Positions 1 through 64,000 of a DNA stretch of 64,000 nucleotides are shown piece after piece. Each line of letters begins with the position of its first letter. Within the stretch, counting starts at the first letter, position 1. Made by a program: the position numbers and the translations under genes. Origin of the DNA: Octopus vulgaris (lineage: Eukaryota); assembly GCA_951406725.2 (NCBI GenBank), contig OX597821.1, positions 64,294,001-64,358,000 of the forward strand, written 5' to 3'. A model generated the notes under the pieces. It did not search any database. It saw only the letters and a list, made by a program, of their open reading frames with translations, and was not told the DNA's origin.

Positions 1-213
1 TTCATATTTACATAATGGATAGGGATGGAGTATCCAAGCTGGTATCGTACGAGCACTCAGGTATAGTCTGGGATATCGTTAACCGCATCGAGTTGTAAGG
101 AACACATAGGATTACCTAAGGTAAGCAATCCCAATGTATTTCATGCGATGTTAAATTTATAATCGTTTCCCTGGGTTATAAATATTTCATCGAATGTGTA
201 TCCAAGACAATAA

Positions 214-582
214 CAATGAATACAGAGGTTAGTACATCTGCATAGTTTTCATTTCTACAGTTAATTATGCAGTATATTAAATTTATATGTGTCCGATGCA
301 CGTTTCTGCTGCAAAGCCACCTCACACTTGCATTTGCATCCAGTTACCTTCGACTGGTTATTAGACTATGCCGCTTTATTCAAGATCCATCTACGGACGC
401 ATCAGACTACAACTTGAATTAAGTTGTACAGTTTAATAACCAGTCGAAAGCAACTGGATACAAAAGCAATAACTAGGTGGTTTTGCAGCTGAAACGTGCG
501 TCGGACACATAAATCAAATATGCTAGATAACTGATAGTAGAAATAAAAAAGTATGCAGATATACTAATATCCGTATTCATTG
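214..582. mobile_element. Long imperfect inverted repeat (~150-bp arms), possible decayed Penelope-like palindromic element
   Basis: Arms pair by eye: caatgaatac/gtattcattg, tgtgtccgatgcacgtttc/gaaacgtgcgtcggacaca, ttcgactggttatta/taataaccagtcgaa. Right arm has a hammerhead-like 3' half GAAAC-GTGC-GTC (491-502) but no clear CTGANGA. Followed by (CA)n. Confidence 0.7.
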
Positions 583-593
583 CAATTAACATA

Positions 594-596
<3 letters not shown>

Positions 597-660
<64 letters not shown>

Positions 661-707
661 ACACACGTACACACATATACATGCGTGTGTGAGTGTTTGC
701 TTAGTGC

Positions 708-775
<68 letters not shown>
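597..775. repeat. (CA)n then (TATC)n microsatellites
   Basis: Directly visible; source of the spurious CVCV/THTH/IYLS ORFs. Confidence 0.97.
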
Positions 776-777
776 GA

Positions 778-955
778 TAGATCGCTAGCCACTACACTTT
801 CTTTATTTTCTCTCCCAGTTTCTTTCTGTGTTTCTTTCCGTCGAAGAGCGTAGGCTCGAAACGTTAAAGTCATTTACACTTCCCGAGCGTTATACTAATA
901 CATCTGTTTGTTGTCTACACCACATGTCTTCGTCTTTTGCTTTATTGTGAATTCT

Positions 956-960
<5 letters not shown>
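778..960 (+). mobile_element. Short (TA)n-abutting element with atypical hammerhead-like motif (family P1, copy 1)
   Basis: Closely matching copy at 37661-37842 with the same ends (tagatcgctagccactacac ... gtgaattctccc then (TA)n). Motif cttt-CCGTCGAA-gagc-gtag-gctc-GAAAC-GTT-aaag at 834-869. Confidence 0.75.
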
Positions 961-1029
<69 letters not shown>

Positions 1030-1052
1030 GATATTTTACCTTTACAGATATA

Positions 1053-1094
<42 letters not shown>

Positions 1095-1420
1095 CAGGCG
1101 CACACACGCACATGGTGAAATATCTGATTGCGCTGTAATATCTGTATACTTGTGTTTGTTTACGTGTGTGCATTTCTGGCAGGCATATAAAGCCAGACAA
1201 ACAATAACAGCCCATTAAGAAGAATGTCAACAACAATTAAACTATAATTAAAAGCCAAAACACTCAACTTGTAATAATTAACTAATGGTGAAAATAAACA
1301 CACACAGGCAGATAAACGCTCATACACACACATATATATATATATATACAAACATATATACACATATACAGGAATGTCTATGTATATATATATGTAGGGG
1401 GAAATTAAGATAAATACCAG

Positions 1421-1461
<41 letters not shown>

Positions 1462-2054
1462 TATATGTATATGTGTGTATATGTATAGGTATATATTTAT
1501 GTGCGTGTGTATTTATATATGTATATAAATGTACATACAGATATATATGTATGTATCTATATGTATATGCATACGTAGACATCGAATGTTTCCAAAAAGT
1601 GAAGTAGATAATTACCTAATGATAATGCTATCTATATTTACACATTCAAATAAACAAATATAATATCGTTACCTGAGCAGCTAATAGCACTGAAAGGTTA
1701 ATTGTTAAACACATACTATTCTTGCAGCAATGGTACGATATTGTGTAAAATGTAAATGAGAAGAAAAAAAAAAATAATAATAACAAATGAAAAATATAAT
1801 TAAAAAAAAAACAAAACAAAATAAAACTATAATATATGTGTGAAATTAATGAATAAATGCATAAATATATATTGTAGAATGAGAAGAGATTTTTGTGTAT
1901 GACGTAAGAGGCTCGAAGAAATTTTCACTGATAACGGTGGAGTTTAAAATTAGAATGCAGTCATGATAAAAGATAATTAATAGAAATTAGGTAATAAGAA
2001 ACGAAGATGCTTAAAGAAACAAGGAAATGTAGAGTAGTAAGAAAGGCATGAAAC

Positions 2055-2142
<88 letters not shown>

Positions 2143-2147
2143 TGCAC

Positions 2148-2180
<33 letters not shown>

Positions 2181-2286
2181 CATACATACGTATACATATA
2201 TATACATACATACGTATACATATATATATCATATGTACATATATGTATGCATATATATTACGATATATATACGTATATATCTGTAC

Positions 2287-2326
<40 letters not shown>

Positions 2327-2369
2327 TCATATATATGAGTATACATAACTATATATACATGCCTACATT

Positions 2370-2407
<38 letters not shown>

Positions 2408-2494
2408 GCATATATATGTATTCATATAGTTCGTATGTGTGTGTATCGCTATCTGTTTGTCTCTCTCTCTTTCTACATAAAATTTGTGCGTGTG

Positions 2495-2538
<44 letters not shown>

Positions 2539-2720
2539 GGGAGAGAAAAAGACAGAGACAGAAATTTAGAGGGATGAGGAGAAACAAACCGCACCAAAAA
2601 ACTATCTAAGTAACAAAAATGGCAGCTTAACAGGAAAAGGAAAGAAAAAATAATGGAAAAATACAGAGAAGTGTACAGACATAATGTGTGTGGGATGTAA
2701 TCCACGAGAGATAGAGCAAA

Positions 2721-2784
<64 letters not shown>

Positions 2785-3026
2785 GCATATATATATGAAT
2801 ACATATAAAGATTCACACACAATATATGCACATATATTAGCCGTAGGTGAGAGAAGCTGAGTACGGGAGAGATTTCATAGGAAGCAAACAAAAAGCAGAA
2901 AAGAAAAGAATGTTATTGTTTCAGTGGTGTTGCCCGGATGTGGAGAATTTCTTGAAGCAATCGAGTAATATCTTTAATCCACGAGGTTTATTTTAAAACC
3001 AGATGTCTTCTGGTATTTAATCTTTC

Positions 3027-3642
3027 AAGGCGGCGAGCTGGCAGAAACGTTAGCACGCCAGACGAAATACACAGCGGTATTTCGTCTGTTTTTACGTTCT
3101 GAGTTCAAATTCCGCCGAGGTCGACTTTGCCTTTCATCCTTTCGGGGTTGATAAATTAAGCACCAGTTACGCACTGGGTCGATGTAATCGACTTAATCCC
3201 CTTGTCTGTCCTTGTTTGTCCCTTCTATGTTTAGCCCCTTGTGGGCAATAAAGAAATAAGAAACATTAGCACGCCAGACGAAATACTCAGCGGTATTTCG
3301 TCTGTTTTTATGTTCTGAGTTCAAATTCCGCCGAGGTCGACTTTGCCTTTCATCCTTTCGGGGTCGATTAAATAAGTACCAGTTACGCACTGGGATCGAT
3401 ATAATCGACTTAATCTGTTTGTCTGCCCTTGTTTGTCCCCTCTGTGTTTAGCCCCTTGTGAGTAGTAAAGAAATAGGTGTTTCGTCTGTCTTTACTTTCT
3501 CAGTTCAAATTTCGCCAAGGTCGGCTTTGCTTTTCATCCTTTCGGGCTCGATAATTTAAGTACCAGTTGCGTTCTGGGGTCGATCTAATCAACTGGCCCC
3601 CACCCCCCAAATTTCGGGCCTTGTGCTCAGAGTAGGAAAGAA
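3027..3642 (+). mobile_element. tRNA-derived SINE family A, three tandem modules
   Basis: Head aaggcggcgagctggcagaaacgttagc (A-box-like), B-box gagttcaaattcc, conserved body gcctttcatcctttcggggtcgataaattaagtaccag three times; many other copies in the window. Confidence 0.9.
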
Positions 3643-3929
3643 TATATTTAATCGATGTTTATTTTGTAGCCAGATATCTTCTAATATTTAATCTTTCATT
3701 TTGAGAGAATTTCCGTTTTAAGTTTAAGCTATTTTGATACCAAAGATTATAGTTTGAGATATTCTACGGAAGCTGTGTACTGTAAAATCAACATCAGTAG
3801 TTTAGTCAGAAAAGTTCTCGCAAGTAGGATGTCATTAATATTCATAATGAGTCATATTTTATCAGGGAAGGAGCAGAACTATGATGAAAGATATTCCAGC
3901 CGTGACCAATCCATGTTTGAGAGTTATAT

Positions 3930-4340
3930 TTCTTTAATCTTTCACTTGTTGCAGACATTAGACTGCGACCATGCTGGGGCACCGACTAGAAAAATTCTTA
4001 GTCAAATGACTCGAACCCAATACTTATTTAAAAAAAAAAAATCCTGGTACTTATTCTATCGGCCTCTTTGGCCGAACCGCTAAGTTATGGGGACGTAAAC
4101 ACACCAACGTTCGTTCTCGAGCGGTGATGGGTGATAAACACACATACACACATGCACACACATACATACATGCACGACGGGCTTCTTTCGGTTTTTGTCT
4201 ACCACATCCACTTGCAATGCTTTGGTTGGCCCCAGGCTATACCAGACAGCACTTTTCCCAAGAAGCTAAGCCCTGGGACCGGACCCGGAACCATGTTGTT
4301 GAGAAGCAGGTTTCTTACTACCCATCCACGCTTGCGCCTA
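3930..4340 (-). mobile_element. SINE family B (CORE-like), decayed
   Basis: Reverse complement of the element at 23748-24262 (catgctggggcaccg, ccgaaccgctaagttatggggacgtaaacacacc, cccggaaccatg). Confidence 0.85.
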
Positions 4341-4588
4341 TACTATTTAAAACTATATTGCCACTTAAGTCCTTTCCTTACTTAAGGAAGTAGACTGTGG
4401 TCTGAGGGGTTTTTGTTGGCTGTTTCTAACACATTTAGTGATCATGTTGAACATCCGCCATTTGATAAAGAAGACACTAATACTTTCCAAGATTATTTTG
4501 AGTAAAAATGTAACATGATAGTAATATAAAGAGAAAAGAAATACACGCACACACACACACACACACACACATACTTACATATATATAT

Positions 4589-4835
4589 ATATCAGTAACA
4601 TAATATGTGATAATTGTTCGGTTGCCATAATAAAACTCCGAGTTTCGGATGTCGGGACGGAAATCTGCTCCGGCATCTCGTCAGTTATTAAGACAAACAA
4701 AAATACCATAATAGAACTCGGAGTTTTATTATGCCAACCAAATAATTGTCAAATACTATATTACAGATATATTCCTCTATTTACATTATATCGAGATCTA
4801 ATTCATTCTTTTGCTGTCATACTATTACCATTAAT
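4589..4835. mobile_element. Hairpin plus 3' tail element in (TA)n, family P2 copy 1
   Basis: Inverted arms ataattgttcggttgccataataaaactccgagtt / aactcggagttttattatgccaaccaaataattgt, then an unpaired tail; homologous to 30277-30618. Confidence 0.75.
4629..4689 (-). ncRNA. Putative minimal type I hammerhead ribozyme
   Basis: Minus strand: aataa-CUGACGA-gaug(...)cauc-c-GAAAC-ucgga-GUU-uuauu; stem I aauaa/uuauu, stem II gaug/cauc, one extra base before GAAA. Confidence 0.65.
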
Positions 4836-4844
4836 ACACACACA

Positions 4845-4880
<36 letters not shown>

Positions 4881-4938
4881 CATACATATAGATATATACA
4901 TATATACACATACATGCATATATACATACATACATACA

Positions 4939-5007
<69 letters not shown>

Positions 5008-5389
5008 GCATGTATCGTCCTTTTAGTTTCCCTAGTAAGCATAGCTATTACAATGGAAGTAATTATTTCTTCATAGTATGAAGCAGCGGTGCTGGAAATT
5101 TGAATATGAAATTAAGGTATTATAAGAAGTTCAATTGATTTTTTTCTACACTATGGGAGAACAAGTTTCAGCCAGAAAGATACAGAAAGTATGAAGTTGC
5201 GGAGAACAAAGAATGCCAGAAAAGAAACAACAAAAAAGCAACAAAATAAAAAAAAACCGAAGGACATCATGCAACTGAGTTACCCGGATATTTTAGGGAA
5301 ATTCATTTAATCCTTTACTTCTTCAATCATTGACAGCGGCCATGATGGGGCATCATGTTAAAGACTTTTTAGGCGATCACATACCCCAG

Positions 5390-5720
5390 TTAAAGCAAAG
5401 TTGAATACGGCGGAATTTGAAGTCAAAACGTAAAGAGCCGGAATCTCACGATTCTGCCCATTCACCGCATTCTATTAATAGTGGCAGAAAGAATGACCCT
5501 TTCTTCCCTATGGGAAGGCACAAGGCATGACATTTTGGGGTAGAATATAAATCGATTACAACGACTCCAAAGCTGTACTGGTAATTATTTTATCGACCCC
5601 CCATGAGAATGAAAAGCAACGCTGACCTCAGTGGAATTTGAACTCAGAACGTATTGGCCGAAGAAATGCAGCTATGCATTTTGTCCAGCGTACTAATGAT
5701 TTTACTAGGTCGTTGTCTTG
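5390..5720 (-). mobile_element. SINE family A, decayed copies
   Basis: ggcggaatttgaagtcaaaacgtaaa and ctggtaattattttatcgacccc...ggaatttgaactcagaacgta match the reverse complement of family A. Confidence 0.75.
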
Positions 5721-5743
5721 GGGATTAGAAGAAAATAGTGATA

Positions 5744-6122
5744 ATAAGAGCATTCAGAGGGCGCAAACCTCCGCCAAGGCAACACCAACGTTCTCTCAAC
5801 GATTAGCCGGAGTTGAGTTTTAAAATGATGATATCTAAAATAAACTCGACTGCTTTCACAAACGAGAATATTAAAAATGAACCGGACTGCTTTCATAAAT
5901 TAAGTTAAAAAACAGGAAAAATAATCCAGAATCCTTGTCCGGTACTGGATCGATCCCAGAATATAATCAGTTCGTGCCAGTCACGAGGCCAAACATCCCT
6001 AGAAGTTTCATTCGAATCGATCCAGCGTGTCTTGAGATATCTTGTTCACTGACAAACAAACAAGCAACAACAAACACAACTGAAAAACAATACCTCTACC
6101 TGCGCGAAGGCGGAGGTAATAA
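5744..6122 (-). mobile_element. DINE-1/HINE-like (Helentron-associated) non-autonomous element
   Basis: Subterminal inverted pair acctccgcc (5767-5775) / ggcggaggt (6109-6117), an inner partial repeat tacctctacct (6091-6101), a (CAAA)n-like tract near 6052-6080, an imperfect terminal stem-loop at 5750-5764 and T-rich minus-strand flanks. Confidence 0.7.
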
Positions 6123-6545
6123 ATTTTAACACTGAATCCGCTGAAAATTTTATTACCGTTAACTACTGAAAACGGTTTTACCCCAATGGTTTTGAAAAAG
6201 TTTTATTCCGCGATAATCGGATATACCCAAGTGACATGATTACAAAAGATATTTTTTCAGATTTTCTCATCTTTTTTTTTTGTTTTTCCACACATATTTC
6301 AGCAAACACCTCTTTACAAAGTATGACTCAAATGCGTTTGCAGATGAATAGGAAAACCGTCTACAAGAGATACGGAAAAAAAATATTGCTGAAGCAGAAA
6401 TTATCAATACCGTATTTTTGATGTATAATTGACATCATTACGAGAATGACCATAAAATTTAATTACGCAGTCAAGGAGTTAATTAAGTGGATGACAACAT
6501 TTATCAACAAGTCAGTTATCAGTGAGATTCTTGTTAGTTGCCATA

Positions 6546-6990
6546 GGCGCAGGTGTGACTGTGTCGTAAAATGTTTGCTCTCCAACTACATCGTTCCGGG
6601 TTCAGTCCCACTGCATGGTACCTTGGGCCAGCGTCTCCCGCAATGCTGGAGCACCGCCTTTAGTCGAGCAAATCGACCCCAGGACTTATTCGTTGTAAGC
6701 CTAGTACTTATCCTATCCGTCTCTTGTGCCGAACCGCTAAATTACGGGGACGTAAACACACCGCCATCGGTTGTCAATCGATAATGGGGTGGGGTGGGGA
6801 CAAACACGGACACACAAACATACATATATACGACTGGCTTCTTTCAGTTTCCGTCGACCAAACCCACTCACAAGGCTTTGGTCGGCCCGAGGCTATAGCA
6901 GAAGACATTTACCCAAGATGCCACGCAGTGGGACTGAACCCGGAACCATGTAGTTGGTAAGCAAGCTACTTACCACACAGCCACTCCCAT
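6546..6990. mobile_element. SINE family B: plus-strand head fragment fused to a near full-length minus-strand copy
   Basis: ggcgcaggtgtgactgtgtcgt...ccttgggccagcgtct (6546-6638, +) is joined directly to gctggagcaccgcctttagtcgagc...ttaccacacagccactcc (-). Confidence 0.85.
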
Positions 6991-7002
6991 ATATATATAT
7001 AC

Positions 7003-7070
7003 AGGGAGAGTTTACGAAAAAAACAAAAGACGAAGACAGGTGGTGTACAAAACAAACAGATGTATTTGTA
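7003..7070 (-). mobile_element. Family P1 terminal fragment
   Basis: agggagagtttacgaaaaaaacaaaagacgaagacaggtggtgtac...aaacagatgtatt is the reverse complement of 895-960 and again abuts (TA)n. Confidence 0.75.
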
Positions 7071-7113
7071 TATACATATATATATTAGTATATACACACA
7101 CACACAACACACA

Positions 7114-7191
<78 letters not shown>

Positions 7192-7240
7192 ATCTGGTTG
7201 TCCCCCATCATTACCGGTGTAGGGTGTGTTTACGGTCACG

Positions 7241-7635
7241 AAGGCGGCGACCTGGCAGAGACGTTAGCATGCCGGGCGAAATGCTTAACGTATTTCGTCT
7301 GCCTTACGTTCTGAGTTCAAATTCCGCCGAGGTCGACTTTGCCTTTCATCCTTTCGGGGTCGATAAGTACCAGTTACGCACTGGAGTCGATATAATCGAC
7401 TTAATCCGTTTGTCTGTCCTCGTTTGTCCTCTCTGTGTTTAGTCCCTTGTGGGTAGTAAAAAAATAGTTATTTCGTCTGCCGCTACGTTCTGAGTTCAAA
7501 TTCTGCCGAGGTTGACTTTGCCTTTCATCCTTTCGAAGTCGTTAAATCAAGTATCTGTTGCGTACTGGAGTAGATCTAATTTACTGGACTCTTTCCCCCT
7601 AAATTTCAGGCCTTGTGCCGAGAGTAGAAAAGAAT
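7241..7635 (+). mobile_element. SINE family A, two modules
   Basis: Head aaggcggcgacctggcagagacgttagc, two B-box/body modules, terminal ccccctaaatttcaggccttgtgccgagagtagaaaagaat. Confidence 0.9.
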
Positions 7636-8358
7636 ATATTACTGTCACAGCAAGCTGCATAACAATAGAAGAAATTTACCAATAACAGGGACCGTATCAA
7701 TGCAGCGAACACTTCGATCAATTCACATAAGAAGTCTCATAATTTAGTCTTGTACGTCTCTCTCTCTAACATTTTATAGAAATTCTGTGATGGTAGCCAT
7801 CCTTATTTTGGTCGCATAAATCCAGCAGATACTATAATAAAGTAATTATCTCCGAAGCTGCTCGTTTTTCAGAGATTTAACATCCATCTGATCGTGAGAA
7901 TAATAAAGTCATCCCATCCTTAAGGAAGATATTTGTTTCTCCGTTGTATGTGTGTGTCTGTGCGTGTGTTTAAGGAGAGAGAGAGAGAGAGAGAAGGGAT
8001 GGAAAACGACGAGTGGATTTTGGGATAGATAAAGAGAAAGTGAAAGAGAAGGAGCGAAAGAGAGAGAAAAACAGAGAGGGAAGGGATCAAAAAGAGAAAC
8101 AGAAATGATAGCAAACATAGAAAAGAATGAATAAAAAGAGCTAAGACAGAGAGATATGATATAACGTATGTGTGTGTGTGTGTGAGTGTGTGTGTGTGTG
8201 AGTGTGTGTATATGCATATGTGTATATATATATATATATATATATGCACATACGCACACGCGCGCGCACAAACGAATACACACTCACACACATACACACT
8301 TATACATAATACTCCAGTAATGAGTATTTTCTTTTCTCCATGTTGGCAATCAGGTCTT

Positions 8359-8452
<94 letters not shown>

Positions 8453-8655
8453 CATATATATATATATGTATATACACATATGTATATATATACACACATA
8501 TGTATATATTTATATACATATATACATATATGTATATACATGTATATATATATATGTATATATATATATATTGTATATAGATATTTATATATATGTACTT
8601 CTCTCTCTACATATATGTGTGTGTGTGTGCGTGAATATTACACACAAATACATAC

Positions 8656-8748
<93 letters not shown>

Positions 8749-9309
8749 AATGCCTGTGTATATATACGTACATAATGCATATGCATACACAAGCACAACC
8801 ACACATCGATCAAATCGTGATGAAGAACAACAACAACAACAGCAACAACAAGAACAACAACAAAAGCGAATTAATAAAGGCGATGGTGGGGTAAAAAAAA
8901 AAGCAAAAAAAAACTGGGAACGTGTGTGTATTACGATGATGGCTGTTTCTGTGGGATATCGTTTAATATGATGGGATTTCCAGCTTTATGGAGAATTGAC
9001 GAGTGAAGTAAAGCGTTTCACACAACATTGTTCTTATTGAATACTTTCTAATGAGGCTTCTGCGATGTTTGACTCACTTCTTCAGCCAGCCATATGGAAA
9101 TTAAATTCTACACCTGACGGTTCTGACAGCCAGCTTCCGTATAGGAGAACTTTGGCTCGTCTTAAGATGCCTCTATTCAAAGAATCGCAGGTACACGCAC
9201 ACGAAAAATCACGCGCTCGTCCATACGCACATGGTCACTTGTATGCACATGCACATGTACATGACCAGAGGCGCGAGCATGCACACGTGCCCGTACACGT
9301 ATGCACCCA

Positions 9310-10335
<1,026 letters not shown>

Positions 10336-10678
10336 TCGCACACGCATACTCGCACACGCATACTCGCACATATGTATGTATGAGATATGTACACAAATAC
10401 GCATGCACATGCGCATGCGCAGTCCCTCGCATAGTTATGTTGGAAACATCAGCTATATCCCCAAGTGATTTAATTAAGAATACAGTTAACGTTTACTTTA
10501 CTGTCGTTGCTATAAGCTATTCAGAAGACGATCCCAATATTCATTCTATTTAGCAGATATAGCTGAATCCATCCCAAGGGGAATCATTAAGTTGTTGTTG
10601 CTGCTGTTTTTATTGTCGTCGTTGTTGTTGCTATACTTGTTCGAGCCAACATAAAGATTTTTTTTTCTCAGTTTCGTT

Positions 10679-10783
<105 letters not shown>

Positions 10784-11298
10784 TACACGTGCGCGCGCGT
10801 AGATAGCTATGGTTGTCGTGTCTTGGAGTCTTAATACCCGATGGAGCCGTTCTGATGTCTTTGCGACACACGACGTCGTTCCTTACCATACGTAATCATA
10901 GTTTGTCCTCTACCAAGAAGAGAAAGAGTAAAAGAAAGAAAGAAAGGCATAAATAGAAAGAAAGAGAATTGACCTCAGTTTATGACTGGTACTTTATCTT
11001 AGTTTATTCATGGAATCCAAACACATGAGAGTCGTATTTGACCTCAGCCTTACCTAGAAACTCCGGACAACCGAACGATTGTTGCCAGGTGTTTTTTCCG
11101 ACGCTCCAACATCTATGTTAACCCGTCACTTTCGGTTTTTGATTTATGTCTGAGCCATGATGCGTACGACGAACTGAAGGATGCACATAGCTACATAAGC
11201 ATCCAAAAATCGATAGGCATTCCTATAAATTAATGTCCATATTGTGTACTCTTCTGTCGTAAACGACAGATGATGTTTAAGCAATTTATTACTGAATA

Positions 11299-11531
11299 AA
11301 GGCGGCGAGCTGGCAGAAACGTTAGCACGCCGGGCGAAATGCGTAACCGTATTTCGTCTGTCGTTACGTCCTGAGTTCAAATTCCGCCGAGGTCGACTTT
11401 GCCTTTCATCCTTTCTGGGTCGATAAATAAAGTACCAGTTTCGCACTAGGGTCTATGTAATCGACTTAATCCCTTTGTCTGTCCTTGTTTGTCCCCTCTA
11501 TGTTTAGCCCCTTGTGGGTAGTAAAGAAATA
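11299..11531 (+). mobile_element. SINE family A, single module
   Basis: aaggcggcgagctggcagaaacgttagcacgccgggcgaaat...gtgggtagtaaagaaat; flanked by a repeated ttactgaataa (about 11288-11298 and 11534-11544), a likely target-site duplication. Confidence 0.92.
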
Positions 11532-11639
11532 TATTACTGAATAACCTGTACAGGTTGTCTCTTTATAGTGATCAAATGTTTGCGTTGAACATTAGTTCAT
11601 TCCTCCATCAATTCAGAATTGCCTGTTAGGTACTCGGTG

Positions 11640-11785
11640 TGCCATATGTCAGATGTCAGTGATTGCAGAGCATCATGAAAGGATTTTGCTCAAAAACACA
11701 ATACATCGTCCTGTCCGGTAGTCGAAGCCACCATCTCGGGAACGTGAGCGCAGCATCCGAACCACTAGGCTACACGCCCTCACTG
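11640..11785 (-). mobile_element. SINE family C head/core, decayed
   Basis: ttttgctcaaaaacacaatac...ccggtagtcgaagccaccatct...cgtgagcgcagcatccgaaccactaggctacacgcc is the reverse complement of a tRNA-like head like that at 15034-15142. Confidence 0.7.
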
Positions 11786-12439
11786 AATTCTTTTATGCAC
11801 TTGATATGCAACAGAGCCATATGCATACATAGCGATTCACTAACCTCATCAGGCCGCAATGTCTTTGAAATACAATAAAATAATTTTAAAAGAATAATTC
11901 AAGAAAATGAATGAACCATACTTTCTTCTATAATTCTTAGTCATAAGGCCACGAATTTCTTTTATTTAGAATTCATTGGAAGACATCAAACTATGATTAC
12001 GTATGGTGAGGAATGACATCTCGCTTTAGATAAGACAGCTGGAATGTGGTTAGACAACATAAATCGAGGTTGAAGTTTTGCTTGTATTACATTCAGTGGA
12101 ATATAATCCAACATTGCATATGTTAGTTGTAAACGACCTCAGCTAGCAAGCTGACTGACATCATTCAACCGATATTTGCAAAGTCGTCGCTGATTAGGTT
12201 TTCTGGAACTTACCACTAATCAACGGCATATGGACTCAATGAAAGGGAATCTGGCGCCTAATTATAAGGAATAATAGCATTGCAAGAAAAAAAAAATTTT
12301 TTTTTAATCTATTGTGCATTTGCTTTAAGCTCTTCTATCAGGGAATCCGCTAAAAAACTGAAGAGTACTACATATTTAAGAAAAAAAAAAATAAAAAAGG
12401 GAAATAATAATTTGATATCTGATAATTCTTTTTAATTCT

Positions 12440-12630
12440 AGCAACAAGCCAGTAAAATTGATGGGGAGGGGCTAGACGGTTACATGAACCGCAGTGTTTA
12501 ATTGGTGGGTATTTTATCGACCCCGAAAGGATGAAAAGCAAAGTCGAGCTCAGCGGAATTAGAAGCCAGAACGTATAGCCGAACGAAATACTCTTAAGCA
12601 TTTTTGTCCGGCCAGTCAGCTCACCGCCCC
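12440..12630 (-). mobile_element. SINE family A, decayed
   Basis: ttttatcgaccccgaaaggatgaaaagcaaagtcgagctcagcggaatt...ccagtcagctcaccgcc. Confidence 0.85.
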
Positions 12631-12682
12631 AATTTGATATATAATAATACTATTTTCATACATTTACATTTTATCCAGTTTT

Positions 12683-12783
<101 letters not shown>

Positions 12784-12939
12784 TGTATGTATGTATGTAT
12801 GTATGTATATGTATATATATGTATATGTTTGTATATAAATATAAGATCCAGGAATCGAGGTGTAGGTAGAAAATTAGCTTCAAGGAATCCGTACTAAATA
12901 TAGAAAGAAAACAACTTTCAGGAACATTAGTGGTTTATT

Positions 12940-13328
12940 TTTTTCTACTCTAGTCACAATGCCCGAAATTTTGGGGGAGGGGGCCAGTCTATTAGATTGA
13001 CCCTAGTGGTACTTAATTTATCGTTCCCGAAAGGATGAAAGGCAAAGTCGACATCGGTGGAATTTGAACTCAGAACGTAAAGGCAGAAGAAATACCTATT
13101 TCTTTACTACCCACAAGGGGCTAAACACAGAGAAGACAAACAAGGACAGACAGACGGATTAAGTCGATTATATCGAAGCCAGTGTGTAATTGGTTCTCGT
13201 TTTATCGACCCCTAAAGGATGAAAGGCAAAGTCGACCTCGGCGGAATTTGAACTCATGACGTAACTGCAGACGAAATACCGCTAAGGATTTCGCCAGCGT
13301 GCTAACGTTTCTGCCAGCTCGCCGCCTT
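12940..13328 (-). mobile_element. SINE family A, two modules
   Basis: Ends in ttctgccagctcgccgcctt; two ggatgaaaggcaaagtcgac...ggaatttgaactca modules. Confidence 0.9.
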
Positions 13329-13450
13329 ACATTAGTCGTTTATTGAGACGGAAGGTTGTGGATCTTTTTTGTACGGATGTACGATGAACCGCAAAAGTTC
13401 TTTTTATATTCAACAGTAGGCAACCATGGTTGCCGGGTGTGCGAATAAGA

Positions 13451-13619
13451 ATACAAGTGTTACGGAATGGACTAGATAATATCCAGGCTACATATATTTC
13501 ATAGCGAGCGGCACCTTAGAATTAGTAAATATCCGGGCTAATTACCACTTCTGAGGTTCCGCTCGCTACGAAAAATATGTAGCCCGGATCTTATCCACAC
13601 CATTCCGTAACACTTATAT
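13451..13619. mobile_element. Fold-back MITE-like element (~80-bp imperfect arms)
   Basis: aagtgttacggaatgg/ccattccgtaacactt, ggctacatat/atatgtagcc, tagcgagcgg/ccgctcgcta; TA at both outer ends. Confidence 0.75.
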
Positions 13620-13631
13620 TTTTATATATAC

Positions 13632-13691
<60 letters not shown>

Positions 13692-13757
13692 TTGTGTGTG
13701 TGTGTGTGTGAAAAGGTAGATAACTAGCTAGCTAGCTAGATAAATAGATAGACAGAC

Positions 13758-13808
<51 letters not shown>

Positions 13809-14438
13809 TAGACTGTATGACGTTAGATTTTAATTTTTGTCGTTTAAACCGTCTAATGTTTATTGGCAATGATTCAAGAAAAATATCGAATGTCTGATTT
13901 TTGGAGTAGACCATACTTTCCAGATGGCGTATTTGTTTCTCTTTTGCTTCTTAACGACTAGTTTTTTGTGGACCTGCTTAACATTTGAAATAAATACAAG
14001 TTATTCAACTCAGTACAAAATTTTAAAATAATGAATTCTAAATAAAAAAAAAATTCGTAGGCTTACGGCCAAGAATTATAGAAGAAAGTATGGTTCATTC
14101 AATAAGAAAATAACCGAATCATTAGAATGTCGACCACAATGCCTTGTATTGTTTAGTACGCTTCATCTACTTTCTGTGCTTAGCCCATTCACTGCCAACT
14201 TTTTAATTCATATATTTTTGGCTTTGCCAGGTGTTTTAGGAGTTAAAATAATATATAATATTTAAATTTTCTTCATATGTGAATTATTTTGGAAATTATG
14301 ATAAATTTTTCGAAATTTCTCAAATGGGGATCGCTGAAAAAAACATATTTATCCTTTTCTATTCAATTGAAGTAATAAACATTTTAGGTTTTTTTTAAGC
14401 TTTAGTATAAAATACGAAGAGATGAGATGGGTAGAAGT

Positions 14439-14575
14439 GAAGAGAGGAAGTAGATGTCAGATGAAGAGAGGAAGTAGATGTCAGATGAAGAGAGGCAGTA
14501 GGTGTCAGTTGAAGAGAGGAGAGGAGTCAGATGTAGATAGGAGGGGAGAGTCAGATGAAGAGAGGAGGGGAGTTG
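14439..14575. repeat. 24-bp purine-rich minisatellite (gaagagaggaagtagatgtcagat), three good copies plus decayed ones
   Basis: Visible tandem units; produces the KRGSRCQM repeat in the ORF track. Confidence 0.85.
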
Positions 14576-15033
14576 ATCCCATATGGAAGAAAGGAGCGAA
14601 GAGAAGATTAATTCTTGTTCACGGTGAAGGCGAGAAACCGGATGGTCCCTGTGCAAAGACAATCCGAACACAGACATATGTTGTAGCCTGTGCGCAGTCA
14701 AATTACTGAAACAACTAAAAGAACAGTGGTGTTTTTCATGAATTGAAAAACACCACTACACAAAAACACCATTACATCACACGAAAGAGACAGATTCATG
14801 ACAAGCATCCACCAAGAACACCACCCAGTAAAAAGTGGCCTATAAAAAACTCTTTAACAATAAACCCAAGTGGATGAAACAACAGCAGCAAGGATCTCAG
14901 TGTGATAAGATTCATCACAGATACTCAGACAATATCGACAAGATCGTCATGTCGGAATGTAAACTACTAGAGGACTTCGGCGCCAAGACACCGAAAAACA
15001 ATACTGCCACCACCACCAACAACAACAGCAACG

Positions 15034-15142
15034 TGGAGGCGCAATGGCCCAGTGGTTAGGGCAGCGGACTCGCGGTCGCAAGAACGCGGTTTCGATTCCC
15101 AGACCGGGCATTGTGAGTGTTTATTGAGCAAAGACACCTAAG
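15034..15142 (+). mobile_element. SINE family C 5' end (tRNA-like head), truncated
   Basis: ggaggcgcaaTGGCCCAGTGGttagggcagcggactcgcggtcgcaagaacgcgGTTTCGATTCCcagaccgggc has A and B boxes but no acceptor-stem pairing, and continues into a CORE-like ttgagcaaagacacctaa. Confidence 0.8.
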
Positions 15143-15395
15143 GCGGGGAGGGATGTCTTCAAAGTGGTTCTTATGCTAGCCAATATTGCACATGCAACAG
15201 ACAATGAACCGGTTTCTAACCTAGATCATTAGAATTTCAACATCAACTCTAGCATATTTTTTATGTATGTATGTATATTGATTCTGTTATTATCATTTTT
15301 AAATTGTCACACTAGATAATAATAGAGTCAATGATATCTTCGCAAATTATTTTCTCGTGATTTATATTTTTTCTCGGGAATTATCGCTCCGTATA

Positions 15396-15468
<73 letters not shown>

Positions 15469-16311
15469 GTGTGTGTGTGTGTATGTATATATGTATGTAT
15501 ATATACATATATGTATATAAATATATATATAAATGTACGTATGTCTGTATACATATAATATATATCTTGGTTTTAATTTTTCGTGAAGCATTCGGTGAAA
15601 AGAACGAAAGCGCTAAGAAAGAACTATTCAAAATTCTGACTGCCTTACAATATTTGCACACCACTTCAAACACTACACACACACACACACACTCACACAC
15701 ACACATACACACACACACACACCACACGATAATGTTGTTTCCGAAAATGAATTTTTTATAGACCAGCTATGAGGGATCAAAAAGAACTTCGGTAAAAATC
15801 ACGGTATCCATGACCCTCGCGTCTTCGTAACAGTATCAAGGATAACAATTCCTAATATGTCCCTGAACATTCAAGAAATGGGATATGCTATGAAAGAGAT
15901 TTGACTGCTATATCAAGCAGTTCCTTTGAACTACTTCAGTCCAGAAGCAGACTCCAATAATTCAAGAAAACTAACTACGCCGTATCTAAATGTCAATAAC
16001 GAATATTTTATCAGATGTGTGCATGTTTTAAAACGTTGGTTTGATGACTTCGAAAAGGCAGGAGTCTGAATTTTCTATAATGACGAACTTTAACATTTAT
16101 TCCCCCAAACTGGTATTTTATTTTGTACTTTAGCAGCTTAGGCAGGTAAAAGAAAAACCGGTAGTCTTCCCAGCTATTATCGCTTCAATAACCGCCAGAA
16201 GACGTCATGAAAAGAAATTCTTAGAATTGATGAGTTCTGTAATGTCGGATAGTAATTCACTGAATTCAAATGCTAATCGTTTATGTGTTTGCCGCTCAAG
16301 CACGAAGACAA

Positions 16312-16322
16312 ATAATAACAAC

Positions 16323-16381
<59 letters not shown>

Positions 16382-16466
16382 TGATGATGATGATGATGAT
16401 AATAGCAGCAGCAGCAACAACAACAATAATAATAATAACAATAATACTAATAATAATGATAATAAT

Positions 16467-16527
<61 letters not shown>

Positions 16528-16571
16528 GTAGTAGTAGTAGTAGTAGTAGTAGTAGCAGCAGCAACAACGGC

Positions 16572-16606
<35 letters not shown>

Positions 16607-16680
16607 AAGAAGAAGAAGAAGAAGAAGAAGAAGAAGAAGAAGAAGAAGAAGAAGAAGAAGAAGAAGAAGAAGAAGAAGAA
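16312..16680. repeat. Compound trinucleotide array (AAT)n/(GAT)n/(AGC)n/(AGT)n/(GAA)n
   Basis: Directly visible; gives the poly-N/S/R/L/I/E ORFs. Confidence 0.97.
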
Positions 16681-16689
16681 ATGAACAAA

Positions 16690-17405
16690 TAAAAAAGAAA
16701 AACCATGGAAGGAAAAGAAAATGTACGGTCAGTTTGCAAGAGATGTGAACGCCAAGACAGATATAGAGGACCGGTGACTATGGATGAGAAGGAGTGACCT
16801 GAAGAGAAATAGAGAAGCACTCATATGCGCAGCTGTGGAAGATTCGTTAAGGACAAATTATATGAAGTGAAGAACTGACAACACAACCGATAGCAACAAA
16901 TGCAGAATCTGTGGTGAGATGGTTGAAACGCTACGGCACATCGTTATCGAATGTCCGAAAATAGCACAATGCAAATATAAAAGACGCCATGAAAATGTGG
17001 CAAGAATGATCCATTGGGAGCTCTGTGGAAATCACGGTCTACAAAGAGCAAAATCGTGGTATGAGAAAACTCCAGAATGTGTCACCGAAAATGAGAATTG
17101 CAAAATCTTGTTGGATGTAATAATCCAGAGCGATCACCCGACCAGATATCGGAAACTGGACATTGTTGTGGTGAATGAAAAACAAAGAATGTATATGATA
17201 ATCGATATAACATGCCCCGGTGATAACAGTTTCAATGTGAAAGAAGAAGAAAAAATAAACAACTATGACGATTTGAAGTGGGAAATACGAAGTTTGTCGT
17301 TAATGAAAAGAGTAGACGGGATTTCGATAGTAATTGGTACAGTTGGAAGTATCAGCACTCAAATACTAGCATGGCTGAAAAAGATCCGTGCAAGTGTGAA
17401 GGTTT
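16690..17405 (+). pseudogene. R4/Dong-like non-LTR retrotransposon 3' fragment: zinc knuckle plus restriction-like endonuclease
   Basis: Translates EALICAAVEDSLRTNYMK*...KCRICGEMVETLRHIVIECPKIAQ.KYKRRHENVA..IHWELC...KLDIVVVNEK...IIDITCPGD...KINNYDDLKWEI...IVIGTVG. CCHC knuckle, RH.. and PD-(D/E)xK-type motifs; in-frame stop upstream. Confidence 0.88.
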
Positions 17406-17499
17406 TACTATTAGTCTTATTTATGATCATCAACGATATATTGTACGGGCAGGAGTCTAGTATCTGAGAATTATGTCTGTTAAAGTTGTAATATTTCAG

Positions 17500-17930
17500 G
17501 TTTGAAAGAATTTTAAGAGTACCGGCTATTTTCAAGTTGATAATGTTCTTTGCATGTGGGCAGTACCGTTGTAAAGAATTCTTTATAGATTTGATGCCTT
17601 GGTGGTTTCCTGGTATTTGACGATAGTATTGAAAATGTCAATTGGTATTGTCCCCAAAGCTCCGATGATCACGGGTGTAGTTGTTCTTAGATGCCACATT
17701 TTGTTTGTGAAACCTCTATTTCAAGGTCCTATATCTACTTAACTTTTCAAATGTTTTTCATAGAAGAATTGCCGTCTGCTAGGATTGACATATCTATAAG
17801 TAGTAATTTTTGTCAACGTGATATTTTACCACAATTTCCGGTCTATTATCATGAATAGCACGATCGGTTTGAATAGTAACGTCCCCAAAACGGTGATAAT
17901 GGTGATATTTTGATGTTCGGTGACGAGTGT
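17500..17930 (-). pseudogene. Second R4/Dong-like endonuclease fragment
   Basis: Minus-strand pieces read DVTIQTDRAIHDNRPEIVVK, KMWHLRTTTPVIIGALGT and GTAHMQR, with frameshifts. Confidence 0.8.
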
Positions 17931-17932
17931 CC

Positions 17933-19130
17933 TTAAATCTCAAGAATCTTTCTTAGGTTTTTTGCAAAGAACAGGATTGTATTTTTTTGGCGGGTCTCAA
18001 TTCCAAAACGCTTCATACTTTTTTGTAGCCGCTTGGGTCTTGTGCCAAGTGCACTAATTACAATAGGAATAATTGTCATCTTGTCTTCTACGTTTTCTTT
18101 TCCCTGGCTGGACCCCAATATTTCACAGTTTTCTCAATTTCTTTGGTCTCCAGTCTTTCGTCATATCATATTGCAAATGTATGATGCGACATTGTTTTTT
18201 GGGGCCAATTTTTATGGGGAGATCCCATGAATTCTTGTAGTCACTTTTCTCCGTTACGGCCTCTGGCTTGTGTTCATAACATTTTCCATATTCCTTTGAA
18301 TCTACACACTCGATTAACATTCCAATGCTTTGTTCTTCCGACACAGTCATTTCTGTGCTTATTCCATTTTGGCGCCAGCTTACTGCATTTACGTCAAAGA
18401 TAGTTAATATTTTCGTTCCTTTTCCTCAGATTCTGCATTTGCAGTCTGAATAAAGTTATCAATCTTTGCCTTTATCCAAATCTTCCTAATGGCTTCTTCC
18501 TGAGCGGCTATAATCAGTGATTCCATCAGTTGCAACCAGCGTTCTATACGTCTAACATTTTCGGTTTATTGCATGAAATGGCCATTAAATTCTTTATTTC
18601 CAGTTTGTTGTGTTGTTTTTCTGTTCTTGAATTCTCTAGTTGTTTCGGTAACGCTTTGGTTATTTCTAGCTGTCGATAGTACTCATTCTTTAATACATAA
18701 AATCATAGTGTTTTTAAACCCAGTATCGCGTTACTAGCAGTGTATTTTGCGTTTAACACTCCGCTGTCTTCATCTCTTGGTAGAGAGAGCTTTTCGATAA
18801 TACTTATAGGGTGCAATGCGTTGTGCATTATTAGTAGCGTCTTAGTTATGTTTATTTCCGTAGCTCTGTCCGTGTCTATTTTAGGAAAGGCAGAGTATCG
18901 TAAAACTGGGATGGCCAATGCATTCATTGCTTTGATAATATTTCCTTCACGTAATTTTGTTTCGAGTACTTACTAATTTTTCTCTTGTTCTTTTTGGATA
19001 TTTTCTCTTTAATTTCTCATTTCATTACCCTATCGTTCTGTAGTACTCCCAGGTAATCGTATCCCTCATTATTTCTCAGCAATCTGATGATATCTTCTAG
19101 TGGTAATTTTATACTGTCAGAATTTATCTT
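17933..19130 (-). pseudogene. Third R4/Dong-like fragment, RT thumb to endonuclease C-terminus
   Basis: Collinear ORF-track pieces YDYLGVLQ, NALAIPVLRYSA...LLIMHNALHP..IIEKLSLPRDE, YEHKPEAVTE...WDLPI and IIPIVISALGT...LRKILEI; multiple disablements. Confidence 0.82.
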
Positions 19131-19559
19131 TCGTGCATGTGCGGGAAATAAGTCAAGATTATTTGAAATCAGTAAGTCAATATCCTGCATTTTAGGGTTC
19201 ATTAGTTTGAACTTTTCTTTTGATTCCATGATCGCTTGTGCATGATCGATATTGAATCGATAATATAATGGAAAATATTAACATACGAGTGTCGATGTTT
19301 TCCCTGAGAAGCTAAGGTGCTTAGAGAAATCTCTACCATTGACAATAAATGTTAAAATTTCTCTTAAAGGAAAAGTCGAATTTGTACTTTTTCGAAGACC
19401 TCAATATCACTTACAGTAAAAAAAATATATTTGTTTATTATCTGCAAACCTTCAAAGACAGTGAGTGCAATAAAAAAGACAGCATACATTAAAGAGGGGT
19501 TTCCACAAGACGCAAAAAAGAAATTAAAATTAACAAGAAATGATAATAGATTATCAAAA

Positions 19560-19900
19560 AAAAGTATCCAACAGGGCCTGACCTGGTTATCTGTTGGTTA
19601 GGGCCACAAGTATTCCAGCTGATACGATCAACATTGACAATAAATGTTGAAACTAACTGCAAGTGACAGAACAGTCCACAAGCACTCGTACTCTTGACGT
19701 AGTTCTTAGGGAGATTCACTGTGACAGTTTGTGATAAAGCTGGAACTTCGAATTACAGGTACAACTAGTTTTTGCCAACTGAGTGAACAAGAAGCAGATT
19801 ATCTTACTTAAAGACAGAACGCGCCGCCGGGAATCGAATTCGCGACCTCACGGTACGATCGTGAGCTTAATACTCGAGCCACTAATCCATGCAGCCACAT
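19560..19900 (-). mobile_element. SINE family C, decayed longer copy
   Basis: ttttgccaactgagtgaac...gccgccgggaatcgaattcgcgacc...cgtgagc...ccactaatccatgc: reverse-complement B box and A box preceded by body sequence. Confidence 0.65.
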
Positions 19901-20039
19901 TTATCCAACAGGATCAAGAAGTAACTCTTCACTTTCTGGATTACCATGTCCACCACGGATTAGTGCACTCTCTCAGCTGTCATATCCCGGTCTGCTGATG
20001 CACATATATAACAGGTTTGTTTATTCGTTCCATGTTTGC

Positions 20040-20580
20040 CAATTGTACCAGCATTTCAATGAAATTGCTGCCATGCTGCAAGTAGATCCTTTTCTAACCT
20101 TAACTTCTTACCTAAATGAAAGTTTAAAATGTCGGGAAATGCTTGACCAAAGGAAATAGCACTCTGCCTTCAGTACTTTCGGTCATATCCTCTACATAAC
20201 TTCTTTTGGCAAAACTTACGGACAAAAAAAATACTGCTTGCCCTCCTGACGAAAAGAAGGAAGCTAGGTGATATTGTCGAGGGATTACGAAAAATGCTGG
20301 ACCCATCCTACACGTGACAACAATACTTGTATACCGAATGAATGGCTGCATAGCTGTTTCGTTGTTTTGTGTGCATCTTGGACTTGCAGGCTGACGAAAC
20401 TTCTACACCTGTAGAGTTGGGTATGAACCGGTAGTGTTTCCACTCCGAAGCACTACCTGGCTTGGCACTGCTCAAAAGTCACCTGAATGAAATTTCTCCT
20501 CAAGAGACCCGGAAGTTGATTCTCGGTGATGTCGAGAGTTCTTACCAGAATGTTGTCGGATAGCACAAGTCCTCTATAGA
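20040..20580 (-). pseudogene. Probable L1/Tx1-like LINE ORF2 C-terminal remnant
   Basis: Minus-strand pieces TLPVHTQLYR, SPRCTQNNETAMQ (decayed CxxC-x4-ET-xx-H), GQAVFFLSVSFAK and LNFHLGKKLRLEK are in the expected order; recognised from memory only. Confidence 0.5.
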
Positions 20581-20595
20581 AAACTAACGAGGAAA

Positions 20596-20810
20596 AAGGC
20601 GGCGAGCTGGCAGAAACGTTAGCATGCCGGGCGAAGTTAGCATGCCGTTACGTTCTGAGTTCAAATTCCGCCGAGATCGATTTTGCCTTTCATCCTTTCG
20701 GGGTCGATAAATTAAGTACCAGTTGAGTACTGAGGTCGACCTACTCCCTTTGTCTGTTCTTGTTTGTCCCCTCTATGTTTAGTCCCTTGTGGGCAGTAAA
20801 GAAATAAGAA
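20596..20810 (+). mobile_element. SINE family A with internal deletions
   Basis: aaggcggcgagctggcagaaacgttagcatgccg...gtgggcagtaaagaaataag. Confidence 0.9.
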
Positions 20811-21110
20811 AAATAACGAGAAAATTCTACCGGAAGCTTTGCCTTAACAGTAGAGAGCAGTGAGCGCCTAGAAAAATTCCAGATATTCGCTGTCCAGCTT
20901 TGTTTATATACAAGAATGCTGTTGACTGTCAATAACATTCTAGTAGAAGAATAACATATATATATATATACATATGTGCGTGTGTACATGCCTCAATTCA
21001 TATAAATACGTGTGTATGTATGTGTATATATACATACACATACATGCATACATCTATATACATATAAACATAGTGGAAATAGAGTGATACAGATTATTGA
21101 TATTAAAAAT

Positions 21111-21340
21111 AAGGCGGCGAACTGGTAGAATCGTTAGCACACCGGACAAAAATGCTTAGTGGCATTTCGTCTGTTTTTACGTCCTGACTTCAAATACCAT
21201 TGTGGCCGTTCCTCTGTTTCTAAGTTCAAATTCTGCCGAGGTCGACTTCGCTTTTCCTTCTTTCGGGGCCGTTCAAATAACTACTAGTCGAAAGCTCCTT
21301 CCCCCAAATTTCAGGCCTTTTACCTATAGAAGAAAAGATT
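21111..21340 (+). mobile_element. SINE family A, decayed
   Basis: aaggcggcgaactggtagaatcgttagcac...cccccaaatttcaggccttttacctatagaagaaaagatt. Confidence 0.85.
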
Positions 21341-21523
21341 ATTAAAAGGAAGAATATATCAGGGAGAAAACTCACCGATCCCTATTCAGTGTTACATACA
21401 AAGAGAGAACTGGAAAACTTCTATTTACTGACATTATCCAAGTATAATCTCTCTCGCATGTTTATAATACTTAAATAAACGAAGCGGGATAATTTGTCCG
21501 ACACATGATCAGCATTGATTGAA

Positions 21524-21640
21524 TACAAGGTGGTATCAAAAAGTTCCTGGACTAGTTCTCTAGCGCACCAAGAGATGGCAGCACACGGTTACGTGCGCAT
21601 GAGAACTAGCAATGACGTTCATGAGGCAGTGAGCCGAGTG
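21524..21640. mobile_element. Single mariner-like terminal fragment
   Basis: tacaaggtggtatcaaaaagttcctggac resembles the TIR of the MITE at 43000 and 26178; no partner TIR found. Confidence 0.45.
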
Positions 21641-22013
21641 AATCCGAAGTCTTCTTAGACTTTCATCAGAGGAATTACTTCTGCTGTCCACAAAGATAAC
21701 AGTGGCGTGTAGCTATATATCATGAATAGAAAGTACGACCATCCACAGCTGGTCAGTCTAATTTGCATTCAAGTGTAAAACAATCGAGGAAATCATAATT
21801 TTTTTCATAGTAGGGCTAAACTAGTATGTTTATTAAAAATGTCACACATCATATTTTAGTAATTCAGTTCATTCAAAAATGTATAATTCTGTAATGCGTT
21901 ACTAATTAATTAGCTATTCTGCTCAATATGTTGCTAGCTAATGGATTCTTATCCAAGCAAGACTAATCTGTTTATCTGAGTCCTAGTTGGTATACTCTGC
22001 AAATGCACACACT

Positions 22014-22069
<56 letters not shown>

Positions 22070-22251
22070 GTTTGTGTGTGTGTGTGTGCGTATGTGTATG
22101 TGAGACTAATTTTATTTTGTAGATAAGTCCTTTACATGTTCTAAGTCCTTTACTTTTAACTAAATAAGAAAACTTTCAAGGAAAATTCTTCATAAGTAAA
22201 TGAAAGAACTGATAAGAGAAGTAAATAATCAGAAGAGTAAAGATACTATAG

Positions 22252-22298
<47 letters not shown>

Positions 22299-22769
22299 GA
22301 TAGTGATGATAATAATAACAAATAAATAATCAAAAGGTTATGTAGAATGTGGAGATCTGAACATCTCTTGTGCTAGATGTACAAACACCCCAATTAGATT
22401 TGCGGTTGAGGCAAGTCTTACACACTCTTACGCAGACGGACTCTGTAACTTGCCTTAATGTAGTATCACATTCATGGGTAGATAAGATATCTAGCCTAGT
22501 TTATCTATTGACCCGTTATGGCAATCTAGTACATGCTGGTAGAAAACAAAGGTAAGTTTGTTTACAACAAATCCATTTTAATATTCCCTGAATATTAATA
22601 CTGGTACAATTTTAATCTAAGTAGAGTTCAGAGGGATCTGCTCATGCGCCTTCTCGGCATTAATCCCATACACTGTGTATCTCACTTTGCAGTTGATGTG
22701 TAGGTAGGTTTGTGACAAATACCGAGCAGTTTATTCGGCAGACGTCATTGACAAAGGGCTAAGTCTTAT

Positions 22770-22774
22770 TACTA

Positions 22775-22863
<89 letters not shown>
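22770..22863. repeat. (ACT)n repeat
   Basis: Directly visible. Confidence 0.97.
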
Positions 22864-22864
<1 letters not shown>

Positions 22865-23182
22865 TTCCTGATGCTATCATCACTCTCACCAACTCCTTAT
22901 ACAGTTTGTATCAAGCAGTCTCCATTTCACCGTTCTGTGGTTAAGAATTGAGAGATTCTCTTCTTTGTAGTCATTAAACCCTGATTCTGCTAGATTGCCC
23001 AATGGTATAATTGTCCCCACTTGGAGAAGAAAGGGAGAGCGCATCCCACAACCATGAATTTCAAACAAAAATCGAATGATCTGACTTGGAATGAGCCCCA
23101 AGGGATGACAACCAGAATGATTGACCTATTTAGATGAGAGAAAAATATATATAGACCTCGGGGTTTCAGATATAATTATTTT

Positions 23183-23224
<42 letters not shown>

Positions 23225-23747
23225 CTTGGCCAACAACCTAGACTCTCTAACCAGTTTCAGTAGAACTATGTCAGTGACCAGGTTGCAGATAGCACGGTGA
23301 AAATTTTGACAACAAGTAATACACAATTAAGTAGAGAGAATAGCACGCTGTGCAAAATGCTTAGAGGCATTTCTTCCGTTTTTTCCACTCTGTGTTCAAA
23401 TCTCGAGCTCAACCTTGGTTTTATCATTTTAGGGTTGATAAAATAAAGTACCAATCTGGTATTGGGTTAGGCGTACGCGTCTTGCGCCCAGCTCTCAAAA
23501 ATTGCTGCCCTGTAACGCAACAATGGACCGTCGTCCCGTTCAGAGAGAGTGTAGTAATCTTGGTCGTTTATACACCATGCAATCCGGGTCATCGGACTAA
23601 GGAGTCTTAATGAAGTTACAAGAAAAAGATTTTGTGTACTTATGAATGTTTAATGTGTCTTCCCCGTTGTAATCGCCTTAGTTTCGACGCACTGCCACAA
23701 AATCTTATCACTTACCAGAAAAATACGTCTCCGAAATTATCTATCTA

Positions 23748-24262
<515 letters not shown>

Positions 24263-24283
24263 ATCTATCTATCTATCTCTCTA

Positions 24284-24361
<78 letters not shown>

Positions 24362-24689
24362 GGTCTGTCTGTCTGTCTGTCTGTCTCTCTGTATGACTGT
24401 CAGTCTCTTTGTCTGTCTATCTGTCTATCTATTTATCTATCTATATATCTATCAATCTATCGATCTATCGATCTATCCCTCACTCTATATCTGTCTGTCT
24501 ACCTGCCTGTCTGCTTGCTTGTCCATCTATCAGGCTTTAGTCGAAACACACGATCTCAGTACCTATCACAATATGGTATTAAATCTATAGGAATCTATTA
24601 TTCGAACAGCTACGTGACGGGCTGCATAGGGACACAATAAATATAGGAAACCGATGTCAACAAATAACAGCTCAGACACACACACATGC

Positions 24690-24757
<68 letters not shown>

Positions 24758-25017
24758 TATGTATATATATATACACATATATATGTGTATATATATATGT
24801 ACATATAGATGTGTGTATGTACGTATATGTGTATAAGTTTGTATACGTGTAATATATTTATGTATATAAATGCATATATATAGGTATGTGTTTGAAAATA
24901 TATATTATGCAGTTGTTATTTTCTTTGTGAATTTTATTGTGTACATTCTTATAACATGCGCATGTATATTCAAAGTGAACTAAAAATGCATACGTATATA
25001 CCAACATACCCAATAAG

Positions 25018-25069
<52 letters not shown>

Positions 25070-26177
25070 ATATGCATACATATATAGATAAAGATATACC
25101 TTGCACAGTTATACACATTTTCAGATAGATACACACATACGCACACACTTTAAACACTTGAAATGAGAATGGTAAACTTCAAAGGAAAATGTAAATTATA
25201 AAAGAAAAAGATGAACATTTTCTAAAAAACAAGAGTATTTTCTTAATTAAAATTTTTCTGTTTTTTTGTTTTGATTTTTCCAATTATTTAAATGTGTTGA
25301 GATGAATTTTTTGAATCTATTTTTATGAATTTGAATCTTTGATTTTTTTAAAACCATTTTTGGCGTCAAATTTCCATTTCGAAATAAATTAAATATTTAT
25401 TTTACATACTGTTGACGTCATCAAAGATAAAAATACGTTTTTGGATTTATTTTGTGTAGATTATTCAGTCATTGTTTCAGACAGTTGACTTCTTTTTAAT
25501 ACATTTGTATACATATTATTCATGAGACGAACATTTTTAAGGCTCTGGGAAACCTTCTCATAAAAGCGTTTGCTTGCTAAAGTAGTATTTTCGAGAAGCA
25601 AAGTTTCCTTTGAACATAATTTTTGGAAAGTTTAGTAGCAGAATATTAATGTTTAATGAACATGTTTGACAATGTCTCTTGCCTCAAGCCATTGCACGAA
25701 AAATCTGTCACATCAGGAATTTTGACGGGTTCAATATAATTAGTGTATTCAAACATTGTCTGTCTGAATCTTCTTCAGCCTAATCTCGTTTACAAACGTT
25801 TCTTGCGAATCATATAAGCAATTAGTAAAATATTTGAAACGGTACATATCTAACTCCGGTAGCTGCGTATATAAATATGGTGATTGTCTCTTCTGTACAG
25901 AAGACCATCTCTTCAATTAGTAAATTTGGCCATGAGATCCAAACATTATATGAGATGTTACAAATATTTTTAGACAGAAAGGTGTCTAGGAATGAAATCA
26001 AGCCTTGTTTACGAATTGCTCGTTTCAAGATGAAGAGTTCAACATCCACATTGAGAGTATCAAGGATTTTTTTCATTTTTTAGGGCGGGGTGGGGGGTGA
26101 TATCTCTAAAACGTGTCTTAAATTTATGACCAGGTCGTTTATCATGTTGCAGCTTTCGGTAAAACTCCCTGTATGTA

Positions 26178-26762
26178 TACTAGGGGGGTACTGAAACTTT
26201 CCTGGCTTTAAGGGTGTCCGAATTCTTTTACAGAGCTTAGAAAAAAACTGAAGAACCGCTGCAATAAGTTTTTGAATCTGAGAAGTGGATATCTATTATT
26301 TAAAATCCGTTCTGTCTGTCTGTGTGTGTGTCTACTAGGATCTCGGGCATCCTAAATCCGATTGCGCTCAAATTTGATATGTAGATACCGACGGTATCAG
26401 GGCGTGTATAAGTCTTGCAAGAATTACAAAAATCGATTGTGTTCTCCCACTCAACAGCCTTATCATTACTGGTACTTTAAACTCTTCGGTTGCAATTTGT
26501 GCGAATAAAATCGTTTTTGTTTTGGAATAGAAAAAAGTCTATCTTTATTTCTTCTGTTGGTGTCTTAAATTTAGGTTAAATCGGTGTTTCTGAAAGGACA
26601 AGTTGTTTTGAGAAAATTTGGTTTAAATGTTTGACAACTCAGCACCGTCCATTGAACGGCGGGGGGGGGGGGTGCTCATGTTGAATATAATCATAATTAA
26701 CTGATCCTCCTGTATTTTGTTTTTTTTTACCCAAAATCAGGAACTGTTCAGCACACCCTCGT
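26178..26762 (-). mobile_element. Mariner-like MITE interrupted by a ~390-bp insert that begins like a Helitron 5' end
   Basis: TIR-like ends gggggtactgaaactttcctgg / caggaactgttcagcacaccctcgt; both halves match the reverse complement of 43000-43223. Insert at about 26291-26677 starts a|tctattatttaaaa...ctgtctgtctgtgtg. Confidence 0.72.
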
Positions 26763-28773
26763 TGATAGATTCATATATACACATACACTATTGCATAGGT
26801 CAGTCAGAAATAGTCAATAAAAAGTATATGAATGTTATACTATGTGTGTGTGAGTTTGCTTGCTTGCTTGTATGCGTGTGTGTGTGTGTGTGTGTTTGTG
26901 GGTGAGTACATAAAAAACCTGTCATTGCATCTGGTCGCGTAACGTTTCATAATACCTTGTTCAAAACTGAAGCGGGATATTACAAAACCTCTAGATTACG
27001 ACATTAATTAAGTAATATGTCGCTGAGAGGAAAGAGGGTATTTCGCCTTATTTCATTACATACACATACACACGGCCAGACTCACATACAAACATAAATC
27101 CACACAAAAATATGCATACATACATACCTATACGAATGTATTTATAAATCTTTCTCATTCTCCGTGTATGTATGTACACTCTCTATGTACACACATATTG
27201 TATAATATGTGTGTGTGAGTATGTGTGATTGTATATATCTTTAATATAAGAAATAATATATGACTGAAAACTATAACTGAACTCTGAATATTTACAGCCT
27301 TGACAATATTCGTACGTAAAAGGATACCATTTAATTACCTTCATTTTTTTATAATCTACATACACACATGCATTCCATTAGAAGCTGTGGTAACTTTCAC
27401 GTTTGGAATTTGACACTCCAACGGGATTATTCATTGGCAAATGACACGAACTGTTACAATTTTAAGCTAAGAAAATTATAGCTTTAAATCTAATAAAATT
27501 GTTATTACTTTACACATTCTAGGTATACCATTCTTCAGTGTATAAAACTGACAGGTTTTTCACATAATGAACGAAGCATCATGAAACTTGATTTAGCTTT
27601 TCAGTCGTAAAGTATCTCGTATTTTTCTTATGATCTACCACTGCTATGTCGTATGTCCAAACATTATATTGAACATTTTGTATAATAAATTAACTCCAGG
27701 AAAGCAACTCTTCAAAATTTCCTCTTTTGCAATGGTTTCCATGTTACAACTAACCTTCAAAACTCGAATTACTCATCCTCACTAACGTATTTTGTGAATA
27801 AGTCTAGCACTAGCCTACAAGAGGTCATATGCGTCCCTCTCCTTTGTTTATCAAATAAAGAAATATACACCCCAGTCTCTTTAGGTAAAAGAATATAAAT
27901 CTGCTTTACCAAAAGCATTGAGACCTAGTGAAGAAATCATTATAATATATTGGTGTCCACAGAAACGGTGTAGTATTTTTGTTATATGTGTCAGATAAAA
28001 GAAAAAAGAGAAAAATGTGTTAATGTATATAATTAAAATATCTTTCAACCTTTTCGGTCAAAGGTGATTTGTCTGAACATTTCGATTTTCGATGATTTTT
28101 CTGGCAATGGTTTATTTTATCTTACTTTTCTTTCTGTATTTCTAAAGATATTGTTTCACCTTATTCCTTATCATCGATAATATTTCTCTACTCTCATCGT
28201 TGCCCCAATGAACAATCCTTGCCTATCAATATCCTTCCAACTTCTTGATGATCGATTTTAAACATTTCCCCAGTTGCAATTTAAAAATGGATGCTACATA
28301 AATCATAGATTTTCTGTACTTAAATATTTTCCATTTGACCGATGGGCAATATTTATGAATCTAAGTTCATACATTAAAGTCAGCACTTAATCAGCACTTA
28401 TTAAATGTTACACTATCGTTTTAACTCTTTGAGATAATAACACATATAACCACCAATAACTGCCTATCGTGTCGGACCGAACTAAATCGTAATAAAATGT
28501 AACACAACATTTTATTACAATATACCACAGCATACTAAACAAAAACAATAAATTTACTATCGGATTGTACCCATGTATCTCTTAGGGCAAACATTCTCGC
28601 TGACCTATCAAGATATATATCAGGTTTGCATTGTTCATGGAGACAATCGCATATAAATCCTGACTTTATTTCTTTGTAGCTAAAACGTAACGAAAGTATA
28701 CCATAGTCAACTTGACATTTAAACACTATTTCGCTATTAGTTTTTAAAATACTTCACTCATTTTTATAATTTA

Positions 28774-29302
28774 CTAGTAGTATCGCCCGGCGTTGCTCGG
28801 GTTTGTAAGGGAAATAACTATATAAGCATTTTTAGAGAGTTATAGCAAAAAAATGCATTAAAAATGGAATAAAAAATGATGATAAATTTTTTTTTAAATC
28901 GTTGACTCAGTGTCTTCAAGCCATGAAGTCGTTGTTCTAAAAGAACGCTGGTCTCCTCGACAACGCATTACGACTTTGATTTCCTTACACTCCCTTCCCC
29001 ACAGCTTCACGAGGGAGGGAAGGAGGAGAAGCAAACAGGTGCAGCTGTGAGCGTGGACGCCAACTCCGCCGCCATCGACACACGAAAAATTATGCATTAA
29101 AATGGAATAAAAAATGATGTTAAATTATTTTTAAAATCGTAGACTCATCGTTGACGCGCGCTAATACTCAGACGGGCTCGATATGAATCACGACTATAAG
29201 ATACCCGCTTTTGGTTAAACTGCACCGCAAAATGTGGGAGGAGTTAGGAATCTAAATCGAAGGGGACAGACACTCACACAACTAGAGTTTTATATATATA
29301 GA
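28774..29302 (-). mobile_element. Non-autonomous Helitron (family H1), complete
   Basis: Minus strand starts TCtatatatataaaa and ends cccgagcaacgccgggcgatactaCTAG with a GC hairpin about 10 nt before CTAG; inserted between A and T, no TSD. Confidence 0.88.
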
Positions 29303-29747
29303 TATTTTGTAAACTATTACAAATTTTGAAGTTCGCGTTTGCTTGTTTTATATTTGCTACTAAAGTTTAGCATGTTGGTATTAAGTGTATTGCTAACTTT
29401 ATCTTCTATACTATTGCTCAAATATTGTGCGTCTTAGGCTTGTCCGTTCCCACGTATATTACACAAATTATATTCAATAAAATACACAAGAAAGCCACCG
29501 GGGCATAAACACAAAATCCACCATACAAATGGTAGTTTGTATGGTGTGTTGTACAAGCACACATATACACAGATACGTATATTTATACAAATTTACTTAC
29601 ATAGAATATATGTCAATATACTTGTATAAACATATGTATATGTATGTATGTGTACATATGTGTATATCTATATATATTATATTAATGCTCTCAGTATGTG
29701 TACATATGCTCTCTCTCTTCCTCTTTTTCTCTCTCTCTCTCTCTCCG

Positions 29748-29818
<71 letters not shown>

Positions 29819-29905
29819 TATTAGAGACAAAACCACTATTTTGCAAAACAAACAAGGAAAGACTTAATCAATACATAAAATTTTAATAAATAGTCAAAAA
29901 AACCG

Positions 29906-29948
29906 CCACTACAATTGTTTCTTGTCTTGATCGACAATCTTCAGGTGG
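29906..29948 (-). ncRNA. Minimal type I hammerhead ribozyme, mirror copy
   Basis: Exact reverse complement of 29985-30027. Confidence 0.78.
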
Positions 29949-29984
29949 ACTTCCAATTTACAAGTCAGTTTCAAATTATGAAGT

Positions 29985-30027
29985 CCACCTGAAGATTGTC
30001 GATCAAGACAAGAAACAATTGTAGTGG
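29985..30027 (+). ncRNA. Minimal type I hammerhead ribozyme
   Basis: ccac-CUGAAGA-uuguc-gaucaa-gacaa-GAAAC-aauu-GUA-gugg: intact core, 5-bp stem II, 4-bp stem I, palindromic stem III ACAAUUGU; predicted cleavage after 30023. Confidence 0.8.
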
Positions 30028-30205
30028 CGGTTTTTTTGACTATTTATTAAAATTTTATGTATTGATTAAGTCTTTCCTTGTTTGTTTTGCAAAATAGTGG
30101 TTTTGTCTCTAATAATATTTTATAATATTTTACTATAAAATTGGATTTAATCCTAAATCTGATTTTTTCCCTGTAAATTTGGATTTATTCCCTAATATTC
30201 ATTAT

Positions 30206-30270
<65 letters not shown>

Positions 30271-30276
30271 TATGTA

Positions 30277-30618
30277 TATCTGTAAATTAATATGTTACCA
30301 TTATTCTATACTCAAGATAAAACTCTGAGTTTCAGATGCCGAAGTGGAAATCCACAACACCATCTCTTCGGTTATCTGGCCATCTGAAAAACGCTATGAA
30401 AAAGTACCGTTATATAAAGGGAAATTACTGTGTTATAATTCCGCTACTTATATAAATTAAGATTAAATGTTCATAGTAAACACGTAAACATGGCTACTCA
30501 TACGCTCACATATTAATATTAATATGGTAAGATATTAATTTACAGATAAATTTCCTCAAATTTACATAATATTGAGGCCTCTTTCTTTCTTTTGTTATCT
30601 TACCGTTATTTTACCAAT
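30277..30618. mobile_element. Hairpin plus tail element in (TA)n, family P2 copy 2
   Basis: tatctgtaaattaatatgttaccat / atggtaagatattaatttacagata, with a tail homologous to 4770-4830. Confidence 0.72.
30315..30377 (-). ncRNA. Hammerhead-like motif with U4C core change
   Basis: Minus strand: agauaa-CCGAAGA-gaug(...gugga uu uccac...)cauc-u-GAAAC-ucaga-GUU-uuaucu. Confidence 0.55.
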
Positions 30619-31986
30619 ATATATATATATATATATATATATTGGGAGTTACATATATGGACCAAAACAGTTTGATTCAAATTCGTTGGTTCGCTTGAGT
30701 TTCAAGTGTGATGCTAGTCGTCAGCCAGTTTAAATTCAAAATAGCTGATGACCATTATTTATACCTCGTCTTGTATATCACTCTGTGCAAAAACCAGTTT
30801 GACTGGAGCACAACCACGAATTTGCAATATAGAATGGTGATGGACCCTGCCATAAAATCTTGGACCCTGACGTAAGAATACCTGGAAATGTTTACTAATC
30901 TAAACAATATTGTAAGCCTGATGTGCCAACATAAAATTTATGAAGTATTTTGCTCGGATTGATAATCCCTCACCAGTAACTATGTTACATATATATATAT
31001 ATATATATATACGCATATGAGTGCGTATCTGTTATATATATGTATACATCTATATTTTTTGTTGTTTTACTCTTATAATGGTTTCAGTCATTGGACAGTA
31101 GCAGCTCCCGCGCACTGTCGTTAAGGCTTTTAGTCAATAGTATAGGCAACAAAATACTTATGTCTGGTAATATTTTCTCGTTATTCATTTATAGAATTGC
31201 TAAATTTGGTGTTGTCATAGAGAGATAAAGCACGGTTGGTTGCTTCGTATTGCTGAATGTTGACACAGATTCAGGGACATACGCATACACGGACAAGTAA
31301 GCAGACAAACACAGAAACATATGCAAATAAATATTTTTTACACGCGCCGACATTTATGACGACAAATATGTTTCGCTTAAATGTGTTTTAAATGCTCGTA
31401 AAATTGCGTTAATACATACAAAACTACGTTTACTTTTAAATACAGTTTACTTTTAAATACAGATATTTACAAGGTATAATAAAATTTAGACGAAACAACT
31501 TTAAAAGAATAAAAATAACGCCAATATCTGCTTCAGTAGTAGACAGACTAACATTAACTTAATGTCATTTTGGTATTCTCTGAGCATCTCGCATCATTGT
31601 TTAAGTTCTTATTGCTCATCTCTTTATTTTGAGTCGATGGAATATATTTGTGTATTTCACTTCCGGTTTGAAATTGTTTTTAAGAAACAAATTATCACTA
31701 TATTGTGTGACGCTTTTCTCCATGTGTGCGTATACACACAAACACACACGCGCGCACGCACACACACACACGCACACATATACATACACACACAGACACA
31801 CATAAATATAGTGTTATACGTATATATGTCTATGTACATGCATGTATACATATGTATATGCATATACATATCTAAGTGTATGTATGTATATGTATATATA
31901 TATATAAATATATACACACACACACATATATATATATATTTGTATGTATATATATAAGTATATATATACATACATATATATATATA

Positions 31987-32055
<69 letters not shown>

Positions 32056-32374
32056 CATACATACATATACTAACTGACGGTTAGTAAGGAGAGACACAAA
32101 TAAATGAGAAGAAAACAAAGGACCACTGATGCGGTCACAGGAGTGTGACGAAAGAACTCTGGCCGAAATAAGATTAAGATTAATGTAAAAAATAAATAAC
32201 ACTGAAGCAAAGTAACACCAAATATATTCTTCGTGTGTTTTTATTGGCTAAACTGGCAAAATGACCATTCCGAAATATAACAATATTTGTTTCAACACAC
32301 GACTTCACATAAAAAATCTTGCACAACAAATATTTAAATGTATATATATAGGTATATATGTATATGTATGCATG

Positions 32375-32426
<52 letters not shown>

Positions 32427-32949
32427 GCATGTTCTTATACATTTAAGCGCAAATATATGAACACTGCACTTAACACTCACCGTTTTCGGACACAATTACT
32501 CATGGAGCTCACTAGAAAGACATACGCGCACACACCCAGAAGAAATGTTTGGATCTGTCCACTTAGAAACAAACTCTGAACTCTCCTACTACTAAACCAA
32601 GACCTGCCTGGCATTTACACGTTAACCTATCGACTCAATGTAATCTTGGTTGATTAATCATTTATTTCTTGGAGCTTCCTTTGGCAGTTAAGGGGCAAAT
32701 TTAACCCTTTTTTCACCATTCAACTGGACATCTATACGTAGAGAATTATTGACAATCTCCTTCCGGAATCTCCCGATCGTTTTGAAGTTATTGACCATAC
32801 AAATTTCTTGAAATATTTCTCCAACCGGAGAAGGATGATTAAAAATCTGACCACACAGCTGTCGACTTTTAACCAGAAATTGTCGGTATATTTGGTTTAT
32901 CGTTATATTCAAGATAGTCTTTTGGCTGTATTAATATATTCTCTAAAAG

Positions 32950-33320
32950 CAGTCAGAATTGTTACTACGCTGGGCAAAATGCTTCGCTACGTTACTTCTT
33001 GCTCTCTACGTTCTGAGTTCAAATGACACCGAGTTCGACTTACCTTTCTTCTTTTCGAGGTCGATAAAATAAGTATCAACCCAGTACTGGGGTTGATGTA
33101 TTCGATTTCTCCTCTTCTCAAAAAATTTCTGGCTCTGCGGTAAAATCAAAAACTAATATTATATCTATTGCGAGCTAGCAGAATCGTTACCATGCCGCGC
33201 AAAATGCATAAATATATATATCTTTGCAAGTTCTTTACATTCCGATTTCACAAAACACCGAGGTCCACTTTTTCCCGTCACCTAAAAATTGTTTCTTTTG
33301 TGCCAAAATTAGAAAGAATT
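32950..33320 (+). mobile_element. Two decayed SINE family A copies
   Basis: tacgttctgagttcaaatgacaccgagttcgactt...gtcgataaaataagtatc and gcgagctagcagaatcgttaccatgccg. Confidence 0.75.
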
Positions 33321-33743
33321 GTTGTATTCACTGCAACTGACATCCCTCATCGATAATGCTGTTATTCACGGAATTGATTCATAGGCAACTAGTTCGATTC
33401 ATTCTCATTTTCCATTCCACTTCCTAGAAACACTTGCCTATAAAAACTATAAACATTATCTTTTATAAATTCAAATCATATCATCTCATGTAGAAGAATG
33501 TTTACAATGTGAGATTGGAATTTTTTGTATGTTCATGACTGTGTTTACCTTATATTCATTCTGCTGCATAAAATAAAGAAAAATCAGGTTTATTCAATAC
33601 AAATTCCTATGTGAACTCTCTTATAAGTAGACACATTTGTTGCGAAGTAAAATTTACATAGCATGAGTTGTACCATAGTCATTGTCGTAGTTCCTCTCCA
33701 GCAGTCTTGGGTGTAATATGTTTCTTCATACATATACACACAG

Positions 33744-33809
<66 letters not shown>

Positions 33810-33938
33810 ATGTATATGTATATATACATATACATATATAATGCACAATATATATATACATATATATACGTACATATATATACATACACACATATAAATC
33901 GAGGTGTACAGTATTGTATTTATATATCCATGACGGCT

Positions 33939-34023
33939 GATCTTACCGATCGGTTTCGCGCTAGGGTTTCAACGGGGTGTTAGATAATAGTACGTTTGTG
34001 TAACTTTGCGCTCTTCAGAGCTC
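33939..34023 (-). ncRNA. Type I hammerhead ribozyme with a 46-nt loop II
   Basis: Minus strand: gagcu-CUGAAGA-gcgc-[46 nt]-gcgc-GAAAC-cgaucg-GUA-agauc. Canonical core and G10.1-C11.1 pair, palindromic stem III ACCGAUCGGU, stem I 4/5 paired. Sits in a ~290-bp island between TA-rich arrays. Confidence 0.72.
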
Positions 34024-34181
34024 TCTATTGTTCGAGGTGAAAAGACACAAACATCGTTTCCTGTGAAACGAACCGAGAAAGCGTTAACGTAAGAGTTATA
34101 TCCCTTGGGACCAAAGCGGCCTCTAGGAGTAGTTGCATGTCAACAAGAGTTTCCTGAAAAATGTGTATCGGAAATGAGTTC

Positions 34182-34240
<59 letters not shown>

Positions 34241-34349
34241 CAGATATGGAAATATTTTTATTCTCAAACATATTAATGATAATAATGTTTAATAGCATAA
34301 CTAAGATAGAACATCCTTATATTGTTTACATACATCATAATATATATAC

Positions 34350-34510
34350 ATATGGTAATATGCACTACATGTCACCCACCAAATGTGGCAAATCAAAGGG
34401 GCTCTTTCTAAGGGGCCCTCAAAATGATGGAAGAAATATTAACCAATCTAGATGATAGCCTTCACATACTTCTTCTAGAAGATTTCAACCTCCCTAATGT
34501 CAAAATTCTC
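34350..34510 (+). pseudogene. LINE AP-endonuclease remnant (CR1/L2-like)
   Basis: VICTTCHPPN (like YRPP) followed after a frameshift by LKMMEEILTNLDDSLHILLLEDFNLPNV (like ILLGDFNLP). Confidence 0.6.
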
Positions 34511-35206
34511 TGTTTGACTTCAAAGAGATGCTATTTATGGATAAAAAAATTACTTCACTCGACAAGAGGTAAATATATAAGCCGATTGGAAGAACTGAGG
34601 TCACAGTCAACTTGAGTTTCAGAAAAAATTGATCTTAGTCTCAGTGTAGGGTCAAAGTAGTAGTAACTGTTCAGCTCCCCTTTTTAAAATTGCTTTAAGA
34701 TAACATTATTATTTTAGCACACATACAGGCAAACGTGCAACAGTCTTTTGCGTGGTTTCTGTGAACCATATTTTACTCACTGACAATCTTGAAGTTCTGG
34801 GGGAACCACTGCACAGAGAAATCGAACTCGTCCCGAAATCACGTTGTTGTGAGAGTTAATATCTTTAAAAAAATAATGAACAGCTATCCTTGTACTCAAC
34901 ATCACGAATATTTTTACAAAACATAATGCTATAGATTCCTTTTTTTTTTCTGAAATTCTTTAGTTATTTCCAACGTTGGGGGGGTCTCTTCACCTAACTT
35001 AAGATTAACGAAAAAAACAAAAAAATTAAGCAATATGAGTTGTTTTCCTATCGTTTATATTTATGCTGTTTTATTTGTTTTTAGACATGATTTATGGATT
35101 TTAAATATTTCGAAAATATTGCTTTTAGTCAAATTTTTGATGCATTGCACTCTTCTTCAGTGTCATTGAATACTTCTATGTCACCTAAAAATCATCTCCG
35201 AAAACC

Positions 35207-35207
<1 letters not shown>

Positions 35208-35296
<89 letters not shown>

Positions 35297-35323
35297 TAAT
35301 AATAATATTAATAATAATAATAA
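35208..35323. repeat. (AAT)n repeat
   Basis: Directly visible; poly-N ORF. Confidence 0.97.
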
Positions 35324-35609
35324 TGATCACTACAAAATTTTATTTTTCGAGAAGCTTTATTATGACAAATGATTTTTGCGACAACTGTCAAACTATTACA
35401 CTTGAAGGACAGTTGCAATTTTCTGATATCTGATATCTGTTACTTTATCAATTTTGTAAGATTTATTTTAAAGCGTATTTCGAAAAATTATATGAAGCCT
35501 CACACCAAGATCACCACAATGACAACAACGACGACGACCACCATCAACACTACCAACAAGAACATCCATAATAACAGGCCAACGAGTAAGTTTTGATGTG
35601 ATCATTTGG

Positions 35610-36150
35610 TTTACTAGAAATAGCAGCCAATATCTTTCTCAAATTCAAACCTTTTGTTTTAGAAAAGAGCTTGTTAGATAATGTAGCCCTTGGTTCCCTG
35701 CATATAGATAGAATCACGATGGTTACGGTTGGAGTGCTATTTCTAATAGGCCTGCTTGATCAGAGCAGCCTTATTAGAAATTACAACAACACTAACAGCA
35801 AAAATGACAAGGTGCTTAACGTTATAGATTCTACATTGTCATTCAACCTACTACAGGAAGCAGCCAAAACTCGCTCAAATTTGAACCTTCTCTTTTACGA
35901 ATGGAAATGGAACATTAGATAAAGTACTCACAGACATACTTCTATGAATAAAACATGGTTATAAAAGGAACACCTTTGATCGAAACGTCGCACTGTCAGA
36001 GTCAACACGGCGCTTAATGTCAATAACAACGCCAGCACTTATAATATCACAGCAATTACAGATGATTTTAAAAAATGGTCGAGTCTTCAAATCATATCCT
36101 ACCGTCTTGGTAAAGGAAGGACGCACTGAATAATAACGTTTTATTTGATA
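35610..36150 (+). repeat. Old dispersed repeat family D, two to three decayed tandem copies
   Basis: ctagaaatagcagccaa...ctcaaatt...ttagataatgta recurs at about 35614, 35852 and partially 36085; related text at 48295-48330, 48640-48790 and inverted at 15860-15920 and 50470-50495. Confidence 0.55.
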
Positions 36151-36231
36151 TAATTTAATTGGAAGACTGGATAATCGCCCCTGGAAAGCTGTTGGTCAAT
36201 AGTTTCTTAGGAGTGGAGATGACACACAAAC

Positions 36232-36271
<40 letters not shown>

Positions 36272-36289
36272 GTGTATGTGTGTGTGTCT

Positions 36290-36543
36290 CTGTGTGTTTG
36301 TGTGTGCGTGTGCATGTGCATGTGCGTGTGTATGTGTATTTGTATGTTTGTGTTTGTCCTCCCACTATCGCTTGACAACCGATGCTGGTGAGTTTACATC
36401 CCCATAACTTAGCGGTTCGGCTAAAAGATCGATAGAACAAGTTCTAGGCTTACAAAGAATGAGTCCTGGAGTCGATGTGTTCGAATAAAGGCGATGCTCC
36501 ACCATGGCCACAGTCAAATGACTGAAACAAATCAAAGAATAAA

Positions 36544-36545
<2 letters not shown>
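36290..36545 (+). mobile_element. SINE family B 3' half
   Basis: atcgcttgacaaccgatgctggtg...catggccacagtcaaatgactgaaacaa. Confidence 0.87.
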
Positions 36546-36617
<72 letters not shown>

Positions 36618-36854
36618 GGAGTCAACAAGAAAGAGTTCGGTCGGACATTTATATTTTTTAATAGCCACAATATTTCCAATTATCTATTCACACACGACAA
36701 ATGCCCAAACGCAAACCTGGAAGTACGTATAATGCATACTGGATAGCTCAGAGTAAATCAGAAGGTGGACGAGCTTTAAACCTGTACTGTACTGCGTTCG
36801 TAACAGAATATGCCATAACCATATATATATATATATGTGTGTGTGTGTATGTGC

Positions 36855-36942
<88 letters not shown>

Positions 36943-37048
36943 GTATATATTAGTTGGAAAAAGATTAGAGATGTACACAAATCAAATTTATATATATACA
37001 TGTCTTCAGTTATAACAAGGAAAACTGGAAAAAATTAATTAAAAAAAA

Positions 37049-37416
37049 TATAAAAGATGGAGGTGGAATTGGCACAGGATTAAGTCTAAGACATTTCAAT
37101 TTAAGAGGGAGTTTAATAAAAAAAAAATATATATATATAAAGAAAATATTACCGGTTTCGATGTATCTTATCTTATCATATATAAGTAAAAATTTATAAA
37201 AATTTGAAGTAAAAACAGTGCATCTTCTATCTCGGGGTGAAGAACATGTTCTTGATCCCCAGACAGAAGATAAACTGTCTTTCCTTCAAATTTTTCTGAT
37301 ATTTGATAAGATGAGATACATCGAAACTGGTAACATCTTTTTTATATAATATTTTATTAAAGTACCTCTTAAATTGAAATTTCATAGACTTACTTCTGGG
37401 ACATTTCCACCTCCTA

Positions 37417-37422
<6 letters not shown>
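37049..37422. mobile_element. Imperfect long palindrome (~185-bp arms) abutting (TA)n, hammerhead-bearing (family P4)
   Basis: ggaggtggaa/ttccacctcc, atttcaatttaagagg/cctcttaaattgaaat, gtttcgatgtatct/agatacatcgaaac; centre aagaacatgttctt at about 37240-37253. Confidence 0.8.
37298..37337 (+). ncRNA. Hammerhead motif with U3-A8 core variant
   Basis: gauau-UUGAUAA-gaug-agaua-cauc-GAAAC-ug-GUA-acauc; the opposite arm supplies the palindromic stem III ACCGGU and a matching stem I base. Confidence 0.58.
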
Positions 37423-37475
<53 letters not shown>

Positions 37476-37476
<1 letters not shown>

Positions 37477-37597
37477 GTGTGGTAGGAAGTTCATTCCCAA
37501 CCACATAGTTCCAGGTTCAGTCTCACTGAGTGGCACCTTGGGCTACTGTCTGCTACTGTAGCCTCGGGCTAACTAAAGGCTTGTAAAGAAGCCCGTC

Positions 37598-37600
<3 letters not shown>
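37476..37600 (+). mobile_element. SINE family B 5' fragment
   Basis: tgtgtggtaggaagtt...ccaaccacatagttccaggttcagtc...gaagcccgtcgtatata. Confidence 0.82.
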
Positions 37601-37646
<46 letters not shown>

Positions 37647-37660
37647 TATATTCGCCATTG

Positions 37661-37842
37661 TAGATCGCTAGCCACTACACATTCTTATTTTCCCACCTTG
37701 TTTCTTTCTGTGTTCCTTTCTGTGAAAGAACGTAGGCTCGAAACGTTAAAGACTTTTTCACTTCCCGAGCGTTATACTAATACATCTGTTTGTTGTCTAC
37801 AACATCTGTCTTCGTCTTTTGTACTTTTGTGAATTCTCCCTA
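37661..37842 (+). mobile_element. Family P1 copy 2
   Basis: Collinear with 778-960; motif cttt-CTGTGAAA-gaac-gtag-gctc-GAAAC-GTT-aaag at 37716-37751; ends ttctccc then (TA)n. Confidence 0.78.
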
Positions 37843-37859
37843 TATATATATATATATAT

Positions 37860-37974
<115 letters not shown>

Positions 37975-38772
37975 TGTATGTATGCATGTATGTATGTATG
38001 TATGTATGTATGTATGTATGTATGTATGTATGTATGTATATATGTATGTATATATGTGTGTATATATGTACACATACATATTTATGACGAACTTCTTTCA
38101 GTTTTCGTCCACTACATCCGTTCAGAAGTCTTTGGCCGCTTTGGAGCAGTGGAACCGAACTTAATACCCCGTGGTTGGGAAATAGGTTTCTTATCACACG
38201 CCCTTTAAAATAGTCAACATTTTCAAGTTTAATGTTGTTCACGATTGATGTAAAGTTCTATTGTTTAGTCATTGAAACATGAAATAGAGTTGGGAGAATT
38301 GCAATTTGAGGTCACTGAAATTTCCTTCATTTTCTCAGAAGTAAAAAAATACCAACGTTAAGACTTGAGAAAGAAACGAGTCGTAGAGAGCTGAATTATT
38401 TGAAAACTTACTCGTAGTTTAATGGTTATTTAATTATTTCCCCCTTATCTCTTTCACTTCCTCTCTATTATGTGTGCTAATAAACACTTCTATTATATTA
38501 TCTTTGTCCTTCTGACCACTAAACAAGACTAGATTTCTTCTATTTTTGTTATAATTCTCATCTCCAGTTCATTAACACCCCAGTAACTACTCTTGGTGGA
38601 ATCACGTAGTTTGGAAATGCACGACTATTCATTCGGTTTTCTCTTGCTGTAAATGTCTTTGCACCTGGAGAAGATTAGTTTGGATTAGGTAATTAACACG
38701 TCTTGCGAATGAAACACCTTTTCAAGTTAAATTAATTTTCTCTAAGGTGGCATTGGCCAAAAAGAAGTTTTG

Positions 38773-38792
38773 TGAATGACTACGGTATATAT

Positions 38793-38851
<59 letters not shown>

Positions 38852-38943
38852 ATTGTTGTTGTTGTTGTTGTTGTTATTATTATTATTTATATTATTATCA
38901 CCATCATCATAACTAAAACCACCATCACCACCACCACCAACAC

Positions 38944-38978
<35 letters not shown>

Positions 38979-38985
38979 ACCATTG
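38773..38985. repeat. (ATT)n/(GTT)n/(CAT)n compound repeat
   Basis: Directly visible. Confidence 0.93.
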
Positions 38986-39074
38986 TTGTTGCTATTGTTT
39001 ATCATTATAGTTAACTTATGACGTACTTTCATTTCCTAACCGATGCAAGGTCTTTGTTTTCTTATTTACACACA

Positions 39075-39134
<60 letters not shown>

Positions 39135-39187
39135 TATCTAAGTATATATATACATTATATATGTATGTATGTATATGTGTGTATGTT

Positions 39188-39256
<69 letters not shown>

Positions 39257-40082
39257 CATACATTCATTGGTAAACACACACACACACACACCTATATAAA
39301 TGGTTTTGTATTGAAGTTTCGGAACGTATCACATATGTAAGAAACCTCGGTTGTTTGCGTAGTTTTCTTTATGATGTAACAGCATTTAAGTTGATGGATC
39401 TTAGCTGATACATTTACCTGCTTCTCTCTTTTATCATTTTCCTGACACCTCTCTTTTGAGAATTGTTTCTGCTTTCCATCCTCACAACGTATATATATGT
39501 GTGTGTGTATGTGTGTGTGCGCATTTATATATAAATGTATATATATATATATAAATATATATATACATATATTTATGTATATATGTATAAACATATGAAT
39601 ATATGTATATCTATATCCATATCTATCCATCTATCTCTCTAAATATCTTTATATGTATGCGTGTGTTTGTGCGTGTGTGTGTGTGTGCTGCTGCGTGTGT
39701 GCGTGTGTGTGTGTGTGTGAATTTTGTTGGAAATAATATGCCGAGTTAGATATAGTTTACTTGATGTCTTCGGCAATTTTGCTAGGAAAATCTGTATTAA
39801 TCTCCCAGGCTCTGACTGTCATGCTTATTACGTACAACGTTTGATATTTTGTTTCATAAGAACTTTTGTAGGGTACATTTGTATCATTGTGAATGTACAT
39901 GGTATAGCGGTTAGGCGATTTACTTCACAAGCATAAGTTTCTGTATTCCAGGGTTCAATTCTAGGATCGGACCGTGTCTTCCTTTCTTGGGTAATACACT
40001 AAATTTCACATCGCTTCAGTCTACTCAGCTATTGCACGTGTCCATTTACTACCAAACAGCTTTGTAGAGCTACCTTAATTAA

Positions 40083-40198
40083 TGTAGTGGTAAGTAGCTT
40101 GCTTACCAACCACAAGTGTCTTCTACTATAGCCTCGGGCCGACCAAAGCCTTGTGAGTGGATTTGGTAGACGGAAACTGAAAACCCGTCGTATAAATG

Positions 40199-40291
<93 letters not shown>

Positions 40292-40500
40292 TTGTGTATA
40301 TGTTTGTGTATCTCTGTTTTTCCCTCCTAACATCGCTTGACAACCGATGCTGGTGTGTTTATGTCCCCGTAACTTAGCGGTTCGACAAAAGGACCGATAG
40401 AATAAGTACTAGGCTTACAAAGAATAATTTGCTCGACTAAAGGCGGTGCTCCAGCATAGCCACAGTCAAATGACTGAAACAAGTAAAAGAGTAAAAGAGT
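40083..40500 (+). mobile_element. SINE family B with deletion in the head
   Basis: gtggtaagtagcttgcttaccaaccac|aagtgtcttctactatagcc...ggcggtgctccagcatagccacagtcaaatgactgaaacaagtaaaagagtaaaagag. Confidence 0.9.
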
Positions 40501-41311
40501 TATGTAAGCTGACAACTTTGATTAGAAGGAACTTTGGCTACTGTTTTTACGAAGTTGAACAAAAATTCACTCACTCATTGACTCCTACCTTTTCAGTTTC
40601 TGCTAGGAAAGTGCAACTTGAAGTTCTTCGCTCTGTCTGCAATTTGAATAATACGCCTGTCTGTCAGCCCTGAGTTATTTCTTTCCTCCTACCCCCGCTT
40701 CTGTTTCACTAACCATTCCATGCATTATTCATTTAGGAGCTTATTTTGCCATCTTAGCATGGCATTATCTAGTCCTATTTTAATAAAGTTTTATAGTGTT
40801 CACATATATTTTAAGAATTTTTCTCCTTACAGCTGCCTCTTATTTCAGACTCTGTTCTATAATTGATGATCTTCTTGAAGACGGAAAATAACTTGTTTTC
40901 TTTTGCTCTGCTCATTGTTGTGTAGTTTATTTGTATCTGTTACAATTTATTTATTTTTTTTACCAGTTGTTTTTACATTCCTATCATAGATATTGTATAA
41001 TAATTTTCATGATAAACAATATTTATGCGCCAGCTGTTTGGTGATATTTTCTAATTGCTGTCATTATTTTCCTGCTTTTCCTATCTAGTCTCGCTAATTC
41101 CTTTAACTCCTAGTTGAAAATAATATAATTGTAATTTATTAGTGGAACAGCCAAGGAAAAATATTAATATTCATTAACTTTATTTTTGCATTTAACTCAG
41201 TTTAAATATCCATCTTAATGCACCAATGAAGTTCTTTCTTGACCTTTTTATTTCATATTTGTATATTTTATGCATTGTTTAGCTCAATAATTCTTAATTA
41301 TTTGTAAGTCT

Positions 41312-41545
41312 AAGGCAAACAGCTGGCAGAATCGTTAGCACGCCGGGCAAAATGCTTAGCAGCATTTCGTCCGTGTTTACAATCTGAGTTCAAATATCAC
41401 TGAGGTCAGTTTTGTCTTTCATCCTTTTGGGGCCGATAAAACAACTAACAGTGAGCACTGGTAGCGGGATGGATGGGGTGGGAGCGATGTAATCGACTTG
41501 CCCTTCTCCTGAAATGTCTGGCCTCGTACCAAAATTTGAAACCAA
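41312..41545 (+). mobile_element. SINE family A, decayed
   Basis: aaggcaaacagctggcagaatcgttagcacgccgggcaaaatgcttagc...tttcatccttttggggccgataaa. Confidence 0.85.
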
Positions 41546-41569
41546 TTATATATTCCTGTATTTCGATTA

Positions 41570-41760
41570 GCGAAAGCGTGTGGTTTATTGGTTAGAAGTG
41601 TTGCAATCACGATCCCAAGATCATGATTTCGGTTCCTGGGCCGTGGGTTATGTTGTGTCCCTGATGAAAACACTTCATTTTATGTTGCTCCTGTCCACTC
41701 AGATGTAAAGCAGTACCACTGCGAAGGACTGGCGTTCCACTCTGGATAGATGATGTAAAC
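41570..41760 (+). mobile_element. SINE family C-like head plus CORE-like body, decayed
   Basis: tggtttattggttagaagtgttgcaatcacgatc...atttcggttcctgggccg...gttgtgtccctgatgaaaacacttcatt...tccactcagatgtaaa. Confidence 0.65.
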
Positions 41761-41848
41761 TCAGTCACTTATAACCATGTCTTGGAACATTTGGTGGCAC
41801 TTTGCATTAATTTTACTACTGTATTAAGTTTTATTATTCCTTGCTTGA

Positions 41849-42428
41849 AAGGCGGCGAGCTGGCAGAATCGTTAACACGCCGGGCGAAATGCTTTGGCAG
41901 TATTTCATCTGCCGCTACGTTCTGAGTTCTAATTCCGCCGACGTCGACTTTGCCTTTCATCCATTCGGGGTTGATTAAATAAGTACCAGTTACGCACTGG
42001 AGTCGATATAATCGACTTAATCCTTTTGTCTGTCCTTATTTGTCCCCTCTGTGTGTAGTTCCTTGTGGGCAGTAAAGAAATATGTATTTCGTCTGCCGCT
42101 ACGTTCTGCGTTCAAATTCCGCCGAGGTCAACTTTGCCTTTCATCCTTTCGGGGTTGATTAAATAAGTACCAGTTACGCACTGGAGTCGATGTAATCGAC
42201 TTAATACGTTTGCCTGTCCTTGTTTGTTCTCTCTGTGTTTAGTCCATTGTGGGTAGTAAAGAAATAGGCATTTCGTCTGTCGCTTCGTTCTGAGTTCAAA
42301 TTCCTCCGAGGGTCTCTTTGCCTCTCAGTTTTTTGAGGTCGATGAAATAGGTACCAGTTACGCACTGGGGTCGATGTAATCGCCCCTCGCACATTTTCAC
42401 GGTCTTGTGCCTAGAGCAGATATAATTA
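41849..42428 (+). mobile_element. SINE family A, one head plus three ~184-bp modules
   Basis: tatttc(g/a)tctg(c/t)cgct modules start at about 41901, 42086 and 42269, each with a B box. Confidence 0.92.
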
Positions 42429-42999
42429 TTCCTTGATTGGAATCTAAGATTGTTTTTGTTTTGTCACAATCAGTGGTAAATCTTCAACTGTTTTACACGT
42501 AAATATAACCTATAATAACATTGTACTTAAGTTACTAACATTTCTTTCTAAAATAGACGGAAGGTCAGAAATTTAGAGGTGAGGGGCTTAGTTCGTTAAA
42601 TTGGCTCCAGTTCTTGACTAGTTATTTTATCGATCCCATACGAAAAAAAAGGAACTAAAGTTGATGTTAGCAGGAATTGAACTCACAAATGAGACGAGCA
42701 GGAGGAAATACGCTAATGCACTTCTTTTTTGTTTTCTTTGATGTTCCAAGGATTCTCCCAAACTAGTGCCTTTCTAATCTTTTTAGTAATGGCTTTATAT
42801 CCATAGGAACGAAGTTGCATATTTTGGGAGAGGAGAGTAATTATCGATTAAATCAACCTTGAAAAATGAACGTTACTTATATTATCGATATTCCTGTAGG
42901 ATCAAAGGCAAAAAATCGTTTTCTAACTCAGAACGTATATCAACAAATTCTACATTGAAATTTAGCTTAAGTAGACGGCTTCAAATTTTGCTGAAGATA

Positions 43000-43223
43000 T
43001 ATGAGGGACTGCCGAAAAATTCCTGTCTTTGGGTAAAAGAAAATACAAGAGAATCAGTTAGTTATAATTTTTTTTCAACGTATTCCCATCAGATTCACAC
43101 ACTTATTACAGCAGTCCTTCAGTTTTTCTAAGCCCTGCAGAAAAAAAAACTCGGGAGGTTGGGCCTCTAAGTATGACTTTCGCGATACCCTTAAAGACAG
43201 GAACTTCTCAGCATCCCAATGTA
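43000..43223 (+). mobile_element. Mariner-like MITE, uninterrupted copy
   Basis: Decayed TIRs tatgagggactgccgaaaaattcctg / caggaacttctcagcatcccaatgta with TA ends; second copy at 26178-26762. Confidence 0.72.
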
Positions 43224-44109
43224 ATCGATTATATCGGCGAAATTAGAACTCAAAACGCCGAAACGGACGAAATGCCTCTAAGCGTTTTCCTCGGTGTGCT
43301 AACGATTCTGCCAGCTCACCGCCCTCATAGCATACACTATATTTCATGTACTGCATGGCATTTCCTAATTTTCGAAAACTCCGCATTTCTGAGAGCCGGA
43401 CATGTGGTCCGGTACTGTATTCAGTTATAATTTCTACTCTCCAACTTTTACAACGATTTAACCATTTCATTTCTCATGTTTATTTTCAAGCCAAAAACCA
43501 ACAGACTTTGTATTCGTCACAATCATCTGCAAATTGATAGGTTTACACTAATTTAAGATTGCTTGATTGATAAGAATGGTGATTTGTTTTTATTTTTACG
43601 TAAATTAAGTTTTAAATTTCATTATATTCTATGGTAGGAAGTTAGCATCTTTAAGATACGATGCTGAAGATAAGAAACTTTACATTTGTCTAATATCTCC
43701 TGAGATCGCTTCGATAGAGAAGTTAACTTCTGATAAGCTTGTATCAGCATAGAGAGGAAGACAGGTTTCTTCTTGTCTTGACAGTTTGCCAATCAATAAT
43801 TTCGGAGAAATTTATTCACCAGAAATGAACCTGCTTATTTAACAATACTACATAGACAAACATATTTCATAGTAAGAAAGATTTCACCTACAAATACTTA
43901 ACATAGGCTATATCCTCCTCCTCCTCCCCATCATCATCATTGGTGTTGTCGTTGTCGCTCCTCCTCCTCTTCTTTCTCCTTGTCGTCATTGTCGTCCTAT
44001 TCCTCTTTCTCCTTGTCGTCGTCGTCTTACTCCTTTCTCTCCTTGTCGTTGTCGTCGTCGTCATCGTCATCCTTCTCCACCTCCTCCTCCTCCTCGTTAT
44101 CATTATATC

Positions 44110-44279
44110 CTTTCCCCTAAAGGCCACAAGGCCTGAAATTTGGTATTTAATTCTTCGACCCCGAAAGGATGAAAGGTAAAGTCGACCCCGGGGGCATTTG
44201 AACTCAGAACGTGAAGACAGACGAAATACCACTAAGCATTTCGCCCAGCGTGCTAATGATTCTGCCAGCTCGCCGCCTT
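44110..44279 (-). mobile_element. SINE family A
   Basis: tcgaccccgaaaggatgaaaggtaaagtcgacc...gattctgccagctcgccgcctt. Confidence 0.9.
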
Positions 44280-44364
44280 CCTCATTATTATTGTATCATC
44301 GTCGTCGTCCTACTCTTCTTGCTCCGTCTTTTCCTCTTCCTCATCATTGTCATCAAGCATCATT

Positions 44365-44945
44365 GGCAGTGTGGTCAAGAAACTCTCTTTGAAACCCCGT
44401 GGTTTCAGGTTCAGTCCCGCCATGCAGCACCTTCGTCAAGTGCCCTACTACAACCCCTAGGCGATCAGGCCAATGCTTTGTGAGTGAATTTGGTTGACAG
44501 AAACTGTGTAGTGGCCTGCCGCAAACATACATACATACATACATACATACATACATACATACATACATACATACATACATACATACACACGTACATACAC
44601 ACACACACACACACAGAATGTCCTTCCGTGGTGTACGACAACGAGGTGTCTAGTTGAACCGCTCAACGAAACAGTGTGTATAACTGTTTGTGTGCGTGTG
44701 TCATCGCGCATGCGTTGGTGTTTGTCTCTCCACTATCGCCTGAAGAAAGGTGTTGGTTTGTTTATATCCCCGTAACTAGACGGTTCGGCGAAAGGTGTGA
44801 GTATAAGTAACAAACAAAAAAAAAAGAATCGAAACAAAAGCAAAAGCAAAACATAAGTACTTATGTAGATTTATTCCACAAAATCCTACAAGGAATGGTA
44901 CAGCATGACCGCAGACCCATAACTGAAACAACTAAAAGATGAAAA
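44365..44945 (+). mobile_element. SINE family B, old copy with internal (CATA)n
   Basis: ggcagtgtggtcaag...ggttcagtcccg...gtgagtgaatttggttgacagaaactg...cagcatgaccgcag...actgaaacaac. Confidence 0.75.
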
Positions 44946-45752
44946 AAAATGTTGAATGTTGAGTTGCTATGAGGAATGAAGAATGTGCGGATTTTCTTCA
45001 TTTCGTCACTCTCAAAACACATTCCATTAGATTTCCTCTCTTCGCGGTAATTAAAATTCGCCAAGCTTTCTACTGACTAAAGGTTGCTAAGCCAGTTTCT
45101 CACCTGTTTCTGCCGATTTTAGGTGTTACCCTACTTTAAAATGTCGTATACAGATTGTCCAGTAACAGAGCAGAATATTCTACACTTTGAATATTCTAAG
45201 ATCGGTGTTCGCTTATAGATCTGAAAAATTACTACTGCCGGTTATCCGTCGATCAACGATGAAGATTCTATAGTTCAATGAACTGAATTATCTGCTCCTG
45301 AATTAAATTCTAAATAGCTGTGTATTCCACAGGCATACGTGCTCTTAATGCAAAATCAGCTTCCTATAGGTGCTTGACAAGTATGTGCCAAGTTTTAACT
45401 TTCACAGACAATCTACGTAACGGATTTCTATACAGTTTCTATTTAATCGTTTGAATAAGGCTCAAGTCTATAGAAGATAGTCAAAGCCAGGACCCCATGG
45501 TGGTGAACATTACAGTAGAGATGTTATTGTTTCACTTTTGACACGTAATACTGAAATAGCATAAGAGATAAAAGATTGCTCCGGGCTCGCATTAGACACG
45601 AAGTTGAAAACTTTTTGGCCCATGTCACTGCATGGACCCTAAGTAAGGCATGTGTAAAATTTGAATGAAATCGGTTTCGTACTTCGCGCATTTTAATAAT
45701 GCAGATATACAGACAGACATAAGACATTCTCAGTTTTATATATATGTGCATG

Positions 45753-45830
<78 letters not shown>

Positions 45831-45843
45831 CATATATATATGT

Positions 45844-46827
45844 ATGGGACCACTACTGTTCATAATGGCCCTCTCAGACATGCCCTCAGCCACGCAGAGA
45901 GCCACGATCACAAGTTATGCAGATGATACAAAAGTTTCACAGGCAATACAGAACCCTGAGGACACTAAACACCTGCAATGTGAGCTGGACAAAATATACA
46001 AGTGGGCCGAAAAGAATAGCATGCAGTTCAATGCTGAAAAGTTTCAAGCTCTATACTATCAGCATGCAAAACTAAATGCAATACCCAATGAATACACTGG
46101 ACCCAGAGGAATAGCAATCCCAGAGGCACAATCAGTGCGTGACCTAGGTATTTACATGAGTGATGACGCGACCTTTCGTGTACATGTTGCTAAATTGGCA
46201 ATGAAATGTAGACGACTGGCCGGATGGATCCTCAGAACCTTTAGAACAAGAGAACAAGAAACCATGATGGTCCTCTGGAGGACACTTGTCCTAAGCCACT
46301 TTGACTACTGCTCTCAGTTATGGTCACCATCCAGTGTCAAGTTGATCACAGAGCTCGAGGCGATCCAACGTAGCTACACGAAGAAGATAGCCTCTATGCA
46401 GAATGTAAGCTACTGGGAAAGACTCAAAAGATTAAAACTATATTCCCTGGAGCGTAGGCGGGAAAGATATGCCATAATATACATCTGGAAGATCCTGGAG
46501 GGAGGTGTCCTGAACTTTGGCATCGAGAGTTACGCAAATGCCAGAACTGGGCGCCACTGCGTGGTGCCTAGGACTCCAAACTTGCCATCAAGATGTAGGA
46601 CAAGATTCTGTGATAGCCTGGGCTTCCGAGGCCCACAGCTCTTCAATATCCTCCCGAAGAACCTGAGAGACCTGCATGGGGTGGATGCAGATGTCTTTAA
46701 AATGAAGCTGGATCTCTTCCTGTCAGGTGTCCCAGATGAACCAACTTCACGGCAGGAGGGGCAGATGAGGGCAGCTGCATCGAACTCTCTCATGCACCAA
46801 ATGGCAGTTGTTAGAAAGCTTTCGTGA
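45844..46827 (+). CDS. 5'-truncated CR1-group LINE ORF2 (RT C-terminal half and C-terminal domain); open frame but not a translatable gene
   Basis: GPLLF, YADDTK, W...NSMQFNAEKF, VRDLGI, HFDYCSQLWSP, LEAIQR, YWERLKRLKLYSLERRRER motifs; 327 codons without a stop. The ATG is formed at the junction with (TA)n. Confidence 0.93.
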   Translation: MGPLLFIMALSDMPSATQRATITSYADDTKVSQAIQNPEDTKHLQCELDKIYKWAEKNSMQFNAEKFQALYYQHAKLNAIPNEYTGPRGIAIPEAQSVRDLGIYMSDDATFRVHVAKLAMKCRRLAGWILRTFRTREQETMMVLWRTLVLSHFDYCSQLWSPSSVKLITELEAIQRSYTKKIASMQNVSYWERLKRLKLYSLERRRERYAIIYIWKILEGGVLNFGIESYANARTGRHCVVPRTPNLPSRCRTRFCDSLGFRGPQLFNILPKNLRDLHGVDADVFKMKLDLFLSGVPDEPTSRQEGQMRAAASNSLMHQMAVVRKLS

Positions 46828-46924
46828 AGTGAAACCAAGTAGCAACACCAAATGGCGGTGCCCCAGCATGGCCACAGCTCATAAGCTGAAACTAGAATCA
46901 ATCAATCAATCAATCAATCAATCA
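45844..46924 (+). mobile_element. CR1-group LINE insertion including 3' UTR and (AATC)n tail
   Basis: ORF followed by a short UTR with stem-loop cagct-cata-agctg and (aatc)n; flanked by TA/TG microsatellite. Confidence 0.9.
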
Positions 46925-46930
46925 TATATA

Positions 46931-46964
<34 letters not shown>

Positions 46965-46980
46965 TGTGTGTGTGTGCATG

Positions 46981-47182
46981 CAGTAATCCCACGCCATATC
47001 GCGGTTCACCTGTCGCGCACTCAATACATAGCATATTTTTTCCAGCTAATATATGTAAATTTATATCGTATATTCCTCAGTATATCACGGGTTTCTGCAG
47101 CCGACAGGTATTTATATTTTTTCTTATTTCAATTATTTCCGTGGGAGGTTTTAGGACGTAATACACGCGATATTCGAGGAAT

Positions 47183-47187
<5 letters not shown>
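46981..47187. mobile_element. Tigger/pogo-like MITE
   Basis: Ends cagtaatcccacgccatatcgcg / cgcgatattcgaggaattacta form imperfect TIRs of the CAGT-type. Confidence 0.65.
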
Positions 47188-47225
<38 letters not shown>

Positions 47226-48339
47226 CACGTGAGTGTGTGTGAGAGAGAGAGACCATGTTCTCTATTTGAATACGGAGAACATGGTCATAGCTTCATAGCT
47301 AGAAATACTTTTGGTTATACAAAGTCGAAGACAAAACTAATAATGATTAAGTAAGTCTGTTATCATACTATATGTATATCCTATATACATAATAGTAACT
47401 ACTAACTACTAAGCAGACCACATTCTGGCCCTAAATATACGTCATTAATTTTGCTAAAAATATAGCTAAAACATTGAGTATGAAAACACACTTGAGAAAG
47501 TTGATAACAAGGAAACATTAAGTTTATACTTATAATTCTATCTACTGATTTATTTAAACTTGTTTTTATTAATTGATACATAATATGTTTCAAGTTAACG
47601 TGGGAACCGTTGCACTAAACCTCTTCGAAATCACGTTATACCGTCTCAAAGACGGAAGGACACAACTAACGCAGTTGTAGATACACGAGAAAAATACACC
47701 AAAAAATAAAAAGATAAACTTGTCATTGCAGTGACAACTAGTTTTACCTTTTCCTTTCTCCCCGCTGCGCCGTTCTCAAGAAATTCCTGTCATTGGCTTG
47801 TTGTTTTTCAAGAATAATGTCAACTTTCTAGGTGTCGCCATCCTAGGTGTCGCTATCCTCCGGGATTCCAACGAAATCCAAGGTTATAGCATAGTTAATT
47901 ACTACTGACGAAGTCATAGCCATTTATAAGGAAGTTTAGAACATTTGCTATAATATTTAGATGCACTATTTTGCGGAGAAGAAGGAAAAAAAAATACTTG
48001 CCACAATCAGGATGCGAGACATATTTCGTTCGAAAGGAAATACACGAAGGATAAAGGAAATCGTATGTACAGATTGTATTCCAAGATAATATCTCTTTTG
48101 ATTACAGGTCTTTTCAATCACTGCTGGCTTGGAGCTAAAAACTAATAGCTAACACATACAAGTTTCTTGTAACCTAATAGTAGTCAGTTCTACTGACGAA
48201 GATAGACATGAAAAATCTCCTCACTTAAAACTCAGTACTTACATAATATTAAACAAGCATTTAACAATGGAATATTTAAATGGTTGCTCGATCTATTAGA
48301 ATTAGCAGTTAACACTCCCCTCAAATCATTCTTTTTGTT

Positions 48340-48640
48340 TGTTCTTTGCGGACTCCCCTGTCGCTGAGGGTTCCGAAATACCTTGCTGAGCACTACATAA
48401 ATGATTTTTTGTTATAGTAATCAAATGCATGTGCTATTTATTAGCTCACTTCCTCTACCAGATGGACATTGACTGTACAGGTGCATCGTGTGCCACACGT
48501 AAGATGTTGAAGTGAACGTTGAGCAATGTGTGATGAAGTGTTTTGCTTAAGAATACAATTCATCGCTGGGTGCTAGAATCGAAACGACGATCTCATAATC
48601 GTGAGTGCAACATCCTAACCACTCGGCCACGCTCCTTTAA
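48340..48640 (-). mobile_element. SINE family C-like, decayed, inserted into a family D repeat
   Basis: gaagtgttttgcttaagaatacaa...gaatcgaaacgacgatctcataatcgtgagtgcaacatcctaaccactcggccacgc. Confidence 0.7.
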
Positions 48641-50298
48641 ATAATGCCTTCCACGTTTGAAAAAGATGGAGTGCATTGTGTAATGTAACCATAGATTACA
48701 CTTACCTCATAACTGAAAAAGGATGGTCCTGTTTGGAGGCCATTGATAGTTGGTCTGTTCGATGGAGATCTACCTGTTGTATGCCTCCAATCACTTCCAG
48801 TATTACAACAATATTAACGTTTCATTAAAATATTGTTCTTTTTCTGTTGTTGTTGCAAAGTTCCGTGTACTGGCGGTGGTTTCAGAAATAGTCTTTATAA
48901 ATTTGATAAGAATAGATTAAAGTATGAACGATCGATTTCTTTATGCAGACATGCAGGACTATTTTTCATGATTGTATCATTGTGTATCCTTTATACACTC
49001 CACTCACACATTTAAGAGTCCACTCCACCACCTTATACAACTATAAAGTTAAAAAGGAGTAAATGTTTTTCCTATTTCATTATCTCATAGTTCGAAATAT
49101 AATTTGATATTTTGCTTTTTATCAAAATAAACTTATAGCCTTCAGAAAGACCTTTGGCTTTTAGATAACTATTTAGCTATGTTTTTTTCCCACTACCGAT
49201 GCTATATCGATCTGTTAACTGGCTCCTAAATTCTAGATTTGCTATCTGTACAACGCATGACTGATTCAGTTTAATACTGGAAGAGAAACAACGCAATGTA
49301 ACTTCTTTCAACTAAATCTAAATTGAATGCAGTTCAACAATTCCAGGAGCCTAAGCATCAAATATCAGATCCATATTCTAAATTAGTAAACATTTAGGAT
49401 ATGAAAATTTGGCCATGATATTATTAATATATTGCATTTTCAAAAACAAAAAAAAAATAGAAAAGAAACTATAATAACATTAATATTTTATTTGAACTAA
49501 ATTCAGAATTATCTGAATTTCAGACGATGTTAAAAAAAAAAAGATTAATCTCTGTATTAAATTGATTTTTCTTTTATGTTATGCTATCAAATTACATTTC
49601 GAGAGGTGGTGTACATGGTGCAGAATATGGAGATATAGTCCAGGCGCTTTACAAAATATCGTGTTTCATAATACTTGTTTCTGAGCTCAAAAACCAATGG
49701 CAACTAACTTTGGTATTTCGAACAGTATCAATTAAATAAGTGTTTTTTTTATCTCTTTTATTGCGTTACTTGAGAAGAAGCGATTGTGTCTATGATATTG
49801 GCAGACTGGTCAGAATAGTGTAGATTATTTTAGCTAAGACAACCACAAGTCGACTGTGGATTCGGAAACCCAGTATTTGAAGTTTTGTGAAGAGTGGGAA
49901 GGCTGCAGAAAGAGAGAGGGAAAAAGAGAGAAATAGACACACAGGGAGAGGTACGTTGATGAGAAGAAAGTAAACAAGTATGATGGTGATTGATTGCTAG
50001 ATTCGTTATTATTAATTGGATGGAGTGGTGTGCAGCTTTCCTAATTTGAGTAGGAGAGGTTGTAGCTATTAAAGACATTTACTAAACATTGAAGTATTAT
50101 TGGTGAATGACTCCCTTGACAACCGATTGGATACATATTCCACCCTACTCGTTAATAAAGAATATTTAAATTCTGTTAAAACATTAATGAGTTTGAAAAG
50201 CATTGTCAAAAGCAGATACGTGATTTCCAGTACAACTTCACCAGACTTCATTGCATAATGTCACTTACATATACACTAGTAGACTTGGTTAACTTTAA

Positions 50299-50815
50299 TC
50301 TATCTATATTGATAAAAGCGAAACTCTGTCCGTCTGGGACCCCTGTATCTTAGTCTACATTTGCTCTACATAGACATATTATACTTTTTGGAATTAAGAT
50401 GATTCCGGGATCGAAAATCTGCCCTGCATTTGGTTCTTGAACCTCCAGAATTGGGATCTGATTTAAAAGCATTTGGGTTGTTATTTCTAGCAGGTAAAGC
50501 TTGGCTGATTCACGCCACCCTGGTTGACATTTGACAAAAGATGTATGAATATATGGGGGAGATAAAAGGCATTCACTTCGATAAATTTACGTCGAGATAA
50601 GAACATTGGGACATATTGGCCAACAGTTGGAATTCAAGTACAGAATTAATTCCCATCCATCCTTAACCACTGACCATATACCATCGGGGTATATAGTCAT
50701 TATAGACGTATTGCAGTCATACTATTTAGCTTTCTTTAGTTTTGAGACGCAGGCCCAATTTGCCCTCCACAGAAGCTAGCTCAAAAGTCCGCTCGGAGTG
50801 CAGCTTTCCAGCTAG
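50299..50815 (+). mobile_element. Old non-autonomous Helitron
   Basis: a|TCtatctatattgataaaagcgaaactctgtccgtctg ... ccgctcggagtgcagctttccagCTAG|t with a decayed subterminal hairpin. Confidence 0.6.
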
Positions 50816-50837
50816 TATTTAATATGATGTTATCAAA

Positions 50838-51283
50838 GATGCCAGCGAGCTAACCGAATCCTATCCTTAGCAGCCGGAGGAAAATACTTAGTGGCATTTC
50901 ATCCGTCTTTACGTTCCGTGTACAAATTCCGTCGAGAGTGACTTTACTTTCATCCTTTAGGGTTCTATAAAAGAGTAACAGTTGAATGCTGGGGTCGATA
51001 TAATCGACTTACGTCTTCTTCAATATTGATGTCCTTGTGCCATAATTAGAAACCAATATGATGTTATTAATTGGCATTGGGTTAGGTAGCGAGCTGGTGC
51101 AATCGTCCGCACTTCGGACAAAACGCTTGGCAGCATACATCTGATTTATTAGATTTTCAGTTCGAAACCAATATAACGATGAAAGAAAAAAAAAGCCGAC
51201 TGCGGTGGAATTTGAACTCAGAACGTAAGGACGGACGAAATGTTTTATTTAGCGCGCTAACAGTTCTGTCAGCTCGCCGCCTA
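50838..51283. mobile_element. Cluster of decayed SINE family A copies in both orientations
   Basis: Plus copy at about 50838-51056, head fragment at 51085-51165, minus copy at 51195-51283 ending cagctcgccgcct. Confidence 0.78.
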
Positions 51284-52371
51284 CCTTGAAACTATTACTA
51301 TCTCTGCATATGTTAGTTATTCACCACAAGCTCTATTTCTTGTGTAGTAGCTTGTATGCCTCATTAACCAGAGAGCTTTGCCAGTGGAGCGCAAAATCCT
51401 GGTAGAAACATCCATGCTGGACTGGTCAGAAGATAGAAGCCAGCATACTATAAATCACTTTTTTCTCAGTGGTAAAAACGAGTTTGTCAACAGTTCTATT
51501 TAGAAAGGAAAGCAGCAATAGAAGCATCGGTGACAATTCAAAACTAGCGAGATCTGGAAGAGAAAGGTCTTCCTTCTGGGAAACATGACAGGGTGCAGCA
51601 AAACACGGAGGTCAGAGCTGAAAAAGAAGAATCTAACGAGAGAGACGCAAAATAAATAAATAAATAAATAGATAAGTAAACAAAAAATAAGGCGACCGAG
51701 ATGTAAGGACAGTGGAAAAGGCGCCGTTGACTTCTGCTTCTTAGGGAGCGAAGGGCCCAACTGAGTAGGGAGAGAAGGACCAACTGCCAGATCTTGTCGG
51801 CAAGTTGATAAATTCTCGTTATTTTCAAACTGTCCCTGTCAATGTCAAGCTCATTAATTTTATAAAAGGGCATAATTTGTTTTATGCTAAAATATTGACA
51901 TATTCGGTAGAATATGCCGCTAGTAATATGTCTTCAAGTTTAACCCAACTGGAATGCAGTATTCTGTATAGTATTTATCGTAGCAAAGTTTATCAATTAT
52001 AATCAGATATACTCTTTGTGAAATGAACACAATAAAATGTAAACAAGTGCGAATTCTGCTAGAATTAGGAAACGATAGCTATTGAAATGTTGCCAATAGA
52101 ATCATAAGTCTTCACCATATATTGACTATAGTAAACAGTTTAATATCAGGATATCCCCGTAGTAGAAAAAATGGGTATTAGTACACATGGGGATCGAAAA
52201 TAAGAGCCATGGGTTCGATTCCCACGCATGCAATACCCCTTTATCCGTTACGTGGGTTACATGCCCTAATATTTTATATAACTAATAGACGGTCAATGAT
52301 TATAATTTTATTTACAAAATTTGAACAGCATAAATTTATAATTTACGATGTCTATGGGTTTTTAAATTCTA

Positions 52372-52738
52372 CTAGTAGTATAACCCGGCGTTACTCGGGT
52401 TTATTTTCTTTTCGACCCTTTAGAATTGGAATTTTCGAAAAGTAAAAATTTTGCATTAGGTAGTTTGTTATTCTCTTTAAGTGAACATTTTTCTGGTTGA
52501 AATACACCGAAATATGGCGACACGGCAGTCAAAAAATCGTAAAAGATAGGGATTTTCATAGTAAAAAAGCATCTTTTTGATGTAAAGAATTTTTGGTCTT
52601 AACATGGTCCGATGATACTAAGCTTTCTTCTATGATACTCTCAAATTTGGTCAACTTGCGCCGCAGGGTCTCGTAGGATATAGTGTTAGTTGAAGGCTGC
52701 CACACACACACAGACAACTTCAGCTTTATATATAAAGA
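52372..52738 (-). mobile_element. Non-autonomous Helitron
   Basis: a|ctagtagtataacccggcgttactcgggtt (3' end plus hairpin) ... cacacacacagacaacttcagctttatatataaaga (5' TC). Confidence 0.85.
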
Positions 52739-54392
52739 CTAGCTGAAGGTCACCCGCTCTACGCGCGGGTAAGAGTGTGGTTGTTACTTTCTGTTGCTTC
52801 CTTTCAGCACGTAAAAAGCACCATCCGAACGTGGCGGATTGCAGCGCCGCCTTGACTGGCTTCTGTGCTGGTGGCACGTAAAAAGCACCAACCGATCGTG
52901 GCCGCTGCCAGCCCCCATGGCACCTGTGCCGGCGGCACGAAAAAGCACCCACTACCCTCACAGAGTGGTTGGCGTTAGGAAGGGCATCCATCCGTAGAAA
53001 CACTGCCAGATCAGACTGGAGCCTGGTGCAGCCTCCTGGCCTCCCAGACCCCTGTCAAACTGTCCAACCCGTGCTAGCACAGAAAACGGACGTTAAACGA
53101 TGATGATGATGATGATGATGGTGATTCCCTCTCTTTGTTTCTCTCTCCTTTCTCTCTCACTTTCCCACTCTCTTACTCTTCCTTTCTCTCGGACTCTCCC
53201 TCGCTTTCTCTTACTCTCTATCTTTATCTATCTCTCTCCCATTTATAAACAACAAAAGATCTTGAGTAAGTTGAGAAATAAAATATTTAGAAAGATCAAT
53301 CATAAATATCAGGCAGTAACAACGGAAAGGTCTGCATCAAGGCAGACAGCAAAACACTATATCTGTCACATTCATACGCTACACATGCCTTTCTCGCTTG
53401 TTTTCCATGCTCAGTGTGCCCTTGTAAACACAACTCATCTCTGTAAGACCCTAGGTCGGTCACGCATACATAGAGAAAGTTGTTTGTCCCTTACAACGCG
53501 CCAGCATGCCACACTTTTGTTCCTGCACGACCGAGGCATATAATAGCTCAAGCACTGGCTGGCAGCCTCAGCCTTACCGCAATAATCACTGGGATATTCA
53601 ATACTGTACACTGTATTTCAGCCTAGCAAGCCCTATTGTACTCATGCACCTCTGTTCTGCACGTGTACTCCCTTGTTTTGCAACACGTCTGCGTCAGCTC
53701 AATTCTTCTCCCGACTCAAAGCACTTCGGATGTTCACATGCGCTGCGCTCATGTTTAGGCATAATTTTCCCCTGTTAGACCCCTGTTGGTCACGTAATTA
53801 ACAGAGAAAATTATCTGTCTCGCACCCAAGTTGCACCCAAAAAGTGTAAAGAAGCAACCAGTTCCCTTTACGTAACTATCAAAAAGTATTAAAAAGTTTA
53901 ATATACATAAATACAGATATATACACTTTGTATATATACATTATATATACATATTTATATATAGAACACACACACACATGTATATAAACGCTCGTTGGTG
54001 TGTTCTGTTTGTATATGGTCGATGGGCGCGTTGACAGGTAGACAATAGAATGCGGTGGCGATGGCGATGGAATATTTGTTTCTCTGTATAGAGATACATG
54101 AGTAAAAATTATGGGAAGCTAAGAGATAGAGTGAGTGAAAATGTTCTTACATTAAATAACGGGAGTGGACTATATGAAGTCGAGTGAGAGGGTAATATAG
54201 GAAATAGCGTGAGCGAGGAAGATGGCCCCTAGCAATCACACCTTTTAAGATAGGGATTTCTAAGGTAGCCCACTGGCATCGACACCTCATTCTACATGTC
54301 TCTGTAAATTTTGGAGCGAATCGGACGGGTCGTAGTGGCATTGAAAGCGATCCAAGCGGTAAAAACGCATTTCAGTTTTATATATATACAGA
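52739..54392 (-). mobile_element. Second Helitron abutting the first, with nested and possibly captured sequence
   Basis: ctagctgaaggtcacccgctctacgcgcgggt (3' end plus hairpin) directly follows 52738; a matching 5' end ttcagttttatatatatacaga|t ends at 54392. That both ends belong to one element is inference. Confidence 0.6.
52790..53119 (+). mobile_element. 3' end of an RTE-like LINE or RTE-tailed SINE
   Basis: Three gcacg(t)aaaaagcacc motifs, tggttggcgttaggaagggcatcc and a terminal ggacgttaaac(gat)n tail; family assignment from memory. Confidence 0.65.
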
Positions 54393-54819
54393 TTAACGAT
54401 TCGAATTGAAAACGCTTGAAGTGGTACTTTCAGTATTAAGTTAGCGTTCGTACAGTCGAGTGTTCGCTTCAGGAAGTGTCATTCTCGTGCTAGATGCTCC
54501 AGCATTTTATTCAGCTGAAAATGCGTAACAGCAACTCCTGAATTAATCCTGCGACACACTGGTGTTCCATTCATGGAATTGTCTTTTCTTTTAGTCGCTT
54601 AAACGCGACAGAAACCGAAAAAAAAGCTCAAGCCAATTAGGTCTTTAGGCTCGACAAAGAATGAAAAGAAAAATCAGCGACTGGATAAATAAGAAATCAA
54701 AAGAACTGAAAAAGACTCGACTCACAGGTTTCTCATTAATTTTCCTATAACAGAGAAAAGTACATTTTTCACATTGTTTCTAACCCTGAAAGCTGGCAAA
54801 TAACCTTTATGTCCCGGAT

Positions 54820-54881
<62 letters not shown>

Positions 54882-55124
54882 TAACGGTATAGAACGCGGA
54901 CATAATCAGTCTTGCTAGGTCGTAATAGAAAGTTAACTTTTGACAACAATACACTCATAATAATCATGCTGCGATGTCTGGTTGTCGCTTGAAGATTTTT
55001 ATTTTCATTTCTCTAAATCTTGTTTGTTTCACGACTTCGTTTATTCATTTATTGAAGTTCTCAGTCTTTAGTGCTGTCAATAGAAAAATACATAAATCAA
55101 ATAGACATGATCTGCGCTACATTC

Positions 55125-55159
<35 letters not shown>

Positions 55160-55333
55160 TGACATAACAAAAAAAAAATAATAACGATAATGTACACATT
55201 CGCATTGAAGTAATCATTTGTATTTTCAATTTTTGTTTTCTTTTCATGGCAACCGGATTTGTTTAGAGTCAATTGTATAATACACACAAACGCACGCATG
55301 TATATGTATGCATGTACGTATACGTGCGCGTAA

Positions 55334-55364
<31 letters not shown>

Positions 55365-55471
55365 CGTGTGTGTGTATGTGTGTGCGTGTGCGCGTATGTA
55401 AATATGTATATATTTGGAGACACATTCACACATATATAAATATATAAATATAAATAAATATATATATATAT

Positions 55472-55507
<36 letters not shown>

Positions 55508-55657
55508 TGAGAGAGGGAGAGAGATTTGATATTTCTCTTTTGTTAGATCACTCATACTGGAACTTCCTTTTCACTTTGAGAATTACTTTTAACATTTGCA
55601 CCTGATTGTCCACATCATTACCATCACACACATACGCATAAGCACACGAATATATAA

Positions 55658-55659
<2 letters not shown>

Positions 55660-55723
<64 letters not shown>

Positions 55724-55728
55724 GCATG

Positions 55729-55768
<40 letters not shown>

Positions 55769-55790
55769 TGTATATATATATACATATAAT

Positions 55791-55830
<40 letters not shown>

Positions 55831-55913
55831 TAGATATACACATAAATAAAGATAGTTACACACATAGGTATACATACACACACACACATATATATATATG
55901 TACATATATATAT

Positions 55914-55951
<38 letters not shown>

Positions 55952-55960
55952 ATGTATATG

Positions 55961-56015
<55 letters not shown>
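55660..56015. repeat. Compound (TA)n/(CA)n microsatellite
   Basis: Directly visible. Confidence 0.95.
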
Positions 56016-56020
<5 letters not shown>

Positions 56021-56833
56021 TTTGTATTCTCGTAATTCATAGTCTTACACACCTTTTGCAATAGCATAATCTCATGTACAATGCATTGTATATCAGTTTA
56101 GTCACGCACACACACACACAAACACACATACACACACATGTCTATATTTATGAGTGAGTATGTATAACGCTAGTATGCATGTGTGTTTGAATATCTGAGC
56201 GTGTGTGGGTGTTTGTAGTTTGTGGAAAACCGATGTTTTTATTGAATATTGTTGTTGAAATATCCAAGGAGTGTCTTATTCCGATTATTGGCAGCAGCCA
56301 AGAAATATACCTCACACACACACCTTTAAGTAGACACTTCGATAACGAATTACGATTGAGATTTGTGCATTGTATACAGCAGATTTAAGTCAATAGAATA
56401 TTCACACACTGTTGTGTATATACCAATGCATATCCTCTCATACACAGATATCTGTTTCTCTATTTCTATTTTGCCGATATTTGGGATCAAGTAATGCTGT
56501 TTGACTGTCTCATGAGCAAGATTTTTAAAAAAATGTTCCACAAAATTGACGCTGTCGTTTAAGGATTTCTAGCGGGTTTTTTAGATAGTACTAACTCAAA
56601 TCTAAGAGGTATGGATTCTATGGCAATTGAAGGTATATTTGAATGGAATCTTAGAATATCTAAGCGGCAGAATAGATTTTTGTCAAATTCGTTTGGCAGT
56701 CGTCAGTCAAATTTAGCACATCTTATAATATATGTGATATGTATATGTATACATACATATACAGATGTTAACAGGCCGAAACTGCGGAGACACGCTCAGC
56801 CATCTTCTTTACCACACACACACACACACACAA

Positions 56834-56914
<81 letters not shown>

Positions 56915-57629
56915 CTCGAACACACGCATGCACAAATCTGTCCACCACTACAGCTACTAACTTGTTCGCTTCACTCCCACACACATGCCTCATTAACATA
57001 CACACAATCAGACACACAAGCGCACACACACCCACACTGACCCTGTTTGCACACTTCTGCCTTAAACACCACTTTCTCTATCTCTCTCCATTTCCGCTAA
57101 GTTAGTTTTTCACTATATAACGACATACCTGCTTCTCTCGGACTCTTTTCCATTCTCCCAGGACATTTTCCCCTTTCCTCTTTCTGTCAAAGAGTTACGC
57201 TCGTAACGTTACACCCCTCGTTTTTCAATCTAAAACTTTCATTGAGCATAATACGTTGATTGAGTACATCCTTTTGACTTTTGTTGTTATCCCTCTTTTT
57301 CTTTAATTATATATATATCAAGATTTCAGTCTTGATCACAATTGTCTGAGTAACAAACATTGTGATGTTTCCGCAGCTCTATTAAAAAAACTATATATAC
57401 ATATACATATATACATATAAATGTTCTAATATCTACAGAGCCTTATTTTTTTTTTATCTCATTACGCAAAAAATTCTTATACACACACGTAGACATATGA
57501 CCATTGTTGAAATCCTTATTCGCAAAATTACCGAACCTGGAACTTAACTATGGTCTGTCTAGAGCACGTATTCAGCATTGCCTGACACGTTTGGGTCTGA
57601 ATGACACCATTAACTCATATATATATATA

Positions 57630-58024
57630 CTCTTTTACTATTTTGCCTGTTTCAGTCATTTGACTGCGGCCATGCTGGGGCACCGCCTTTAGTCGAGCAA
57701 ATCGGGACTTATTCTTTGTAAGCCCAGTACTTATTCTATCGGTCTGTTTTGCCGAACTGCTATGTGACGGGGACATAAACACACCAGCATCGGTTGTCAA
57801 GCAATGCTAGGGGGACAAACACCGACAAACAATCATACGCACACACATATATACACATATATACGACGGGCATCTTTCAGTTTCCGTCTACCAAATCCAC
57901 TCACAAGGCTTTGGTCAGCCCGAGGTTATATTAGAAGACACTTGTCCAATATGCCACGCAGTTGTACTGAACCCGGAACTATGTGGTAAGTAAGCAATCT
58001 ACTTACCACGCAACAACTCCTGCG

Positions 58025-58026
<2 letters not shown>
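57630..58026 (-). mobile_element. SINE family B, full length, short internal microsatellite
   Basis: gtttcagtcatttgactgcggccatgctggggcaccgcc...ttaccacgcaacaactcctgcgcc. Confidence 0.92.
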
Positions 58027-58088
<62 letters not shown>

Positions 58089-58089
58089 C

Positions 58090-58136
<47 letters not shown>

Positions 58137-58249
58137 CATATATACATGCACATGCATATATACATACGTATATATATGTATATATATATATAGAGAGAGA
58201 TAGATAGACAGATAGATAGATATAGAGAGAGAGAGAGATAGATAGACAG

Positions 58250-58299
<50 letters not shown>

Positions 58300-59153
58300 G
58301 TAGATAGATGCATTCATATACGTACATTCATACATACACATATAAGACAAAACAAGTGAAAACATGATAGATTGTTTATAAGATAATTATTACGCACTAA
58401 CACCGTACAAAAAAATACATTTACACTCTGAATTCGCAGTTAAAAGATCACACATATGTAACTCTAGAATAGCTGCTAACTGACCATTGCAAAGAAGGTG
58501 TCCATTAAGCAATACGATATATAAATGATATGCTTGATAACTATAGAAAACAATAGGCATTACAAATACATTCAAGCGCCGCTATACATACATTGACATT
58601 CTTTTAACGGAAAATTACGAAAGCAACCTCTCGATGAGAATTTATTTGAGGCTAAAATCTAAGGGTTTGGTTTTAGTCTGTAACTGAGTAGCATAGCAAA
58701 TCTCCCACGTGCACATGATGCAAAAAAAACAAAAAAGGATTATAGGTTTTGTATAATAGGACATAAAATACTTCCAGCAGATAAAAATTTCTGAATCGGA
58801 GAAACGAGTCCATGGAATATTGTAAACATAAAATCTTTCCGCTTTGATCGTAATGACTCCAGATAAATGAACAGTCAAAACCAATTAACTCAGCAGAAAT
58901 AATTTGACCACAAACGGAAGCATATATTATATTAACACTTCAATTAACGAAACATAATTAACTGGATAGAATGGTTTTGCCCATTGGATCGCAGCATTTA
59001 CAATACTAACACTTCAGAAATATACGCATGTATATGAAAACATATGCGTCGATGTATGTATATATGTGTATATGTAGTTACGTATTTATACAAACAGATT
59101 TGGAGACTATATTTGTAGAAATATATACATATCTGGATCATAAGACGTGTATA

Positions 59154-59213
<60 letters not shown>

Positions 59214-59244
59214 GATATATATATATACATAACTTAAAATAACT

Positions 59245-59578
59245 GAGAAAGGTTTTGGCCAGTATTGGCCCTGGCCATGTCTAACTTAATAGCACCACCT
59301 TGCGAAGTTTTTCAATTCAGGATTTGGGCAACAAGGCCCATTCAGGAAGAGAGTTATTGTTTGAGGAGACATATCCGGGTGTGAGTGGTTTGTCCGGTAC
59401 TGCTTAGAGGAATTTGTCCAAAGACTTCTTGAATTTTGTATGGTCAGTTTCTGTTTTGACGTGGCCTGGTGTAATGTTGAAGAGAGCGGGGCTAATTGAG
59501 GTGAAATAATTGTGCCGTATATTTGTTATGAGATGCGATTTTGATTTTTGTTGTGGACGGATGGCACGGGGTCCAAGT

Positions 59579-59580
<2 letters not shown>
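59245..59580 (-). pseudogene. CR1-group LINE extreme 3' fragment (different family from 45844)
   Basis: RLGPRAIRP...[17 protein letters not shown]...[28 protein letters not shown] parallels GPQLFNILP...FKMKLDLFLSGVPDEP...SNSL in the 45844 ORF; truncated at (TA)n. Confidence 0.78.
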
Positions 59581-59670
<90 letters not shown>

Positions 59671-59779
59671 TATATATATATACATACATATATATGTATG
59701 TATATATATATTATATATACATATACACACACACACATATATATACATATATATGTGTATATACATATATATACATACA

Positions 59780-59814
<35 letters not shown>

Positions 59815-59851
59815 TAGCAGTATCGCCCAGCGTTGCTCGGGTTTGTAAGGG

Positions 59852-61084
59852 AAGATCTCTTTCGGCACCCTCTTTGATCTTTTTCGGCACACTCTTTGAT
59901 CTCTGTCGACACCCCCTTTGATATCTGTCGACACCCCTCTTTGATCTCTGTCGGCACCCCCATTGATCTCTGTCGGCACCCCTCTGATCTATGTCGGCAC
60001 CACTCTTTGATCTATGTCGGCATCCCCTTTGATCTCTGTCGGTACCTCCTTCGATCTCTGTCGGCACCCCTCTTTGATCTCTTTCGGCAACCCTTTGATC
60101 TCTCTCGGCACACCTCTTTGATCTCTGTCGGCACCCTCTTTGATCTCTGTCGGAACCCCCTTTGATCTCTGTCGGCACCCTCTTTGATCTCTGTCGGCAC
60201 CCCTTTGATCTCTGTCGGCACCCCATTGATCTCTGTCGGCACCCTCTTTGATCCTTGTCGGCACCCTTCTTTGATCTCTATCGGCACCCCTCTTTGATCT
60301 CTTTCGGCACCCCTCTTTGATCTCTGTCGGCACCCCCTTTGATCTCTGTCGGCACCCCCTTTGATCTCTGTGCATCCCTCTTTGATCTCTGTCGACACCC
60401 CTCTTTGATCTCTGTCGGCATCCCTCTTTGATCTCTGTCGGTACCCCTCTTTGATCTCTGTCGGTACCCCTCTTTGATCTCTGTCGGCACCCCCTTTGAT
60501 CTCTGTACAACCCCTTTGATCTCTGTCGGCACCCGTCTTTGATCTCTGTCGGAACCCCTCTTTGATCTCTGTTGGCACCCCTTTGATCTCTGTCGACACC
60601 CCTCTTTGATTTCTGTCGGCACCCCCATTGATCTCTGTCGGCACCCTCTTTGATCTCTGTCGGCACCCTCTTTGATCTCTGTCGGCACCCCCTTTGATCT
60701 CTGTCGGCACCCTCTTTGATCTCTGTCGGCACCCTCTTTGATCTCTGTCGGTACCCCTCTTTGATCTCTGTCGGCACCATCTTTTATCTCTGTAGGTACC
60801 CCTCTTTGGTATCTTTCGGCACACCCTTTGATCTCTGTCGGTATCCCTCTTTGATCTCTGTCGGCACCCACTTTGATCTCTGTCGGCACCCTTTTTAACC
60901 TCTGTCGGCACCCCTCTTTGATCTCTGTCGGCACCCCCTTTGATCTCTGTCGGCACCCCTCTTTGATTTCTGTCGGGACCTCCTTTGATCTCTGTCGGCA
61001 CCCTCTTTGATCTCTGTCGGTACCCCTCTTTGATCTCTGTCGGCACCCCTCTTTGATCTCTGTCGGCACCCCTCTTTGATCTCT
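59852..61084. repeat. Minisatellite, 21-23-bp unit (ct)ctttgatctctgtcggcaccc, roughly 55 copies
   Basis: Directly visible; copy number estimated from length divided by unit size. The unit has no stop codon on the minus strand, hence the long ORFs. Confidence 0.96.
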
Positions 61085-61248
61085 GAGGCCTTGAATGGTG
61101 TAAAGCAATCTTGTTATCAGATCTGACGTTCATCAAAACATATATTAATGAAATATTATAACCTAAGCAATGGGATACATTACCGTAAATACATTTATTT
61201 ATGCACATACACACACTGCGAAATTGGGAGAGAATATATATATATAAT

Positions 61249-61650
61249 GGCGCAGGAGTGGCTGTGTGGTAAGTAGCTTGCTAACCAACCACATGGTTCC
61301 GGGTTCAGTCCCACTGCGTGACATCTTGGGCAAGTGTCTTCTACTATAGCCCCGGGCCGACCAATGACTTGTGAGTGGATTTGGTAGACGGAAATTGAAA
61401 GAAGCCTATCGTATATATGTATGTGTATATATGTATATGTGTGTGTTTGTGTGTCTGTGTTTGTCCCCCTAGCATTGCTTGACAACCGATGCTGGTGTGG
61501 TTACGTCCCCGTTACTTAGCGGTTCGGCAAAAGAGACCGATAGAATATGTACTGGGCTTACAAATAATAAGTCCTGGGGTCGATTTGCTCGACTAAAGGC
61601 GGTGCTCCAGCATGGCCGCAGTCAAATGACTGAAACAAGAAGAAGAAGAA
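61249..61650 (+). mobile_element. SINE family B, full length, well preserved
   Basis: ggcgcaggagtggctgtgtggtaag...ggttcagtccc...ggcggtgctccagcatggccgcagtcaaatgactgaaacaagaagaagaag. Confidence 0.93.
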
Positions 61651-61999
61651 TGTAAGCATTTTCAGAGAGTTATAGCCAAAAAATAGCAAAAAAATGCATT
61701 AAAATTGGAAAAAAAATTATCGTAAATTTTTTTTTAATCGTTGACTCATCGTAGACATTTTTAGAGAGCTACTTCCCTTATATAATAGCGAAAAAATTGT
61801 ATTAAAATGGAAAAATATGATGGTAATTTTTTTTTTAAATCGTAGACTCATCGTAGACGCGCGCCAATACCCGGAAGGGCTCGATATGAATCACGACTAT
61901 AAGATACCCGGTTTTGGTTACACTGCACCGCAAAATGTGGGAGTAGTTAGGAATCTAAATCGTAGGAGACAGACACACAACTTCACTTTTATATATAAA

Positions 62000-62376
62000 C
62001 TAGCAGTATCGCCCGGCGTTGCTCAGGTTTGTAAAAGAAATAACTATAAAGCATTTTTAGAGAGTTATAGCCAAAAAATAACAAAAAAATGGAAAAAAAT
62101 GATGGTAAATTTTTTTTTTAGTTAAAAAAGGTGGAGTTGCGTCCCCTAGACAGTTTGCGGTTTGTGTTTCTGATTCTCGACCCCATGTCGAATTTATCGA
62201 TTTTTTTCAGAACTGGGGGAACTTTTCAAAATTTTCGCTGCATTAGTTTTGAATTATGACATTGGGCTATGTGTGTGTCAAGTTTCATCAGAATCGGTTG
62301 AAAGCCGTGGTCAGAGTGAGGGTACAAGCAAACAGACACACAGAAACACGCACAGACAAACTGCCGTTTATATAGA
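62000..62376 (-). mobile_element. Helitron with H1-type 3' end and a different 5' half, tandem to the previous copy
   Basis: a|ctagcagtatcgcccggcgttgctcaggtttgtaaaagaaataactataaagc ... cacagacaaactgccgtttatataga. Confidence 0.8.
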
Positions 62377-62807
62377 TATATATATATATATATATGTATA
62401 TATGAATGTGCATGTGTTTGTATGTAGCCTTGTTGTATGATTGTACATATACATATACATTCACACACATATATATGTGACTTCATAGTTTCTTGTCATA
62501 GTGTTTTATAAGTTTTTTTGTTGCTCTGTTCTTCAACAACTTTCTTTTCTGGTTTAGAAATTTAAATAAGCTTTAACCTTTATCAGACATGTGACAATGG
62601 AGTGACAATTAAAGGAGGTGGGGAGAAAACGATTGCATTTATCTGCTAACCCAATGCATGTCCATCGATCGATTGATCCATCCATCTACCTATCCATACA
62701 TACATGAATACATGTGTCTCTGTAACTATTTATCTTCACACACAGACACACATCACAGGCGAGACCCAACCATGGCTGAAATTGGCTGAAATGCATAAAA
62801 AGTATAA

Positions 62808-62853
<46 letters not shown>

Positions 62854-62878
62854 CAGTATGTGTGTTTGTGTGTGTGTC

Positions 62879-62913
<35 letters not shown>

Positions 62914-62929
62914 ATACGTATGTGCGTGC

Positions 62930-63117
62930 ATGTGCGCGTCCTTGTGTCTCTGTTTCTCCTCCAGCATAGCTTGACAACGATTGCTGTGTGTTTACTTCCC
63001 CGTAGCCTAGCGATTCGGGCAACAGGAACCGATAGAACTGGAATCAATTCGCTCGACAAATATGCATCAAGGCGGTTATCTAGAATGGTCACAGTCTCAT
63101 GACTGAAATAAAAGATT

Positions 63118-63120
<3 letters not shown>
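62930..63120 (+). mobile_element. SINE family B 3' half, decayed
   Basis: gcttgacaacgattgctgtgtgtttac...atggtcacagtctcatgactgaaat. Confidence 0.78.
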
Positions 63121-63181
<61 letters not shown>

Positions 63182-63439
63182 TAGAAATATGTTACGAAAA
63201 GAAAATATAAAATACACGTGGAAATGTAAGGGTAAAATATGAAAAATCAACGAAAATGCATATTGCAAATAGAAAAAGGCTATTTATGACAGGTAACGAC
63301 AAATATGCACATTTATATTGACTGAGGTAGTAGTACGAGTCATAAAAGTAATTATTATGAGATGATTATAAGATGATAATAAAGTAAGAGAACAAAACGA
63401 ACCAATAATTTACGCAAATCGTTTGAACAACACCGGTTA

Positions 63440-63472
<33 letters not shown>

Positions 63473-63672
63473 GCATTTTATTGTGCTTCCTGCACATGGT
63501 TCTATAGTGGTGTTTGCCTATGCAACACAATGCACACTGACTCCTTCAAAAATACATTTTTCCCGGGATTGGAGCACTGTGTACCACGTGTCTGATGCCC
63601 TTTGGCCAATTTGTAACAGGAAGGTCAGTAGGAAGACCGCTCTTGCACTTTAAAGACAAACTAAGCTGTACA

Positions 63673-63843
63673 GGCTCAGGAGTGGCTGTGTGGTAAGCAG
63701 CTTGCTTACCAACCACATGATTCCGGGTTCAGTTCCACTGCATGGCACCTTGGGCAACTGTCTTCTACTATAGCCGCAGGCCGACCAAAGCCTTGTGAGT
63801 GCATTTGGTACACGGAAACTGAAAGAAGCCCGTCGTATTTATG

Positions 63844-63930
<87 letters not shown>

Positions 63931-64000
63931 TGTGTTTGTGTGTCTGTGTTTGTCCCCCAACATCGCTTGACAACCGATTTTGGCATGTTTGTGTCCCCGT
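63673..64000 (+). mobile_element. SINE family B, cut by the window end
   Basis: ggctcaggagtggctgtgtggtaagcagc...ccttgggcaactgtcttc...(TA)n(TG)n...catcgcttgacaaccgat. Confidence 0.9.

Follow-up and report, generated by a model that had tools for sequence, protein, structure and literature searches.

The closest described systems to the locus studied here are the endonuclease-positive (EN+) Penelope-like retroelements (PLEs). Canonical EN+ PLE insertions carry an adjacent inverted, 5'-truncated copy and a tail of 30 to 40 bp on one end (bioRxiv 2021.04.23.441226), an anatomy described likewise elsewhere (PMC8969392). Hammerhead ribozymes occur in the pseudo-LTRs (pLTRs) of canonical PLEs and are absent from Naiads, according to the same preprint; that source also reports that insertions of Naiad and Neptune PLEs favour (TA)n, and it calls the function of the hammerhead in endonuclease-positive PLEs unclear. 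The pLTR ribozymes are minimal type I hammerheads with a palindromic helix III, found in pairs 100 to 700 bp apart on opposite strands, and the metazoan examples did not cleave as monomers and did so only weakly as dimers (PMC4209133). In another study the ribozyme requires the protein of the element, the tail is the stretch between two reverse transcription start sites, and the targets are AT-rich (PMC11167929). Head-to-head junction palindromes have been read as the result of self-priming, implying an antisense RNA template (PMC3846280). A second group of interest, the non-LTR retrozymes, consists of direct repeats of 150 to 450 bp, each with a type I hammerhead (PMC7229834; bioRxiv 2026.07.22.740005).

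The window, i.e., the whole 64-kb stretch of DNA that was analysed, is AT-rich, microsatellite-rich animal DNA, and near its middle lies a palindrome that is likely a short dead-end insertion of the hammerhead-bearing pLTR end of a PLE, with its mirror arm copied on landing in a (TA)n tract. The first-pass annotation had claimed a perfect palindrome here, and this holds: positions 29809-29953 and 29980-30124 are exact reverse complements (145/145) around a 26-nt spacer (29954-29979). A (CT)n tract (29748-29775) stands directly before a left (TA)n tract of 36 nt (29776-29811), whose last 3 letters also form the outer end of the left arm, and a right (TA)n tract of 56 nt follows at 30209-30264. 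Both tracts are presumably the target, in keeping with the AT-rich or (TA)n targets of EN+ PLEs, and within them a target-site duplication is unreadable. The left arm (minus strand) reads as an inverted, outward-reading copy of the element end without the tail, and the right arm (plus strand) as a direct, 5'-truncated copy that continues into a one-sided extension of 84 bp (30125-30208, plus strand). This extension falls inside the range, ending at 30210, that had been annotated previously, so that the choice of limit was apt.

The extension is made of two 38-nt units, alike at 27 of 38 positions (an identity reached in 2 of 1000 shuffles), and contains a 13-bp hairpin at 30137-30166. It is contiguous with the arm in other copies, as in one record of run X2 (record 21) that bridges 30093-30164. 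At the border between arm and tail (30113-30131), there is a TA-rich patch of variable length across family copies, where many of them end in (TA)n; this patch may resemble the target of the element itself.

A minimal type I hammerhead motif is present in each arm, at 29906-29948 on the minus strand and 29985-30027 on the plus strand, with the sequence CCAC-CUGAAGA-UUGUC/GACAA-GAAA-C-AAUU-GU-A-GUGG and cores at 29944 and 29989, respectively. Helix I has 4 bp (CCAC/GUGG), helix II has 5 bp (UUGUC/GACAA), and helix III has only 2 bp (AC-AAUU-GU) closed by a self-complementary loop, the cleavage triplet being GUA. Cleavage is predicted between 30023 and 30024 on the plus strand and would leave a new 5' end at 29909 on the minus strand, the same two ends that had been proposed earlier. 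The description of both hammerheads as intact needs one qualification: pair 10.1-11.1 is U-A and not the G-C called highly conserved (PMC4209133). Apart from this pair, which is G10.1-C11.1 in the PLE consensus, the motif fits the PLE alignment of Fig. S3 in that article; the Hydra row there likewise has U10.1-A11.1, along with a helix III that is palindromic and GUA as the cleavage site. The intact CUGANGA/GAAA/GUH core, the 4-bp helix I, the small palindromic helix III, the presence of two nearby motifs on opposite strands, and a fold that is predicted to favour the dimer are all shared with the hammerheads of PMC4209133; unlike them, the motif here has no clear unpaired base after A9.

A type I descriptor found only these two matches in the 64-kb window, compared with a mean of 0.07 and a maximum of 1 in 100 shuffles of 2-nt blocks; the two matches are one sequence copied and therefore count as one independent motif. 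Rfam at the gathering score gave no match over the whole window, and a search up to E 10 over 29700-30300 returned 23 weak matches, nearly all to generic hairpins and none to a ribozyme. The monomer is predicted to adopt the hammerhead fold with a probability of 0.018, and unconstrained folds that included the flanks did not yield it. Two copies, on the other hand, have as their minimum-energy fold a double hammerhead joined through ACAAUUGU (-22.0 kcal/mol), in silico agreement with the earlier suggestion of cleavage as a dimer. As the two ribozymes of the palindrome lie on opposite strands, they cannot pair within one RNA.

The first-pass annotation had overlooked that the palindrome is a member of a repeat family present in very many copies. 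At least half of 25 words sampled from the unit were present in 20 of the 24 public runs listed, which come from 12 studies under 8 organism labels and of which one is possibly the source sample; none of the runs with the unit is listed as RNA. Four of these runs (X1, X2, X5, and X17) were compared with 29803-30216 at a likeness of at least 85%, giving 15,828, 1,496, 2,369, and 34 contigs that fit the unit, respectively. Cover had the same shape in all four, with maxima over the 84-bp extension and the outer ends and a minimum at the spacer. The summed depth in X1 ran to approximately 1.5 to 2.3 million at the outer arm ends against 0.09 to 0.10 million at the spacer; depth is not copy number, and we used the shape of the cover alone. 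Such a gradient is what would be expected of 5'-truncated retroelements.

None of the 20 variant places listed for the family touches a core nucleotide. Two fall inside the ribozyme, and both keep the pairing through G.U; one of them, an A>G change in loop III, accounts for 48% (X1), 13% (X2), and 46% (X5) of the depth and gives a predicted duplex of -5.8 versus -6.4 kcal/mol. A further 11 fall within the first 30 nt past the motif on its downstream side, several of them coming from one diverged contig of X17. This pattern points to selection acting on the ribozyme of the parent element and not on the locus in the window. The A>G/T>C differences in X17, a run only guessed to be RNA, stem from diverged single contigs and are therefore uninformative on editing. 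In X17, contigs of a diverged subfamily (compared at 29849-29949 and 30032) keep the ribozyme region and differ just up- and downstream of it; their loose ends, 99 and 255 letters long, may lead into the parent element.

The spacer helps to explain how the second arm could have arisen. In other copies it continues the left arm, as the family sequence upstream of the minus-strand copy: one contig of X1 (record 5) covers 29903-29978, and one of X17 (record 11) matches 29928-29984 exactly and then departs. Since contigs run from the left arm through the spacer, the minus-strand copy is approximately 175 nt long, spacer included. It probably also includes the letters GAAGT at 29980-29984, to judge from three joints that end at 29980-29982 and a single contig with a depth of 3.4. 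GAAGT is complementary to ACTTC at 29949-29953, a 5-bp match that closes the spacer; as DNA, the interrupted hairpin is predicted at -2.7 kcal/mol, and a cDNA ending at 29984 has a predicted pair-back probability of 0.56, the median for 135 ends being 0.04.

We therefore propose a sequence of events in which the GIY-YIG endonuclease of the element would nick the TA tract, and its reverse transcriptase would copy only some 175 nt of the template, as far as a point just upstream of the ribozyme. GAAGT, at the end of the nascent DNA, might then fold onto ACTTC, 26 nt earlier, and prime the mirror copy that became the right arm. The two element ends would have been attached at two different reverse transcription start points, and for this reason, we infer, the tail is found on one end only. 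Priming by fold-back of the cDNA is our own suggestion and departs from the published antisense-template model. The ribozyme would serve the RNA of the parent element, likely as a dimer or with the protein of the element, and its doubling in the palindrome would be a by-product.

Head-to-head joints of many different kinds are seen in other copies of the family. The 15 listed out of 91 all run from a minus-strand copy to a plus-strand copy, with 15 different breakpoint pairs, and 14 of them are represented by one contig each; 12 of the 40 entries with letters between the copies add 7 further joints and one local duplication. The listed cases thus comprise 22 distinct head-to-head joints, the inverted-copy arrangement of EN+ PLEs. 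Because the breakpoints differ between copies and mostly occur in single contigs, the inversion appears to be remade at each insertion. The identity of the arms would then be due to one having been copied from the other at insertion, and conversion is not needed. Consequently, the earlier deduction of a very recent insertion or ongoing conversion does not follow: copied arms start identical, and 0 differences in 145 positions only bound the age. The 95% upper limit is 2.9 Myr at 3.6e-9 per site per year, the rate implied by a JC distance of 0.09 for 25 Myr (PMC13282606), and assuming rates of 5 to 1e-9 in the same unit gives about 2 to 10 Myr. On this reading the locus is a typical retroelement stub, whose perfect arms imply neither conversion nor a host function.

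Upstream of the ribozyme, a DNA variant represented by 15 contigs of X1 has a T-tract and AG before ATTGGAAG on the minus strand, where the window copy has AA; this base is also the point of departure of a single contig, in a run that is guessed to be RNA. In the Penelope element of D. virilis, the 5' side of helix I marks the end of a spliceosomal intron (PMC4209133). The variant and the departing contig faintly hint at a pLTR intron acceptor, and the spacer is possibly the 3' end of such an intron.

Both ends of 19 of the 22 listed joints lie at sense positions 30032-30054, so that they centre 8 to 30 nt downstream of the predicted cut, and the longer copy begins 8 to 26 nt past it. None of the 22 is found inside the ribozyme, despite a stronger predicted fold-back there (0.67 and 0.85, whereas the cluster reaches 0.39 at most). 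A uniform null never reproduced the clustering (0 of 200,000), a figure of little weight given that this null is too lenient for joints selected by depth and nearly all from one run. One explanation would be that the joints record the PLE hammerhead cutting its RNA in vivo during transposition, with the reverse transcriptase running off the cleaved end and snapping back; the window copy would then stem from the rarer case of a template neither cleaved nor spliced. We regard this as tentative and, on balance, rather unlikely. In an in vitro study, cleavage was dispensable, and RNA-seq showed no cleaved ends (PMC11167929). Stalling of the reverse transcriptase at the 3' edge of the ribozyme would explain the clustering too, as would an AT-rich palindrome near 30048-30057 or the selection of the best-supported joints, nearly all from one run. 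Were the cleavage reading true, the function of the EN+ PLE hammerhead could be tested by joint counting, given the thousands of copies in a single octopod genome. The family may be useful in itself, since fold-back centres massed just 3' of the cut in so many copies offer a purely computational test of the role of the hammerhead. The open-access literature yielded no paper describing this family, nor any on a concentration of joints near the cut.

The assignment to PLEs, which we consider likely, is drawn from non-coding hallmarks. Like the Penelope/Poseidon, Neptune, and Nematis units (PMC3846280; bioRxiv 2021.04.23.441226), the palindrome has head-to-head inverted copies, a junction hairpin, a tail on one end, an AT-rich microsatellite target, 5' truncation, and a hammerhead near the 5' end of the repeat. 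The type I hammerhead agrees with the pLTRs of EN+ PLEs, the pLTR status of the repeat being itself deduced. It differs from those units in that the copy has no ORF and in that its tail, although one-sided, measures 84 bp (2 x 38) instead of 30 to 40 bp. The order of parts also recalls Poseidon_Ac (PAc) of Anolis, in which the ribozyme is followed by approximately 100 nt, a first end point, and a stem-loop tail: from the predicted cut to the arm end there are 101 nt here, while in PAc the cut is at +26 and reverse transcription starts at +111 to +118 (PMC11167929). The PAc ORF starts inside the ribozyme, whereas all three frames of the window copy close soon afterwards. A Naiad/Chlamys-type PLE was discarded, considering that a hammerhead is present here and absent from Naiads (bioRxiv 2021.04.23.441226).

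No reverse transcriptase or GIY-YIG frame was found within the element copy, and Pfam, run on 150 of the 323 complexity-filtered frames of the window, gave no GIY-YIG and nothing PLE-like; its only matches were an RVT_1 domain of the LINE type and a weak DUF2989. Pattern scans of metagenomes (strict pattern), prokaryote genomes, and viral contigs gave no relative with flanks. A relaxed metagenome scan returned 43 loci, none with both helix I and helix II of at least 3 bp, and these were set aside as chance matches.

Non-LTR retrozymes share with this locus a type I hammerhead in a short, AT-rich, high-copy animal repeat, but they are described as direct tandem arrays yielding circular RNA (PMC7229834; bioRxiv 2026.07.22.740005). 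The unit here is an inverted pair, and no second copy of it, in direct tandem or otherwise, was found within the 64-kb window, so it was not classed as a non-LTR retrozyme. A looser relationship would be that the family is a non-autonomous element made of the pLTR only (SINE- or retrozyme-like) and amplifies itself with PLE protein supplied in trans. The cover collapses immediately upstream of the ribozyme, and the three other joints that end at 29980-29982, near 29984, suggest a natural 5' boundary and a unit of approximately 260 bp; moreover, pLTRs are reported to mobilise other sequence in trans (PMC3846280) and to have given rise to retrozymes (bioRxiv 2026.07.22.740005). However, the drop in cover is equally expected from 5' truncation combined with subfamily divergence upstream (loose ends occur behind 29957), and none of the joints listed is a tandem-type joint across the unit. 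We find this alternative improbable; its mechanism would be the same as that of the PLE stub proposed above, with a different template.

It is very improbable that the palindrome is an assembly or library fold-back artefact, because its symmetry stops at an internal boundary of the element, beyond which the left and right flanks are unlike, and because comparable head-to-head joints occur in public runs (X1, with one also in X5). The spacer, besides, is genuine family sequence. These observations outweigh the zero divergence of the arms and the fact that, among the 32 pieces listed (there are 19,838 further ones), no contig bridges the arm-spacer-arm joint of the window copy and no piece spans the whole stretch.

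A fold-back DNA transposon (a MITE of the Tc1/mariner type) with 145-bp terminal inverted repeats at TA and a captured or incidental hammerhead would account for the perfect inverted arms, the TA on both sides, and the many copies whose loose ends, at 29820 and 30113, lead from the arm end into TA-rich sequence. The centres, however, vary between copies (the 22 distinct joints), which largely refutes symmetric terminal repeats, and the 84-bp family tail on one side, the cover graded from 3' to 5', and a ribozyme core invariant among the listed variants make this origin extremely unlikely.

Octopods, to which the host appears to belong, are known for heavy A-to-I editing, and the prediction that read-through RNA from either strand would bury the ribozyme in one hairpin was borne out in silico (152 pairs, about -234 and -237 kcal/mol). 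Even so, a regulatory hairpin maintained by the host, serving as an ADAR or Dicer substrate or as a ribozyme switch and kept identical by conversion or selection, is hardly credible, as such a fold is a property of any young inverted repeat, the arm identity is accounted for by the copying mechanism, the scan of 150 of the 323 window frames contained no host exon, and the family is abundant with variable joints.

Other elements are found along the window. An open frame at 45844-46824 (plus strand) codes for 327 aa from the C-terminal part of a LINE reverse transcriptase and matches Pfam RVT_1 (E 2.7e-6). It has 507 relatives at E<=1e-40, the best named one being from Argonauta hians (60% identity), which suggests that the host is an octopod; the ESM Atlas gave generic reverse transcriptase clusters only. 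At 16871-17467 (plus strand), a 198-aa frame without a Pfam match has a CxxC...HxxxxC motif followed by a KLD...D segment, which we take to resemble the C-terminus of an R4/Dong-type non-LTR element, and a long trinucleotide-repeat tract (approximately 16134-16820) adjoins it. A GC-richer tandem array of approximately 1.2 kb (59854-61085), with copies about 87% alike at offsets near 67 nt and shorter, has long open frames on its minus strand.

We also found two dispersed SINE-like families, each with many copies at 75 to 90% identity, several of them interrupted by internal microsatellites. The first is found at 3027-3648, 7241-7640, 11299-11531, 12936-13331, 20595-20814, and 41849-42382, and the second at 23738-24319, 36232-36614, 40113-40500, 57617-58045, 61234-61646, and 63669-64000. 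Another repeat family, the third, contains direct repeats of 49 nt and is present at 61650-62118 and at 28758-29298, the latter copy approximately 500 bp to the left of the palindrome.
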